Source: an uncultured Acidimicrobiaceae bacterium
Lineage (GTDB): Bacteria; Actinomycetota; Acidimicrobiia; Acidimicrobiales; Bog-793
Direction of reading: 5' to 3'
Assembly (NCBI GenBank): GCA_963841155.1
Contig: CAWJBM010000005.1
Location: forward strand, 264,475 to 328,474
Length of the DNA stretch: 64,000 nt
Part shown: positions 1 through 64,000 of the stretch, in pieces
Layout of the letters: each line of letters starts with the position of its first letter
How positions within the stretch are numbered: the stretch's first letter is position 1
The notes under the pieces: generated by a model
The model's database searches: none
Seen by the model: only the letters and a program-made list of their open reading frames with translations
What the model was told of the DNA's origin: nothing
Translations under genes and position numbers: made by a program

Positions 1-6
1 CAGGGA

Positions 7-2445
7 GTGCGGGAGCGACAAAGAAGCATGGCAGTGGACACCGCCGAGACTGCGACAGCCGGCGAGCTTGCGCACGCCTACGCTCCGGAAGCCGACCCGC
101 CGGAAGCCGACAGGCCTCCTGAGGTCCGCGGCAGGTCCACTCGCCAATTCGGCGTGACGGCCTGGACGGCGGCGATCCTCCTCGGGCTCTTCCTCATCTG
201 GGCGGCGTCTCACCAGGGTGGCCACGGTTTCACCGCTGACCAACGTGCCGTCGTCAAGCTCGCCGTCGCCGTCCTCACAGCCGCCAGCTGTGTCGTGTTC
301 GGTCGGCGCGCGGCACCTCAAGTACGGCTCGCCTGGATGTGGATCGGGGCCTTCGCCACTGTCTGGGCTGTCGGAGAAGCCATCGTCACGTGGTACGACT
401 TCGCAAGAAACGGTGCGCTGCCGTTCCCCTCGGCCGCCGATGCAGGCTTCCTGGCCGCGCTGCCAATTGCCGCAATCGGGGTCCTTCTGTTCCCCTCGGA
501 GCCAAGGCTCGGCGTCTCTCACGCACGCATGCCCCTCGACGGCATCATCGTCGCCGGATCGCTTCTCATCGTGAGCTGGACCACTGCACTCGGCGCCGTG
601 TACCACTTCGGCTCGGGCAGCGTCTTCTCCCAAGCGGTCAGGCTTGGCTACCCGATCGGCGACGTGATCGTCGCCACCGTCGCCATCAGCGTCCTCGCCC
701 AGGGCCGTGGTCGCCAGCGCGTCCCGCCCGTGCTCGTCGTCGCCGGCCTGCTCTGCATCACTGGCACCGACAGCGGTCTCGCCTACCTGAGTCACGTCAC
801 TTCGTTCGGATACGAGTCTCTCGTCGACGGCGGCCGCGTGGCTGGCTTCCTGCTCATCGCTCTCGCCCCTCTGTGGCCGCTCGAGCGGACCACCGGCACG
901 CGCGACGATGTAGGTGGGCCGTCGCCATGGCGGGTCGCGCTCCCCTATTTCTTCCTCGCCTTCGCGATCGCCGCGGCCGCCGTCAAAGGTGCCCAATCCG
1001 GTCACGTCGACCTGTTCACTGTGGTCGCCGGGCTGTGCGTCATCGCTGCCGTGCTCACACGACTAGTGCTCACCCTGGTCGAGAACCTCCGTCTCACAGG
1101 CCAGATGCAGCGCGCCGTCAACACGCTTCGCGCGAACCAGGTCGAGCTGGTGCACTACGCCCTCCACGACTCGCTCACCGGCCTGCCCAACCGTGTTCTC
1201 TTCGCCGACCGCATCGAACATGCGCTCGCCCGGCGCGCTTCACCCACTCGCCGTGTGGCCGTGATGCTCTGCGACCTCGACAGCTTCAAGGACGTGAACG
1301 ACACGCTCGGCCACTCCAGCGGCGACGAGGTGTTGATCGCGGCCGCGGATCGTCTGAGCTCGTGCATCCGTCCCTCTGACACGGTCGCACGCATCGGGGG
1401 AGACGAGTTTGCCGTCCTCATCGACGACGCCTCAGGAATCGACGAGGTGGCGTCGGTCGCGGCCCGCGTATGTTCGACGATGCGGATCCCGTTCACGCTT
1501 GGAGGCCGCGATTTCATCGTGCATGCGAGCGTCGGTATCGCGATGGCCAGCCAGCTCGACACCGACGGCGAAAAACTCGTTCAGGATGCCGATGTCGCCC
1601 TCTACGCAGTCAAAGACGCCGGAGGCGACAACTACACGTTCTTCGAGGCACGCCTCGGCAAGGCTTACGTCGACAGGCTCGGGCTGCAGGCCGAGCTTTC
1701 GGCGACGCTCGACAACGGCGAGCTCTTCGTGGAGTACCAGCCAGTCGTCGAGCTGGCTTCGGGGCGCACCGTCGGGGTGGAAGCACTATTGCGGTGGCGC
1801 CATCCCAGGCGTGGCGTGCTGATGCCGGTGGACTTCCTCACAGTCGCAGACAGCTCTGGAATCGTGGTCCAGATCGGTGCTTGGGTCCTGAACGAGGCGC
1901 TGCAGAAGCTTCAGGGCTGGAGACAGCGGACCCCTGCTGCTGCGCAGCTGTGGACATCGGTCAACATCTCTGCGCGACAGCTCGCGAGTGGCGACCTTGT
2001 CCGCGCTGTCTCCAGGGCCATCGACGCGAGCGGGCTAGAGCCGGAGTCGTTGCATATCGAGCTGACGGAGAGTGCAGTGATCGACCTGGTCGACTGGTCC
2101 TCGCTCGTCCTTGGAGACTTGAAGAGCCTCGGGGTGATGCTCGAGATCAACGACTTCGGCACGGGCTACTCCTCTCTCGCGTACCTCAAGCAGCTACCGA
2201 TCGACGCCGTGAAGATCGAGCGCACATTCGTGGAGGGTCTCGGTACCGACGGCCGTGACGCGGTCATCATCGAGGCGGTCGTGTCGTTGGCGCACGCGTT
2301 GCAGTTGAAGGTCACCGCCGAAAATGTCGAGACCAGTCGCCAGGTCGAGTGGCTGCGAACTCTCGGATGCGATTACGGGCAGGGCTACCACTGGAGCGCC
2401 CCGCTTGCGGCCGCCGACTTGGAGGAGTGGATCAGCCGCAGCTGA
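7..2445 (+). CDS. Membrane-anchored GGDEF-EAL (diguanylate cyclase/phosphodiesterase) signalling protein
   Basis: 812-aa ORF. Multiple hydrophobic N-terminal segments, then GGDEF motif 'RIGGDEFAVL' and EAL-domain motifs 'EALLRW', 'INDFGTGYSSL', 'GQGYHWS'. Confidence 0.9.
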   Translation: MRERQRSMAVDTAETATAGELAHAYAPEADPPEADRPPEVRGRSTRQFGVTAWTAAILLGLFLIWAASHQGGHGFTADQRAVVKLAVAVLTAASCVVFGRRAAPQVRLAWMWIGAFATVWAVGEAIVTWYDFARNGALPFPSAADAGFLAALPIAAIGVLLFPSEPRLGVSHARMPLDGIIVAGSLLIVSWTTALGAVYHFGSGSVFSQAVRLGYPIGDVIVATVAISVLAQGRGRQRVPPVLVVAGLLCITGTDSGLAYLSHVTSFGYESLVDGGRVAGFLLIALAPLWPLERTTGTRDDVGGPSPWRVALPYFFLAFAIAAAAVKGAQSGHVDLFTVVAGLCVIAAVLTRLVLTLVENLRLTGQMQRAVNTLRANQVELVHYALHDSLTGLPNRVLFADRIEHALARRASPTRRVAVMLCDLDSFKDVNDTLGHSSGDEVLIAAADRLSSCIRPSDTVARIGGDEFAVLIDDASGIDEVASVAARVCSTMRIPFTLGGRDFIVHASVGIAMASQLDTDGEKLVQDADVALYAVKDAGGDNYTFFEARLGKAYVDRLGLQAELSATLDNGELFVEYQPVVELASGRTVGVEALLRWRHPRRGVLMPVDFLTVADSSGIVVQIGAWVLNEALQKLQGWRQRTPAAAQLWTSVNISARQLASGDLVRAVSRAIDASGLEPESLHIELTESAVIDLVDWSSLVLGDLKSLGVMLEINDFGTGYSSLAYLKQLPIDAVKIERTFVEGLGTDGRDAVIIEAVVSLAHALQLKVTAENVETSRQVEWLRTLGCDYGQGYHWSAPLAAADLEEWISRS

Positions 2446-2954
2446 GAGGTGGCGGGCGGCGAACGGGATCTGGCCAAGCGCAACAGAGACCGCGACAAGT
2501 GCTCAAGGCTCAAAGCCGACAAGCCGATCAAGTACCTCGTGTCCCACATTGACTACACGAGCAACCCCACGAACTGTGAGAACAAGCATCCCTCGATGCC
2601 GGCGTTGACCGACACGACCGCCACGGGCGGCGGTGCGGCCGTCAGGACCAGCGCGGCCGCCGACGGCTGAACCAGCTGACCGCCTGAGCAGGCAGCGGCG
2701 CGAGAGAGGACCACGACCGTTGGCCCCGACGCCACTCGCGCCGCTGTCTGCAGCCTTCCTCGTCACGACGGCGTCCCTCGTCCCGGTCGCTCTTGCCTCC
2801 GCGTCCACTGGACACCTGCGTTCAACGCCGGCAGCGGCGGAGAGGCCCACGACCAGGATCTGAGGCTGCGCGAGAAGACGGCTGTGCCGGTAGCGCCCTC
2901 GAGGTGAAGTACAGTTGCGCCAGTCGATGAACCTCTAGGCGAGGAGCGAATCTG

Positions 2955-4010
2955 ATGCGGCTCAGGCGCAAGATCGTGACCGCCGGTTTGAGCGTCGCGT
3001 GCGGCGTCGCCCTTGCCGCGTGCGGCCAGCAAGTCGTCACGCACGTGCAGGCAGGTGACACCGTCCACTCGGCTTTGACCAGCGTGTTCAAGAGTCCCAC
3101 GACCCGATTCGTCATCACCGGACAGGATCTTCCCGGAGCGGCAAGCATCGCCGACGGCAGCTTCTCCATCGTGCTCACGACCTCACTAGCGAGCGGTGCG
3201 AGCAGCTCCGTCCTGCGTGGTGACCAGTCCGTGGATGTCTCGATCCTCCACGAGTCCACGGACCTCGTCGACCTCCGCCTGGTAGGCAAATCGGGGTATT
3301 TCCGGGTGGATCTCAGAGGCATCGCCGACTTGCTCGGCCAGGGCGGCCAAGCGACGTTCGCTTCCACAGCGAGCAGCATCAACAAGCTGGCCGGCCATCG
3401 GGGCCTCGGATATCTCCACCAGATCCTGCTCGGCAAGTGGGTAGGCGTCTCGTCGAGCACGCTCATCGCTCTAGCCCGCAAACTCGCGGGCAAGATGCCG
3501 TCAGCCGCGTCATCGATTTCGAACCTGCAGAAGCTCAGCCAGAACCTGCAGAAGATCAACCAAATGAAGCTCACTGTCTCAGCCTCCTTCGCGCAGTGCC
3601 TACGGACGTGGCTGAGCATCCACAAGAAGACGGCCGACGAGTACTCGCTCAGCCTTCCCGCTCGATCCTTTGGCGCTTCACTTGTCGAGAAGCTGGCCAA
3701 GCCTCTGGCAGCGGACCTGAACGAGCCGTCCCCGTCTCGAGCAGAGCTTTCAAAGGCGATCGGCGAGATCTCCGCCAAGCTTTCTCTCCGTGCGAACCTG
3801 TGGATCTCGAAAGGGTCGGTGAGCAGGCTCCAGGTCTTCGTCCCCAACTCCAGCGCCTACCTTCTGATCGGTGTGTCCCATCCGGCGGTGCCGGTTGAGG
3901 TTCCAGCCAACTCGACCATGCTGACGGTCGGCAACTTGAGCGTCCTGTTCGGAGCCTCGCCCCTAGGCGGGCTCAAGGACTTGGGTTCGGTTAGCAGTCT
4001 CCTCTCGTGA
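2955..4010 (+). CDS. Putative secreted lipoprotein, function unknown
   Basis: 351-aa ORF with signal/lipobox-like N-terminus 'LSVACGVALAACGQQ'. No recognisable catalytic motif. Confidence 0.6.
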   Translation: MRLRRKIVTAGLSVACGVALAACGQQVVTHVQAGDTVHSALTSVFKSPTTRFVITGQDLPGAASIADGSFSIVLTTSLASGASSSVLRGDQSVDVSILHESTDLVDLRLVGKSGYFRVDLRGIADLLGQGGQATFASTASSINKLAGHRGLGYLHQILLGKWVGVSSSTLIALARKLAGKMPSAASSISNLQKLSQNLQKINQMKLTVSASFAQCLRTWLSIHKKTADEYSLSLPARSFGASLVEKLAKPLAADLNEPSPSRAELSKAIGEISAKLSLRANLWISKGSVSRLQVFVPNSSAYLLIGVSHPAVPVEVPANSTMLTVGNLSVLFGASPLGGLKDLGSVSSLLS

Positions 4011-4356
4011 CCTGAGCCAGACAAACACCGAAGCTCGCGGTCCCGTCTGGCTCCGTTTCGCGTCCCAGGACGGCCCTGGTCGAGTGCCGGCGCCGCCTTG
4101 CCCCAAGATCCAGTCAGGTTCCTCCTCGGGCGGTGCGAACCTGAGGATCACTGGCCCCGCGATGTCCGAGATGTGAACGGTTCTCCGCTCTCATTGCCAT
4201 GGACCTCTGAGCTTCGACCCGGTTCTGCCAAGGTCCGTCCTTGCCGGCGCCGAAACCCGGCGGGCCAAACCCGTGAGCGCCCCTTGCTCGACATGTCCAC
4301 GACCCGGACGTCGTGGCGATCGTCAGGGAAGCGTTGACGGCGAGCGGGCTTGCCCG

Positions 4357-4607
4357 AACCGCCTCGTCCTGGAGATCACCGGGAGCGTGGCGCTCGTCGA
4401 TGCCCTCGAGACCAAGAGCGTGATCGAGCACCTTGGCCACTACGGGGTGACTGTCGAGCTCGGCCCGAAGCTCGAGATGACCGTGTTCGCCGAGGAGACC
4501 GAGACGCAAGGACAGCTCGAACGCCTCCGACACCTCGGCCGCGGGTCGGCCAGGGCTACCTCTTCTCACCTGCCATATCGGCCGGCCAGGTGTCGGCCAT
4601 GCTCGAC
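4357..4607 (+). pseudogene. Degraded EAL-domain remnant (frameshifted, internally deleted)
   Basis: Frame 1 reads 'LVLEITGSVALVD...LGHYGVTVEL...TQGQLERLRHLG'. Frame 3 continues 'GQGYLFSPAISAGQVSAMLD'. This mimics the C-terminal half of the EAL domain of ORF 7-2445 but lacks the DDFGTGYSSL block. Confidence 0.45.
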
Positions 4608-4841
4608 CGGGAGCCGGACAAGTGGGCGCAGAGGTTGGCGCCGTCAACTACGCACCAGGAAGACCAACAGGGAAACCAACCCGCTGACCGACACCCAGTC
4701 ACACACCATCACCAGGACTTACGCGCGTAGATCGAGGGTCCGCCGGCCCGGTCCGCCAGGACCCTCCACCTCGGGCGTTTCGCCCTTGGCCCGGCGTCCC
4801 TCGCCCTGGCTCGTTGTCGAGACCTTTGGCGGACAGTGGAC

Positions 4842-6002
4842 TTACGGCGCCCACGACACGGTGGCGGCGCTGTTCATGCCTGCGAGCGGTTTCCCGTTCA
4901 CAGTAAGCGGCCCGGAGGCGATCTCTTCCAACACGGGGGCCTCTGTCCCCCCCAGCTTGATGTGCCCGGCCTGGTAGGCGAGATCACTGCCCGCCGCAGT
5001 GGCCACCAACGCCCCCTTCTTGTCGCCGGTCAGCACTCCCCGAGGGGACACCCACAGCACCGCGGTGCGCATCGTGCTCTGTTGAGTGCAGTCGACCATG
5101 GTGGCGTCGAGGGTGTCCTTCGGGTCGAAGACGAACGACTGCACCCGCCAGCGCGGCCCGGCCGGCAGGGAGGCCTGCTTGATGGTGCGCGTCGTCTCGT
5201 TGACCACGAATATCCGCGACGCAGGCCCAATACCGCACCCGTCGGTGTGGTCGCCAAGCTCGGCAGCAAAGACGGTGCCGTCGGGCGAGACGGCGGTCAC
5301 CTCGTACAGAGGACCGTTGGAGGCGGGTTTGGGCAGCGCCTGGAGCTTGGTCACCGCGCCGGCGAGGCTGACACGCCACAGGCGGGTGCCGGACTTGATG
5401 TCCGGCCCCATGATGAAGCCACCCGAATAGCCCACAACGTCGTCACTCGTGGGGACGGCTACCGACCGGCGGCTCACATGCCCGTCGACGTTCAAGGTGG
5501 TGAGCGTCGACGGTGAGTTCAGATCCGCGCCAGGCACAAGGAGCGCCAGCCCGGAACTGCTCACGGACAGACCCTCGGAGTACTGGAACTGGGTGGGATA
5601 CGACATGCGCCGGTGAGTGACGGTGTCGTACCAGCCGATCGCTCCCCGGCCGGTGCTCAGGTTGGTTTGCTCCCAGCCAAGGTAGCGCCCGCTGGCAGAC
5701 CACTGGAAGTCGGTGACGGTCATCGGCTTGGCCGTGCCCTTCACGTCGACGGGCCCAATTACTTTGCGCGCGCCGTCCTGCACCAGGGTCAGCCTGCCCG
5801 CCGCGAGTACCGCGAGTGCAGGAACTCTCTTTCCGGCTGTCGCCCGGAGGTTCTGGGCCGCACCGGTACCCGCCAGCAGAGCGAGAACCAGCACGGCGAT
5901 GACCAGGCCGGTGATTGAGCGGCACGCCGCAATGGCCCGCCGTGTGGGGAAGAAACGTGTCAGGTTCACACGTGCAGTGATATCAAAACGGCACGGAGTC
6001 AT
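4842..6002 (-). CDS. Membrane-anchored extracytoplasmic protein, function unknown
   Basis: Long ORF. Start placed at internal Met 'MTPCRF'. One TM/signal anchor 'ITGLVIAVLVLALLAGTGAA', followed by a beta-rich sequence. Start uncertain. Confidence 0.5.
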   Translation of the reverse strand: MTPCRFDITARVNLTRFFPTRRAIAACRSITGLVIAVLVLALLAGTGAAQNLRATAGKRVPALAVLAAGRLTLVQDGARKVIGPVDVKGTAKPMTVTDFQWSASGRYLGWEQTNLSTGRGAIGWYDTVTHRRMSYPTQFQYSEGLSVSSSGLALLVPGADLNSPSTLTTLNVDGHVSRRSVAVPTSDDVVGYSGGFIMGPDIKSGTRLWRVSLAGAVTKLQALPKPASNGPLYEVTAVSPDGTVFAAELGDHTDGCGIGPASRIFVVNETTRTIKQASLPAGPRWRVQSFVFDPKDTLDATMVDCTQQSTMRTAVLWVSPRGVLTGDKKGALVATAAGSDLAYQAGHIKLGGTEAPVLEEIASGPLTVNGKPLAGMNSAATVSWAP

Positions 6003-6116
6003 CAACGCCCCTGACCCACGAGGGCGCCGCACACCAGAGGGCCGTGGTGAGCACAGAGGGGAAGGCCGGGCTGGAGGAAACCCCGGCAACCACAGGGGTT
6101 CCCCCAGGTCACTACC

Positions 6117-6161
6117 GGTGGGCCGTACAAGACTTGAACTTGTGACCTCTTGCGTGTCATG
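6117..6161. repeat. Island att repeat: displaced 3' part of tRNA-Val (anticodon loop to CC)
   Basis: 45 nt 'ggtgggccgtacaagacttgaacttgtgacctcttgcgtgtcatg', identical to 23651-23695. Confidence 0.85.
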
Positions 6162-6268
6162 TAAGAGACAGCCGTTTGCTCAGTGTTGTGCAGTGCTGCA
6201 AGGTCCTGATACGTCCAGGTCAAAGCATTGCCGGGCTGCGTGCCATGCCGTCTTGTGTTGTCCTGCGT

Positions 6269-6320
6269 TGGTTGCAGTTGGCGGTTAGCCGGGTTTTAGG
6301 TTGCAGTGTTAGGTTGCAGT
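6269..6320 (+). promoter_or_regulatory. Cluster of three (T)AGGTTGCAG repeats, putative integrase arm-type binding sites
   Basis: 'tggttgcagt' 6269-6278, 'taggttgcagt' 6297-6307 and 'taggttgcagt' 6310-6320, about 110-160 bp inside the left att repeat. The same 9-mer recurs at 8043 and 23583. Confidence 0.45.
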
Positions 6321-6324
6321 TCAG

Positions 6325-6359
6325 GCAAAACAAAACCCCCAGCCTCGAAAGACTGGGGG
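6325..6359 (-). terminator. Rho-independent-type terminator for the int operon (minus strand)
   Basis: 7-bp GC stem 'cccccag'/'ctggggg' (6336-6342 / 6353-6359). On the minus strand it is followed by 'ttttgttttg'. It lies just downstream of ORF 6387-6800. Confidence 0.6.
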
Positions 6360-6386
6360 CTTGCCGGGAAGGCTTGGAGATCTTGA

Positions 6387-6800
6387 CTAGGGCGTGTGGT
6401 GCATCACGTCTGGCCCTGACTCCCAGTCCGGTACATACGGACCAGGGCATGGTTCCGGTGGGGACCGCACGAAGTCAGGATCTTGGAACCAGTGGACCTG
6501 ACCACTCGGGTCCACAAGAGCCACCGTGTTTGCTGGTGTCCAGCCTGTGAATCTCGGCCAGTCCGGCAACACCACCGGCTTGCTACGCGCAAACTCACCG
6601 TGATCCGAGAACGGTCCATGAGTGACGTAACCGCCGCCGTCGATAGTGCAACAGCACCGAGTGCATCGGTGCTGTAGCGCATACCAAGGGCCGTGAAGGT
6701 CACCGATCACCTGGTGATCTCTCGACAAACTGTGAGAGCATCCGCACTCGTCCGGTTCACCCAGTATCTCATTGAATGTTGCTAGAACAGGGTCCATCAC
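6387..6800 (-). CDS. Cys/His-rich hypothetical protein translationally coupled to the integrase
   Basis: 137-aa ORF whose ATG overlaps the int stop (ATGA). Contains 'CGCSHSLSRDHQVIGDLHGPWYALQHRCTRCCC'. Followed by the terminator at 6325-6359. Confidence 0.5.
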   Translation of the reverse strand: MMDPVLATFNEILGEPDECGCSHSLSRDHQVIGDLHGPWYALQHRCTRCCCTIDGGGYVTHGPFSDHGEFARSKPVVLPDWPRFTGWTPANTVALVDPSGQVHWFQDPDFVRSPPEPCPGPYVPDWESGPDVMHHTP

Positions 6801-7927
6801 GACAGCACCAAGGCCAGAGCGTCGGATGCACTGCTGTTCCGTGCTGCCTCACTGGTCCACCCGTACACGTCTGCCGTGATCCTGATGCTGGCGTGTCCGA
6901 GATTCCACGAGATTTCCTCAAGGGGTACACCAGCCTCACGAGCCAAGACTGCGTAAGTGTGTCGGAGGTCATGAAAGTGAAGGACCGGAAGGATCAGCCG
7001 CTGGCTGACGTTGCGGAAATGCCTCCTAACCGTTGAGTCACAGATTGGCGTACCCTCACGACTCGTGAACACCAGGCCGTCAGTGCCTTGTGTTTCCTCA
7101 AGGTTCTGACGGACTTGCTGCTCTCTCAGAATGTCGATCACGCCTGCTGTGATCTTAAGAGCCCTACGTGATCTCGGGGTCTTTGGGGCTACCCGCTCAT
7201 GGTCGGTACGGTCCATCGTTCCTGTGACTGTAAGAGTGCCCGCCTCCAAATCGACATCTGCCCACCGAAGGCCGAGAATCTCACCTTCCCTAAGGCCGTT
7301 GTGCAAAGCCAGTACGTAAACGGGCTTCAGCCAGTCTCCATCAAGTTCGACCAATAAATCCTTGGCCTGTTGGGCAGTGAGGACAGGACGTTCAGTGTGC
7401 CTTACAGACACTGACTCCACTTGAGCAGCCACGTTCTTCCGAACGTAATCACGCTGAACCGCTTGGTTCAGTGCTGCAACCAGGATGGACCAGGCACGCT
7501 TTTGCGTGCTCGTGCTGGCGGGCTTGCCATCCTTTCGCCCTGTGGTGGCAAGGGCTTTGAGCATGGCCTCGACATCCTCAGCGGTAAGGGCTGACAGTCT
7601 GATCCGGCCCAGAGTGGGCTTGATGTAGGCCTCGATCACGTCTTGGTAGTTGCGGATGGTTGCGGGCTTGAACTTGCCCGTACCCGCCTTGGCTTCGAGC
7701 CAGCGGTCCAGCCAATCCCCAATGGTTTGTTCGGGTCCAGGCGTTGGCTTGATCCCAGCCTTAACATCCTCTAGTGCCACTTTCCGCTTGGAAATGGCTT
7801 CTTTCATGGTCTTCCCGTACACGTACTTTCGTACACGCTTGCCGCCTGTGGTGGGTGGAAGCTCATACGTGGCAAGCCACAAGCCATCAGACTTTCTCTG
7901 ATGGACTGCGGTTCCTCTTCTTGGCAT
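6797..7927 (-). CDS. int: Tyrosine-type site-specific integrase of the island
   Basis: C-terminal catalytic signature 'HDLRHTYAVL ... LGHASIRITADVY'. N-terminal SAM-like domain 'WLDRWLEAK'. Start taken at 'MPRRGTAVHQRKSDGLW'. Confidence 0.9.
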   Translation of the reverse strand: MPRRGTAVHQRKSDGLWLATYELPPTTGGKRVRKYVYGKTMKEAISKRKVALEDVKAGIKPTPGPEQTIGDWLDRWLEAKAGTGKFKPATIRNYQDVIEAYIKPTLGRIRLSALTAEDVEAMLKALATTGRKDGKPASTSTQKRAWSILVAALNQAVQRDYVRKNVAAQVESVSVRHTERPVLTAQQAKDLLVELDGDWLKPVYVLALHNGLREGEILGLRWADVDLEAGTLTVTGTMDRTDHERVAPKTPRSRRALKITAGVIDILREQQVRQNLEETQGTDGLVFTSREGTPICDSTVRRHFRNVSQRLILPVLHFHDLRHTYAVLAREAGVPLEEISWNLGHASIRITADVYGWTSEAARNSSASDALALVLS

Positions 7928-8042
7928 CTCTAGCCTTCCCTTGACTCTGACCTTTGCCACTCCCCTGCCGCAACGCGAGTCTACAGGCAAGCGCGCCCCT
8001 TGTCCACTCGCCCGTTTGTATTGGGCTTTGCCAGTTCGGCTG

Positions 8043-8051
8043 TAGGTTGCA
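8043..8051 (+). promoter_or_regulatory. Additional TAGGTTGCA copy between int and xis
   Basis: 'tgtaggttgcacc' in the 175-nt int-xis spacer. Confidence 0.35.
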
Positions 8052-8101
8052 CCTAGGCTGCCTGTGCCTCAGTGCTAGCAAGCCCTTCGGCCATCCGTCA
8101 G

Positions 8102-8299
8102 TTATGCTACCCACGACTCCTGTCCCTCTAGGAACTGGTGAAGGGCTTTCTTCGACACTAGGTAGCGCCGTCCAAGCCTGCGGCAACCTGGCAACTCGCC
8201 AGAGACAGCTAGTTCGTAGGCGAGTGAGCGGCCAATCCCAAGCAACTTCGCGGTTTCCTCAACGGTGTACGTAAGACGTTCTTTCGTGATAGCCGACAT
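8102..8299 (-). CDS. xis: Excisionase-family / MerR-like helix-turn-helix DNA-binding protein
   Basis: 65 aa. 'YTVEETAKLLGIGRSLAYELAVSGELPGCRRLGRRYLVSKKAL' is typical of the Xis/AlpA-type HTH_17 fold. Sits immediately upstream of int. Confidence 0.75.
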   Translation of the reverse strand: MSAITKERLTYTVEETAKLLGIGRSLAYELAVSGELPGCRRLGRRYLVSKKALHQFLEGQESWVA

Positions 8300-8802
8300 G
8301 GCAGATCCAATCGTTCGTAGTCATTCGGAACGACTGCGCCACGCAATGTCAGTATTCGTGGGTTCTGCCAGTCGGGTCAGTTGCCCAAAATACCTCCGGC
8401 AACCGCCAACACACAAGATATCACACCGGGACCGGCGCCGTCAACGGGTGCCCCGCCCAACGTTGCCTTTCCCATCATCGCTCACGCCCAACTGACGTTT
8501 TGCCTTATCAGAGCCGGTATATGCCTGTATAGACAGATTTGAGGCCTGAGATGCATAGCACTATAGTGTGTGGCACTCCATAGCTATTGCCGTAGCGCCG
8601 AAACCGACTTGCGTTTTACCTGCTCAGAGGGGTGCTTGCTGGTAGAAATTGAGTCCCTCGGTGTGTAATACTTACCTGCGTACCCGTGCTCCGAGAGTCA
8701 ATCAGTGCAGTGCCTACCGCGCTCGTGCGAGTTGATCGGCTATCGAGGGTGCCGTTGTTCCGCACGCCGCCGGTCCCCGTCAGCATCGGTTAGGAGAACA
8801 AG

Positions 8803-9972
8803 ATGTTAGATCTAGATGATGCTTGGGTGGACGTCGAGCTTGAGGCTGAGCAGGCGATGTGGGATGCGCCACACACGTCATGGGATGCCGTCAACACACG
8901 GTGGGCGCTGGAAGGTCTGTTGGATGACCCGCCGCCGGTGTACTTGAGCCGAACAGATGGCGTACTACTGCTGTACAAGGGGAAGGTTTCTGACATCCAC
9001 GGTGAGCCGGAGGCGTGCAAAGGCTGGTTCGCCTGCTATGCGGCGACTGACGTCCTCGCCCGTGGAGACGGTGTCGTCTACGTGGACTTCGAGGACAGCA
9101 TCAGAGGAATCCTCGGGCGGATGCGGAGTCTTGGCGTTTCAGACGAAGTCCTGCTAGACGGCTTCTCGTATGTCGGACCCACGGAGGCCTTGCAATCAGC
9201 AGCCGTCGAAGGCGGAAAGGACACGAGGCTCAGCTTCGAGAGGACTCTCAGGGTGTTAAGTCGGCCAGTCGGGCTGGTCGTGCTCGACGGGGTCACGCAG
9301 GCGATCGCCAATCAGATGATGGGTTCCTCGAACAGCAATGATGACATCGCAGCTTTCTACCGGGACATGCCGAGGATGATTGTCCACGATGAGAACTGTG
9401 CGGTACTGCTCGTGGACCACGTCACCAAGGACGCTGGCAATCCACGGTTCGCCATCGGCGGGATGATGAAGCTCGCCGCGGTGGACGGCGCATCGTTCCA
9501 AGCCGAAGTTAAGGTGCCGTTCGGCCGTGGGCGGAATGGCCTCGTCCTCATCAAGGTCGCGAAGGACAGACCCGGCTACGTCCGTGAGCATGGCGGTGAG
9601 ACTGATGGCCTCCTACAGCAGATTGCGGACATGCACCTCGAATCCGATGCTGAGACGGGTGCGGTCACGGTTCGGCTTGAGCCACCCATCGACGATGCTG
9701 GACTGCTCCGGATTCGCATGGGCATCGTCTGTCGAGCGTTGCAGAACAACGCCCTGCTCAACGTCCCAGACCCTGGTCTCTCGCTTACTAAGCTGCGGGG
9801 CGTCCTTCGTGGCTGCGGTAACGACAAGAAGGACGAGGTCGTTAAGGAACTGGTTCGGCGCAAGTACGTCCGAGTCGAGGTCCAGGGGATTGGCAAGGCG
9901 ACGCTGCACTTCCTCATAGACCCTCAGCTAGACATCTTGGCGGCACAGATGGCCGAGTTTCCACCTCGATAA
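8803..9972 (+). CDS. RecA-fold ATPase of the AAA_25/RepA-like type (island replication/maintenance), atypical P-loop
   Basis: 389 aa. P-loop-like 'GEPEACKGW', Walker-B-like 'GLVVLDGV' and 'LLVDHVTKD' resemble plasmid RepA/AAA_25 proteins. RBS 'aggag' upstream. Confidence 0.6.
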   Translation: MLDLDDAWVDVELEAEQAMWDAPHTSWDAVNTRWALEGLLDDPPPVYLSRTDGVLLLYKGKVSDIHGEPEACKGWFACYAATDVLARGDGVVYVDFEDSIRGILGRMRSLGVSDEVLLDGFSYVGPTEALQSAAVEGGKDTRLSFERTLRVLSRPVGLVVLDGVTQAIANQMMGSSNSNDDIAAFYRDMPRMIVHDENCAVLLVDHVTKDAGNPRFAIGGMMKLAAVDGASFQAEVKVPFGRGRNGLVLIKVAKDRPGYVREHGGETDGLLQQIADMHLESDAETGAVTVRLEPPIDDAGLLRIRMGIVCRALQNNALLNVPDPGLSLTKLRGVLRGCGNDKKDEVVKELVRRKYVRVEVQGIGKATLHFLIDPQLDILAAQMAEFPPR

Positions 9973-10039
9973 GGCTACCCTGCCACATATGTGATATTTC
10001 ATCTAGAACCTATGAAGAGTGGTTTGCGACCTGCTCTTG

Positions 10040-10076
10040 ACCCTGCCTGCCCTAGACAGAGTCTAGGGGGCAGGGT
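10040..10076 (+). terminator. Strong hairpin downstream of the RepA-like gene
   Basis: 16 paired bases ('accctgcc..ccctagac' / 'gtctagggggcagggt') with a 2-nt bulge and 3-nt loop, followed by 'tggttgatt'. Weak T tract. Confidence 0.45.
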
Positions 10077-10424
10077 TGGTTGATTAGATGCACATATGAC
10101 AGATCCACTATTTTAGGGTTGCTACGCAGAAGGGTGAGTCTCGGACGCGAGACTGGTATAAAGCGTGGGTTCTCGCCACCCACAATGTCAGCAAGCCATC
10201 AAGCTACCCATAGACTAGCAGATGTATGGGGGGGCGGGTCAAACCCCTATGACCTTGTTGCAAATGTCACCCGCGCCTCAGCAGACAATTTGTACGGGTT
10301 ATTGAGCCTCAACGTTCAATAATCGGTACGGTGTAGCACATAAGTCGACGACGGCTCCGCTTGTACACAGCCAGAGGCCGTCCTTCTGGCAACCCTCGCG
10401 TATCATCTCACCAGGGAGGACGCC

Positions 10425-10601
10425 ATGCCCCGTCGCCGATCACTCACGAGCAACCTCTACCGGGCCGCACGGCTCAGCAACAACGTCCGGGCCGCCTCAC
10501 GTGCTCCAGGCGCCTACGCGAAGCGCGTGGTGCGTCGGAAGACCTACGGCAAGTCCATGGGCGCCACCGGACGGTTTCTGAGGATCTTCGGACTCAAGTA
10601 A
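10425..10601 (+). CDS. 58-aa highly basic small protein, unknown function
   Basis: ATG preceded by 'agggagga' at -5 to -11. Translation 'MPRRRSLTSNLYRAARLSNNVRAASRAPGAYAKRVVRRKTYGKSMGATGRFLRIFGLK'. Below the ORF-track length cut-off. Confidence 0.5.
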   Translation: MPRRRSLTSNLYRAARLSNNVRAASRAPGAYAKRVVRRKTYGKSMGATGRFLRIFGLK

Positions 10602-10611
10602 GGAGGCGGCT

Positions 10612-10758
10612 GTGGAGATCAGATGCGCCGAGTGCGGTTGTGTCGTCGACCGAGGCGTCCGCGTCACTCCCTGCGGCGATCCGGAGTGTTGCTGCAAAGA
10701 GCTTCCGGTTCGTGGGGGCGACAAGGATCAGGCACGCGAGACAGGGCGGATTAAGTAG
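10612..10758 (+). CDS. 48-aa seven-cysteine (zinc-ribbon-like) micro-protein
   Basis: GTG start 4-5 nt after 'aggagg', which overlaps the upstream stop. Translation 'VEIRCAECGCVVDRGVRVTPCGDPECCCKELPV...'. Confidence 0.4.
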   Translation: MEIRCAECGCVVDRGVRVTPCGDPECCCKELPVRGGDKDQARETGRIK

Positions 10759-10917
10759 GCGGCGCTCTGGCGGACCTGCACCCGGGGCTACGGTATCTCG
10801 CCCCCAGACCCGGGTGCCGGCTGAGAGCGACTTTACTACCAGTTCGCTCCGGATGTTCGTGGACGGTGTAACCACTCCCGGTGCTCAAGGTGACGGCGCG
10901 AGGGACCGATGAAATGA

Positions 10918-10972
10918 GTGGGTGCACGACCTCAACTTGCCTGCGAGGGTGAGCAGCGGGTCGTGCACCCAC
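10918..10972. repeat. 14-bp perfect inverted repeat (possible bidirectional terminator or protein-binding site)
   Basis: 'gtgggtgcacgacc' 10918-10931 and 'ggtcgtgcacccac' 10959-10972, between convergent small ORFs. Confidence 0.4.
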
Positions 10973-11093
10973 CCGTTTAAGTATCCCGCGGGACCGGGCA
11001 TGGGTGCGGCAGAGTTTCGGATCGCAACGTGAAGCGGGTGCACGCGCTCGCCTGGCTCTAATAGCCCCGCTACCTTCAGCCTCGCGGAAGATT

Positions 11094-11330
11094 TCAGGGG
11101 CTTAGAAACGATCTGCGACCAGGGATTTCGCGCCGCCCCAACTCCCTCAACGCCCGCACGAGCTGACTGAGGATCGCGAGCGCCCGCTCCCGACTGAGCC
11201 CGCTTGCGGCCTGCGGGGGGAGCATGGCGATCGAGCGACGGAGCACCTCGGCTTCCTCCGGCGACAGGTCGGCCACGTTCCTACAGTACCGAACGTGTGT
11301 TCGACGCGCTAGGTGAATTCGGAGCCGCAC
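11094..11330 (-). CDS. Hypothetical 78-aa protein (weak call)
   Basis: ORF lying between two ~37-bp direct repeats. No recognisable motif. Confidence 0.3.
   Translation of the reverse strand: MRLRIHLARRTHVRYCRNVADLSPEEAEVLRRSIAMLPPQAASGLSRERALAILSQLVRALRELGRREIPGRRSFLSP
11098..11134 (+). repeat. Imperfect direct repeat, copy 1
   Basis: 'gggcttagaaacgatctgcgaccagggatttcgcgcc'. About 31/37 identical to 11357-11393. Confidence 0.5.
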
Positions 11331-11356
11331 CTCTACCCCTCGACGACGGCTTTACC

Positions 11357-11393
11357 GGGCTTAGAAACGACCTGCGAACAGGACCTTCGCGGC
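11357..11393 (+). repeat. Imperfect direct repeat, copy 2 (70 nt upstream of the TIGR04255 gene)
   Basis: 'gggcttagaaacgacctgcgaacaggaccttcgcggc'. Confidence 0.5.
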
Positions 11394-11462
11394 TCAGTTC
11401 GCAGATCGGCTCGCTGCTGTTGGCTGCGCCACTACGCGATTACGAAAGCATGACTCCCTCAA

Positions 11463-12329
11463 GTGGGAGAAGCGCCTAACATAATCCCTGCCGTGGCCGA
11501 TCCACTCGTACGTCCTGCTCACCTTGCCGATTATGAGAACCCTCCCATCAGGGAAGCTGCTGTAGGCGTTGAGTTCACGCGGCTACTGGGCCTTCGTCAG
11601 GCACACTTAGGTCTCTACTGGGAACGCATACGGTCCGACTATCCGGTTGCCGAGGACTATCCCGCGCTTCCGCCAACTCAGGATTCCCCCGTTCCGATTC
11701 TCATGCCCGCGTTTCAGTTGAATCTTGGAGGCACTATACCGCCCCAGCGGGCCATTTTTGCCTCGATGGAAAAGGATCGACTCGTTCAGGTACAAAACGA
11801 CCGTTTCGTTATTAACTGGCGAGGCCCTGGAGAGACCTATCCACGCTTTGATGCCCTCCGCGAACGCTTTAAGACTCTGTGGCTTGACTTCTCGGAATTT
11901 GTCACCGAAGAAGGCGTCGGTTTAATAGTGCCATCGCGCGTGGAAATAGCCTATGTAAATCACATAATGAAGGACTCTCCTGTGGAGTTCCTGAACTTCG
12001 CAGAACAATTTGCGGTCTCGGCACCTGGAGTCGGATCCAAACCGTCAGACGTTCAGGTAATGCTTCGATACACGATCAACGTCGGCGACGGTCAGGAGGG
12101 CTCGCTTCAAGTTGCAGTCAATCGGCCCGTTCTTACACCATTTGCAGTCAGTCAGCTAATTGGCGGTTGGGTACTCACCCTCGTTTTTCGTGCGCCGATT
12201 CCGGATCCAACAGCGCCAGAGGCGGTTTATCCATTACTGGATCGTGGTAGAGAAGTTATCGACCAGACCTTCGAGGACTTGACACGACTTGATGTCCAAC
12301 GCGATGAATGGAAGAAGAAAGTTGTCTGA
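11463..12329 (+). CDS. TIGR04255-family protein (uncharacterised, sporadically distributed family)
   Basis: 288 aa. N-terminal signature 'YENPPIREAAVGVEFTRL...AHLGLYWERIRSDYP' matches my memory of TIGR04255 proteins ('Y.NPPI.EAV..v.F', 'hlG.fw'). Confidence 0.65.
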   Translation: MGEAPNIIPAVADPLVRPAHLADYENPPIREAAVGVEFTRLLGLRQAHLGLYWERIRSDYPVAEDYPALPPTQDSPVPILMPAFQLNLGGTIPPQRAIFASMEKDRLVQVQNDRFVINWRGPGETYPRFDALRERFKTLWLDFSEFVTEEGVGLIVPSRVEIAYVNHIMKDSPVEFLNFAEQFAVSAPGVGSKPSDVQVMLRYTINVGDGQEGSLQVAVNRPVLTPFAVSQLIGGWVLTLVFRAPIPDPTAPEAVYPLLDRGREVIDQTFEDLTRLDVQRDEWKKKVV

Positions 12330-12807
12330 GATAACAGCGTTCTATTCGCCTGCTCTGCTGCAATCGTGGCAGGTTGCCACATCGGCTTCGCCGAGCGTGG
12401 TCATCGAACCATGGAGTCCGGAACACGCGCCAAACTGGCTGGGAGAGGTCGCGACCAGACTCAGTGAGCTAGAGCAGCTGGCTGATGGCTGGGATGGTCA
12501 CGGCGCTCTCGCTCCGACCAGTGACGTGCTCGTCGATTCCTTCAGCGAATTCGGCTCGATTATTCCGAGTGTCGCTCCTGAGCCGGCAATTTTTCCGACA
12601 ACCGTAGGCGGCGTCCAGTTCGAGTGGACAGTCGGAGACATCCACGTTGAACTCGAATACCTACCAGGCGGTGTCGTCGACGGATGGGCAGGCGATTCAC
12701 ACGGTCAAGAATGCTGGCACGGCGCCATGGCCGAGATCGGGTCCGCAGTATCTCCGTGGTTGGAGCGATTGTCGCGGTTCGTCCTCGTCAGAGATTTAGG
12801 TTTGTAA
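12292..12807 (+). CDS. Hypothetical protein, second gene of the TIGR04255 operon
   Basis: About 171 aa. Overlaps the upstream gene by 26-38 nt depending on start (ATG 12292 or 12304). Motif 'LEQLADGWDGHGALAP ... FPTTVGGVQFEW'. Confidence 0.55.
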   Translation: MSNAMNGRRKLSEITAFYSPALLQSWQVATSASPSVVIEPWSPEHAPNWLGEVATRLSELEQLADGWDGHGALAPTSDVLVDSFSEFGSIIPSVAPEPAIFPTTVGGVQFEWTVGDIHVELEYLPGGVVDGWAGDSHGQECWHGAMAEIGSAVSPWLERLSRFVLVRDLGL

Positions 12808-12815
12808 GTGCGCTA

Positions 12816-13328
12816 ATGCCGGTACCAGACGATTCAGTAGTGCCGGACTGGGAGCTTCTGATTCGCCGTGTGATCATTAACAAAAACTCTGTGAAGGTGA
12901 ATCAGGACGGACGACTACAGTTCACAACAGCCGGCTTTAAGCTGGACGCTGACGGAGTCTCTGTCTATCGGGCACAGTTGTTGCACCTTCTGGGTCTTAG
13001 GCCGAGTGACACCGTCGGTGGCCGAAAGGATGGCGCTCCCGTTGGGATAATGGTGGGACATGTCCGGGCTGCAGGGGCGGGAGTCGTGCCCGACCCAGTT
13101 CCGCTACCGGTTGCCGTCATCGACCCCGCTCACGCGCTCCTCAAGGTCGACGGCAAGCCCTCTCTCTATCACGTGCTTGAAAGAGCATTCATCCTCTCGC
13201 GCACGGTGGTGGTGCAGGGCACACCGCCAGAGGTTGTCGTCGTTGAAGTACCTGAACAGGAGAAGGTATCCAGGCCGCGGCGTTTCGGCCGCTTGTGGTT
13301 CCTGCCGCGTCAGCGTCCACGCGAGTAG
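12816..13328 (+). CDS. Hypothetical protein, third gene of the TIGR04255 operon
   Basis: 170 aa from ATG 12816, 8 nt after the upstream stop. 'DWELLIRRVIINKNSVKVNQDGRLQFTTAGFKLDADGVSVYRAQLL'. No family recognised. Confidence 0.55.
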   Translation: MPVPDDSVVPDWELLIRRVIINKNSVKVNQDGRLQFTTAGFKLDADGVSVYRAQLLHLLGLRPSDTVGGRKDGAPVGIMVGHVRAAGAGVVPDPVPLPVAVIDPAHALLKVDGKPSLYHVLERAFILSRTVVVQGTPPEVVVVEVPEQEKVSRPRRFGRLWFLPRQRPRE

Positions 13329-13711
13329 TTCGAAGGGAGTTCCCGACAACAACGTGACTACAACTCCCGGCCAAACTCCGCGAAGGATGGTGAGCTGCAA
13401 AGCCACCTCCACTCAGGTAAACATTACGGGCGGGCGCCGGAGGTCGCGTTGATCCTCGTCAGGGTGCTCGCCGAGGCGTCGGCCACCCACACCGAGCCGT
13501 CCCCCACGGCGAGCCCGGTCGGTTCCGGGCCGACGTGCGAATTCCGAGCCATTCCGTACACCCGTTCCGATCGAATCCGTACACCGATTCCGACGTTTTC
13601 GTACACCCGTTGAGGAGACCCTCCTAGCAGCTGGCGCGAGGTAGCCCCTGCTCGGCAGGCTCCTCGGACAACCCGTCCGAGGAGCAACCGTTGACCAGAC
13701 CCCGTGTCGCC

Positions 13712-15232
13712 ATGCGCAAGATCCGAGATGTCCTCCGGCTGAGCTTCGGTGAAAAGCTCAGCCGCCGCCAGGTGAGTGCCTCGCTCGGCATTCCCGTCAC
13801 CACCGTGTCCGACCACGTCATGCGTGCTGTGGCGGCGGGCTTGTCCTGGCCGCTCCCCGACGAGCTCGACGACCACGGCCTCGAGCAGTTGCTGTTCCCG
13901 CCAGTGGTGCCGAAGGGCATCGTCCGGCCCACTCCGGACTGGAAGTACGTCCACCTCGAGCTGCGGCGAAAGGGCGTGACCCTGCAGCTTCTCTGGCTCG
14001 AGTACCGCGAGGACCATCCCGACGGTTACGGCTACAGCCAGTTCGCCAACCTGTACCGGGCCTTTAGGGGACAAGTCGACGTCGTCATGCGCCAGGAGCA
14101 CCGGGCGGGCGAGAAGCTCTTCGTCGACTTCGCGGGCCAGACGATCCCGATCTACGACCGAAGAACCGGCGAGGTGACACTGCAAGCCGAGCTGTTCGTC
14201 GCCGTCGCCGGGGCGTCGAGCTACCTCTACGCCGAGGCCTTCGCCTCCCAGGAGCTCCTGTACTGGGTGACCGCCCACACCCACGCCTTCGAGTTCATGG
14301 GGGGATGCCACGAGATCGTGGTCTGCGACAACTTGAGATCGGGCGTCACCCGGCCGCACCGCTACGAGCCCGACGTGAACGCCACCTTCCAGGAGATGGC
14401 GGCCCATTACGGCGTCGCGGTCATCCCGACTCGGACCTACAAGGCCCGGGACAAGGCCAAGGCCGAAGCCGGAGTGCTCTTGGCCGAGCGCTGGATAATC
14501 GCCCGGCTGCGCCACAGGCACTTCACCTCGCTCGGCGAGGCCAACGCCGCCATCGCCGAGTGCGTCGATGCCATCAACTCCCGCCCGTTCAAGAAGCTGG
14601 ACGGCTCCCGCAAGATCCTGTTCGAGGCTTTGGACCGCCCGGCGCTCAGGCCACTTCCGCCCGAGCGTTATGAGTTCGCCACCTGGAGGCAGGCCAAGGT
14701 CAACATCGACTACCACATCGAGGCCGACCACCACTACTACTCGGTGCCCTACCAGCTCGTCGGCAAGGTCGTCTACGTGCGCAGCTCCGCCACGACCGTC
14801 GAGGCCCTCTACAGCTCGAAGCGTGTCGCCTCGCACCCCCGCAGCTTCAAGCGTGGGCAGTTCACGACCGATCCGGCCCACATGCCCGAGTCGCACCGGC
14901 GCTATGCGCAGTGGACCCCGAGCCGCATCATCAACTGGGCGAGCGCCACCGGCCCCTCGACCGCGAAGCTGATCGAGGCGCTCATCAGATCACGGCCCCA
15001 TCCCGAGCAGGGCTTCCGCTCCGCGCTCGGCATCATCCGCCTCGCCGATCGCTACGGCACCGAACGCGTCGAGGCGGCGTGTGGCCGGGCACTTCACCTT
15101 CGTGCCTACTCGTATCGAAGCGTGCAGTCGATCCTTGCCCACTCGCTCGACAAACAACCCTTGCCCGAGGCGCGCCCGAATCGTCCCCATCCCCGCCACC
15201 ACAACGTGCGCGGGGCGACCTACTACCAATGA
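13712..15232 (+). CDS. istA: IS21-family transposase IstA
   Basis: N-terminal HTH 'MRKIRDVLRLSFGEKLSRRQVSASLGIPVTTV'. DDE core 'FVDFAG...VVCDNLRSGV...', 'ARDKAKAE'. ATGA overlap with istB. Confidence 0.9.
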   Translation: MRKIRDVLRLSFGEKLSRRQVSASLGIPVTTVSDHVMRAVAAGLSWPLPDELDDHGLEQLLFPPVVPKGIVRPTPDWKYVHLELRRKGVTLQLLWLEYREDHPDGYGYSQFANLYRAFRGQVDVVMRQEHRAGEKLFVDFAGQTIPIYDRRTGEVTLQAELFVAVAGASSYLYAEAFASQELLYWVTAHTHAFEFMGGCHEIVVCDNLRSGVTRPHRYEPDVNATFQEMAAHYGVAVIPTRTYKARDKAKAEAGVLLAERWIIARLRHRHFTSLGEANAAIAECVDAINSRPFKKLDGSRKILFEALDRPALRPLPPERYEFATWRQAKVNIDYHIEADHHYYSVPYQLVGKVVYVRSSATTVEALYSSKRVASHPRSFKRGQFTTDPAHMPESHRRYAQWTPSRIINWASATGPSTAKLIEALIRSRPHPEQGFRSALGIIRLADRYGTERVEAACGRALHLRAYSYRSVQSILAHSLDKQPLPEARPNRPHPRHHNVRGATYYQ

Positions 15233-16002
15233 AAGGAACAGACGTGCTCTCCAACACGACCATCGAGGGCCTGCACACCCTTCGGCTCCAGGCCATGGCC
15301 TCCGGCGTCATCGAACAGCGCGAGCAGCCCGACTACGCCGCGCTCAGTTTCGAGGACCGCCTCGGCCTGCTCGTCGACCGGGAGCTCCTCGCCCGGAGCA
15401 ATAGGCGCCTGACTCGCATGCTCAAGTCCGCGAAGCTCAAGGTGCCCGCGGTGGTCGAGGACCTCGACTTCCGCCGTCCCCGCGGGCTCGAGCGGCAGAC
15501 GGTGCTGCACCTCGCCGAGTGCCACTGGGTGAACCAGCACCAGGCGGTTCTCGTCGTGGGCCCGACCGGGGTCGGAAAGACCTACCTCGCCTGTGCGCTC
15601 GCGCACTGCGCGATCCGTCACGGGCACACGGCGCTCTACCTGCGCGCCCCACGGATGTTCGACGAGCTCGCAATCGCACGCGCGGATGGCCGGCTTGCAC
15701 GGCTCATGGCCAGCTGGGCACGCATTGACGTCCTCGTCATCGACGATTTCCTGATCCGTCCGCTCAACTCCGACCAGGCGGCCGACCTGCTCGAGGTGAT
15801 CGAGGACCGTGCCCAGCTGCACTCGACGCTCGTCACGAGCCAGCTCCCGGTCGCCCACTGGCACGAAGGGATAGGAGACGCCACGATCGCCGACGCCGTG
15901 CTGGACCGGCTGTTGGAGAGGGCGAACCGCATCGAGCTCGTCGGCGAGTCCCTGCGCCGGAGCGAGACGGCGACCGCCGCCAAGCCGAGGAACGCCAAGT
16001 GA
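15229..16002 (+). CDS. istB: IS21-family helper ATPase IstB
   Basis: Walker A 'GPTGVGKTYLA', Walker B 'DVLVIDDF' and a typical N-terminus 'LRLQAMASGVIEQ'. Confidence 0.9.
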   Translation: MKGTDVLSNTTIEGLHTLRLQAMASGVIEQREQPDYAALSFEDRLGLLVDRELLARSNRRLTRMLKSAKLKVPAVVEDLDFRRPRGLERQTVLHLAECHWVNQHQAVLVVGPTGVGKTYLACALAHCAIRHGHTALYLRAPRMFDELAIARADGRLARLMASWARIDVLVIDDFLIRPLNSDQAADLLEVIEDRAQLHSTLVTSQLPVAHWHEGIGDATIADAVLDRLLERANRIELVGESLRRSETATAAKPRNAK

Positions 16003-16096
16003 CCGTCCGAGGATGTTCCACGGTCCGGGTCAGCCCGCCGACGTCCTTCGTCACGCCGGAGTGCCTTCTACGAGGTTCACCTCCAAGCCGAGGTGT

Positions 16097-16429
16097 ATGG
16101 CCGTCCGCGCAGCTATGAACGAACGTCGCGACCACTACCTCGCCCCCGCCACAGACAACGACACCGAGTCGGTGCTCGACGAGGCGATCGACTCGCTCGC
16201 GAGGTTGCGTGCCATGGGAGGGCGGGGCAACGCCGGCGTCGATCTTCACCTTCTCACGAGCTTGATCGACGAGGCGACGAGACGGCTGCGCGGCGCCGTT
16301 GCCCGAGCGCGCGTCCAGGGCTACTCATGGGCGGAGATCGCCGATCTTCTCGGAGTCACCCGGGCGAGCGCGTGGCAGCGCTACGCCGGGCGAAGCGACG
16401 ACCCGACGCCGGTCGAGGACAGGCCATGA
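16097..16429 (+). CDS. Passenger HTH protein inside the IS21 copy
   Basis: About 110 aa. C-terminal 'VQGYSWAEIADLLGVTRASAWQRYAG' is a sigma-70 region-4-like HTH. Lies between istB and the right IR. A 45-codon ORF follows with ATGA overlap. Confidence 0.45.
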   Translation: MAVRAAMNERRDHYLAPATDNDTESVLDEAIDSLARLRAMGGRGNAGVDLHLLTSLIDEATRRLRGAVARARVQGYSWAEIADLLGVTRASAWQRYAGRSDDPTPVEDRP

Positions 16430-16889
16430 ACGGCCGGGTGAGGCTGTTTCTCGTCAGCGAAGTCGAGCCGGATCAGCGCGACATTTCGCCGCGTTCGACG
16501 GCGAGCTCCAGTGCCTGCAAACTATCGATCAAGCACCGCGAAGGAGGTGAGCTAACGGGATAGGCCCCCAAGCGTCGGCCGCTGCGCGGCCTCCGACGCC
16601 CGCGTCCGAAAACGTCGGACTGGGTGTACGGAATCATCGGAATACGCAGCCGACGGGCCTCGTGGCCGGAAACCGCTTGCCCGAGATCCAGGTCGGGTCG
16701 GGTCAGTGGTCGGGGCAGGGCGTGAGTGGAGGCCAGCCGATTGTGCGTCCGGCTCTAGCCGCACGTTGTCCACGACAGGCGCCCACGTTCGCCCACTGTA
16801 GGGTGGACAAGGCGCTCTTCTCTTTGTGGGTCTCGACGATGCCGCATCTGCCCAGCGCTTGCCGACATAGCGATCGCATCTGAAAGTAG

Positions 16890-19800
16890 CTAGCTTCTAC
16901 CGGCTCGGAATGCCTCAGGCCAACCGCCGTGCTGCTCGATCAACTGGTCAATCTGAACCATGACGCGCCCTGTCTCCCTGACACCCGCGACAATCCTTCC
17001 GTAATGTTTGATGTCCGCCTTAGACAGTGTTCGACCCCGGCGATCCTTGAGCCATTTCTCGCAGACTCGATAACCCCCAACCCGGAACTTCCAGACCGCC
17101 TCGTCCACCCCGCCAAAACCGTTACCGCTCGCCCCGGCGATCACATCGAGCCACACGCTACCGTCCGACCAACCCACGCGACCCACTACCGGATTCCTCC
17201 TACCGGTGTATGTGCAGCCTTTGTGGCCAAGCTTCGACGACTCCATAAGGTGCAGCGAAAGAAGTTCCTTGCCGAGCCGAACCAGCTCCTCAAACAGCCT
17301 TCGGTTCTCCGTTACGGGTATTCGTGGAAAGTCTAGCTGAAGAGCTAACCGAAAACGCCGCCTATACTCAGGCGAATTCAAGACGGCATAAACGTATGCA
17401 AACACATCGCCATCAGGAGGCTCTCTCCCGAGCCTTTCGCGAAACACAGCGATATCGAGATTAGAAGTCATTGGCGAAATCCCAGCACCAAAGGCGCCCA
17501 ACCCCCTTGGAACCCTCTGAGGAAAGGAATAGCAGTTAACCGAGCTTGTATTCGATAGAAAAATTACGTCGGCGAACGTTCGCGAAACGAACACGTGCGC
17601 GAAAACAGAATCCTTTACGATCTTCGTGGTCAGCAAGATCGGCGTTCCGTCGACACAAGATTTAAGCTTCGGCACCGCCCGCGTCCAAATCGCAGGATCA
17701 TAGTACGTGAAACGAGTGTCGAAAGGCCTATAAGAGTAGGGCACCACAGCGCTATCACGCAGCGGCCGATTGCTAGGTAAGTCTGCAAACTTCCGACCCG
17801 CCTCGGTCAGTTTATGTCCAGAAGCGATGGCCTCCGACCTCTTGAACTCACGAAGTTTCGCTATCACCTCCTCCGGCGAGAAGGAGACAAGTAGATCATC
17901 ATCCCCAGGCTTGCCGGATACGCTACAGAATCGGAATATGGCAGTCAAACTCGGATATTCACTGAATTCAGGCGTGAGGTCCCCGGCCCATGGGACAAGC
18001 AAGAAATACGGAGCGGTCGGTACGATACTTACAGATGACACTCCTCTCGCTGCGGAGAGCGCGTCATACTTGTACTTTCGTTCACCGACCAGTTCTGAGT
18101 ACTGAACTGCCTTATCGAAGGGTCCCTTCGACACCAAGCTAATAGCGACTCCCTGTAGAATGTCAAAGACGTTTTGATCTCCCACGCCTCTGCTACCAAG
18201 GAAGTCGACGTAACCACTGCCGTGTAGGTTGACAACATGGACGACCGCGTTGTCCATCAAAAGCTGTTCTCTCATTCCTCGGTGTATCCTGCCGGACAGG
18301 TACGTGTTATTGGTGATCATGCCGGATATGCCGAGACCTGACTGCGAAAGTAGGCGTTGCGCAAGCGCAATGAACTTAATGTAATCGTCAGAGAGCGGCT
18401 GGATATTCTTCTCTTCCTGAACGGCTTGCTTGTAGCTCTTGATTAATGCCGTGGCAAAGTTGCCCTTGTTCGCGGATGCTCGTGAATAGGGAGGGTTTCC
18501 GACGACAACCGTGAAGCGGCGGTCCCGCTTGATCTTGCTGACCGCCTCCGCTTCATGAGCAAGGGCCGGAATCGCAAACTCAAACTTCCCCGTGAAGTCG
18601 TAGGGAGGCTCAAGGGAATTCGTCAGGTAGATGCGAGCCCGCTGGTTGCTGCGGAAGCGATAGCCCGTCTCGTAAAGCTTCAACCCTGTCTTGAGGTGCG
18701 CTATCGCGTAGGGGGCCATCAGGAGCTCGTAGCCGTACAGGCGGGGCAGCAGGTGCTCCGGCACGTAGTCGTTCCATAACGTCTGGATCTTCCTCTCGTC
18801 ACACCCATCAGACTTCCACCTCGCGGTGAGCGTCTTGTGAATAACGTCGATTACCTCGACGAGGAAGGTGCCGGTTCCGGTGGCGGGGTCGAGAATCTGG
18901 ACGAAGGCTTGATCCGGGTTGACGCCAGTAGGAATCTGGAGCTCCTTGTGTAGCTTGGCCATCTCACGCCACGTGGTCGTGTCGGCAAGACCGTCCTCAA
19001 GGCCGAACTTTGTACGTAGCATTTCGTCTACAGAACGCACAATGAAGGCGACTACGGGCCGTGGAGTGTAGAAGACTCCTCGACTTACCTTTTGTTTCTT
19101 GTCGTAGGCGGCCAAGAAGTCCTCGTAGAAGTGGATGACAGGGTCCTCGTTAGGGTTCCTGTCCCCGAAGTCCCGAATGACTGCCTCCATGTTGGCGTCG
19201 TCGAGCAGCTCTACCACCTCGCCGACCCCCAACTCGTCGAAATCGATTGCAGGTCCATCAGTCTTCGTCCGCCGACCGCCTGTATAGAGGAAGGTCTCCA
19301 TCAACTCCTTGAGGAACGGATTGGTCATCGGCATCGCGAGAGCCGCGTCGTGCGCACGGTCTGTCTTTGGGTTGGCCACCCGCGCCGAGAGCAAGCCGTA
19401 CGCGATGGTCTGCGCGTACATGTCCGCGAAGCCAGGTTCGTCCAGATCGTGCACGAGAGCCTCGCGGAAAGCCGCCATCAGCTTGGTGAGCCGCCCATTC
19501 TTCGTCTCGATTGCCAGCGCTGTCTGGATGCGGTCTCGAATCGCGCGAGCGAGCACTGCCAAGCGGATCGACAGCTCACGAGAAGTCGTGATGACCTCGC
19601 GGTGTCGGACCGTGAAAGCTGCAGCCCAAGCAGCGCGCCATGACTCCACATTCCTGTCGTCATCGGGCCATGCGAGATCACGCACCAAATGATCGGCTAC
19701 GTCGTCCAGGTGCAGCAACGTATCGAGGTTGTCCCAGCCCAGAACCTTTAGCGTCGGCAGACTTTGTCTGGTCGCGTCCTCGGAAAAGTGTGCAAATGTT

Positions 19801-20192
19801 ATCTGGCGCTCCGAGCCCTCCCCGTAGTTGGAGATGAAGAGCAGATCGTTCACCGCCCACGCGGTGCGCTCCGCCTTATTGGCAGATGCACGCTTCTTGA
19901 GAGCCACCTGGCTGAGAATTCGTCGCAACGCAACTACAGGCAACCGCTTTGGTTCGAACTTGATGAAGAAGATTCCCCAGGGCTGGTTCACGGAAAGCGG
20001 ACGTAAGCGCTTTATCTCCTCGATCTTGGCTGCACTCTTCGCGTCGATCCCGAGTTCCTGGGCTGAGTACTCAAACGTCATCTCCTCGAAGTCAGCCGTA
20101 CCGATCGGCCAATCCATTTCATCGTGCAGAAATCGGAGCAGTTGGGGGAACGTACGAATCCTCTGCAGCTGAGCACGGTAGTTGCCTTGCAT
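16890..20192 (-). CDS. N6-adenine DNA methyltransferase / target-recognition protein of a split type ISP-like R-M system
   Basis: About 1100 aa from 'MQGNYRAQL'. SAM motif I 'ILDPATGTGTFLVEVI', motif IV 'VVVGNPPYS' (gamma-class order) and C-terminal 'LQLDFPRIPV...LGKELLSLHL', typical of type ISP/PglX-like C-terminal domains. Start is 4 nt after the helicase stop. Confidence 0.85.
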   Translation of the reverse strand: MQGNYRAQLQRIRTFPQLLRFLHDEMDWPIGTADFEEMTFEYSAQELGIDAKSAAKIEEIKRLRPLSVNQPWGIFFIKFEPKRLPVVALRRILSQVALKKRASANKAERTAWAVNDLLFISNYGEGSERQITFAHFSEDATRQSLPTLKVLGWDNLDTLLHLDDVADHLVRDLAWPDDDRNVESWRAAWAAAFTVRHREVITTSRELSIRLAVLARAIRDRIQTALAIETKNGRLTKLMAAFREALVHDLDEPGFADMYAQTIAYGLLSARVANPKTDRAHDAALAMPMTNPFLKELMETFLYTGGRRTKTDGPAIDFDELGVGEVVELLDDANMEAVIRDFGDRNPNEDPVIHFYEDFLAAYDKKQKVSRGVFYTPRPVVAFIVRSVDEMLRTKFGLEDGLADTTTWREMAKLHKELQIPTGVNPDQAFVQILDPATGTGTFLVEVIDVIHKTLTARWKSDGCDERKIQTLWNDYVPEHLLPRLYGYELLMAPYAIAHLKTGLKLYETGYRFRSNQRARIYLTNSLEPPYDFTGKFEFAIPALAHEAEAVSKIKRDRRFTVVVGNPPYSRASANKGNFATALIKSYKQAVQEEKNIQPLSDDYIKFIALAQRLLSQSGLGISGMITNNTYLSGRIHRGMREQLLMDNAVVHVVNLHGSGYVDFLGSRGVGDQNVFDILQGVAISLVSKGPFDKAVQYSELVGERKYKYDALSAARGVSSVSIVPTAPYFLLVPWAGDLTPEFSEYPSLTAIFRFCSVSGKPGDDDLLVSFSPEEVIAKLREFKRSEAIASGHKLTEAGRKFADLPSNRPLRDSAVVPYSYRPFDTRFTYYDPAIWTRAVPKLKSCVDGTPILLTTKIVKDSVFAHVFVSRTFADVIFLSNTSSVNCYSFPQRVPRGLGAFGAGISPMTSNLDIAVFRERLGREPPDGDVFAYVYAVLNSPEYRRRFRLALQLDFPRIPVTENRRLFEELVRLGKELLSLHLMESSKLGHKGCTYTGRRNPVVGRVGWSDGSVWLDVIAGASGNGFGGVDEAVWKFRVGGYRVCEKWLKDRRGRTLSKADIKHYGRIVAGVRETGRVMVQIDQLIEQHGGWPEAFRAGRS

Positions 20193-20196
20193 TGCC

Positions 20197-23100
20197 CTAC
20201 CCCTCGTTGAGTTCCATCCAGCACTTGAGCGCTGGCTTTGGCGCGTCGAGCGGGACATCGAGGCGCTTAAGGTAGGTGTTCTTAATGTGCTTCAGCACCG
20301 TGTCCCTCGCGTCCTTGAGGGCGTCCGCACCCGTGACACAACATCGAGGTGTGTTGGGCTTCGAGCGGATGCTCTCCAGGATGTCCCCCGGTACATCAAA
20401 GATTTCGCCGGGGTCAGAATCGCATAGGAACCAACTGGTCGGCCCTGCCTCTAGGGTGAATCTTCCAAGGTCGTGATCGAAGGCTGGCAAGGCGTAACAG
20501 AGGAAGACGCCACGCCTTCCTCGGGTTGGACGCTTCCGACCTGAGAACACCGAGCCCGGTAGGGCGTCGAGCCGGGCAACGAGAGTCTCGTCGTCGTTCA
20601 GTAGAGCCTGATACTCAAGGCGCATGTCCTCGACTGTGGTCTTCGTGCCCTCGTAACGAGCATTGAACTCTCTGAGGGCTTCGTAGTTGTCTTCAGGGGT
20701 CAGGAGCTTCCGACCCTCTATGCCAAAGGTCCTGGAGATCAGAAGCGTCTTCCGGGTGACTTGCGTGTAGAGGGAGAGAATGCCTTTCAGTTCATCGGGA
20801 GGAAGGAAGTTCCAAAACGCAACATGGCCGCGATCTTCGGCGATCTCGGGATGGTCCCTGATCAGAGCGGCCTCGATCACTGGGTCTAAGCGCCGGTCGA
20901 CTCGACCGATGCGTTGCATCAGTCGCACCGGGTTCCAGTGGATGTCGTAGTTGATGAGTCGGGTGGCGTCCTGAAGGTTCAAGCCCTCAGAGAGGAGGTC
21001 CGTGGAGATGAGGACACGAATCTCACTCTTACCCTGTCCAGCGAGAACTGCAGTACTTGACCGGTTGTAATAGGGCGAGAAACGCTTGATGACTTCGGTC
21101 CGGTCTGTCTTCGTGGCACTATCAATCTGGCTCACACCGAGGATGCCAGCGTTGGAGAGCTGACGTTCAAGGTAGCGAGCTGTATCGGCGAACTCTGTGA
21201 AGATGAGAACTTTTCGCCGGGCGAGATCTTTGCTCTTGAGCAAGCGGATCAGCTTCTGGACCTTGTCATCCTGCGCAGGCGTGAATTGCTGCGTGTGCTC
21301 AAGGAACTTAGCGATCTGATCGAGGTCGAGCATAGATTCCTGCAGCATCTCGCTGAGGTTGTACTCATCTGGAGGTAGGTGACGGACATCTTCAAGCAGT
21401 TCGGGCGACACAACGTCTTCATCGGCGTCTTCATCGGCGTCTTCCTCCTCGCCTCCCTCCGGCCAAAGGGTGAGCTGCGAATCGGGGTGATAGCCGATCA
21501 CGGCGGCGTGCTGACGCTTCCAACGGTCAAGACGGCTCTTTTCCGCTTCGGTTTCACTGTGGACCTGCACGAAGGCAAACAGCTTTCGAAGGAGGGTGTC
21601 CAGGGAGCGCTCGAAGGCATATACGGAACTCTCGAAGCGTTTTAGGAACTGGGTTCGGATCAGGCCCACCACCTGCCGCTGGCGGTTTTCTTCGCGTGGA
21701 TCGACGCTGTCGTCCGGGCCGATGTAGTAGGCCAACGGGTAGTACATCGGCAGCGAGAAAAGAGGGTTCTTCTTCTCGAACGCCTGCTCAAAGAGGTCGA
21801 GCACCTGCCCGTAGGACTTCCTCACTGAGTAGTCGGCTACCTGGGGCGGGCGACGCTCCGGGAAGACCGTCGCTGCACCCGTTTCTTGGATCTGGCTGGC
21901 CCGAGCGTAAGCCCGGCTTCGTTGAACGACGAGACTGCGAAAGATCACGTCTCCAGCCAGCACGTCGTGGGCTTCCTCTAGTAAGCCCTCCTGTTGGGCC
22001 TCGGGCGCGTCACCCAGTGAAAGCTGGAGCGTCTTGTCCATGGCCTTGAAGTGCGCGGTCAGGCTGTTCACGCCGAGAGTGCGTGCAAAGTAGGTCTCTT
22101 CGCGGCGGGTGAACAGTTCGGCCATGTGGCGAAAGTCGGAGAGCTGGTTGTTGATCGGCGTAGCTGTCAACATGTAGAGCGTCTTCTCGCGACCGCCGCC
22201 AAGGACGTCGTAGAGACGCCGATAGCGTGAGCGGCGGTCCCCATTTGTATCCGAGTCACCAGTTCGGCCTGGGTTCCGGAAATGATGTGCCTCGTCAATG
22301 ATCACAACGTCGGCAAGCTCGGTGACACGCGCAAACCGCTCTGGGAAGTCTCCCTTGCGATTCAGATCTGTGTGGCTAAAGACAGCTAAGTTGCTGAAAT
22401 CCGCGCCGCCTCCGATGCCACCGATGTGCGGCAACCGGTCCCGCAAGTGAGGTTCCCAGACACTCTCCTTGGCTCCCTTCGGCGCAAACAGGAGCACCCG
22501 CTTGTTCTCGTGCAGCACCAGCCTTTCGATAAGCATCAGGCCAACGAAAGTCTTGCCAAGCCCTACGCCGTCGCAAAGGAAGGCTCCGCCGAATTGTCGG
22601 GCGATCTTCATGAGCGACCCGTAGGCTTCTTTTTGGTAAAGGTCGAGCGCGGGAAACATCTTGGACTGGGTCTCGTCCCATTCCCCAGCCGTCAGCTCGT
22701 GGCCGCGGAAAAACTCGTGCAGCGCTTTCGCGTACACCTCAAATGGTGTGTGCTCCGCTGTGTGACGCGTGATGACGTGGAGAAGGTCCGGGGTGACGTC
22801 CTTGGCTTCGGACCAGTGTTGATCGAACCACGCCTGGAGCTGGGCAACCTCCCGGCTACTCTGGACTTGGATGTTGAGCTCGATGTTCTGGGTCAGCCCG
22901 GGCCGCGTGAAGTTGCTCGATCCCACGAGAGCCTGAGCACCGACCACTTCGAGCCGGGCGCGTGTGATGTAGGCCTTGGCGTGGAACTTCTCTTGGTTGT
23001 ATATCCGGCACTCGATTCGCCCGGTTTGCAGCGCGTGAACGATGGCATCCACGCCCTGGAGGAAGGGATTCTCGTGCTTCTCTTCCTCCAGGCTGACGTC

Positions 23101-23364
23101 AAGCCGCACCTTGGACCGCTTTCGAACTGCCTCCAAGAGCGCCTGCCTCGTCGGCCGGCTGAACTCATCCCCCATGAGGATTCGAATCTTGTCAAGTTTC
23201 TGCCAGTCGCTGTCGAGCTCCAGCAGCGCCCCAATCTCGAAAAACCCTGTGGCAATGTCGAAGCTGGTCGCGATCCCGCACCACTCGCGGAGGTACCTCA
23301 GGCCGGTCCAGCCAGAAATGCTGTTGTCGACGATGAAGAGGTCCCTGCCGGTCCGTTCAGCCAT
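20197..23364 (-). CDS. PLD-family nuclease fused to SNF2/SF2 helicase
   Basis: 1055 aa. N-terminal single HKD motif 'FHAKAYI...LVGSSNFT'. Helicase motif I 'DGVGLGKTF', II 'DEAHHFRN', VI 'QRIGRVDRR'. Confidence 0.85.
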   Translation of the reverse strand: MAERTGRDLFIVDNSISGWTGLRYLREWCGIATSFDIATGFFEIGALLELDSDWQKLDKIRILMGDEFSRPTRQALLEAVRKRSKVRLDVSLEEEKHENPFLQGVDAIVHALQTGRIECRIYNQEKFHAKAYITRARLEVVGAQALVGSSNFTRPGLTQNIELNIQVQSSREVAQLQAWFDQHWSEAKDVTPDLLHVITRHTAEHTPFEVYAKALHEFFRGHELTAGEWDETQSKMFPALDLYQKEAYGSLMKIARQFGGAFLCDGVGLGKTFVGLMLIERLVLHENKRVLLFAPKGAKESVWEPHLRDRLPHIGGIGGGADFSNLAVFSHTDLNRKGDFPERFARVTELADVVIIDEAHHFRNPGRTGDSDTNGDRRSRYRRLYDVLGGGREKTLYMLTATPINNQLSDFRHMAELFTRREETYFARTLGVNSLTAHFKAMDKTLQLSLGDAPEAQQEGLLEEAHDVLAGDVIFRSLVVQRSRAYARASQIQETGAATVFPERRPPQVADYSVRKSYGQVLDLFEQAFEKKNPLFSLPMYYPLAYYIGPDDSVDPREENRQRQVVGLIRTQFLKRFESSVYAFERSLDTLLRKLFAFVQVHSETEAEKSRLDRWKRQHAAVIGYHPDSQLTLWPEGGEEEDADEDADEDVVSPELLEDVRHLPPDEYNLSEMLQESMLDLDQIAKFLEHTQQFTPAQDDKVQKLIRLLKSKDLARRKVLIFTEFADTARYLERQLSNAGILGVSQIDSATKTDRTEVIKRFSPYYNRSSTAVLAGQGKSEIRVLISTDLLSEGLNLQDATRLINYDIHWNPVRLMQRIGRVDRRLDPVIEAALIRDHPEIAEDRGHVAFWNFLPPDELKGILSLYTQVTRKTLLISRTFGIEGRKLLTPEDNYEALREFNARYEGTKTTVEDMRLEYQALLNDDETLVARLDALPGSVFSGRKRPTRGRRGVFLCYALPAFDHDLGRFTLEAGPTSWFLCDSDPGEIFDVPGDILESIRSKPNTPRCCVTGADALKDARDTVLKHIKNTYLKRLDVPLDAPKPALKCWMELNEG

Positions 23365-23582
23365 CCCTTGTCACGATACGTCGCACCCAGTCAGTGGGTG
23401 AGCTTTCCCAGAGCAGCGGCCCTCACGCGCAGTCAACAAGGCAGCGTCCGACTCAAAACCTGGCAACTGCGCCAGACTCAACCAAGTCGTCTTCTTGGGC
23501 GCTTCCCGGCGTCAAAAGGCACAGAAATGGCGGGGTCTGATGCCATCGGTTGAAAGCAACCTTACGAGCGGCCTGGAAGCTG

Positions 23583-23591
23583 TAGGTTGCA
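23583..23591 (+). promoter_or_regulatory. TAGGTTGCA copy about 60 bp inside the right att repeat
   Basis: 'tgtaggttgcagtg'. Same orientation as the copies at 6297, 6310 and 8043. Confidence 0.35.
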
Positions 23592-23649
23592 GTGATGGTT
23601 GTAACAGCCACCATTCTTGGATTGCTGCCCGACAAAAACTGCCTCTGAA

Positions 23650-23726
23650 CTGGTGGGCCGTACAAGACTTGAACTTGTGACCTCTTGCGTGTCATGCAAG
23701 CGCGCTACCAGGCTGCGCCAACGGCC
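23650..23726 (-). tRNA. tRNA-Val (anticodon GAC), CCA-encoded
   Basis: The reverse complement folds by hand. Acceptor GGGCCGT/ACGGCCC, D stem GCGC/GCGC, anticodon stem CTTGC/GCAAG with loop AT-GAC-AC, T stem ACAAG/CTTGT with loop TTCAAGT, discriminator A plus CCA. Confidence 0.9.
23651..23695. repeat. Island att repeat within the intact tRNA-Val
   Basis: Identical to 6117-6161. Confidence 0.85.
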
Positions 23727-23839
23727 CCTGAGGAGGTGACGCTACCATCGTGCAGCGCCTTGCTCATCGTCGGACACCGGGGTGCGTCCATCGCGTCGCC
23801 GCCCACGGCTAGATTGCCGCCGTGCAGGCCAACGGTGAG

Positions 23840-26239
23840 ATGCCGCGCCCGAGCGTCGGTGAGAAGATCACAAGGGCCCTCGGGTTCGTCGCAGTAGCCG
23901 GGGCGACGATCTTCGTCATCTGGCAACTGCGACCCGACCTGCTCTTCAGCTCGAACATGGACGTCGGCGGCGACAACGCCGGCCACATAGTGACGCCGTA
24001 CTTCCTGATCCACGACCTGCTGCCCCAAGGGCGCATCACTGGGTGGGATCCTCAGTGGTTCGAAGGCTTCCCGTTGTACGTCTTCTACTTTCCCCTACCT
24101 GCCTTGTTCGTCGCGGCGCTCTCGGTCGTGTTCCCCTATGCGGTTGCCTTCAAGCTCGTCACTGTCCTCGGCCTGGTCACTTTCCCGGCGTCGGCCTGGG
24201 CCTTCGGGCGATTGGCGGACTTCAAGAGGCCCGTGCCCGCGTTGATGGCCGCGGCAACTTTGCCGTTCTTGTTCAATACCTCCTACCACATCTATGGCGG
24301 GAACATAGTCTCGACGCTCGCAGGCGAGTTCTCGTTCTCTCTCGCGCTCACGAGCGGATTGCTCTTCCTCGGCGTGTTCGCGTACGCGCTCCGGACCGGC
24401 CGGCTCCGTTGGCTGGCGGCGGCGCTGTACGGGGTGACGCTGCTGTGCCACGTCGTCCCGGCACTCGGCTATGCGGCCATCGCGATCCTGCTCGCGCTGA
24501 GCCGCTGGAACAAGAACACCTGGCGGGTGCTTGTTCCGGTCGGCGCGGTCGGTGCACTGCTCGCGGCGTTCTGGCTCGTTCCGTTCGCCGTTGACCTCCC
24601 CTACAGCTCGTCCATGGGCTACACGAGGGTGATCGGCGTCTGGTCGAACATCTTTCCGCGGGGCTATCTCTGGATGATCGTTCCAGCGGGGCTCGGCGCG
24701 CTGATCGCCGTGATCCGTCGAGACCGGACGCCCATCGTGTTCCTCGTCGCGACGCTGGCCTCGGTGGCAGGGTTCCAGTGGCTACCGGCCGGCTTCGTCT
24801 ACAACGGCAGGTGGCTGCCGTTCTACTTCCTCTTCACGGCGCTGCTCGCCGCCTACGGCGTCGGGGAGGTCTTCCGCCTCGGCGGCCGCTGGCTGCAGCT
24901 CGACTCCTGGCAGGCACCGGCCGCGATCGTCGTCGGCAGCCTGGGCGCCCTGCTTGGCGCGCTCATCGCCGGCGGCATTGCGATCCCGGGCTTCCAGCCC
25001 AGCGGCAGTCAGATCGAGGTGCCCGGCTGGATCTCCTGGAACTACACCGGGTTCCAAGGCAAGTCGGGCTGGCCCGTCTACCAGGGAATCGTGCGCATGC
25101 TCGACAAGGCCGGCCGCACCTACGGATGTGGGCGGCTCCAGTACGAGTACATCACCGAGACCCAGAACCCCTTCGGCTCCACCGAGGCAACGATGGCTCT
25201 GCCGTACTGGACCAACGGGTGCATGGACACCATCGACGGGGTCCTGTTCGAGTCCTCGACAACCACGCCGTTCCACTTCCTCGACCAAGCCGAGTACTCG
25301 CTTCCAGGCGAGTCCTCAAACCCGGTCTCGTTCCTGACCTATCCCTCCTTCGACCTCGCCGACGGGATCCGGCATCTGCAATTTGCGGATGTGCGCTACT
25401 TCCTGGCGGTCTCGCCGCAGGTCGAGACGGCCGCCAAGAGCGTCCCCGGACTCGTCAAGATCGCGTCGACCCCGGGTTTCCCCGGCCCGATCGACCAGGC
25501 GACTGTGAGCGACCCGGTCTGGGACCTCTACCTGATCAAGGGCTCACAGCTCGTGACGCCGCTGGACCACCTCCCCGTCGTGGAATCCGGTGGCTCCGCA
25601 ACAGAGTGGCTCGACACCAATCTGAGCTGGTGGGAGAGCGAGAACTACTGGCCCGTTGAGCTCGCACTGAATGGACCACCGAACTGGCCCAGGGCGCCGG
25701 TGGGGACGCTTGTGCCACCGTCGCAGGCACGCCCCGTCGAGCCGACAACGGTGACAGACGCGCGTACGACGAACTCGGGGGTCAGCTTCAACGTCGGGCG
25801 GCTCGGCGCCCCGGTGCTCGTGAAAGTGCCCTATTTCCCGAATTGGCATGCCACCGGCGCCCTCGGTCCGTACGAGGTGTCTCCAAATCTGATGGCAGTC
25901 GTGCCGACAGCACACCACGTCACGCTCACGTACGGCACCACGGGAGCCGACCAGCTTGGCAAGCTTGCCTCGCTCGGGGGCGTTGTCGGTCTGGGCATGC
26001 TCATGACGCTCAGACCGCCCGTGGTGAGACAACCACCCAGCACGCCCGAGCCGGTGCCGCCGACGCGCGACGACGAGCCCGAGGGTGGAACGCAGAGTCG
26101 CTCGGAAGACGAAACCGAACCGATCGCGACTGTCGCGGTCCAGGAGCTCCACGGCCCCCCGTTCCCGGAGCCGGAGCCAGAACCCAAGCCGGGGCCGGCG
26201 CCCAACCCCGGTGCCACACGCCGGACGTGCGGCATCTGA
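23840..26239 (+). CDS. Large polytopic membrane protein with extracytoplasmic C-terminal domain (GT-C-like glycosyltransferase candidate)
   Basis: About 800 aa. More than 10 hydrophobic helices in the first ~400 aa, a soluble C-terminal half and a Pro/Glu-rich tail. Followed by an LCP gene. Function inferred from architecture only. Confidence 0.55.
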   Translation: MPRPSVGEKITRALGFVAVAGATIFVIWQLRPDLLFSSNMDVGGDNAGHIVTPYFLIHDLLPQGRITGWDPQWFEGFPLYVFYFPLPALFVAALSVVFPYAVAFKLVTVLGLVTFPASAWAFGRLADFKRPVPALMAAATLPFLFNTSYHIYGGNIVSTLAGEFSFSLALTSGLLFLGVFAYALRTGRLRWLAAALYGVTLLCHVVPALGYAAIAILLALSRWNKNTWRVLVPVGAVGALLAAFWLVPFAVDLPYSSSMGYTRVIGVWSNIFPRGYLWMIVPAGLGALIAVIRRDRTPIVFLVATLASVAGFQWLPAGFVYNGRWLPFYFLFTALLAAYGVGEVFRLGGRWLQLDSWQAPAAIVVGSLGALLGALIAGGIAIPGFQPSGSQIEVPGWISWNYTGFQGKSGWPVYQGIVRMLDKAGRTYGCGRLQYEYITETQNPFGSTEATMALPYWTNGCMDTIDGVLFESSTTTPFHFLDQAEYSLPGESSNPVSFLTYPSFDLADGIRHLQFADVRYFLAVSPQVETAAKSVPGLVKIASTPGFPGPIDQATVSDPVWDLYLIKGSQLVTPLDHLPVVESGGSATEWLDTNLSWWESENYWPVELALNGPPNWPRAPVGTLVPPSQARPVEPTTVTDARTTNSGVSFNVGRLGAPVLVKVPYFPNWHATGALGPYEVSPNLMAVVPTAHHVTLTYGTTGADQLGKLASLGGVVGLGMLMTLRPPVVRQPPSTPEPVPPTRDDEPEGGTQSRSEDETEPIATVAVQELHGPPFPEPEPEPKPGPAPNPGATRRTCGI

Positions 26240-26304
26240 GCCGGGGGCGACGCGACCAAGAGGTGATCACGAATTCCGGCTGATGATGGGTATCCTCCCT
26301 TGAC

Positions 26305-27462
26305 GTGTCCAAGGATCTCGCGACCAGGTCACGGGTGCGTCGCCGGTCCGTTCTTCACGCCAGCGGACATCGCCGATGGCCGAAGCGAGTGCTCCTCGGC
26401 GTGTCGATCCTGCTCGTCCTGGTGCTCATCGGTGGCGCCGGAGGTTGGTTCTACGTCAACTCGGTACTGAGCTCGATCAAGCGCTTTCAGGTTCAGACCA
26501 TCACACCGGAGACCTCCGGCGCACCGATCGACATCCTCCTGGTTGGCTCCGATTCCCGCGCCTTTGTCACCGAGCCCGGCCAGGTCTCTTCATTCGGCAG
26601 CCCGGCCACGCAAACCGGACAGCGGTCCGATGTGATCATCGTCGTGCGGCTGGTGTCGAGCACGCACCGGATCGAGATGCTCTCGATCCCACGGGACACC
26701 TACGTCCCGATACCGGGCTCAGGTGGCTCGAACCGGATCAATGCAGCCTTCAACACCGGTCCAAGCCTGCTCGTGCAGACGATCCAGCAGAATTTCGGCA
26801 TCCCCATCAACCACGTCGTGGTGGCGAACTTCCAGGGCTTCGAGGGCATGGTGAACGCCCTCGGCGGCATCTCCCTTGACTTCCCGTACCCGGTTCGTGA
26901 CCCGGACTCCGGCCTGAACGTGACCACGGCGGGATGCCAGAGCGTGAGCGGGACGACCGCCTTGGCGCTGGTTCGCAGCAGGCACCTTTACTACTTCAAG
27001 GACGGCTGGAACTACGACGGCATGAGCGACTGGAGCAGGATCCAGCGCCAACAGGCGTTCTTCCATGCCCTGATCAACAAGGCGAACGGCGAGTTCCCCA
27101 ACCTTCTGGCGATCAACAGCTTCCTGCAGGCGACCTCCCACGATCTGCAGGTGGACGCGGGATTCTCGGCACGCCAGATGATCTCGCTCGGCCTGCAGTT
27201 CAGAGGCGTCGCCTCGGCCAGCCTCGCGACCGAGGTCCTGCCGACCTATGGCACGCAGATCGACGGCAATGACGTGCTCATGGCGGCACAGCCTTACGCC
27301 CAGAAGATGATCTCGAGCTTCCTCGCGTTCGGATCATCACCTCGCAATACTTCGACGACCACCTCGGCTCCGGGCGTGACCACGACCACCACCCCCGCGA
27401 GCGAGGTGGTCCTCGACAACCCCAAGGACTTGCCTGAGCCCTGGAACCCGAAGCCCTGCTGA
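26305..27462 (+). CDS. LytR-CpsA-Psr (LCP) family cell-wall glycopolymer ligase
   Basis: TM anchor, then 'LLVGSDSR', 'RSDVIIVVRL', 'LSIPRDTYV', 'NRINAAF'. Confidence 0.85.
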   Translation: MSKDLATRSRVRRRSVLHASGHRRWPKRVLLGVSILLVLVLIGGAGGWFYVNSVLSSIKRFQVQTITPETSGAPIDILLVGSDSRAFVTEPGQVSSFGSPATQTGQRSDVIIVVRLVSSTHRIEMLSIPRDTYVPIPGSGGSNRINAAFNTGPSLLVQTIQQNFGIPINHVVVANFQGFEGMVNALGGISLDFPYPVRDPDSGLNVTTAGCQSVSGTTALALVRSRHLYYFKDGWNYDGMSDWSRIQRQQAFFHALINKANGEFPNLLAINSFLQATSHDLQVDAGFSARQMISLGLQFRGVASASLATEVLPTYGTQIDGNDVLMAAQPYAQKMISSFLAFGSSPRNTSTTTSAPGVTTTTTPASEVVLDNPKDLPEPWNPKPC

Positions 27463-27469
27463 CATGCCT

Positions 27470-28540
27470 CTAGCCGAGGCCGTCCTCGGCGGCGGCCTTC
27501 GACACGGCCACGAGCCGATCGAGCGCGCTACGGGCGTTCCCGTCCTCGACGGCCGCGCTCGCGATCTCCAGGCCGTCGGCGAGATCGTCTGCAAGACCGG
27601 CTACGACGAGGCCCGCCGCGGCGTTCAGGCACACCAGGTCGCGCCTTGGACCAGGCTCGCCGTCCAACAACTGCAACCCCAGTCGAGCGTTTCGCGCCGC
27701 GTCACCGCCTTTCAGGTCGCCGAGCGCGGCCCTCTTCAGCCCGAGCGAGGCCGGCTCGATCTCCAACCGGCGGCGGCGGCAGGTTCCGTCCTGTTCGCGC
27801 ACCGACTCGATCAGGGTCGAGCGTGCCGTGGTCGACAGCTCGTCGAGGCCGTCGTGGCCGAACACCACCATCGCGTGCACGGACCCGAACCTTTCCAGCA
27901 CGTCCAGCATCTTCTCGGCCATCACGGGGTCGGAGACGCCGACGAGCTGGCGCGTGGCCCCCGCAGGATTCACGAGCGGGCCGACGAAGTTGAAGACCGT
28001 TGTGACGCCAAGCTCACGGCGCACCGGCGCCGCGTATCGCATCGCCGGATGAAAGCGCGGAGCGAAGCAGAAGCCGATCCCGGCCTCGTCGATGCATCGT
28101 CGCACACCGCCGGGGCCGAGGTCGATGACCACACCGAGGGCCTCGAGAACATCGGCCGAGCCGGCAAGCGACGAGGCTGCACGCCCGCCGTGCTTGCAGA
28201 CGACCGCGCCTGCGCCGGCGACTACGAGGGCACTGAGCGTGGAGACATTGATCGTGCCGCTGCGGTCCCCGCCCGTGCCGCAAGTATCCACGACCTCGAC
28301 GCCGACCTCGAGGCTCTCCGCGTGGGCCCGCATCGCCCGCACAATGCCGGTCATCTCTTCCACTGTCTCACCCTTGGTCCGCAGACCTGCCACGAGAGCG
28401 GCGATCTGGGCCGGGGTCGCCATGCCCTGGAGCACGTCGTCGAGGGCTGCGGAAGCCTCATCCGCCGTCAGGTCCTGCCGGCAGAAGATCTTTCCGAGAA
28501 CCGCCGGCCATCCGCCGATGGTCTCGAGAGTGGTCACCAT
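27470..28540 (-). CDS. trpD: Anthranilate phosphoribosyltransferase
   Basis: 'DTCGTGGDRSGTINVSTLSALVVAGAGAVVCKHGGRAASSLAGSADVLEALG'. Start taken at 'MVTTLETIGGW'. Confidence 0.85.
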   Translation of the reverse strand: MVTTLETIGGWPAVLGKIFCRQDLTADEASAALDDVLQGMATPAQIAALVAGLRTKGETVEEMTGIVRAMRAHAESLEVGVEVVDTCGTGGDRSGTINVSTLSALVVAGAGAVVCKHGGRAASSLAGSADVLEALGVVIDLGPGGVRRCIDEAGIGFCFAPRFHPAMRYAAPVRRELGVTTVFNFVGPLVNPAGATRQLVGVSDPVMAEKMLDVLERFGSVHAMVVFGHDGLDELSTTARSTLIESVREQDGTCRRRRLEIEPASLGLKRAALGDLKGGDAARNARLGLQLLDGEPGPRRDLVCLNAAAGLVVAGLADDLADGLEIASAAVEDGNARSALDRLVAVSKAAAEDGLG

Positions 28541-28778
28541 CGCCACCTCAGTCCCTCCAGAGGTCGCGGTCGAGAACACCCCCGCGCGACGAGGTCCCGT
28601 GGGGCTGCGAAGCCGCCTCGTCGATCTCTCGCGCCCGAGGCGGCGCCTCGTCCTTGACAGGCCCTGGAACCGCCTCACGCAGCGCGGTCAACTCCTCGGC
28701 GGGGTCGAAGTCCACCCAGGGAGGCTACCCCGACGCCTTCACCTCTTCGTTCTTGGAACGAACTGAGCCCCGGCCGCG

Positions 28779-29009
28779 TCAGGCGGACTTACGGTGCTGG
28801 CGGAGCATCCGGCGACGTTCGCGCTCGGTGCGCCCGCCCCATACGCCTTCACGCTCGCGGGCGGCAAGTGAGTACTCGAGACACGCCTGGCGTACCGAAC
28901 ACGACACGCAAACCGCCTTCGCCTCTTCCGAGTCGGCATCCGACACTGGGAAGAAGACGTCTGGGTCAACCCCTCGGCATGCGGCTCTTTGGCGCCAATT
29001 GGCGTTCAT
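28779..29009 (-). CDS. whiB: WhiB-family redox-sensing transcription factor
   Basis: 76 aa. Four Cys ('AACRGVDPDVFFP', 'CVSCSVRQAC') and a 'GVWGG' turn. Confidence 0.9.
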   Translation of the reverse strand: MNANWRQRAACRGVDPDVFFPVSDADSEEAKAVCVSCSVRQACLEYSLAAREREGVWGGRTERERRRMLRQHRKSA

Positions 29010-29409
29010 CCCAGTTCACTCTCTTCGTCTTTCAGTCTTGGCGACCTGCCGCGACAAGACCGATTTGCAGGGGATCGGTCGGCGGCAGCGGCGCTCTCAT
29101 CGCACGCCAGGGGGTTCGCCGGCCGAAGTCTCGATTATGAATGATCGTAACGAAACTGTCAACGATTCGCATTCCGCCGGGCCTGTCCAGCTGTGCCCGT
29201 AAGTGTGCTAGTCGCACTTCCAATCTTCGGCCGACAAGGCCTTTTCCTTGACAGGCAAATCCGCTCGGAAGCGACAAGCCGCGTGCCCGACCGCGATCGG
29301 GACCTGCCCTCGGGCCAAGCCTCGGCCGCGGATTTCGCCGACGCAAACGAGCGCCTCGGTGGCCTGGTCTTGTCGTCTGTTTGTGGCAGGCTGTCGATAC
29401 GGTGCCTTG

Positions 29410-31164
29410 ATGAGACGACCAGCGACCATGTTCGACCGGGAGGTCGCTCTATCCAAGCTGGCCGACGAGAGCTTCGACGTCGTCGTCGTGGGCGGAGGGA
29501 TCACCGGAGCCGGCGTCGCGCTGGACGCGGCCTCGAGAGGGCTGCGCACCGCGCTCGTGGAACGTGGCGACTTCGCGTCGGGCACGTCCTCGAAGTCCAC
29601 CAAGATGGTGCACGGCGGCTTGCGCTACCTCCAACAGCATGAATTCGGCCTCGTCCATCAGAGCCTCAGCGAGCGTCGTCTCCTGCTGCAGAATGCTCCT
29701 CACCTCGTCGAACCGCTTACGCTCCTCATTCCCCTGTTCGCCAAGGGAGGACTCGTTGACCGGGCCGCCGCGCGAACGTACTCGACCGCGTTGTGGATGT
29801 ACGACCTCGCCGGTGGATGGCGAATCGGCAAGCGCCATCATCGCATCACCGCTGAAGAGCTTGCCTCCCACTTCCCCACGCTGCGCACCGACCGCCTCGT
29901 TGCCGGATTCGTCTACTACGACGCCTGGGCCGACGACGCCCGGCTGACTCTTTCCATCCTGCGAACCGCCGTGCTCGAGCACGCGGCCGTCGTGGTGAAT
30001 TACGCCCCGGCCGTCGGCCTTGTGCACGGTGAGACATCCCACCTGAGCGGTGTACGGGTCGCGCCCGTCACCGAACCTCGCTCTGGCGCTTGGCTGGCAC
30101 AATCGCCCGGAACCGACACCTGCTCCGATGTGTTCGAGGTCCGGGCGAAGGTCGTCGTCAACGCGACCGGCGTGTGGGCCGATGGGCTCCGCAGCATGGA
30201 CGACCCCACCTACCCGACATCGATTCGCCCAGCCAAAGGCATCCATCTCACGGTCCCGCGTAGCAAGTTGCCCTGTGACCTCGCGACGGTGCTGCCGGTG
30301 CCGGAAGACCGCCGCTCGATCACCCTCATACCTTGGGACGAGCACACCTATATCGGGACGACCGACACCGACTACAGCGGCCCGCTGGACGACCCCCGGG
30401 TGGAGCCGGGCGACATCGCCTATGTGCTAAACGCCGTGAACGCGGCCGTCTCGTCGCCGCTCGGGCCGCAGGACGTGACCGCGAGCTGGGCGGGTCTGCG
30501 CCCCTTGCTCGCCACGGCGGGTGCTCACGGCCGTGTCCCGGGGGCGCGCACAGCCGACCTCTCCAGACGCCACAAGGTTCAGCGATCGGCGTCCGGGCTC
30601 ATCACCATCACCGGGGGCAAGCTGACGACCTACCGCAAGATGGCGGCTGACACCGTCGACGTCGTCCAGCGTGAGCTCGGAGCGCGTACCGTGGCGTCCC
30701 GCACGAAGAACCTGCGCCTTCGCGGTTCGGAACCCGTCAACGTCCTGCAAATCCGCGAGCTCGCCGACAAGCTTGGCCTCGACGCGCGGGTCCTGGACCA
30801 CCTCCAGAGTCGTTATGGAGGAGAGACGATGGCCGTGCTCGGCCTCTGCTTTGATCGACCGGAGCTTCGTGAGCCCCTCATCGAGGGTCTTGCGCACCTT
30901 GAGGCGGAGGTCGTGTACGCGGCTCGGTTCGAGATGGCCACCTGCGTCGAGGACGTCTTGTCGCGCCGTACCCGTGCCCTGCTGTTAGACGCCCAGTCCG
31001 CGGCCGTGGCGGCGGTCCGGACCGCGGAGCTGCTGGCAGCCGAGATCGGCTGGGACGCGATTCATGCGCGCGAAGAGTGCGCGGCGTTCTCCGGCATCGG
31101 CCAGCACGACCTCGCCGGGGCGGCGTCCCTTGCTGACCAAGGCTTCTGGCGCCAGGAGACCTGA
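29410..31164 (+). CDS. glpD: FAD-dependent glycerol-3-phosphate dehydrogenase
   Basis: 'FDVVVVGGGITGAGVALDAASRGL' and 'GTSSKSTKMVHGGLRYL'. Start placed at 'MRRPATMFDRE'. Confidence 0.85.
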   Translation: MRRPATMFDREVALSKLADESFDVVVVGGGITGAGVALDAASRGLRTALVERGDFASGTSSKSTKMVHGGLRYLQQHEFGLVHQSLSERRLLLQNAPHLVEPLTLLIPLFAKGGLVDRAAARTYSTALWMYDLAGGWRIGKRHHRITAEELASHFPTLRTDRLVAGFVYYDAWADDARLTLSILRTAVLEHAAVVVNYAPAVGLVHGETSHLSGVRVAPVTEPRSGAWLAQSPGTDTCSDVFEVRAKVVVNATGVWADGLRSMDDPTYPTSIRPAKGIHLTVPRSKLPCDLATVLPVPEDRRSITLIPWDEHTYIGTTDTDYSGPLDDPRVEPGDIAYVLNAVNAAVSSPLGPQDVTASWAGLRPLLATAGAHGRVPGARTADLSRRHKVQRSASGLITITGGKLTTYRKMAADTVDVVQRELGARTVASRTKNLRLRGSEPVNVLQIRELADKLGLDARVLDHLQSRYGGETMAVLGLCFDRPELREPLIEGLAHLEAEVVYAARFEMATCVEDVLSRRTRALLLDAQSAAVAAVRTAELLAAEIGWDAIHAREECAAFSGIGQHDLAGAASLADQGFWRQET

Positions 31165-31170
31165 GCCCTC

Positions 31171-32709
31171 GTGCACGACGAGCGCAGGGCCGCGCCAGCG
31201 CCGATCGAGACCGGCGTAGGAAGCAGCGAGCTCAAAGAGCGGCTCGGCGGTGAACATGTCGCGCTCGGCGACCGTTTTCTCGAGCGCCTCTCCGGCGCGT
31301 GCGCCATCATCGACCTCTCTCCGGACTCTCTGGCCGAGGCGGGCCGAGACTGGTGGCCCATCTCACTGAGATGGGCGCTGTCGGGTACCGTGCCCGCGCG
31401 GCCTGGCGTCATCGCTCGACCAGCCGACACCGCCGAGGTCGCCGGCGTGCTCAGGTGCTGCAACGATGCCGGCATCCCCGTCACTGCAGCTGGTGGGCGC
31501 AGCGGTGTCTGCGGCGGCGCCGTCCCGGTCTTCGGCGGTGTCAGTCTCGATTGCTGCGGTCTCGGCGGCGTGCAGGAGGTTCACAGTGCAACTTCGCTCG
31601 TCGATGTCCGAGCCGGCACTTTCGGGGACGATCTCGAGCACGAGCTTCGCTCGGTTCATGGGGTCACGATCGGCCACTGGCCCCAGTCCGTCGCGCTAGC
31701 GACCATCGGAGGGTCGATCGCGTGTCGCGGTGCGGGCCAGTACTCCACCCGCTACGGAAAGATCGAGGACATCGTCGCCGGCCTTGAAGTGGTTCTCGCC
31801 GACGGCACCGTCGTGCGCACGGGCGCGCTGGCCGGGCGAGGAGCGGGGCCACGCTCGGCAATGGGCCCGGACCTGACGAGCGTGTTCGTCGGCAGCGAGG
31901 GGACGCTCGGCGTCATCACCTCTGCCCGGCTGCGCGCGCACCCGGTCGCTCTCGAGGAACGGCGCGCGGCGTGGGCGTTCCCGAGCTTCCCTGAGGGTCT
32001 CGAGGCACTCCGCCGGACCCTTCAACGTGGCGCGACCCCCGCGGTGGTGCGCCTCTATGACACGACCGAGTCGCAGCGAAACTTCGACGGTCTCGACACC
32101 AACGTCCTCATCGCCCTCGACGAGGGAGACGCCGTCATCGTCGACGCCGCGATGCGGGTGCTCGCCGAGGAGTGCAGGACCGGTGAGCCGCTCGACATCG
32201 GCCTCGTCGGGCGCTGGTTCGCCCACCGCAACGACGTATCGGTGCTCGAGGCGGTCATTCGGGCCGGGATCGTCGTCGACACGATCGAGATTGCCGCACC
32301 TTGGGATGCACTGACCAGCATCTACGACAGCGCCTTGACGGCGCTTCAGGAGACGGCCGGGATCGTCGCAGCCTCAGCCCACCAGTCACACGCGTACCTC
32401 GAGGGCGCCTGCCTCTACTTCACGTTCGCGGGTCTGGGCCCTGACCCCGGCGACGACGCCTGGGCGGAGCGGTTCTACCGGCGTTGCTGGCAGGCCGTCC
32501 TCGGGGCCACTTTGGCGAAGGGTGGCTCGATCAGCCACCACCACGGCATCGGAGTCGTGCGCGGCCCGTACCTGCCCGATGCCCTCGGCGCCGGTTTCGA
32601 CGTGCTCAAGAGGCTCAAGACGGCGCTCGATCCTCGGGGCATCCTGAACCCCGGAAAGCTTGGCCTCCCCTCGCCGTTCGGCGCCCTGCCCTGGCCAGGT
32701 GGTCGTTAG
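31171..32709 (+). CDS. FAD-binding (GlcD/PCMH-type) oxidoreductase
   Basis: 512 aa. FAD-binding 4 region 'PVTAAGGRSGVCGGAVP' and C-terminal 'GGSISHHHGIGVVRGPY ... LDPRGILNPGKL'. Confidence 0.75.
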   Translation: MHDERRAAPAPIETGVGSSELKERLGGEHVALGDRFLERLSGACAIIDLSPDSLAEAGRDWWPISLRWALSGTVPARPGVIARPADTAEVAGVLRCCNDAGIPVTAAGGRSGVCGGAVPVFGGVSLDCCGLGGVQEVHSATSLVDVRAGTFGDDLEHELRSVHGVTIGHWPQSVALATIGGSIACRGAGQYSTRYGKIEDIVAGLEVVLADGTVVRTGALAGRGAGPRSAMGPDLTSVFVGSEGTLGVITSARLRAHPVALEERRAAWAFPSFPEGLEALRRTLQRGATPAVVRLYDTTESQRNFDGLDTNVLIALDEGDAVIVDAAMRVLAEECRTGEPLDIGLVGRWFAHRNDVSVLEAVIRAGIVVDTIEIAAPWDALTSIYDSALTALQETAGIVAASAHQSHAYLEGACLYFTFAGLGPDPGDDAWAERFYRRCWQAVLGATLAKGGSISHHHGIGVVRGPYLPDALGAGFDVLKRLKTALDPRGILNPGKLGLPSPFGALPWPGGR

Positions 32710-32803
32710 CCTCGGTTGGCCGCTGAGCCGGGCGTGTTCACGGGCCGGTTGAACGGCAGGTGCCCAAAGTGGGGGTACGCTCGCTCAGCGTGAGGAGTTA
32801 TTC

Positions 32804-33787
32804 GTGACGACCGATGACATGGTCAGGGAAGCCACCGTGAACCCGTCGCTCGACGACGCCCTCGAGTTGGCGGCGTCGCTACAGGCAAATCTGAACGCCG
32901 TTGTCCTCGGCACCCCGGGGGCGGTCGTCGCGGCGACCACGGCAGTGCTGGCAGCGGGACACCTGCTCATCGAAGACGTGCCGGGCGTCGGCAAGACGAT
33001 GCTCGCAAAGGCGGTCGCAGTCTCCATCGGCACTCGCCTCGCCCGGATTCAAGGCCACCCGGACCTGCTCCCGTCCGACATCACTGGTGTCTCGATCTAC
33101 TCGGCCTCGTCTGAGACTTGGGAGTTCCGGCCGGGTCCCGTCTTTGCCCACGTGGTTCTTTTCGACGAACTGAACCGGACCCCACCGAGAAGCCAGGCAG
33201 CGCTGCTCGAAGCAATGGAGGAACGACAAGTCACCGTCGACGGCGAGTCGTGGCCCTTGCCCGAGCCGTATCTCGTACTGGCGACCCAGAACCCGATCGA
33301 TCAGACGGGCACGTTTCCCTTGGTGGAAAGTCAGATGGACCGCTTCCTTCTCGCCACACACCTCGGTTACCCGGACGAGATCACCGAGACGAAGCTTGCC
33401 GTGTCTCACGGAGCGCAGCCACTGCTTTCCTCGCTCTCGCCCGTGTGCACGCCGGCGGGCCTGGCTGGCGCCCAGGCGGCCGTCGCCGACGTGCCGGTGG
33501 CGCCCACGGTCGCGAGCTATGCCGTCGCCATCGTGCGGGCGAGCCGGGCGGACCCCCTCATCCGTCTCGGTGCGAGCCCACGTGCGGCAATCGGCCTTCT
33601 CGCTGCCGCACGTGCACACGCCGTGATCGCCGGCCGGGACTTCGTGCTTCCCGACGACGTGAAGGCAGTGGCCGTCAGCGTGCTCGCTCACCGCCTGGTC
33701 ACCGATGCCGCCCCGGTCGCCGCCTTCGATTCCGGGATCGCCGCAGTGCAGGCGATCCTCGAGCGGGTTCCTTCGCCGAGGCCCTGA
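32804..33787 (+). CDS. moxR: MoxR-family AAA+ ATPase
   Basis: 'HLLIEDVPGVGKTMLAKAVA', 'VLFDELNRTPPRSQAALLEAMEERQVTV', 'VLATQNPI'. Confidence 0.9.
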   Translation: MTTDDMVREATVNPSLDDALELAASLQANLNAVVLGTPGAVVAATTAVLAAGHLLIEDVPGVGKTMLAKAVAVSIGTRLARIQGHPDLLPSDITGVSIYSASSETWEFRPGPVFAHVVLFDELNRTPPRSQAALLEAMEERQVTVDGESWPLPEPYLVLATQNPIDQTGTFPLVESQMDRFLLATHLGYPDEITETKLAVSHGAQPLLSSLSPVCTPAGLAGAQAAVADVPVAPTVASYAVAIVRASRADPLIRLGASPRAAIGLLAAARAHAVIAGRDFVLPDDVKAVAVSVLAHRLVTDAAPVAAFDSGIAAVQAILERVPSPRP

Positions 33788-34737
33788 TGCGACGGCGCTC
33801 CCGCCAGCATCGTCCGGCGGTCGACGGGGCGCGCGAGCCGATGGCCCCGAGACAGCATGTCCGTCACTTGGCTCTACCCGAGCGCGCCTTCGGACCGGTC
33901 GCCGGCACGGCTCTCTTGTTGTTCATGTGGGCCGGCGTGGCACACGCGAGCGGCTCCGGCTGGGTGCAAACCGTGGGCGCGGTGGTTGCCGGTTTGCTCC
34001 TTCTCGGCCTGGTCGCCCCTGCGTTCGCGGCTCCAGGGCTCACCCTCGTTTGCGAGAAGTCCCCCACCGATGCAACCGCCGGTTCGGCGGTGGAGATCGA
34101 CGTCGTCGCGAACCGATCGATGCGATGCACCCCACGATCGCTCCCAGGAGCTCCACTGCTGCTGGCACGGAGGACTCCTGCACGCCTTGTCGTCGTGCCG
34201 CGCCGCCGAGGCGTCATCTCGACGGTCACGGTCCGACTCGCCACCGCCGCCCCGCTCGGCCTGCTCTGGTGGTCACGAGATCAGGTCCTCGAGCTCCCCC
34301 ACCCGCTCTATGTCGCGCCACAACCCCTGAAGCGGGGTGCGGCACTGCGCCAGGCGCTCACGCCGGAGGAGGGCCACGGGCCCCCGCGTCCGACGCTCAC
34401 CGGAGACCTGCGGGGAGTTCGCCCCTACCAGCACGGCGATGGTCGGCGACGTGTTCACTGGAATGCAAGCGCCCACACCGGCGACCTCATGGTCCGCGAG
34501 TCCGAGAGCCAGAGTGACGACCCGATCCGGATGGTGATCGATCTCCCCCGAGACCTCGACGCCGCCGACCGGCTCGCCGAGGAGGCGATGGGAGAGATCG
34601 TGGCGCAGCTGAGCAGGGGCCGTCGTATCGTGCTCGAGACCACCGAGGTCACCGGCAGGGTCGTCGCTCCTGTGGCCGAGCGCCTCTCAGCGGGGCGGCG
34701 CCTCGCCCGTTCGGTGGCCTCTTCAGATGCGCGCTAG
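33787..34737 (+). CDS. DUF58 domain protein (MoxR partner)
   Basis: ATG overlaps the moxR stop. 'LRGVRPYQHGDGRRRVHWNASAHTGDLMVRE'. Confidence 0.8.
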   Translation: MRRRSRQHRPAVDGAREPMAPRQHVRHLALPERAFGPVAGTALLLFMWAGVAHASGSGWVQTVGAVVAGLLLLGLVAPAFAAPGLTLVCEKSPTDATAGSAVEIDVVANRSMRCTPRSLPGAPLLLARRTPARLVVVPRRRGVISTVTVRLATAAPLGLLWWSRDQVLELPHPLYVAPQPLKRGAALRQALTPEEGHGPPRPTLTGDLRGVRPYQHGDGRRRVHWNASAHTGDLMVRESESQSDDPIRMVIDLPRDLDAADRLAEEAMGEIVAQLSRGRRIVLETTEVTGRVVAPVAERLSAGRRLARSVASSDAR

Positions 34738-37015
34738 GCGGGCCAGCGTGCGGAGAGGCCCAGACTCAGGAGGCCAGGTGGACCGTCCGAGCGCGGCGGG
34801 CCACTCCAGTGTCCCGAGCCGCCCGGGCACGGCGGGCCGGCGTGGAATCGGCTTTGTCGAGATGGTCCGGCGCGCAAACGCCCCTCTCCCGCCAGAGCAT
34901 TCCGTGACCTTCCGGATCGCGACTGCGGTCGCCGTCCTCACCGGCATCCTCTCCTGTGCCGCGGTGGGCGAGGTATCGGTCTCGAGCGCCGTCTTCGCGT
35001 CTGTGGGAACCGTGGCCGGCATGGTGTTCTCCTACATGACGCGTGCCAAGCCGTGGCAGTGGGTGAAGATCCTGCTCGCCGTCGCGGTCCTCGGCATCTT
35101 CGCCTCGTTCGTCGTCCAGATCCTCGGTGCGGCCCAAGTCGGCCAGCTGAGCTCGATCGAGGTCCCGCTCGCCGGCTTGTTCACCTGGGTTCAGCTCATC
35201 CACTCCTTCGACGTGCCGGCAAGACGTGACCTGCTCTTCTCGCTCGCTGCGGCCGGCGCGCTCCTGACCCTCGGAGCGGCCCAGGCGGTCTCGGTCGGCT
35301 TCCTCGCCTACGTTGCAGTCTGGCTCGGAGCCTGCCTCGTCGGGCTGGGATGCTCGTGGCGTTCGATGACGGGAGGTGTCGGGCCCATCGCGCTGGGCTC
35401 GATAGCGACCACGGGTCTCGTGATCGTGCTGGCCGGTGCAGGCTTCCTGGTCCTCTTGCCGGCACCCCGAACCACTCAGTTGATCACTCTGCCCGCCTCG
35501 CTCACCTCGTACCTTCCCCTTCGAGATCCCGGTGGCATAACCGGGACCGGAGCCCAGGCGACCGAGCCAGCCCAGGCCGGTGAGGCGAGTGGGGCAACCG
35601 GGGTCGGTGGCTACCTCGGCTTCGCGAGCGAGCTCGACACCGCCGTCCGCGGCGCGTTCGGCGACGAGGTCCTCATGCGAGTGCGAGCCGACCGGCCCGG
35701 CTATTTCCTCGGGATGACCTACGACACCTGGGACGGCCGGAACTGGAAACGTTCGCCTCCGACGGCGAGGATCGTGCAGCTTACGACCGGATCGCCCTTC
35801 GACGTGAGCTCTGTATTGAGCTCCTTCGCCCAGGCGCAGGGTCAAATGGGTGGCGGAATGGTCCCGGGCCTGTACGGGGATGAGCTTGGGTCCGGGCCGG
35901 TCAACATCCAGACGTTCTATGTGGCACAGCCCATCGCGAACCTGCTGTTCGCGACCCCCGATCCCACTGAGGTCTACTTCCCGGAGCACTCACTGATCGT
36001 CGGTGCCGATGACTCGATGCGATCCACGATCGCGATGACCCCGGGCACCGTGTACACGGTCGTGTCCACCGACACTGCGGCGGCGCCGAGCGTGCTCGCG
36101 AAGGTCCGACCCCTCCAGTCCTCACAGATCCCGGCCGCTCTGGGACCGGATCTGGCGCTCCCGCCGGGACGCTACGAGCAGGTGGCCGCGCTCGCCCGCC
36201 AGATCGTGAGCGCCGCCCGGGCGACGACGACCTACGCGAAGGTGACCGCTCTCGAGGCTTGGATGGGTCGCCATGTGCGGTACTCGACCGACATCCCGCC
36301 GTTGCTCCCCGGACAGGACGCCGTCAACCAGTTCCTCTTCGGCTCTCGAGTGGGCTACTGCGAGCAGATCTCGACATCGCTCGCTGTCATGCTTCGCACG
36401 CTCGGGGTACCGACACGCGAGGCGATCGGGTACGTGCCGGGACCCTTCGATCCCCTGAGCGACCTCTACGAGATCCAGGCCAAGGATGCCCACGCGTGGG
36501 TGCAGGTGTGGTTCCCGGAGGTTGGCTGGCAGAACTTCGATCCGACTGCTCAGGTGCCTCTGGCTCCGCCGAACCCCGGTGCGGTGCTTCTCTCCGACCT
36601 GGGACATGCGATCGCCAACCTCCCGTGGGCACCCATCGGCGGCGGCCTCGGCGCAATCGCGACCGGAGCGCTCGTCGCCCTCGGAGTGCGCCGTCGGCGA
36701 AGACGCCCGACGGGATGGGCAGGACGGGTCACAGCTGAGCTCGAACGAAGGGGCGCGGCAGCCGGGTTGAGGCGGTGGCCGACCGAGACTCTCGGCGAAT
36801 ACGCCTCCCGGCTCGGTACCTTCGACAGCTGGCGGGCGGGTCCAAGCGCGACGGCCCCGCTCCGGGCGGCGTCCGCACTTCTCGAACGCGCCGCTTACGG
36901 CTGCTACGAGCCGGACGCCGGAACGCGGGCCTTCGTCGAGGACGTTGTGCGAGGGCTCCATCCGGCGCGTGGCTTCCGCCGGAGAAGTCCCCGACGCCGG
37001 CTCACAACGGCGTGA
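34727..37015 (+). CDS. Transglutaminase-domain membrane protein (TgpA-like)
   Basis: N-terminal TM bundle, then a Cys-His-Asp core 'GYCEQISTSLAVMLRTLGVPTR', 'DAHAWVQVWF', 'WQNFDPT'. Confidence 0.8.
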   Translation: MRARRASVRRGPDSGGQVDRPSAAGHSSVPSRPGTAGRRGIGFVEMVRRANAPLPPEHSVTFRIATAVAVLTGILSCAAVGEVSVSSAVFASVGTVAGMVFSYMTRAKPWQWVKILLAVAVLGIFASFVVQILGAAQVGQLSSIEVPLAGLFTWVQLIHSFDVPARRDLLFSLAAAGALLTLGAAQAVSVGFLAYVAVWLGACLVGLGCSWRSMTGGVGPIALGSIATTGLVIVLAGAGFLVLLPAPRTTQLITLPASLTSYLPLRDPGGITGTGAQATEPAQAGEASGATGVGGYLGFASELDTAVRGAFGDEVLMRVRADRPGYFLGMTYDTWDGRNWKRSPPTARIVQLTTGSPFDVSSVLSSFAQAQGQMGGGMVPGLYGDELGSGPVNIQTFYVAQPIANLLFATPDPTEVYFPEHSLIVGADDSMRSTIAMTPGTVYTVVSTDTAAAPSVLAKVRPLQSSQIPAALGPDLALPPGRYEQVAALARQIVSAARATTTYAKVTALEAWMGRHVRYSTDIPPLLPGQDAVNQFLFGSRVGYCEQISTSLAVMLRTLGVPTREAIGYVPGPFDPLSDLYEIQAKDAHAWVQVWFPEVGWQNFDPTAQVPLAPPNPGAVLLSDLGHAIANLPWAPIGGGLGAIATGALVALGVRRRRRRPTGWAGRVTAELERRGAAAGLRRWPTETLGEYASRLGTFDSWRAGPSATAPLRAASALLERAAYGCYEPDAGTRAFVEDVVRGLHPARGFRRRSPRRRLTTA

Positions 37016-37194
37016 GCGCCGACGCCTCCGCGGAGCCCGCCCCCGCGCCCGAACAAGATCCGACACCGATCGGCGCCCCGGGCGACTGAGCCCGAAGGCG
37101 ACCTCCGAAGCCTTGTCGGCGGATGGCCTTTCGAGCGCGCCTCACCCCAGGCCCGCGTCGGCTGTCGGAACAAGACTGAGCGGAACTGGTGCAG

Positions 37195-37461
37195 CTACCT
37201 GCTCTCGTCCTCTTGGGCGGCGTCCTGGCCCACGGCTTCAAGCCGCGGCAGGAGCGAACTGACCTTCTCCCGGGCGCCGCGAATCCGGCGATCAAGCTCC
37301 TCGACAATCTCCACTGCCCGGCGCAGCCGGACCTCGAGGAGGTCAACGTCAATGACGCCACCCTCGAGCTCGGCAATGATGGCGTCAAGCTCGTCGGACG
37401 CATCGGCGTAGCCGAGCTCGCCGACCGGCACGTAGTTGGTACCGGGGTCGAATGCGCTCAT
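37195..37461 (-). CDS. xseB: Exodeoxyribonuclease VII small subunit
   Basis: 88 aa. 'ELDAIIAELEGGVIDVDLLEVRLRRAVEIVEELDRRI'. Overlaps the xseA stop. Confidence 0.85.
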   Translation of the reverse strand: MSAFDPGTNYVPVGELGYADASDELDAIIAELEGGVIDVDLLEVRLRRAVEIVEELDRRIRGAREKVSSLLPRLEAVGQDAAQEDESR

Positions 37462-39089
37462 GGGATTCCTCCGTCGTTCGCAGTTTCGCCGTTGACCGCT
37501 GCGGCTTGGACCGGCGGTCGGATCTCGTCGACCACCGAGCGTGCGCTACCCTCCGCAAAGGTCGTGATCAGCCTTTCGCCCCGCCGAAGCGAGGCCGACG
37601 ATCGAACCACCCTGCCGGCTTCGTCGCGCGTGAGCGACCAGCCCCGTTCCAGCTGGTGGCGGGGGTTGAGCAACTGCAGCAGTTCCCGCTGGTGGGCAAC
37701 ACGTTGGGTTTGCACGACGAGCTGCCGCGACGACGGGGCGGCCAACTTCTGGGCGCGGTTGACCAATCGCCCCTGGCTCCGCTCGATCGCCACCAGCGCA
37801 GCGTTGCCGATGCGCGTCTCGGCACTGCGCAGGTTCAGCGACGAGCGCTCGAGGGCTTGACGGGCCACCCGGCGAGTCAGGGCACAGGAGGTGACAAGCT
37901 CCCGGCCCGCTTCGTCCAGCCGGGCCTCGACGCGCTGCGCGAGTCTTCGTGCGCGCTGGTCCACGCCTCGCAGGTACGCCCCGACCACGGCCACCACCGC
38001 CTCGCCGCATTGCGTGGGAGTCACGAGCGCCTGATGTGCGACTTCGTCGGCAACTGAGCGGTCCCCGGTATGCCCGATACCGGTCCAAACGGGGCACGGC
38101 GCCTTGGCAATGGCTCGCGCGACCGGCTCGGAGTCGAAAGCCGCCAGATCGCCTCTTGCCCCTCCTCCGCGAACCAGGACCAGGAGCTCAGGCTCGAACG
38201 CGCTGAGCCTCGTCAAAGCATCGACGATCTGGGCCGGCGCCTCGGGTCCCTGGACGAGAGACGGCTCGAAACGGACGTCGAACAGATAACCGGATCGTTC
38301 CAGTTCACCCGTGAAGTCGCGATATGCCTCCGAACCCGGGCTGGTGACAAGCCCAATTCGCAGGGGGACCAATGCCAACGGCAGGCGCCGGTTCGCCTCG
38401 AGGAGGTCCTCGGCCGCGAGTGTGCCCAGCAATCGTCTCCGGGCCGTCGCGATCGCGCCGACCAGCGCCTCCACATCGAGGGCGGTCATGGAAAAGCGCA
38501 ACTTGCTTCCACCTTCCCAGACCGAGACCTTGCCGCGCACACGCACGACGAGCCCCGGCACGAGCTCGACTCCGACCGCCGCCAGCTCGTACTGGACGGC
38601 AGGCCACTCCCGCGCCCAACAAGCGACCTCGAGCGTGGCGTTCAGGTTGCGAGCGGCTGAGCCGCTCCGAGGCGCCGCCGAGCCATCGGAGACCGGTCGT
38701 GCCAGCCCGTCGAGATGGTCCGCTAGCTCCAGGTAACGGTGACCCCGAGACGTGGTCACCTTGCGGATCTCTCCTGTCACCCAGACCTCGTCGGGAAACG
38801 CCTCCCGGAGTGCACCCCGCACACAGTCGTAGAAGTCACTGACCGACAAAGCCGCGTCGGAGGCCGATCCCGGCGTCAAGAGCGGTTCGGAGGCGACGAC
38901 CGACAGCACTGATGGCGGTCCCGGGGCGCCGAGAGGCCACCCGGTTGGCCGAGCCGCGGGCACCACGTGACCGGACAAAGGACCCTCCGGATCCGGCCCT
39001 TGAGCTCCGCCAGAGGTGAAATCGAACCGCAGCTCCTCGACGTCGGGCCCTTTCGCGTCCCGCCCCCGCGTCGCTCGGGTGCCGGCCAT
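37458..39089 (-). CDS. xseA: Exodeoxyribonuclease VII large subunit
   Basis: 'VWVTGEIRKVTTSRGHRYLELAD' (OB fold), 'IGLVTSPGSEAYRDF', 'LVLVRGGGARGDLAAFD', 'PVWTGIGHTGD'. The N-terminal ~90 aa is unusual, so the start is uncertain. Confidence 0.8.
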   Translation of the reverse strand: MAGTRATRGRDAKGPDVEELRFDFTSGGAQGPDPEGPLSGHVVPAARPTGWPLGAPGPPSVLSVVASEPLLTPGSASDAALSVSDFYDCVRGALREAFPDEVWVTGEIRKVTTSRGHRYLELADHLDGLARPVSDGSAAPRSGSAARNLNATLEVACWAREWPAVQYELAAVGVELVPGLVVRVRGKVSVWEGGSKLRFSMTALDVEALVGAIATARRRLLGTLAAEDLLEANRRLPLALVPLRIGLVTSPGSEAYRDFTGELERSGYLFDVRFEPSLVQGPEAPAQIVDALTRLSAFEPELLVLVRGGGARGDLAAFDSEPVARAIAKAPCPVWTGIGHTGDRSVADEVAHQALVTPTQCGEAVVAVVGAYLRGVDQRARRLAQRVEARLDEAGRELVTSCALTRRVARQALERSSLNLRSAETRIGNAALVAIERSQGRLVNRAQKLAAPSSRQLVVQTQRVAHQRELLQLLNPRHQLERGWSLTRDEAGRVVRSSASLRRGERLITTFAEGSARSVVDEIRPPVQAAAVNGETANDGGIP

Positions 39090-39143
39090 TGGCCCAAGGC
39101 TACCGCTGGGCGTGTCAACGCCTCCGGATCATCTCGGTGGACA

Positions 39144-40370
39144 TCAGCCCGAGGACCCGAACTGAATCGCCACGTGCAGGTTCTGCTCCTTCGACCAGCG
39201 GCGACCGCCGTCGGCAAGCCGCCAGTCGGCGAACGAGGTGTCGTCGACGACGAGGGCGTCCACCCTTCCCGCCGGAGCGAACACAACCGTGGCCGTACGC
39301 GCCGGCGGTGAGCGCAGCGTGCTCCAAGTCATGTGCGATTCGCCCAAGACCGCGAGCGTGTCAGGGTGAGCCGAGCCCGAGATCAATGCGAACAGTCCCA
39401 CCTTGCCCGCCGGGCCGAACGAGACCACGCCCTCGGGCCCGGCAAGCAGCAACGCCGGTGAGACCCGCCACGTCAGCCTGCTGCCCCTCGTGCAGGCCGC
39501 GACCAATTGTGCACTGCGCCTGCCGGTGATACCAACGAGCGCGCACAGGCCAGCAGTCGTCGTCTGCAGGCCCAGCACCTCGGTGCTCGAATGACCGAAC
39601 GGCTGGGGTAGCCCTGGGCCGACGAGGCGCCAGGCGCTGTCTTGCTCGGTGAAGATGCCGACAACTCCGTCCCGGCGACAGCTTGCCCCGATGAGCCGAT
39701 GCCCGGCCGAGTAGCCGACGGCCGTTAGTGAGACGATCCCACAGGCACGCCCTGGCGGCGAGGCAGCCAGGGCCCTCTCGGAGACCAGCGACCGCCAGCT
39801 TGTCAGGGCCGCCGGGCTCACCAACACCTGAGCTGCCCGGCCCTCTCCCACCAGGGCCAGCGCCTCGCCTCCAGCCGCGATCGCCAGGGCGTCGGGCTGC
39901 TCGGCGAGCGCGCCGACAGGGTCGGCGGGAAACCACGAGCGAGCATCCGAGGTGACGATTAGCGGCGAGTAGCTGAGCTTGGCGGCGGATCGAATTCCGA
40001 CAGCGAGCGACTCGCCGCCCCGTGTGGCGACGATCAGGCCCCCGTTTGTGGCGACCGCAAGCACCGAGGCCCGGTCGGACCAGGCCGAGGCGCCGGCCGG
40101 CCTGAACAAGAGCTGCCAGAACGTGTTCAGCGGTTGGTCGAGGTGTCCCATCGGGACGACCGCCCAGGAGCCAGCAGAAGTCTCGATCGAGGTTGCCAGC
40201 GAGGCACGGACCACTGCACTGCTCACTTGCGACTTCGGGCTTGCCGCCGTCGTCGGCCCACAGCCTGACACGGCGAGCGCGCCGAGCGTCATCAACGCGA
40301 ACCCCTCGGCGAGAAAGCGCCGTGCCCACGGGCAAGACAGCGCTCGTCCAGACTGAGCCCAGGTGCTCAC
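39144..40370 (-). CDS. Putative lipoprotein, function unknown
   Basis: 'MTLGALAVSGCGPTT' lipobox. Coupled to the upstream SCO-domain gene (4-nt overlap). Confidence 0.5.
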   Translation of the reverse strand: MSTWAQSGRALSCPWARRFLAEGFALMTLGALAVSGCGPTTAASPKSQVSSAVVRASLATSIETSAGSWAVVPMGHLDQPLNTFWQLLFRPAGASAWSDRASVLAVATNGGLIVATRGGESLAVGIRSAAKLSYSPLIVTSDARSWFPADPVGALAEQPDALAIAAGGEALALVGEGRAAQVLVSPAALTSWRSLVSERALAASPPGRACGIVSLTAVGYSAGHRLIGASCRRDGVVGIFTEQDSAWRLVGPGLPQPFGHSSTEVLGLQTTTAGLCALVGITGRRSAQLVAACTRGSRLTWRVSPALLLAGPEGVVSFGPAGKVGLFALISGSAHPDTLAVLGESHMTWSTLRSPPARTATVVFAPAGRVDALVVDDTSFADWRLADGGRRWSKEQNLHVAIQFGSSG

Positions 40371-42202
40371 GATGACCCAAGCACGGCGCGAAGCTCGCCG
40401 GCGAGCACGGCGGCAAACGAGGACCTCGACGCCTGCGTGCCGGGGCCCGGGTCGCTGTTGAGGATGTAACGGATGTGGCCCGTCGGATCGATCACAAAGG
40501 AGATGTCATTGTGGGCGATCATCGCCCCTCCCGGAGCAAAGGCAACCTGGACACCGAACGAGCTCCAGACCCGCGTGAGCTCGGAGGTGGAACCGGTGAG
40601 GTAGTGCCAGTTCGAGAGCTGCTGGAGATCCTCTTGCCGGTCGAAAGCGACCAGGTACGAGCGCGCACGGTAGACCGGGTTGGCCACGACGGCCACCAGC
40701 GCGACACGCCTAGCGGTGGCACCAAGCAGGCCGTCGGCCTGTCGGAACTCCTCGGCGATGAGCGGGCAGTCGGAAACGCAGACGGGATCGAGGAACGTGA
40801 CGGCGACCGCCTTGCCACTGAGGCTCCGCAGCGACACCGTCGCTCCGTGCTGATCGACGAGCCGGAATTCCGGGGCCGCGGTGTTGACGACGCCCGGTGC
40901 GCCGTCGACGGCCTCGGCGATTATCGGGTCCGCGTTTGGATTCATGGAAGCCGCGGCCATGGGCACGACGCCGACAAGAATGATCCCGATCGCGGCGAGG
41001 GCGGCGATGGCGCGCAAGGCGTACGCCGGTCGGCTGGCGAGCCGTGCCCAGAACGACGAGCCGTCGCCAAGCGTGGTGGGGATCGCGACCGGCGCGCCGA
41101 TCACGGCGGGAAGGCGTGTCATCGCCAGATACCCGGCTACGAAGATGAGACACATCGGGATCATGCTGTTCGGGTCGGTCCCCACGCCGCCGAAGAAACC
41201 GAAGTCCTCGATGAGCACCCAGTCTGCGATGCACAGGACGATCCCGGCATAGACCGCGACACGCGCCACCGAGGCTCGCCCGGCCAACAAGCCGATCCCG
41301 ACGCCAGCGAGACAGACCACGAGGAACAGGTTCACGGCCCAACCGTGCGCGGCGTCAAAGGCCGCAAAGCTCGCCAGCAGGGAGGAGATGAACGCGGGCT
41401 GGGGCGTCGCCGACATCTGTTGCACCATTCCGAGAAGTGTCCCCGGGGTCGCTTCATGGCCCAGCTGCCCCTGCCAGAAGCCCCGGCCCGGCCAGGCCTG
41501 AAGGACGGCCATCCCGACGAAGAAGAGGCCCATGACCGAAAGAACAGTCCTGCCGAGCCGCGGGCTCGACCACGTTCTCTCAGGCAGGGCGATGAGCACC
41601 CCGGCCAAGCAGTAGAAGACGACCGCCCCAGGGGCGCCAAAGGCCCAGGTGAGTGCCGGCGCGAAGACCCCGCCGAAGCTCTCGCCGAAGATCCAGACGA
41701 CGATTCCCCAGAACGCGCTCGCCATCCCGGCCAGCCGTGACCAGTACCCCAGGGGCGCGACAATCAGCCAGATGCCGAGACCGACCTGGATCCACACCGC
41801 CGAGGCAGGCACGGCGATCGGGTGGTTGCTCCAGATCGTCGCCCCAGCGTTCACGACGTGCTGCACCCACGCCGGCGAGCTTGCCGCGGTCGGCTCGATC
41901 ACCTGGGTCGTCATGCCGAGCGGCATCGAAGGCTGAGCCTGGAGCAGACCGTCGAAGATCCAGATGAGGCCGAAGGCGATCCGGAGCAATCGCCGGCCGG
42001 CCGCCTCGGGGTAGGACCAGGCTCCGGCGGGCGGCGCACCAGCTCTCGCCCGCCGCAACTGCACCGCACGCAGCAGGTTCCAGGCCAACGCGAGCAAGGC
42101 GAGGATGACCACGGCGATCAGTGCTTCGTGCAAGAGTAGTGATCGAAAGGCCGAGACGATCGTACGGTTGTCCGTCGAAATCCCAGAGCTCATCCCTGGC
42201 AT
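40367..42202 (-). CDS. Polytopic membrane protein with C-terminal SCO1/SenC thioredoxin-like domain
   Basis: About 10 TM segments, then 'GKAVAVTFLDPVCVSDCPLIAEEF' (CxxxC) and 'HNDISFVIDPTGHIRY'. Confidence 0.7.
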   Translation of the reverse strand: MPGMSSGISTDNRTIVSAFRSLLLHEALIAVVILALLALAWNLLRAVQLRRARAGAPPAGAWSYPEAAGRRLLRIAFGLIWIFDGLLQAQPSMPLGMTTQVIEPTAASSPAWVQHVVNAGATIWSNHPIAVPASAVWIQVGLGIWLIVAPLGYWSRLAGMASAFWGIVVWIFGESFGGVFAPALTWAFGAPGAVVFYCLAGVLIALPERTWSSPRLGRTVLSVMGLFFVGMAVLQAWPGRGFWQGQLGHEATPGTLLGMVQQMSATPQPAFISSLLASFAAFDAAHGWAVNLFLVVCLAGVGIGLLAGRASVARVAVYAGIVLCIADWVLIEDFGFFGGVGTDPNSMIPMCLIFVAGYLAMTRLPAVIGAPVAIPTTLGDGSSFWARLASRPAYALRAIAALAAIGIILVGVVPMAAASMNPNADPIIAEAVDGAPGVVNTAAPEFRLVDQHGATVSLRSLSGKAVAVTFLDPVCVSDCPLIAEEFRQADGLLGATARRVALVAVVANPVYRARSYLVAFDRQEDLQQLSNWHYLTGSTSELTRVWSSFGVQVAFAPGGAMIAHNDISFVIDPTGHIRYILNSDPGPGTQASRSSFAAVLAGELRAVLGSS

Positions 42203-42305
42203 GGCGGTTGACGCACTCCTGTCGTTGGCGACGAGGCCGGACCGGCCGGATCCTAAGACACCCGGCCGAGGTGGTGGTGGCGAGCCGGCCCTTGGACGGG
42301 ATGGC

Positions 42306-42363
42306 CGCTCAAGACACCGCGCCGGTGTCCGCGCTCAAGCCACCACGCCGGTGTCGGCGCTGG
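42306..42363 (+). repeat. 26-bp tandem repeat (about 2.2 copies) in a divergent intergenic region
   Basis: 'cgctcaagacaccgcgccggtgtccg' / 'cgctcaagccaccacgccggtgtcgg' / 'cgctgg'. Confidence 0.4.
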
Positions 42364-42467
42364 CCCTTTCGGTGGCCTAGGTCAACTCGGTAGTGTTGCA
42401 ACCGCCAGGCACCCGCCCCGAGACGCATACCTGTTGAGCGGCTGAGGGTGCCGGCGAGGGAGGTCGT

Positions 42468-42806
42468 GTGGCTAAGTACTTCGTCCAGGTGGGTTATACC
42501 GCAGAGGCGTGGGCTGCGATGAGCCGTGGGCCGCATAGGGTGGTCGAACGGGTGCAGGCATCGGCAGAGGCCCTGGGCGGGTCAATCGAGAGCCTGTTCT
42601 TCTGCTTTGGCGACTACGACCTCGTGGGCATCGTCGACTTCCCAGACAGCCGGGGCGTCGCGGCGTGGTCCATGGCCGTGAGCAGCGGGGGCGACGTGCG
42701 CGCCTTCAAGACCACGACGCTGCTGTCCATCGAGGAGGGCCTGCACGCCCTCGGTCGGGCCGCGGAGGCCACCCGGGCACAACGGCCGCCCAACGCGCCG
42801 GCCTGA
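42468..42806 (+). CDS. GYD-domain protein
   Basis: 112 aa. 'MAKYFVQVGYTAEAW ... FCFGDYDLVGIVDFPD'. Confidence 0.8.
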   Translation: MAKYFVQVGYTAEAWAAMSRGPHRVVERVQASAEALGGSIESLFFCFGDYDLVGIVDFPDSRGVAAWSMAVSSGGDVRAFKTTTLLSIEEGLHALGRAAEATRAQRPPNAPA

Positions 42807-42866
42807 ACAACCTCCGCCTCTCGACGGCCGACGACACCTCGAGACGGCTGTACCGCGCCCGAGGAA

Positions 42867-43370
42867 CTGGTGTGGGATCGAGTAGAGCGCCTTGTCCGTC
42901 TCGACGTGGAAGTCACGGTACAGCTTCGGCTCTGACCAGCGCGGGACGTCGAAGGCTGTGCCCGGCAGCGCCAGGAGTTTGCCGAGCTCCTCGAGCCTGA
43001 ACTCCTCGGCAGGCCGGCACTGGGTCGTGCCGTGGATGCGCATGCCGGCAGTCTGTTTGCGCCATGTCTCGGCACGTTCCCGGCAGTCGGTGAGGTCGAC
43101 AAAGCTCCCACCGGCGAAGAAGTTGTTCCGCGCATAGGGCACGACGCCTTCCACCCGAGGCTGTCGGTCGGCGTCGCGACGCGGGCGGCGTCGATCACAA
43201 AGCCCCGTGCCTGGGCGTACTCGAGGAACGTGTCGTTGAAACGAGGGGCGGTGTTCTGCTCCGGCCGAGCGAACCATCACGATGTCGTCGATGTGACCGT
43301 TGTCGAGGGCGCGGCCCGCCGCGACAACGACGTTATCATCACCTCGAACGAGAGCCATGTCCGAAGCCAA
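42867..43370 (-). pseudogene. IS21-family istA fragment (internal piece, at least 2 frameshifts)
   Basis: Minus-strand frames read 'ALDNGHIDDIV', 'PEQNTAPRFNDTFLEYAQARGFVIDAARV', then 'QPRVEGVVPYARNNFFAGGSFVDL...RIHGTTQCRPAEEF...FDVPRWSEPKLYRDFHVETDKALYSIPHQFLG'. The HTH N-terminus and the C-terminus are missing. Confidence 0.6.
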
Positions 43371-43493
43371 GCAGGTCTTGATCTGGCGCGAATGCAGCCC
43401 GTTTCGTAAGACGATGTGATCGATGTCTAGACGGCCGCCGCGTTACAAACTTTCCGAGGCCAGGGCTACGGAGATAGGAGTCGCGAAATCCGC

Positions 43494-44717
43494 GTGTTGT
43501 TGTCGACATATGGGGGGCGCGGTGACGTCGAACCGCTGGTGGGACTCGCGGTGCGGTTGCGTGAACTCGGCGCGGAGGTGCAGATGTGCGTGCCGGTGGA
43601 TCGCGCGGAGCGACCAGCCGAGATCGGCGTGCCCCTGCTGCTGGCCGGCCCCCCGGTGCGCCCGCTGGTACAGGGAGCGGCGCGGCCGTCGCCAGCCGAC
43701 CTGCCCAGGCTCGCGGCAGAGGTGATGGCCGCGCAGTTCGACACCCTTGCAGCGGCAGCCGAGGGATTCGATGCGTTGCTGGCGACCGGTCTGCTGCCGG
43801 TCGCGGCGAGCGCGCGGTCGGTGACCGAGAAGCTCGGCATCGGCTACGTCTACGCGGCCTACTGTCCGATCTTCCTGCCTTCGCCCCACCACGCGCCGAC
43901 TCCGTTCCCGGGTCGGCCGTTCCCACCGGAGGTGACCGACAACCGGGTGCTGTGGGACCTGCAAGCCCAGATCGCGAACGAGCTGTTCGGCGCGGCGCTC
44001 AACACCCGCCGGGCGTCGATCGGCCTGCCGCCGGTGGACAGCGTCTACGACTACGGCTTTACCGACCACCCCTGGCTGGCGGCAGACCCGACCCTGGCTC
44101 CGTGGCAGGAGCCGGCGGATCTCGAGGTCGTGCAGACGGGAGCGTGGACCCTGCCGGACCAGCGTCCGCTCCCGGCCGAGTTGGCGGCGTTCCTGGACGC
44201 CGGCACACCACCGGTGTACGTCGGCTTCGGCAGCATGCGCGCCCCGAAGGACATCGCCCGGGTGGCCATCGAGGCGATCCGCGCGCAGGGCCGTCGCGCT
44301 GTCGTTGCCCGCGGCTGGGCCGACCTGGCCCTGACCGACGACCGCCACGACTGCTTCGCTGTCGGCGAGGTCAACCAGCAGGCACTTTTCGCCCGGGTGG
44401 CCGCCGTCGTGCACCACGGCGGCGCGGGCACGACGACGACGGCCGCCCGTGCTGGTGCGCCTCAGGTTGTGGTACCCCAGATGGCGGATCAGCCGTACTG
44501 GGCCGGCCGTGTGGCCGACCTGGGCATCGGCGCGGCGCACGACGGTCCGACTCCGACCACCGAGTCCCTGTCTGCCGCGCTCAGGGCGGCCCTGACCCCT
44601 GAGACCCGCGCCCGAGCGAGCGCCGTGGCCGGCACGATCCGTACCGACGGAGCGACGGTGGCCGCGAGCCTGCTGCTCGAAGCGATCAGCCAGGAAAAAC
44701 CAGCAGCGTCCGCGTGA
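43494..44717 (+). CDS. GT1-family (Gtf/MGT-type, UDP-sugar dependent) glycosyltransferase
   Basis: 407 aa. 'GGRGDVEPLVGLAVRLRELGAEV' and 'VVHHGGAGTTTTAARAGAPQVVVPQMADQPYWA'. Confidence 0.8.
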   Translation: MLLSTYGGRGDVEPLVGLAVRLRELGAEVQMCVPVDRAERPAEIGVPLLLAGPPVRPLVQGAARPSPADLPRLAAEVMAAQFDTLAAAAEGFDALLATGLLPVAASARSVTEKLGIGYVYAAYCPIFLPSPHHAPTPFPGRPFPPEVTDNRVLWDLQAQIANELFGAALNTRRASIGLPPVDSVYDYGFTDHPWLAADPTLAPWQEPADLEVVQTGAWTLPDQRPLPAELAAFLDAGTPPVYVGFGSMRAPKDIARVAIEAIRAQGRRAVVARGWADLALTDDRHDCFAVGEVNQQALFARVAAVVHHGGAGTTTTAARAGAPQVVVPQMADQPYWAGRVADLGIGAAHDGPTPTTESLSAALRAALTPETRARASAVAGTIRTDGATVAASLLLEAISQEKPAASA

Positions 44718-45055
44718 ACCACGGCATCTCCTACCGTCTTTCGGGCGATCGCCGGGTTGTTCTCGGAAGCGGAGGATGTAAGAAACGATGGGAAGTCGAC
44801 CGGGCTCGACAAACAATGCGCACCTGCATCGAGCCGGGCGGCGTCGCCTCACTCCTGGTCGCTGGCGGAGCACCGATCCAAATCTGCCTTGCCTCTCGTG
44901 CTCCAAAGAGTTCAGTAAGTCGGGTCACAGCGCCAGATCTGCGAAATAGAGCGCGCAAACATGTATCCGTCGGAGAGGCACAATCGCACACCGACCGACG
45001 TCTCGGACCGTCGACTGCCGGCGAACCCAGATTGAGACCTTTCGGCGACGCACGC

Positions 45056-45670
45056 TCAACGCGTCCTGACCAGCTCGATTGCCACGACGAACAAGAAGCC
45101 AATCGTCCCCGCGTAGAAGGCTCTCTCCACGAGGCCGAAATAGCGGCGCATCGATTCGCTTCGCCGGGCTGCACCCATCGAGACCAGGCATACGAGCATC
45201 GCAATCCCGAGCCCGGCGATCGGCCAGCGTGCGTGCACCCATAGGTTCGATCCACTGATATCGGTCCCGAGCCGCAGTGCGGCGAGAGTGGCGCCTGCGA
45301 ACGCCGCGAGCGCGAGCACTCCGTGCCGGCGGCCGGACTCGGTGCGTGCTGCGCCGGGAAGGTCCATTGGGAACCAACTGATGGCGAGACGCGCTGCACC
45401 GAAGACTACGAGGAGGACAACAACGAGCGGACCACCACGGATGGCGAGCTTGGAGATTCCGATTGCTGCAGCGATGGCGGCGATTCCCATCGCGATTGTC
45501 TGAACCCGATAACCGAGCCGGTAGGACGTGATCCCGTATTGGCTCACCGGATTCGTGAGGGGTGAGAGCCCGGTCGGAAGCACGTGGAGAACGACGAGCG
45601 TCACCAGACATGACGCCGTAGCGGCGATTGCGATCGAACCCGTGACGGTGAAGACCTCTGGACTTGTCAC
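45056..45670 (-). CDS. DUF998-type membrane protein
   Basis: 204 aa with six hydrophobic segments. 'VLHVLPTGLSPLTNPVSQYGITSY'. Confidence 0.6.
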   Translation of the reverse strand: MTSPEVFTVTGSIAIAATASCLVTLVVLHVLPTGLSPLTNPVSQYGITSYRLGYRVQTIAMGIAAIAAAIGISKLAIRGGPLVVVLLVVFGAARLAISWFPMDLPGAARTESGRRHGVLALAAFAGATLAALRLGTDISGSNLWVHARWPIAGLGIAMLVCLVSMGAARRSESMRRYFGLVERAFYAGTIGFLFVVAIELVRTR

Positions 45671-45809
45671 GAAAGGAAGGTTACGCGCGGCGTTTGCGAA
45701 GGCTTGCGCTTACGCGCGGGAACAGAATGTCGACCCGAACACCGGGAGGCACACAGGCACCAAGACGACGAACCGACGGGTCGGCGCGTTGACCGGGCGG
45801 CCCGGAACA

Positions 45810-46328
45810 TCACTCCCCCGTGGTGCCGTCGAGCAGCTCCCGCGTCGCGTCGACGTGTCCCGCGTGCCGAGCAGTCTCGTTGATCAGGTGGAGCAGCACC
45901 CAACGCAGGTCCTCACCTTGGCCTCCCCATCCGCAGCAAGGCGCCGTGAGTGACATCGCCCGGACCGCAGCGTCGGTGACCTCGCCCCGCTTGCGATAGG
46001 TGGTCAGGGCGGCTTCGATGCTCAGCTCCGGACCGGGCCTGAACTCGGCCTCCTCCCTGGTCACCTCCTCGCCGAACATGCCGCCATCGATCCAGCGCCA
46101 TTCAACTCTGGTCAGGTGGTTCAGGACTCCCTTGATCGAGATCAGCCTCCCGTCGAGCCTCCAATCGGCTTGAGCTTCGTCTATGCCCTCGGCCTTCCGC
46201 AGTACAGCCCCCCGCAGGTAACCAAGCCAGGCCAGGAGCAGCTCTTGATCATCGGAGTTGGCCTCAGGGAAGCCGATGTCGGGATCGGTCACAGACAGCA
46301 CCATATTGCGGGCCGTCGAGGCGGGCAT
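45810..46328 (-). CDS. DinB/DUF664 (mycothiol-transferase-like) family protein
   Basis: 'LLAWLGYLRGAVLRKAEGI' and 'LHLINETARHAGHVDATRELLDG'. Confidence 0.8.
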   Translation of the reverse strand: MPASTARNMVLSVTDPDIGFPEANSDDQELLLAWLGYLRGAVLRKAEGIDEAQADWRLDGRLISIKGVLNHLTRVEWRWIDGGMFGEEVTREEAEFRPGPELSIEAALTTYRKRGEVTDAAVRAMSLTAPCCGWGGQGEDLRWVLLHLINETARHAGHVDATRELLDGTTGE

Positions 46329-46361
46329 CGATCTGGTCGGTGAAGAGGTGCGCAGCGCGCC

Positions 46362-46640
46362 CTATCGACCGGTCGGGCTCGCCTTCCGACATCGCGCGAG
46401 CCACGGGGGGCCGCCATCGGTGGGCCTATCCCCACGCCATGCCGCGGCATAATCACGAAACAACGTGCGTGCCCCCGCCGGGTGGATGTAGAGCCCGTGG
46501 GCGACCTCGCCCCGGACGACGTCGAGGAACTGCTGGGCGTCGCCCTTGCGGTCGAAGAGGCGCGTCTTCTGCGGGCCACCCGGGTACTCGCGCCACCTCC
46601 TCCGGTACCGCCAGTTCGGTCTCTTGTCGATGCTCGACAC
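46362..46640 (-). pseudogene. Tyrosine integrase N-terminal stub (about 90 codons)
   Basis: 'WRYRRRWREYPGGPQKTRLFDRKGDAQQFLDVVRGEVAHGLYIHPAGARTLFRDYAAAW' resembles the arm/SAM-like N-terminus of actinobacterial integrases. No catalytic domain follows. Confidence 0.5.
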
Positions 46641-46649
46641 GGTGCCTCC

Positions 46650-47115
46650 GCTGACCGCTCGGAGACCGGTCTCAGTCCTCAAGAAGTCCTGAGGACTGAA
46701 GCGGTGTCTTTCGGTCACCAACGCCAACCAGCGGCAAGAACGAAACCGCAGGCCAAGGGCGGCCTCCTCGCCGAGCTTTCTCCGCCTTATCGTCTGGAAG
46801 TAGGCGGCTGACCATGCCTTGGTGACGTCCTGGGCGCAATGGGCGCTGAGGTCCCCGAAAGGCCCGTGGGCCTTCTGGTCGGGCCAGAGCTGGACAAGGG
46901 AGTTGGCGTTGGGGGAGCCCGGCCCGGATGCGTTCATGGAACCGGTCGATGCAGAATGCCCAGGCGTCCCCACCGGCCACGAGCATTCCCCTGGCCCGAC
47001 GGTGCTTGGCGCGAGTTGACACCACTTTCACCCGGTAGCTGCGGATCACGTGCCCTTCGGGGACCTCCGCACCGCGAAACCCCATGGCCAGCAGACTAGG
47101 CGTGGGGTGTTTCAC
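46650..47115 (-). pseudogene. Possible TnpB/OrfB-like transposon protein N-terminal remnant (frameshifted)
   Basis: 'IRSYRVKVVSTRAKHRRARGMLVAGGDAWAFCIDRF', then in another frame 'LSAHCAQDVTKAWSAAYFQTIRRRKLGEEA'. Weak recollection-based similarity only. Confidence 0.3.
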
Positions 47116-47200
47116 TCACCTGGCTGACCCCGAACACGTGCCCGTACTCATAGTCTCCTGTGCTTAGCTTGACCGGCACGGCTGCCGATACAGTCATGTA

Positions 47201-48820
47201 GTGGCTGCGCACGCGCGTTCCGAGAGTATCGATGACCTGTCCGAACGCGCCCTAGCAGCCGCGTCACCTGAGGACCGCGCCCGCTGCCTGGAGGATATTG
47301 AAGCGGCGTTCGAGAAGGCCTCTGACCCAGTGGAACGGGGCCAGTTGCTCATCTGCCGGGCCCAAGTGCACCATAACCAGTACGAGTACCGTCTGGTGCT
47401 CGATGACGCCCGGGCGGCGATGGCCCTGTTCGAGGAGGCCGGCGAAGCGGACCTGGCCGTCGACGCCGCCAGCCGCGCTGCCGTGCTCGCTTCGCGGTTG
47501 GGTGAGCAGCCGCTGGCCGCCGATCTGGTCACCAAGACCGTTCTTGGGTTGGCTGCGGTCCATGACAAGAGGCTGACCGCTGCGGTCGCCAACCGCCTGG
47601 GCGCCTTCTGTTGCTCGTTGCTCGATTATGACCGCGGCTTGGCGTACTTCGAAATGGGGTTAGCCGCCGCGGAGCACGCCGAGGACGGTTACCTTGCCTG
47701 CCTCGAGCTATATAACATCGCCAATACCCTGCTCCTGGCCGTGCGTGCCAATCGCGCCTCGGACCCGTCGGAGTCGCCGCTGCGCCCCGAGGACAGCAGC
47801 CGCCTCGAGCGGGCGGCGCAGGTGCTGGAGCGACTGCTGGCAGAGGTCACCCCAGAGCGGCAACTGTCACTTAGCGCGCAGCTGCTGCGGGCGGAGCTAC
47901 TCGCGGACACGGGCCACCCGCGCGAAGCATTGGAGGCGTTGGACGCCATCACCGACGCGGCCGGTAGGGCAGGTCTCGCAAACGACGCCCAGAGAGCTGC
48001 CTTCGCTGTTGTCGAGTCACACTGCCGGCGCGATCTTGGCCAGAACGGCGACGCCGTCGCCGCAGCCGAAAGGGCAGTCCAGCTAGCTCAGGCCAGCGGC
48101 GATGACTACGAGCTGATGCTCACCCTGGAGGAGCGGCTGGCTGCCAAACGGGCGGCCGGCGACCTCGCAGGTTTTGCCGCTGACGCCCTGGACGTGAAGC
48201 GGCTGATATGGGCCGTCCACCAACGTCAGACAGTTCAGATCGCAGAGCAGGTCTGGGAGCGCGCCGCCTCGGAACAGGAACGCCGTCAGTTCGAGGAGCA
48301 GGCGGCTGCCGCGGTCCGCTCCGCCGAAGAGGACGCCCTCACCTGCATAGGCAACCGCCGCCGCCTGAAGCGTTTTTTGGACGACGCGGCCGAGACCCCG
48401 GCCACGCTCGCGCTCGTCATGGCCGACATCGACCTCTTCAAGGAGGTCAACGACGCCTTTGGCCACGAGCTGGGCGACATGGTGCTACGGGCCTTGGGCG
48501 GGCTGTTGGCCGCGGAAGCCCGCTCGGGCCAGGTCGTCGTACGCTACGGGGGAGATGAGTTCGTTTTCGCCATGCCTGGTGCCGATCTGGCCGCGCCGGC
48601 GAACTTCGCCGAGCGCGCGCGGCTAAAGGTGGCCTCTTACCCCTGGGTGGAGCTCGACCCACGGCTCGCGGTTACCATCAGTCTCGGTGTCTCTTCGGGC
48701 AGGTCGGACGAGTGGCCTTCGGTCCTTGCGGAGGCGGACAGCGCTCTTTACCTGGCCAAGCGCCGTGGCCGCAACCGTGTCGAGGTGGCCACCCGCGCGC
48801 TGGAGCAGACAGCGGGTTGA
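47201..48820 (+). CDS. GGDEF diguanylate cyclase with helical-repeat N-terminal sensor domain
   Basis: 539 aa. 'DIDLFKEVNDAFGHELGD' and 'RYGGDEFVFAM', 'ALYLAKRRGRNRV'. Confidence 0.85.
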   Translation: MAAHARSESIDDLSERALAAASPEDRARCLEDIEAAFEKASDPVERGQLLICRAQVHHNQYEYRLVLDDARAAMALFEEAGEADLAVDAASRAAVLASRLGEQPLAADLVTKTVLGLAAVHDKRLTAAVANRLGAFCCSLLDYDRGLAYFEMGLAAAEHAEDGYLACLELYNIANTLLLAVRANRASDPSESPLRPEDSSRLERAAQVLERLLAEVTPERQLSLSAQLLRAELLADTGHPREALEALDAITDAAGRAGLANDAQRAAFAVVESHCRRDLGQNGDAVAAAERAVQLAQASGDDYELMLTLEERLAAKRAAGDLAGFAADALDVKRLIWAVHQRQTVQIAEQVWERAASEQERRQFEEQAAAAVRSAEEDALTCIGNRRRLKRFLDDAAETPATLALVMADIDLFKEVNDAFGHELGDMVLRALGGLLAAEARSGQVVVRYGGDEFVFAMPGADLAAPANFAERARLKVASYPWVELDPRLAVTISLGVSSGRSDEWPSVLAEADSALYLAKRRGRNRVEVATRALEQTAG

Positions 48821-49474
48821 CATGGCCGGTCACGGTGCGGCGTCCCCACCGACAAGCAGCGTTGGCGGACGGCCAATGTCTATGTGGCGGTCGAGGTCCA
48901 ACACGACGCTCGTCCAGCGGCCGTCGCCGCCTCCGGCTTGGGGTTCCTCGAGGAGCCAGCCCACGCTCTTGGCGCCAGGGTACTGTCCCGTCCAATGCTG
49001 GCGCTGACCTTGCAACCAATACGGCCCGCCCCGCCCGGCGAGCGGCCCGCAGGACCAACGAGATCGGCCCGTGGCTCGGGGACAGCTGTGTCGGCCGCGG
49101 GACGCTGCATGTCACAGGCAGCGACCCAAGGCGGTCCTACCCGCCGGCAGCAGCCCGAGTGATGGGCCGGCGGTCTCACCGCACGCTGGACACCTTTGTG
49201 AACTGACCATAACCGCCAGCGACAGCGCCTCTTTGTTGACCACTAGGACGAGCGCTTAGGATCACGTCCACCGCGCGCCGCACAGCTCGCACTGGCCGCC
49301 CGCTCACTGCGCTCAGAGACCGCGCAAGCGCCATAACCGGACGTTCGGGACGCCCGACCTTCTGCAGGACCCCACGACGAGCGGGCTCGGACTGTGATTC
49401 TGCGCGTGTTCGCGAGGGTGAGGATTGACTATCCACGCAACGCTGCGGAGACGGGCCGCTGATAGCGTTGCTCC

Positions 49475-49651
49475 ATGGGTGGACGAGCGACCATCGTGCT
49501 TTACGTGCTTGCGCTCGTCGCCGTCGTGGTCGGTGTTGACGTTCTGTTCTTCAAGCACCACTTTTGGCCACGCCTGATGGTCAACGTTGGCATTGTCCTA
49601 GTATTTGCGGCCTTCTACCTACGGTTCCAGGCCGCACTCGGCGGTAAGTAA
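49475..49651 (+). CDS. 58-aa two-helix small membrane protein (weak call)
   Basis: 'MGGRATIVLYVLALVAVVVGVDVLFFKHHFWPRLMVNVGIVLVFAAFYLRFQAALGGK'. Found by reading the DNA; below the track cut-off. Confidence 0.4.
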   Translation: MGGRATIVLYVLALVAVVVGVDVLFFKHHFWPRLMVNVGIVLVFAAFYLRFQAALGGK

Positions 49652-50094
49652 GCGCCTTCTGCAGTTCGGCTACCCGCCCGCAGGCCTCTTGGACTCCGGC
49701 ATTTCAGATCACACCATCTGTGCAAGGTGAGAGACCGAGGGCAGCCGTTGAAACCGCCCAGATCGACTCGGCGTGCGCACCAGATCCCGGCCGATTATCG
49801 TGCGTGCTCCCCAGCACTTCGAGCAGCGCGGTGGGTGTCGTTCCGGCGCGTCACCGTTTCGGCGACTGGGCGACTCGCCGTCTGACGGTGACGCCGACTT
49901 TCGTCTGGTCGCGCGGAGTCGACAGTATTGCTGCCGGAAACCGTGGAGTTGTCTCAGGCGGTTGTGGAGCCCCTGGTGAGTGACAGTCTCGAAGACTAAA
50001 GTTTGGGCGGCGACGGCGTGCGAGTGCCGATTGCTGGCAACCGTGGTGGCCTGTTTGTGCGAGCCAGGAGTGTCGTGGTACGTCGGGAGTCGAC

Positions 50095-51405
50095 ATGGCA
50101 CAGAGATTTCGAAGTGGTTCTTGGGGTTTCGGGGTTTCAGCTGCCCTAGTGATGTGCATCGTGGCTTTGGCGGGGTGCAGCTCCAGCACGTCGCCTCCTG
50201 CGGCCACGTCGACGTCGACGACTCCGTCAACCTCGACCAGCACAACAATCGCATCCACAGGCTGCAAATCCCACAAGGCCGACTCCTATTCACGGGCTGT
50301 GCTGTCTGACTCGCCGATCGCGTACTTCCGGCTCGACGAATCGTCCGGGCCGACGATGTGCGACTCGTCGGCATCAGCGAATGACGGCACCTACGTTTCC
50401 GGGGTGCACTTCGGCGTGCCGGGGGCCATCGCCGGTGACTTTGCGGTAGCTGCTGTCTCTCCGAGCTCAGGTGTGGGTACAGGAGGTCCCGGCTCGGGCC
50501 TGACGGGCGATCACAGCTTCACACTAGAAGCGTGGTCCCGTAGCACCGGAACCGCTCGCGACCAATCGCTGGTCAGTATGGGCGAGGCAGGCGAGGGCAA
50601 CGTCGCCGGGCTGTCGACCTGGACGGGCGACACAGGGAACGGCACTCCCAGCCAATTGGTTCTCGACCTCTACGTTGGGGTGGAGAACGCGAGCACGCTC
50701 CCCATCTGGGATACCAGAACTGTCGGCGTGAACCTCTGGGACGGCAAATGGCACTACCTCGCCATCACCTACAGCGCCGCGGCCGATAAGGTAACCGGCT
50801 ATGTCGACGGGCACGACCTGGGCGCGCTCACCCCTGTCACAGCAATCAACCTGTCGGCGAGCAAGATCCGGATCGGGTACTGGCTTGACAGCTACATCAA
50901 CCAGGGCATGATCGGGGACGTGGATGAGGTGGCGGTCTACCCAACTGCCTTGTCTCCGGCACGGGTCCGAGCGCACTTTCTTGCCAGTGGAAGATCCACG
51001 TCCACCTCCACGTCCACGTCCACGTCAGTACCGGTCACTGGCAAGAGGGTGGCGTTGGGGACGAACAATCCCGCCCAAGGAGACTGCGCGACGAACGTCA
51101 ACGAGGCGGCTACCTCTGTCGGCTTTGTGGTGCTGAGCGTTACGGCCAGCTCATTCCAGGCGGAGATCCAGCTTCAAAAGGGCTCTCCGAACACGACCTA
51201 CGCGGTGCTCATGCAGCAGGTCCCAGGATCGTGCCCTCAAACATCGGACAACGGCGGCACACTGACCACCGACTCGACCGGCCGTGGTCATGCGTCCCCC
51301 AGCGTGCCGCGCGTGCCCGGCGCGACCACCTTCTTTCTGCAACTGCTCCCTGCCGGATCAGGGGCGCCTCAGTTCACCAGCGACCGCGTCTCATCCGGCT
51401 CGTAA
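50095..51405 (+). CDS. Secreted LamG/concanavalin-A-like lectin-fold lipoprotein
   Basis: Lipobox 'IVALAGCSSS'. 'YFRLDESSG', 'WHYLAITY' and 'IDEVAVYPTALSPARV' are typical of LamG_3 domains. (ST)n linker. Confidence 0.7.
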   Translation: MAQRFRSGSWGFGVSAALVMCIVALAGCSSSTSPPAATSTSTTPSTSTSTTIASTGCKSHKADSYSRAVLSDSPIAYFRLDESSGPTMCDSSASANDGTYVSGVHFGVPGAIAGDFAVAAVSPSSGVGTGGPGSGLTGDHSFTLEAWSRSTGTARDQSLVSMGEAGEGNVAGLSTWTGDTGNGTPSQLVLDLYVGVENASTLPIWDTRTVGVNLWDGKWHYLAITYSAAADKVTGYVDGHDLGALTPVTAINLSASKIRIGYWLDSYINQGMIGDVDEVAVYPTALSPARVRAHFLASGRSTSTSTSTSTSVPVTGKRVALGTNNPAQGDCATNVNEAATSVGFVVLSVTASSFQAEIQLQKGSPNTTYAVLMQQVPGSCPQTSDNGGTLTTDSTGRGHASPSVPRVPGATTFFLQLLPAGSGAPQFTSDRVSSGS

Positions 51406-51886
51406 GGGAAACCACCGCAGCCCTCAGCCCTGTTGCCGAGGCGAAGGCGAGCAGCCCCTCACGCATCGCCCCCGCGACCTCGGCCAGTGCGAGGGTCACT
51501 TCCCCGGGAAGGCCCTCCAGCTCAGCGGCCTCGTCCGCTCGCGCCACGATGGCGACAGCTACTTGCTTACTCAACGCCAAGCAGCGGCAGAGGGCAACAC
51601 CACCAGGCGGCGTGACCGGTGTGGGAGCGGGCGCTGACTATCGCTGGTAGACCGCGCTGCGCGGTGACAAGTCCGCGTCGTCCTGCCCCTCTAGCGCGTT
51701 GGAGAATTGGCCAGGAGCGCTCGTCGGCGGCTGTCGCGCACAGATCGCCGTACCGAACCTCGACCAGTTGACGCCGGTCCGTCGCGCCTGATCGACGGAT
51801 CTCGAGCGCCTCCTCCGAAACGGAGAGCATCTCAGGCGTGCGACGAATTGCGCAGCTGTCGCGCGGGCATTCCCGTGCTTGCTCAC
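51374..51886 (-). pseudogene. Degraded transposase N-terminal (HTH) remnant, multiple frames
   Basis: 'SKHGNARATAAQFV...' resembles IS481-type N-termini. The adjoining frames show only vague similarity. Confidence 0.25.
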
Positions 51887-51925
51887 CGGATCGTCGTCCG
51901 GGAACAGTCGACGCCGAGCGGATCT

Positions 51926-52062
51926 TCAGTGCTCGTAGTGATACCTGGCCTGGAGGATTACGACGTCATCGCCGTCGACTAGGTACACGAGGCGGTGCTC
52001 CTCGTCGATCCGCCGCGACCAGCAGCCCTGCAGAACATGTTTCAACTGTTCGGGCTTGCCGA
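51926..52062 (-). pseudogene. Truncated yoeB copy (3' 135 nt)
   Basis: About 93% identical by eye to 52690-52826. Encodes '[44 protein letters not shown]'. The N-terminal half is replaced by integrase sequence. Confidence 0.75.
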
Positions 52063-52200
52063 GCGGTCCACCCGCACATGCCGGCGCAGGAAGTCGACGC
52101 GATCGACGGTGAGCCCGAAGCATTCGCCCTGGCGCAGTCCCATTGCGACGGCAAAGACGATCAAGGCCCTGTAAGGCTCAGGAACCACCGGCAAGAACGA
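52063..52200 (-). pseudogene. Integrase internal fragment fused to yoeB'
   Basis: 52063-52159 is almost identical to 63905-64000. Encodes '[40 protein letters not shown]'. Confidence 0.65.
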
Positions 52201-52416
52201 AAACGCAGGCCAGACGCCGGTTTGGCGCGCCTGGCGGGAGGTGGTGATGGCGAGCCGGCCTGTAGGCAGGGAACAGCTCAACAGGGCCTCTGACCTGCGG
52301 TTTTGTCTCTCCAAAAGGGGCTCGGTCCTCAGCTGGTCCTCAGTTCGCCGGGTTCTCGGACCCTCTGAGCGCAGTTCGGACGACCGATAGGCAGCCCGAT
52401 CTGAGACCATGAAGCG

Positions 52417-52659
52417 ATGGCAATCGAGTCCCTCGACCTCATAGACGCCGACCCAGCGGTCGTGCACGGGCAGGCCCGGATTCGCGGGACCCGCATCCCG
52501 GTGAGCGTGATCCTCGACTACCTCGCCACGGGAATGACCGAGGAGCAGATTCGCGCCGAGTACCCGTCACTGCCTCGAGGCGCCGTCGCTGCCGCCCTTG
52601 CCTACGCGGCCCTTCTCGCGCGTGACGACCTGCACCCGCTCGAGCCTTCGCCGGGGTGA
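52417..52659 (+). CDS. DUF433 domain protein (antitoxin-like), partner gene absent
   Basis: 80 aa. 'DPAVVHGQARIRGTRIPVSVILDYLATGMTEEQIRAEYPSL'. Confidence 0.8.
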   Translation: MAIESLDLIDADPAVVHGQARIRGTRIPVSVILDYLATGMTEEQIRAEYPSLPRGAVAAALAYAALLARDDLHPLEPSPG

Positions 52660-52689
52660 GCGGTAATTGTCCGAGAACAGTCGTCGTCT

Positions 52690-52950
52690 TCAGTTCTCGT
52701 AGTGATACCTGGCCTGGAGTATCACGACGTCGTCACCGTCGACTAGGTACACGAGGCGGTGCTCCTCGTCGATGCGCCGCGACCAGCAGCCCTGAAGAAC
52801 ATGTTTCAACTGCTCGGGCTTGCCGATCCCCGTCAGCGGATCGCGGAGTACCGCTTCGAGCAGGCGATTGATCCGCTTGCTCGTGGTCCGGTCCGTCGCT
52901 TGCCAGTAGAGGTAGTCCTCCCAGCCGTTTGGCGTGAAGACGAGACGCAC
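52690..52950 (-). CDS. yoeB: Txe/YoeB-family type II toxin (mRNA interferase)
   Basis: 86 aa. 'FTPNGWEDYLYWQATDR', '[10 protein letters not shown]', '[13 protein letters not shown]', 'RYHYEN'. Confidence 0.9.
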   Translation of the reverse strand: MRLVFTPNGWEDYLYWQATDRTTSKRINRLLEAVLRDPLTGIGKPEQLKHVLQGCWSRRIDEEHRLVYLVDGDDVVILQARYHYEN

Positions 52951-53192
52951 TACGTGATCTCGTGCTCTTCACGTTGTCCATCGAGTGACTGTCGGAGGCT
53001 CTCGAGCAGGCGACGGGCATTGGCCGGAACACGGAGCAGGTAGGCCGTCTCTTGAAGCGCGTCGTAGTCCACTCGGGACATGAGGACGGCATCGCCCCGC
53101 TTCGAGGTGATCTCGACCGGTTGGCGGTCCTCATTCACCTGCTCGATCAGCGGGAAGAGGTGCTTCCTCGCCTCGCTCGCGGTTATCGCCAC
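52950..53192 (-). CDS. yefM: Phd/YefM-family antitoxin
   Basis: GTG start giving 'VAITASEARKHLFPLIEQVNEDRQPVEITSKRGDAVLMSRVDYDALQETAYLLR'. 1-nt overlap with yoeB. Confidence 0.85.
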   Translation of the reverse strand: MAITASEARKHLFPLIEQVNEDRQPVEITSKRGDAVLMSRVDYDALQETAYLLRVPANARRLLESLRQSLDGQREEHEIT

Positions 53193-53471
53193 GGCCGTCT
53201 CCTCTCCCACTGGTACATCATACGGTACCAGTGCGCGTTCCACCCACCCTGTCGCGCCCACGCTCTTGCCGCCGGTCTTCCGGTTTCGTCGTCGTCGTGA
53301 TCGTCGTCGTGATTGTCACGCACTTGGCCGCCTCATCCGCCGCCCCTCCCGCCCATCGGTGCCGGCCCAGATACCGACCAGCTCGGGCGAGGCGAGGGCG
53401 TAGCAAGACAGTCACGTCGCCGCGTGACATGAGCGCTTGTGAGCGGGAGCCTCTTCCCAGACACCGATTAG

Positions 53472-53738
53472 TTGTATTACACTTATTGGGTGGAGGTCCA
53501 TCCGTCGGCTCGGCGCCACCAGGTCCCTGACGCAGACATCTCCCATGCCTACGAGCACGCCATCGCCTGGGTGGAACTGGACGACGATCCCTGCCGATAT
53601 CTGGTGGCCGGGCCCGACCGAGCAGGCATCCTCCTCGAGCTCGTCGTTCTTGAACTGCCTGACACCGTGCTCGTGATCCACGCCATGGCCCTGCGACGCT
53701 CAACTCGACACGAACTATTCGGAGACGAATCATCATGA
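53472..53738 (+). CDS. Small toxin-like protein coupled to an RHH protein
   Basis: 88 aa. 'HPSARRHQVPDADISHAYEHAI...LVIHAMALRRSTRHELF'. ATGA overlap with the downstream RHH gene. Family not recognised with certainty. Confidence 0.45.
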   Translation: MYYTYWVEVHPSARRHQVPDADISHAYEHAIAWVELDDDPCRYLVAGPDRAGILLELVVLELPDTVLVIHAMALRRSTRHELFGDESS

Positions 53739-54019
53739 CGAAGAGAACCTACGGACACACTCGAAGCGGTGAACCCATCGACGACGCCATGATCGGACGC
53801 CTTGCTGACGAAGCCGAAAAGGGCTACGAACCCGGTGAGCTGCTGGCCAAGCCCCGCGGCCGCGGACGCCCCCCTCTTGGCGAACTCGCAAAAGAAGTCG
53901 AATCTGTCCGACTCGACGTGCAACTACGAGACGAGACCACCCGGCGAGCCGCTCAGGAAGGCATCACCGTCTCGGAACTAATCCGTCGAGCGCTGCGGCA
54001 GTACCTCCGCGCAAGCTGA
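53735..54019 (+). CDS. Ribbon-helix-helix (CopG-like) protein, putative antitoxin
   Basis: 94 aa. C-terminal 'SVRLDVQLRDETTRRAAQEGITVSELIRRALRQYL'. Confidence 0.7.
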   Translation: MTKRTYGHTRSGEPIDDAMIGRLADEAEKGYEPGELLAKPRGRGRPPLGELAKEVESVRLDVQLRDETTRRAAQEGITVSELIRRALRQYLRAS

Positions 54020-54078
54020 ACTCCTCTCTCGCAGGGGTGGAACCACTTCTGGGACACCACGCGATGGCGCCGCGCGGG

Positions 54079-54321
54079 TCAACGACGGTGACCGCTCTGA
54101 ATGGTCTGTGTCCCCCGATGGTCGCCCTGCCGTTCTGGATGGCGAGCACCGTCGAGCCAGGCGGCGATTTCGGCCGGGTCGAATCTGATGAACCAACCGA
54201 CCTTCAGGTAGGGCACCCTTCGTTCGGCGATGAGCCGGCGAATGTGGCGGATGCTCACCCCGAGCCGCTCGGCGAGCTGGTCGATGGTGAGGAGCTGGGG
54301 CAGGGCGTCAGTATTGGCCAT
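54079..54321 (-). CDS. Excisionase-family helix-turn-helix DNA-binding protein
   Basis: 80 aa. 'LLTIDQLAERLGVSIRHIRRLIAERRVPYLKVGWFIRFDPAEIAAWL'. Confidence 0.75.
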   Translation of the reverse strand: MANTDALPQLLTIDQLAERLGVSIRHIRRLIAERRVPYLKVGWFIRFDPAEIAAWLDGARHPERQGDHRGTQTIQSGHRR

Positions 54322-54484
54322 TGGTCTCCTTGAGCGTCGTGGTGTTGGGTGCAGACGAGGCCGGCGCCGACTGGATGACAGATGGTGACGAGCCTCTACT
54401 AAGGAGGCACTGGGGCGTCCAGGCTAAGTGCGCGCATCCCACCCGGACCCTCGTTCACCACCAGAACGCGGCCGTACCAAGTCG

Positions 54485-54784
54485 ATCAACCAAACACAAT
54501 GACATTCACCATCCTTCACCATCAATAACCTCTATCTACCAACTAACAACCCACTCACATCCTCACCCATTTCCTCGCCCTTCCCCCTTCCATTAACCCA
54601 CTCCTCTCATTCCCTCTTTCCCCATCACCATCGCCATCTTCCCGCTTCACACTCTCCATCCACTCTCTCCTCCCCACTCGAACAACTTTCCCATTCACCA
54701 TCACTTACCTTCCTTGACCTCTTTCTACCCAACATCAAACAACCCCTTTACTTCACCTCCATTCCTGCTATAACCACAAACCAA
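54485..54784 (+). other. About 300-nt G-depleted (C/T/A-only) tract upstream of the relaxase gene
   Basis: My manual count gives about 7 G in 300 nt on the + strand, in a genome that is otherwise G+C-rich. Contains four '(T/A)TCACCATC' copies (54505, 54515, 54624, 54694). Multiple in-frame stops in all + frames. Confidence 0.8.
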
Positions 54785-54795
54785 GAGGAACACGT

Positions 54796-55115
54796 TTGCA
54801 ACTTTCAGTTGGCGAGGAGGTAGTGCGCGTGGCGTGGATGCGGATGATGGGAGCCGACTCTGTCGACTACCACGAGCACACCGTCGCCGGCCGCGGTGAC
54901 GACCCGGTCGCTGCCTCCGGTGAGTACTACGCCTCGCGAGGAGAGACTCCGATGTCCTGGGGAGGCTCCGGGCGCGGGCTGCTCGGCCTGGCCGGTGAGG
55001 TGGACATCGCTGATTACAGGGCCCTCTTCGGCATCGGTGGTGCCCACGACCCTCGCACCGGCCGGCGTCTCGTGGGCTGCCTGCGTCCCGGTCTGGAGCT
55101 CGTGGTCTCCCCTCA
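54796..55115 (+). pseudogene. MobF (TrwC/TraA-type) relaxase, 5' fragment upstream of the RIT insertion
   Basis: 'MGADSVDYHEHTV...GEYYASRGETPMSWGGSGRGLLGLAGEVDIADYRALFGIGGAHDPRTGRRL...LELVVSP', then the reading frame runs into the RIT end. Confidence 0.75.
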
Positions 55116-55224
55116 TTTATGCCGCGCTCGGCATAAGGAGATTTATGCCGAGTTGTTGATTATGCCGAGTAGACGCACGAATGTCCCGAGTTTCGGGGGG
55201 AGCCGGTCCGAGGAGTCGGCATAA

Positions 55225-56214
55225 TCACAGCGAGTCCAAGAAGGCGAGCAGCGCGTCCGGAGGACGGTAGCGGCCCGGTGGCGTGCCGGGTGGGGCGGCA
55301 AGAGCGAGCGCCCGCTCCTTCATAGCGAGGTCGGCGTGGAGGTAGATCTGCACCGTCGAGAGCTGCTCGTGCCCGAGCCAGAGCGCGATGGTCGAGATGT
55401 CCACGCCTCCTTCACGAAGAAGCATTGCGCACGTGTGCCTCAGCACGTGGGGGGTGACGTGCTTTGCGCCAAGCGACGGGCAGCGTTGCCCGGCCACATC
55501 GGCGTGACGCGCCACGAGAGACTGGACGGCGTCGGAGCTGAGCGGCCCTCCACGGCGACTGGGGAACAGCGGGTCCGCCGGGTCACCCTGGCGCTCGTCG
55601 AGCCAGATGGCGAGCGCCGCTACTGCGTCCGGCCCGAGTGGTGTGACGCGCTCCTTGCGTCCCTTGCCGAGGCATCGCACGTGCGCACCTCTCGAGAGCA
55701 CGACGTCTGTGCAGCGCAGCCCGGTGAGCTCCCCGAGTCGCAAGCCCGTGTGCACCGCGAGCATGAGCAGGGCATGATCGCGCCGTCCGCACCAGCAAGA
55801 GCGATCGGGAGCAGCCAGCAACGCCTCGACCTCGGGGCGGGTGAGGAAACAGACCACCGCCCGCTCGAAGCGCTTCTGCGGGATCGCCAGCACGCGCTGG
55901 ATCGATGCCCCATGTTCGGGGTGGGAGAGCGCGGCGAAGCCGAACAAGGCGCGGATGGCGGCCAGGCGGGCATTGCGTGTCCGGGCGCTGTTGTTCCTCT
56001 GGCGCTCGAGGTGCTCAAGGAACGCCCCGATGAGTGGAGCGTCGAGATCGGCCAGGTCGAGCTCCTGTGGCGGGCGGCGGGTCCGTTCCGAGGCAAAGCG
56101 GACGAGCAGCCGGATGGTGTCGCGATATGAGGCGACGGTGGCTGGGCTCGCCTCTTGCTGGAGGGCGAGCCTCGTCGTGAAGAACGCCTCGAGAGTCGGC
56201 GCGAGGCGGCTCAC
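55225..56214 (-). CDS. Tyrosine recombinase, third gene of the trio (RitC-like)
   Basis: 329 aa. 'TGLRLGELTGL', 'TPHVLRHTCAMLL', 'WLGHEQLSTVQIYLH'. Confidence 0.85.
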   Translation of the reverse strand: MSRLAPTLEAFFTTRLALQQEASPATVASYRDTIRLLVRFASERTRRPPQELDLADLDAPLIGAFLEHLERQRNNSARTRNARLAAIRALFGFAALSHPEHGASIQRVLAIPQKRFERAVVCFLTRPEVEALLAAPDRSCWCGRRDHALLMLAVHTGLRLGELTGLRCTDVVLSRGAHVRCLGKGRKERVTPLGPDAVAALAIWLDERQGDPADPLFPSRRGGPLSSDAVQSLVARHADVAGQRCPSLGAKHVTPHVLRHTCAMLLREGGVDISTIALWLGHEQLSTVQIYLHADLAMKERALALAAPPGTPPGRYRPPDALLAFLDSL

Positions 56215-57137
56215 CTGAGACCCCCGAGCGTCCGAGCGGCTCGGGCCCGGGCGACTTCCATCAGCTCGGGCACCGCTTCCAAGTACCAGTAGGTGGACGA
56301 AGGGTTGGCATGGCCGAGCACCTTGGACAACAAGGGCATCGCCCGATCGACGTCGACACCGTCGCGGTGCCAGTCCATCAGCGTGTTCACGGCGAAGCTA
56401 TGGCGAATGTCGTGCAGACGAGGGCGCCGCCGCCCACCTCGCGCCTCGATCCCGGCGCTTGTCACCAGCTCGGCGAATGTGTGATCGGCGCTGCAGGACG
56501 CCAGACAGTTGCCGGCGAGGCTGACGAGCAGAGTCGGCGACGCCGCCTGCGGGGCGAGCCGCTCGCGGAGCTCTCGATAGCGAGCCAGCGCCGTGAGAGT
56601 GCTCGCGCTGAGGGGGACCTCCCGCTCCGGTGAACGCTTGTGGGGACGGACCGCCAGGCACGAGCAGTCGAAGTCGACGTCACTGGGCAGGAGTCGGGCC
56701 GCTTCGCCGAAACGGATCCCGCTCACCGACAGCAGCCCGATCAAGACCTCGTAGGTGGCGGCGCGAAGCAGAGGCGAGAGCCTGGCCGCGGCGGCCATCA
56801 AGGCACCGATCTCTGCGTCCGAGTAGATGTGGGGCGTGAGCCGCGAGTACCGCCGTGGCAGCAGGTCCGGCGTAGGCACCTCGGTCCTCTCGTCGAAGGC
56901 AACGAGGTACTTGGCGAACCCGCGCACTGCCCCGAGCCGCTGGCTGCGCGTGACGGGCAGTGAGCCCGGAGAGTCGTTGGCCCATGCCAGCGCCTGCTCG
57001 GTGGTGACATGGTCAGCACCTGATCGCTCCATGAAGGCGACGAAGCTCACCAGCAAGTGGTTGCACTCGTTGGCGACGTAGCCGAGCGAGCGCCGCAGGA
57101 CGGTGTACTCGGCGAGGTGTTCTTTGAGCTCGCTCAC
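56211..57137 (-). CDS. Tyrosine recombinase, second gene of the trio (RitB-like)
   Basis: 308 aa. 'SGIRFGEAARL', 'LHDIRHSFAVNTL', 'LGHANPSSTYWYL'. 4-nt overlaps on both sides. Confidence 0.85.
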   Translation of the reverse strand: MSELKEHLAEYTVLRRSLGYVANECNHLLVSFVAFMERSGADHVTTEQALAWANDSPGSLPVTRSQRLGAVRGFAKYLVAFDERTEVPTPDLLPRRYSRLTPHIYSDAEIGALMAAAARLSPLLRAATYEVLIGLLSVSGIRFGEAARLLPSDVDFDCSCLAVRPHKRSPEREVPLSASTLTALARYRELRERLAPQAASPTLLVSLAGNCLASCSADHTFAELVTSAGIEARGGRRRPRLHDIRHSFAVNTLMDWHRDGVDVDRAMPLLSKVLGHANPSSTYWYLEAVPELMEVARARAARTLGGLR

Positions 57138-58390
57138 CGCGCTCCTCCCGGCCAGTACCGTGCGAGCGCAGCGACGGTCGGTTGGGGGACGTCGACATAG
57201 ACCGTCGTCATCGAGAAGTGGTGGTGGCGAAGCACCTCGGCGATCCCGACGAGCGCAGTGCCTGTCCGGTGCATCTCGCTCGCTGCGTGCTGGCGCAGGC
57301 GCCTTGGCCCGAAGGGCACAAAGCCCGCCCTGCGGGACGCGTTCTGGACGACGGACTGCACGCCGACGAAGTCAAGGCGAGTCCATGGAGCCCTCGCCCG
57401 AAGGAACACCTCGCGGAACTCCTGGCGTCGCGGTCGACCTCTGTGCAGGTAAGCGGCAATGGCAGCCCCGACGTCTGGTGGAAGGGGCATGCGCTCGTGC
57501 CGGTCGCCCTTGCCGCGCACGAGTATCTCGCCGTGGTGCCAGTCGATGTCGTCGAGGGTGAGCGCCGCCACCTCGCAAGGCCTGAGCCCGAGCCGGCTGC
57601 ACAGCAGTATGACCGCGTAGTCACGCCGCCCCGCCGCCCGCCGCCGGTCACAGCTCGCGAGCAGACGGGAGATCTCGCCCTGGCTGAGCGCAGGGGGCCG
57701 CGGCGCGGGGCGTTGCCGGGCGAGCTTGGGAACGGCTGATGCCACAGCGCTGGTGACCATCCCCTCGACCTGTAAGAACCGCAGAAGCGACGAGGTCGAC
57801 AAGACCGCTGAGCGTGCGGTGCTGGCGGTCGCATCTCGGCAGGTCTGGACTACATAACAGGTGACATCACAGGCTCGCAGCCCCGTCAGTTCGCGCCGAT
57901 CGCCAAGGACGGAGTCGAGGAATCGGCGAGCGCCCACGAGATGTGCCACCACGGTCTTTTCCGCCAGCCCCCGCTCGTGCACGAGGTAGCTCCGATACGA
58001 CGCGAGCAGATCGCCGAAGCGTCCAGCGTCATCGGGCCGTTCCGGGACGACCCCGGCGCCACGCAGGTAGGTGAGCGGCAGCCGCATCGTGAGCGGGCTC
58101 GTCAATGTGGACCGCCCGCGGGCGGTCCGCCAGTCAGCAAAGCAAACGGCAGTCGACTCGTCGAGATCGCAGGCTCGGAGGCCTTCCGACGCCAGCCACG
58201 AGCTCACGCCGGCGAAGTAGGTGAGCCGCTGCTGCACGCTCCAGAAGGTGTATCCGCGCGCCTCGAGGTGGCGTCGATAGCCGTCCGCGTAAGGTCCGAG
58301 GGGACCTGGAGGTGTCTGGAACCTGTGCTCTCTCATCGCTTCCTCCATCTCGGACCGTCGGTCCGTTAGGAGAAAGCTTCGGGTGAACAC
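57134..58390 (-). CDS. Tyrosine recombinase, first gene of the trio (RitA-like)
   Basis: 418 aa. 'LGLRPCEVAALTLDDIDW', 'LRQHAASEMHRTG', 'LRHHHFSMTTVYV'. Confidence 0.85.
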   Translation of the reverse strand: MFTRSFLLTDRRSEMEEAMREHRFQTPPGPLGPYADGYRRHLEARGYTFWSVQQRLTYFAGVSSWLASEGLRACDLDESTAVCFADWRTARGRSTLTSPLTMRLPLTYLRGAGVVPERPDDAGRFGDLLASYRSYLVHERGLAEKTVVAHLVGARRFLDSVLGDRRELTGLRACDVTCYVVQTCRDATASTARSAVLSTSSLLRFLQVEGMVTSAVASAVPKLARQRPAPRPPALSQGEISRLLASCDRRRAAGRRDYAVILLCSRLGLRPCEVAALTLDDIDWHHGEILVRGKGDRHERMPLPPDVGAAIAAYLHRGRPRRQEFREVFLRARAPWTRLDFVGVQSVVQNASRRAGFVPFGPRRLRQHAASEMHRTGTALVGIAEVLRHHHFSMTTVYVDVPQPTVAALARYWPGGAR

Positions 58391-58488
58391 CCGCGATTAT
58401 GCCGAGCTGCTCATCTGATCCGCTTCCCAAAGCAGGCACGATGTCGACGACTCAGCGTCTAGTCGGCACAATCACCAACTCGGCATAA

Positions 58489-61296
58489 CCTCACAAATCA
58501 GTGGCAGAGCTCGGGGTGATCGGACGCGCCGAGGACATGCACGAGATCGTCGACGCCGAGCGCGACGCCACTCTTCAGTACCTGGACCGTCTCGTCGCCG
58601 AACAAGGTGGCAGGCGTGGACGTGCTCAGACCCGCGTCGCCACTGGTGGGCTTATCTGGGCGACCTCCCGGCACGCGACGACCCGGGCTGGCGATCCCCA
58701 GGTGCACGAACATGTCCTGATCGCGAATGCCGTGTTGATGCGAGACGCCCGCGGAGGGTGGAAAGGCGCCGACACGGCGTTCTTGCGCGACCACCTGCAT
58801 GCGGCGACGGCCGTCGGACGTATGGCCGCTGCCGCCAAGGCGGTCAAGCTCGGATACGGGATCGTCGCCGACCCGGGCCCGTCCGGGCGGCTCGGAGGAT
58901 GGGCGATCGCCGGCATCCCGGACGAGGTCTGTGAGCTGCACTCCACCCGCTCTGCGCAGATCACCGCCGTGGTCGGACCGGATGCCTCGTATGCGGCACG
59001 GTCGGTCGCGGCCCGGGCCACGCGGGGCCGCAAGGCGGAAGTCCGCGTAGAGGACCTGTTGACCCGCTGGCAGGACGAGCTGACCACTGCTGGTCATCCC
59101 CCGGCCGATCTCCTCGCTGAGATCGAGGCGGCGGGTTCCACCTATGAGCTCCCGGAGGTCGACCTCGAGCAGCTCGCCGGAGAACTACTCGGCCCGGACG
59201 GGCGCCTGGCGGAAGAGAAGACCTTCACCCGAGGCGACGTGATCATCGCCGCCGCTCCGCACCTTCACGGCCAGCCCCTTTCTGCGCTCGACAAGGCCGT
59301 CGAGACAGTCCTCGCGAATGACGACACGGTCGCCCTGCCGGTCGTGACGGGGAGCAGGGAGCAGGTCTGGACGGCACGCTGTGTCCTCGCCGACGAGGAG
59401 CGCATCGCAACTGTGGCTGAGTCACTGACTGACGATGACGGGCCGAAGGTCGAAGAACAGGCCGCTCTCGATGCTGTCACCCTGCTCGAGGAGCACCTCG
59501 GCGTCCCGCTCACCACCGCCCAGCACGAGGTGGCGATCGGACTCATGGTGAGTGGGCACCGTTTTGATCTCGTCATGGGTGTAGCCGGATCCGGGAAGAC
59601 AACGACGCTGGCGGCGGTCCGCGAGGGTTTCGAGAGCGCCGGTTACACCGTGCTCGGCACCGCGACCTCGGGACAAGCAGCCAAGAACCTCGGAGACGGC
59701 GCCGGGATCGAGTCGCGCACCATTGCCTCGCTTTCCTGGCGGCTGGACCACAACACACTCGAGCTCTCCGACCAGCACGTGCTGATCCTCGACGAGGGCG
59801 CCATGACCTCAGATATGGACCTCGCCCGTCTTCTCACCGCGGTCGAGCGATCGGGGGCAAAGCTGATCGTCGTAGGAGACGACCGCCAGCTCGGTGCCAT
59901 CGGTCCTGGCGGCGCACTCACCGCCCTCGCCGAACGCCACCCCGAGCAGCTCTGGGCGCTCACCGACAACCTGCGCCAGACCAATCCCGCCGAACGCGTC
60001 GCGCTCTGTGAGCTCCGAGACGGCAACATCGCCGCGGCGGTCGGCTGGTATGCCCGCAACGGGCGGGTCCATCCCGTGCCCGACCGCCGGCGAGCGGTCA
60101 CCGGCATGATCCGTGCCTGGGCGGCCGACATCGACGCCGGACAGGACCCCCTACTTCTCGCCTACCGACGCGACAACGTCGAGACGCTCAACCGCGCTGC
60201 TCGAAACCTCTGGGAACGGTCCGGGAGGCTCACCGGCCCCGAGCTCGTAGCACCCGGCGGGCGCACCTACCGGGCCGGGGACCGGGTCATCGCCCTTGCC
60301 CCAGGACCTCAAGGCGCCTGGGTCACGTCACAAGCTGCCCAGGTCACCGCCGTCGATCCTGAGGCCCAGACCCTCACTGCGATCACGCCCGACGGCCGCC
60401 AGCTGCACATGGGCGCCGATGACATCGGCGCGGACCACCTCGGCTACGGCTACGCCATCACCGCTCATCGCGTCCAGGGCACGACGGTCGAAGTCGCGCA
60501 CGTCCTCGACGACGGCGGTGGCCGGGAGCTCGCCTATGTGGCCATGAGCCGCGCGAGGAGCACCAGCCACGTGTACACCACCGCACCGGACCTCGACCAA
60601 GCCGCCCAACGCCTCACCTGGTCCTGGGATGACGAGCGCCGCCAGCAATGGGCCACTGACCAGGCCCGGGCCGCCCAGCATCTCGTCGAGCTTCGTGCCG
60701 AGCACAGAGAACTCGTCGGGAGCATCCCGCCTGACGTCACCGACCAGCTTGCTCACGTCCACGAACAACAGGCCGCGCTCGAAAAGGACCTTGCCGACCT
60801 CCGGACCGGCGCCGGGCGGTGGGCGAAGACACCCGTTCGACCTAGCTACGAGGATCTCCAACTTGCGCGCAGAGCTCACGAAGAGATCCTCCGCCGCGTC
60901 CAAAATCCCCGCCGTGGACTCCTCGCCCGGCACCGGAGCCGCGATGACCTCAAGACCAGTGCCGCCACCCTGCAAGCGGCCGAGCGTGCCTGGCAGCGCA
61001 CGACCGAACCTCACGCTCGGCTTATCGAGGGCGAGCGGTCACGGCTCACCACCGAGGAGTGCCGTTTAGAACAAGCACGGCAAGCAAGAGCAGAGTTCAT
61101 CGAGACCAAACCTGAGCTCATCGACCGGCTCAACCAACTGCACCGAGCCAGCCAGATTGCGCTGACCAGCTCACATTCCCATCGTTCCGCCGGCAGGAGT
61201 GTCCCGGCACCGTCCTTTAGCGGCCAGTCGCGGGATGCGGCGCTCGCGCACGAACCCCTCCCACTGCCCGCGGAACTCTTTGGTCGGGATCCCTAA
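58489..61296 (+). pseudogene. MobF relaxase-helicase, 3' portion downstream of the RIT insertion
   Basis: 'HKSVAELGVIG', histidine triad 'SRHATTRAGDPQVHEHVLIAN', RecD-like helicase 'GVAGSGKTTTL', 'VLILDEGAM', 'ITAHRVQGTTVE'. Confidence 0.8.
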
Positions 61297-61391
61297 ACGA
61301 AAGTGAGTCCCTGCACCAAAGCACCAGAGGACATGGGCCTCGTCCAGGGACCCTTTAAGTATTGAGAGTTACAGGGCACACACCCCGATGC

Positions 61392-61940
61392 TTATGAGCC
61401 TCCGTCGACGCGAAGGTGTTTCATCGTCGCGTGAGATTCGACCCAGACACCAATGCCCCCGCCGCGCGGAATCTTGCTGACGTCGGGCACCTCGTCACAC
61501 AGGTCGAGATGGAGACGCCCAATTGGCTCCTTCCACACCTCCCCGACCCAGCCGAGTGCTAGAGCGAGCCACCGGCCACGCGCAATCGAAACCTGCCTCA
61601 GCGGGCGATAGTTACCGCGACCAAAATCGCGCCAACCACCGCTTGCGGTATCAGCGATCTCAAGCTGGAGATCCTCGTCCAGTTCCACGACTGCCCAGTG
61701 CTCGCCCACGCAGCTGATCGTCCCGCTATACCCGTGTCCCTCCTTGTCCCACTCCGGGTGCTGGTCGTAACCGCCCCCAACAAGCACGCGATCGCCTGCG
61801 ACGAACGGCTCACCGTGCGCGTTGTCCACTTGACGGCCCATATCTGGAGCGTAGGCGTCTATCGGGTTGATCGGATACGGGACTTCGTGGCCAGTCGGAG
61901 ATCCGGGACGTCGGCCCTCCGATGCGAACCCCCGTGCCAC
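61392..61940 (-). CDS. Hypothetical protein (element cargo)
   Basis: 182-aa ORF in a lower-G+C stretch. No motif recognised. Start may be the internal 'MGRQVDN'. Confidence 0.45.
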   Translation of the reverse strand: MARGFASEGRRPGSPTGHEVPYPINPIDAYAPDMGRQVDNAHGEPFVAGDRVLVGGGYDQHPEWDKEGHGYSGTISCVGEHWAVVELDEDLQLEIADTASGGWRDFGRGNYRPLRQVSIARGRWLALALGWVGEVWKEPIGRLHLDLCDEVPDVSKIPRGGGIGVWVESHATMKHLRVDGGS

Positions 61941-62031
61941 CGAGGACGATGAGTCAGAAACTCACAACGGCCCTGCCCGTGAGGGGGCGGTGGCCAGCTC
62001 GCGAGAAGTTGCGACGCGACTGGAAGGGGAC

Positions 62032-63378
62032 TCAGACGCGCCAGGACGGCAGTACGGCCTCCGCCAATGAAACTGGGAGAGTTTCACCGATCCAGTATCG
62101 CCAGCGGAACCACCGCACTCGATCGACGACCGCCCATATCAAGAGCAAGAGTCCGACGACAGTCGGTCCGATCCAAGGAAGCACCGCGATGGCCGCCTCG
62201 CCGTTGCTCTGGTCGAGAAGGAAGCGCAACCCACGGTTAGCGCGAAGTGCGAATATTGCTATACCTGGCCGCTGCATGTCGAGGGAGAAGACGCCTTCGT
62301 AGGTCTCACCCTGCTCAGAGAGCCTGTCGCTGCTCGGATCGTTCGTCACATGCACGTCAGTCCCCGCCGATGACCTGACATGCAGCATCGACGACGCGGT
62401 CTCGGCGCAAACTGAGTTCGGACAACGAAGGAAGACGACATAGTGTCCTGCAGGCAAGGAAAGCCGAACACTCCCGTGATCGGGGATCAGCTTGGCGTTG
62501 CCAAAGTAACTCTGAAGGTGGACAACGATGAGCCCGCCGCCTAGGCCGGCTCCAGCTCCGGCGAGCAACAGGACCACGAACAGGGTGCCAGCCCTCATAA
62601 CGTACGGCGGCCTTGGCTCTACTGGCCCAGGCCATGGCTCGCTTCCGCCCCATTGCGCGGTCTGGTCTTTTCTCAGGCGACGCCGCCGTGCCCACTCACC
62701 GAAGGCCATCATCGTGGCTATCGAGATGAAGACCAGAGAAACTCCTAGAAACAGTCGGCTCTGCAAGGCGAGGTCGTGCAGATAAGTGGTCCGCGAAACG
62801 GAGATGAGCCAGCCATGGTCATCCAGGTAGTAGTGGTGACCCACGGCGTGGTACTCGGGTTGCCCGGCGAGACTGTGGAAGGAGGATTCGAAGCCAAATA
62901 CTCCGAGGATTACGAAGATCGGAACGACAACGTAGCTGGCACGGGGCATGAGGCGAAACATTCGCAACTGCGATTGCAGGCCGGCCGAAATGTCAAAACG
63001 CCGGGTCCCCTCTCGTCGCAGGACTCCCCGGCTCCCAAGCGCGTAGAACATCCCGAACCAGAGAGGGAAGACCAGTGCGAAGAACGGCGCGAACTCGGCG
63101 CTTCCCAGCCCGACGTCGCCGGGCAGGAATGTCAGCATATAGAGGGCCGTAGCAAAGAGGAGGGCGAGCAATCCGACTACGGCTGCCAATGCGTTGAGAC
63201 CGGAGACCAGCGGAGTGTCGAACACCCGGATGCGCCGACCCTGAGAGTCCATCGGCTGGCTGGACCACGCCACGCGTGGAGTCTCGCGCAGAACTACATG
63301 GCTTCTGAATTTGCCTGGATTGCTCTGACGGCGAGAACTCGCAAGGCGCGTTCCGGAGCAACGCATCGAGGAGCTCAC
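62032..63378 (-). CDS. Hypothetical polytopic membrane protein (element cargo)
   Basis: 448 aa. At least 6 hydrophobic segments plus a soluble domain 'GNAKLIPDHGSVRLSLPAGHYVVFLRCPNSVC'. Confidence 0.55.
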   Translation of the reverse strand: MSSSMRCSGTRLASSRRQSNPGKFRSHVVLRETPRVAWSSQPMDSQGRRIRVFDTPLVSGLNALAAVVGLLALLFATALYMLTFLPGDVGLGSAEFAPFFALVFPLWFGMFYALGSRGVLRREGTRRFDISAGLQSQLRMFRLMPRASYVVVPIFVILGVFGFESSFHSLAGQPEYHAVGHHYYLDDHGWLISVSRTTYLHDLALQSRLFLGVSLVFISIATMMAFGEWARRRRLRKDQTAQWGGSEPWPGPVEPRPPYVMRAGTLFVVLLLAGAGAGLGGGLIVVHLQSYFGNAKLIPDHGSVRLSLPAGHYVVFLRCPNSVCAETASSMLHVRSSAGTDVHVTNDPSSDRLSEQGETYEGVFSLDMQRPGIAIFALRANRGLRFLLDQSNGEAAIAVLPWIGPTVVGLLLLIWAVVDRVRWFRWRYWIGETLPVSLAEAVLPSWRV

Positions 63379-63466
63379 GAGGTCAGGAGGCTCACTTTCC
63401 CTTTTGCGCCGTTCGCGAAGTCAGAAGATCCGTCTCTCCCTAGCCGCTCCGACCACCGGCACAAGC

Positions 63467-64000
63467 TCAGCCCAGAGCGGTGAGCCCGCCGAGGACTTGA
63501 TCGACGGCGTTCCTCGTCTCGTCGTCGCTGTCGGGCCACAGATGCCCATAAGTGTCGAGCGTCTCCATGGCCGATTGGTGGCCGAGGCGCTCTTGGACGG
63601 CCTTCACTGAACATCCCCGGGAGATGAGGAGCGAGGCGTAGAAGTGCCTCAGGTCGTGGAACGTGGCCCACGCCGGCAGGTTCGCCTGCAGGGCTGCGCG
63701 ATGCCACATGTCCCCCAGCGTGTTGCGCCGCAGGGGGCGACCGAACGTGTTGGTGAACACCAACCCCGCTGGTCCCGGTCCGTGTCGGGCCAGATGCTCG
63801 GCCAGCGTGGCGCACACGACCTCGGGCATCGGCACGGTGCGAAAGCCGGCTTTGCTCTTGGGGGGACCGAATGTGGGCACTCCCCCGAGGGCGGAGGTGA
63901 GCTGGCGGTCCACCCGCACATGCCGGCGCAGGAAGTCGACGCGATCGACGGTGAGCCCGAAGCATTCGCCCTGGCGCAGTCCCATTGCGGCGGCGAAGAC
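63467..64000 (-). CDS. int: Tyrosine site-specific integrase (C-terminal part; gene continues beyond the window)
   Basis: '[18 protein letters not shown]', 'FRTVPMP', 'FHDLRHFYASLLI', 'LGHQSAMETLDTYGHLW'. Confidence 0.85.
   Translation of the reverse strand, partial: VFAAAMGLRQGECFGLTVDRVDFLRRHVRVDRQLTSALGGVPTFGPPKSKAGFRTVPMPEVVCATLAEHLARHGPGPAGLVFTNTFGRPLRRNTLGDMWHRAALQANLPAWATFHDLRHFYASLLISRGCSVKAVQERLGHQSAMETLDTYGHLWPDSDDETRNAVDQVLGGLTALG

Follow-up and report, generated by a model that had tools for sequence, protein, structure and literature searches.

The window analysed here is a stretch of 64,000 nucleotides from an uncultured Acidimicrobiaceae bacterium (GenBank assembly GCA_963841155.1, contig CAWJBM010000005.1, positions 264,475 to 328,474 of the forward strand). 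It contains a MobF relaxase gene that is interrupted by a RIT element of 3,373 bp (Table 1). The interrupted gene encodes a TrwC relaxase with an N-terminal tyrosine region, a block of the S-x-P-K-S-V-S type and a histidine triad, followed by a RecD-like helicase, and its true start probably lies at 54829-54844. The element carries three tyrosine recombinase genes in the order ritA-ritB-ritC between terminal inverted repeats.

Table 1. Features of the split relaxase gene and its insert (positions in the window)
Feature	Position	Strand	Description or basis
MobF/TrwC relaxase, N-terminal fragment	54796..55110	+	ends ...LELVVS; Pfam TrwC positions 3-81
N-side crossover hexamer CCTCAT	55111..55116		one letter from empty-site CCTCAC
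20-nt palindromic cassette TTATGCC-GCGCTC-GGCATAA	55117..55136		sequence and three-copy comparison
Internal hexamer GGAGAT	55137..55142		predicted spacer of second attP-like site
RitC-proximal terminal inverted repeat	55143..55176		repeat search
ritC, 329 aa	55225..56214	-	Pfam Phage_integrase 3e-34 and SAM-like N domain
ritB, 308 aa, tyrosine recombinase	56211..57137	-	Pfam Phage_integrase 6e-19
ritA, ORF of 418 aa	57134..58390	-	Pfam Phage_integrase 2e-19, residues 235-401
RitA-proximal terminal inverted repeat, ending ...CTCGGCATAA	58455..58488		repeat search
C-side crossover hexamer CCTCAC (codons Pro-His)	58489..58494		identical to empty-site hexamer
MobF relaxase, C-terminal fragment (KSVAELG..., His triad, RecD-like helicase)	58495..61296	+	Pfam TrwC 98-284, AAA_30 2e-51

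The three recombinase genes are adjacent, overlap their neighbours by 4 nt and fill 55225-58390, with no fourth ORF inside the element. All three products match the Pfam Phage_integrase profile. RitA has a long N-terminal extension that precedes its catalytic domain, and the true start of ritA is probably the ATG at 58351, which would give a protein of 405 aa, given that its relatives contain a stop at aligned codon 12. The putative catalytic motifs read from the translations are HDIRH...GH...Y in RitB, HVLRH...GH...Y in RitC and RRLRQH...RHH...Y in RitA, in which the first histidine is replaced by arginine. RitC is the most Xer-like of the three and has an NCBIfam XerC/XerD-like score under the cut-off; Pfam and NCBIfam yielded no RIT-specific profile. 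In tblastn searches, RitA matched the RIT genes of Cupriavidus necator H16 pHG1 and the Aromatoleum aromaticum EbN1 plasmid at ~36% identity over 97% of the protein. The assignment of the insert to the RIT class is borne out by the three overlapping tyrosine recombinase genes, the 34-nt inverted repeats, the homology of RitA to the archetypes and the presence of three identical copies in the genome.

The original prediction held that the element splits the relaxase gene precisely, and that its removal would restore a protein of about 1040 aa with the His triad and the helicase. The split is indeed precise, with ...LELVVS at the end of the N-terminal fragment and a lysine at the start of the C-terminal piece, and an in silico join of 55115 to 58494 gives an open frame of 1040 codons that reads VSPHKSV across the junction. 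Contiguity across the junction had been named beforehand as the point on which the prediction would stand or fall. The joined protein aligns unbroken to intact MobF relaxases, including the relaxase-domain structures of F TraI and R388 TrwC (2q7t, 1p4d; 1omh), with rpglelvvsphksvaelg aligned to RPGYDLTFSAPKSVSMMA at the junction, and it scores 147 bits against the NCBIfam MobF model NF041492 (cut-off 100). A search for the uninterrupted gene also succeeded. The intact allele P0001 (1024 aa, one residue different), whose N-terminus is identical to the N-terminal fragment, occurs on four ENA metagenome contigs with flanks 99.5-99.8% identical to the window, and the natural empty site reads GTGGTCTCC-CCTCAC-AAATCAGTGG.

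The transfer function of the host element may reasonably be taken as lost, because the catalytic tyrosine region and the His triad fall on separate fragments. As a consequence, a small integrative mobilisable element would be without its only relaxase while the RIT stays in place. A tRNA gene was considered as the attachment site of this host island; no tRNA was found, and an 88-nt direct repeat is present instead.

What distinguishes the two ends of the insert? The terminal inverted repeats are 34 nt long and 91% complementary. The RitC-proximal repeat holds two direct copies of the arm TTATGCCGAG, at 55143 and 55160, and extra copies lie at 55216-55225 (inverted) and near the RitA end at 58397-58406 (forward). 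The cassette beyond the RitC-proximal repeat consists of two back-to-back 7-nt recombinase-arm motifs with a 6-nt centre between them and is kept in related RITs, with a GAnnTC centre. The ends of the element can be read as a 7-6-7-6-7-6-7 array in which two crossover spacers are usable.

The genome contains three 100% identical copies of the element, each in a different MobF gene at the homologous hexamer, namely the two codons preceding the lysine of the conserved S-x-x-K-S-V-S block. Copy 2 splits a TrwC gene at ..GFDLTFS(PH/PS)KSVSTAW and copy 3 another at ..GFDLTFS(IS)KSISVMW, and the joined relaxase frames of both are open over 1210 codons. Compared with copies 1 and 2, copy 3 is inverted and circularly permuted, and its cassette lies on the right rather than on the left. 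Inversion of the element body as the source of the two orientations was ruled out, since the cassette centre of copy 3 is also reverse-complemented (GAGCGC), as expected if the junction was permuted as a whole. Taken together, the three copies define the junction IR(ritA side)-CCTCAC-TTATGCC-GCGCTC-GGCATAA-GGAGAT-IR(ritC side). A near-identical target in the same genome (C4:628061, hexamer ATCTCC) is unoccupied.

The same codons are used well beyond this genome. Six related RIT lineages, with RitA proteins 52-61% identical, provide eight more independent insertions at this position in either orientation (L022/L057, L023/L075, L027, L058, L051, L052-54, L055 and L056), and lineage E2 also occurs in both configurations (L052 versus L055). 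All 11 of the 11 independent insertions are thus on target, and chance is excluded because they share one 6-nt position in genes of 3-3.6 kb. The cassette lies on the relaxase N side at each of the eight junctions that cover that side; in L055 and L056 the cassette-free C side alone is visible, and L050 duplicates copy 3. The unused spacer, when reverse-complemented, is always target-like (ATCTCC, CCTCAC, CCACCA, CCGCCA, GCCCCC, GCTCCC, GCCCAC, CCCAGT), and the target hexamer of copy 3, ATCTCC, is the reverse complement of the internal hexamer GGAGAT. In the RitA phylogeny, the elements that target the KSVS motif group into a single clade (support 100/99). Examples from outside the source genome are all metagenome contigs or MAGs, and PLSDB contained no cultured host of the clade, its best RitA match being 43% identical. 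TrwC is encoded in at least 120 of 401 genomes of the class, most MobF genes are intact and this RIT clade was found in one genome alone (G000). Occupancy is therefore not predictable from the target sequence by itself, as the unoccupied C4:628061 also illustrates. Among the compiled target sites, no similarity was evident between the target arms and the TTATGCC arms, which makes a simple recognition mode, in which attB resembles attP, unlikely. We conclude that the insert is probably an intact, recently active RIT whose clade homes site-specifically to the DNA of the (F/V)-S-x-x-K-S-(V/I/L) block of MobF relaxases, with the crossover in the 6 nt that encode both x residues. The insertion is precise, as originally predicted, and it is not a one-off but one case of strict site-specific homing to this relaxase motif.

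The two hexamers that flank an element are informative about how it enters. Copy 1 has CCTCAT on the N side and CCTCAC, the target's own hexamer, on the C side, and the CCTCAT was probably brought by the element. In copy 2 the N side reads CCTCAC and the C side CCGAGC. Of the 34 intact homologues of relaxase 2 (87-96% identical) with a motif match, 32 read FS-PS-KSVS, one has PC and one PP, and PH is absent; it follows that CCGAGC belongs to the target and that the element brought CCTCAC with it. In both of these informative cases, the ones in which the target hexamer is known, the target's own hexamer lies on the C side and the carried one on the N side. Hexamers are also unequal in L027 (CCGCCG/TCTCAG) and L058 (CCCCCA/CCGCCC). 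The dipeptides PS and PP in PH-type relaxases were considered as excision footprints in the form of swapped hexamers, an idea that gained no support; the DNA of P0016 and P0018 shows only point differences of 1-2 nt from CCTCAC.

The original prediction had described a 5-bp repeat. The letters cctca are indeed present at both junctions (55111-55115 and 58489-58493), but the spacer to which they belong has 6 nt and reads CCTCAT at the left junction and CCTCAC at the right. Judged from the sequences, the repeat unit is the crossover spacer of a tyrosine recombinase, a coupling-type hexamer, rather than a duplication from a staggered cut. An ordinary transposon at a random or weakly preferred site, with a 5-bp target duplication produced by staggered cleavage and repair, would account for CCTCA at both junctions of copy 1 and is compatible with ATCTCC at both sides of copy 3. 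However, a fixed-length target duplication is contradicted by two spacers that differ in sister copies, as they do in copy 2 and likewise around L027 and L058. Moreover, tyrosine recombinases are the only proteins that the element encodes, and enzymes of this family leave no duplications of the repair type. The concentration of all independent insertions at one codon pair does not suit such a transposon either, so that this explanation is highly improbable. The copies might instead have spread through homologous recombination or gene conversion acting on the flanks of paralogous relaxases, and not by independent site-specific integration, an explanation that draws on the close relationship of relaxase 2, relaxase 3 and the C4 paralogue (N-fragments 73% to 99% identical to a related contig). 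Nevertheless, relaxase 1, judged by shared alignment targets, appears to match relaxases 2 and 3 only weakly, the inverted and permuted copy 3 does not fit conversion, and unrelated RIT lineages occupy this one codon in diverse relaxases with hexamers that differ between the sides. Conversion tracts are further opposed by the flanks, each of which matches its own relaxase family with no outward-decaying identity seen; we regard such spread as very unlikely. Assemblers are prone to misjoin sequence such as three identical repeats in an assembly of 6 contigs, and a repeated 3.4-kb element could have been misplaced into relaxase genes. Yet the copy 3 junction is reproduced on the independent metagenome contig L050 (RitA 99.8% and RitB 100% identical over the compared parts), analogous junctions of six other lineages are found on independent metagenome contigs, and for every copy the sequences on either side come from a single relaxase gene, whose frame is restored on joining. 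An assembly artefact is thus scarcely credible.

A different possibility is that the RIT is a domesticated or semi-domesticated switch, whose regulated precise excision would restore the relaxase and time the transfer of the host element, comparable to skin, SPbeta or Ll.LtrB in ltrB. In its favour, the 6-nt exchange keeps the frame intact, each of the three relaxases split in this genome has an open frame when joined, and related populations contain both occupied and empty alleles. These facts are, however, also explained by selfish homing to a conserved 'safe' site, occupancy is rare, and sister RIT clades sit in transposase and integrase genes, in which a switch would serve little purpose. 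A switch function therefore appears unlikely, and selfish homing is the reading that we develop below.

We propose that the element moves via a circle or an equivalent joined-ends form, as the circular permutation of copy 3, the observation behind this step, suggests. The predicted joined-ends junction is ...CTCGGCATAA-N6-TTATGCCGCGCTCGGCATAAGGAGATTTATGCCGAG..., on which each inverted-repeat tip together with the neighbouring cassette arm would form a 7-6-7 core site. The circle would thereby carry two equivalent, inverted attP-like sites that flank the 20-nt palindrome. Integration via either site would generate the two orientations of the gene body and would leave the cassette on the relaxase N-terminal side in both. 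A match between the 6-nt spacers and the target is not required; the target's own hexamer would stay at the inverted-repeat-tip (C-terminal) side and the carried one would land on the cassette side. With an exchange of exactly 6 nt, the relaxase would come out of every excision in frame. One or two of the three recombinases may read the target and another the element arms, a speculative division that is suggested by the lack of resemblance between the target arms and the TTATGCC arms.

Other RIT clades recovered in the same searches sit in the Walker B codons of a relaxase helicase, in IS256, IS66 and Mu-like transposase genes and in an integrase gene; their target frames were set by hand in this high-G+C DNA, and Pfam gave no name for the targets of L061, L063, L077 and L083. 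Tentatively, the RIT class as a whole might consist of homing elements, each clade of which recognizes the stretch of DNA that encodes a single conserved catalytic motif of some other mobile element's relaxase, helicase, transposase or integrase. One recombinase would read the TTATGCC arms and the others the two target half-sites, and the two inverted attP-like sites with a travelling 6-nt hexamer would allow orientation-free insertion and always in-frame excision. Precise excision might then allow the relaxase clade to travel into new cells aboard its conjugative host. This generalization is possible, although we consider it more doubtful than probable.

RIT elements occur in many bacterial phyla. 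To our knowledge, nobody has shown RIT movement, RIT targets or the need for three recombinases since the class was described in 2009-2013. The RIT literature reports isolated insertions only, with a Tn6049-like transposase gene and radC as the sites (Van Houdt 2009/2012, PMC3414803; Ricker 2013), and describes the ends as unclear (PMC3414803). Mobilome sequencing found no RIT circular junction (PMC5737581), and a 2023 comparative table lists target specificity, empty site and movement as 'not tested' (PMC10214605). The present element resembles the archetypal RITs of Cupriavidus metallidurans CH34, C. necator pHG1 and A. aromaticum EbN1 in its overlapping A-B-C recombinase genes, length of ~3.4 kb, terminal inverted repeats of ~34 nt, identical multi-copy presence per genome and RitA homology. 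It differs in that its whole clade shares a single defined target, the DNA of the MobF KSVS motif, and in that its ends are resolved.

Tn554, the SEs (strand-biased circularizing integrative elements) and the GInts similarly use several tyrosine recombinases jointly, insert site-specifically with no true duplication (PMC10214605, PMC5385486) and carry a flank-derived 6-bp hexamer from the donor to the new site, the last being a tentative likeness that the two informative copies suggest. In contrast to these systems, the RIT has no TnpC-, Srap- or GinD-type protein and uses three paralogous recombinases rather than two with accessory proteins. Its palindromic cassette is predicted to provide two inverted attP-like sites and hence both orientations, and the gene that it targets belongs to a different mobile element. 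Group II introns such as Ll.LtrB and its relatives likewise home selfishly to a conserved stretch of the relaxase gene of a conjugative or mobilisable element (PMC1874635, PMC6003770, PMC7947834), and their removal restores the relaxase and ties the parasite to horizontal transfer. However, the intron is removed as RNA, so that the relaxase is still made, whereas the RIT is DNA and must excise by recombination; the targeted relaxase families and motifs are also different. Precise interruption of an ORF and restoration of the frame through recombinase-mediated excision are shared with skin in sigK, SPbeta in spsM and the nifD and fdxN elements, but those are single-locus, developmentally regulated insertions in host genes, unlike this multi-copy homing element in genes of mobile elements.

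The locus and its relatives give the RIT class a base-resolved target with a natural empty site. They also supply the anatomy of the recombination site, including a predicted circle junction, and point to a crossover hexamer that is evidently exchanged and not duplicated. Such findings point to a natural family of integrases aimed at DNA that is constrained by its protein product and hence widely conserved. A poorly understood class of transposons thus gains a defined target and a testable mechanism. In biological terms, the element is a transposon that parasitizes the transfer gene of conjugative or mobilisable elements and can block their spread or, should excision be regulated, determine its timing.

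The MobF relaxase gene is precisely split by a recombinase-in-trio (RIT) element of 3,373 bp, and joining its two pieces restores the reading frame, as the original prediction held. When position 55115 is joined to 58494 in silico, a 1040-codon open frame results, reading ...LELVVSPHKSVAELG..., with an NCBIfam MobF score of 147 bits (cut-off 100). In an alignment with the F TraI and R388 TrwC relaxase domains, the joined protein runs across the junction without a break; the homologous block of those domains reads DLTFSAPKSVS. A search with this protein retrieved an uninterrupted allele, P0001 (1024 aa), which differs by a single residue and is located on four ENA metagenome contigs. The flanks on these contigs match the window at 99.5-99.8% identity over 5-6 kb per side, with the same neighbouring genes, and the natural empty site reads GTGGTCTCC-CCTCAC-AAATCAGTGG. 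Therefore, the insertion of the window element (copy 1) was precise and recent. The inserted element belongs to the RIT family: it has the A-B-C gene order, the right size and inverted repeats, occurs in identical copies and is homologous to the pHG1 and EbN1 archetypes. The original observation is confirmed and its interpretation is supported.

Features of the split relaxase, the RIT element and the host island (window coordinates)
Feature	Position	Strand	Remarks
RIT insert	55116-58488	minus (all genes)	three overlapping tyrosine-recombinase genes
ritA	57134-58390	minus	Pfam Phage_integrase match
ritB	56211-57137	minus	Pfam Phage_integrase match
ritC	55225-56214	minus	Pfam Phage_integrase match
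Terminal inverted repeats	55143-55176 and 58455-58488		34 nt
MobF relaxase, N piece	residues 1-105	plus	TrwC profile positions 3-81 (Pfam)
MobF relaxase, C piece	931 aa	plus	TrwC 98-284 and AAA_30 helicase (Pfam)
Imperfect direct repeat bounding the island	52184-52271 and 64665-64752		88 nt, 90% identical; second copy just outside the window
Integrase-gene fragment, left island edge	within 52063-52271		128 nt, 97% identical to 63905-64032

A stretch of 32 nt (CACGTTTGCAACTTTCAGTTGGCGAGGAGGTA) that lies just before the relaxase start in both the window (54791-54822) and another locus, L094, is missing from the four empty-site contigs (L009-L012). This deletion removes the GAGGAGG ribosome-binding motif, and the 'intact' relaxase alleles may therefore be poorly translated.

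The split relaxase resides in a small island whose gene order, shared with the empty-site contigs, is RHH, HTH_17 (Xis-like), relaxase, two cargo genes and, at the window edge, an integrase. The integrase-gene fragment and the 88-nt repeat (L092) mark the ends of the island and suggest that another copy, tandem or decayed, was once present. Near the island ends, no tRNA was found. The catalytic Tyr region is located on one relaxase fragment, and the His triad and helicase are located on the other. Therefore, relaxase function should be lost for as long as the RIT is present.

The genome (3.43 Mb in 6 contigs) contains three RIT copies that are mutually 100% identical, as well as five TrwC genes, of which three are split by these copies and two are intact. 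All three relaxases are split at the same two codons, and rejoining relaxases 2 and 3 gives frames that stay open over 1210 codons. Their empty sites would be ACATTCAGT-N6-AAGAGCGTA and CTTTCTCG-N6-AAGTCGATT, where N6 is the 6-nt crossover spacer (hexamer). An intact MobF paralogue (L013, G000:C4:628061-629005), whose N-terminal 117 aa (the part compared) are ~95% identical to those of relaxase 3, has ATCTCC, as in the copy-3 site, within near-identical flanks, yet is unoccupied.

The ends of the three copies point to a joined-ends form of the element. Followed in the direction of the relaxase gene, copies 1 and 2 have N-fragment-(hexamer)-TTATGCC-GCGCTC-GGCATAA-(GGAGAT)-TTATGCCGAG...body on the N side and body...CTCGGCATAA-(hexamer)-C-fragment on the C side. 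In copy 3, the RIT body is inverted relative to the relaxase, and the 20-nt palindrome (the cassette), its centre turned into the reverse complement GAGCGC, directly adjoins the other inverted repeat; this end reads ...CTCGGCATAA-CCTCAC-TTATGCC-GCGCTC-GGCATAA-GGAGAT-target. Taken together, the two arrangements yield a joined-ends junction, IR-CCTCAC-arm-GCGCTC-arm-GGAGAT-IR, that consists of four 7-nt arms with 6-nt spacers between them and was opened at CCTCAC in copies 1 and 2 and at GGAGAT (ATCTCC on the other strand) in copy 3. Such permutation would be the hallmark of an intermediate that is circular, or at least has joined ends, and carries two equivalent, inverted attP-like sites, and the junction predicted to form during RIT movement is CTCGGCATAA-N6-TTATGCCGCGCTCGGCATAAGGAGATTTATGCCGAG. 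We infer this whole reaction pathway from static sequences.

The original prediction also included a 5-bp repeat. CCTCA is indeed present at both copy-1 junctions, but copy 2, with CCTCAC on its N side and CCGAGC on its C side, does not fit a duplication. CCTCAC encodes Pro-His and is the hexamer of the relaxase-1 site, whereas intact relaxase-2 homologues (87-96% identical) read FS-PS-KSVS in 32 of the 34 with a motif match; one has PC, one has PP and none has PH. Thus, CCGAGC is native to the target, and CCTCAC came with the RIT. In copy 1, the target's CCTCAC likewise lies on the C side, and these only two informative cases suggest a fixed polarity with the target hexamer on the C side. When the internal spacer left unused is reverse-complemented, it resembles a relaxase target hexamer in all elements (IS, PH, PP, PP, AP, AP, AH and PS), and the spacers therefore seem to act like the travelling hexamers described for Tn554 and SE elements (PMC10214605). 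Judging from these junctions, hexamers are exchanged rather than duplicated.

Target sites of RIT elements (copies 1-3, this genome; L-numbers, loci from searches)
Element	Target	Hexamers or basis
Copy 1	relaxase ..LELVVS[PH]KSVAEL	CCTCAT / CCTCAC
Copy 2	relaxase ..GFDLTFS[PH or PS]KSVSTAW	CCTCAC / CCGAGC
Copy 3	relaxase ..GFDLTFS[IS]KSISVMW	ATCTCC / ATCTCC
L022/L057	relaxase GFPMSFS-PP	
L023/L075	relaxase RPGMELVVS-PP	
L027	same two TrwC codons	CCGCCG / TCTCAG, unequal
L058	same two TrwC codons	CCCCCA / CCGCCC, unequal
L051	relaxase FS-AP / AP-KSVSLLYALG	GCCCCC / GCTCCC, unequal
L052-54	relaxase AGFGLTFS-PP	
L055	relaxase PH-KSVAELGVIG	
L056	relaxase PS-KSVSVAWALA	
L046, L048	MobF helicase domain, Walker B codons	RitA ~38% identical
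L024	Mu-like transposase	Pfam
L076/L079	IS256 transposase	Pfam
L044, L085	IS66 transposases	Pfam
L049	tyrosine integrase, at HDLRH	Pfam
L047	IS3 OrfA	Pfam, weak match
L061, L063, L077, L083	apparently transposases	motifs read by eye only

RitA scans of species genomes and metagenomes yielded 51 loci. Six further lineages carry a RitA 52-61% identical to that of the window, and every flank present in them belongs to a TrwC gene that is interrupted at the two codons also hit by copies 1-3. Including these three copies, 11 of 11 independent insertions are on target, with both orientations represented, and the cassette faces the relaxase N side at every junction where that side is visible. Both permutations occur within a single lineage, E2 (L052 versus L055). 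The RitA proteins of the relaxase-targeting elements form a single clade in a maximum-likelihood tree (100/99 support). Their target flanks share only protein-imposed letters, TT(C)-(TCG/AGT) on one side and AAR-(TCN/AGC)-GT on the other, and none of the compiled target sites resembles the TTATGCC arms.

Relaxase-targeting RITs are themselves interrupted at some loci. In L027 (3157-6001), ritA is broken by an insert of ~2.8 kb. In lineage E2, ritC (L055 4245-7523, also L052-L054) is cut directly after ...PHVLRHTC, its HxLRH active-site codons, by an apparently Tn554-like insert that codes for a 395-aa tyrosine recombinase and an ORF of >400 aa, giving a mobile element nested inside a RIT inside a relaxase.

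Other RITs use other targets. L046 and L048 form a clade of their own, with junctions ..VLVVD/EAAMVG (GTGGAT on both sides) and ..VIID/EFGMG (ATCGAC on both sides). In cultured Rhodococcus pseudokoreensis and Mycobacterium intracellulare, plasmid-borne RITs (L095-L097) directly adjoin IS21 istA/istB or DDE-transposase genes, and the unannotated gaps beside them may be split pseudogenes; these cultured actinobacteria might offer RIT homing systems that are tractable in the laboratory. L045 (G276:C1:1-17000) contains a 17-kb cluster of at least four RIT copies or fragments, one next to truncated ritA, ritB and ritC pieces, which may represent RITs inserted into RITs or recombination debris. In L061 (whole contig) and L076 (3300-6700), both ends carry the cassette and are flanked by inverted copies of one transposase segment, which could reflect either an assembly hairpin or a RIT-mediated inversion involving two targets that were both occupied. 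At ~2700 of L062, the cassette centre GAATTC is interrupted after GAATT by unrelated sequence, possibly through a further insertion into the palindrome itself.

Published work records RIT insertions as isolated cases, one in radC and one in a transposase gene, describes 'no convincing' recombinase sites, found no circular junction, and gives target specificity, the empty site and movement as untested (PMC3414803, PMC5737581, PMC10214605). Our literature searches for RIT together with relaxase found no report, and conceptually nearest is the Ll.LtrB group II intron, which resides in relaxase genes. The elements described here form a clade of RITs whose target, in MobF relaxase genes, is defined and whose recombination sites have an architecture that can be resolved.
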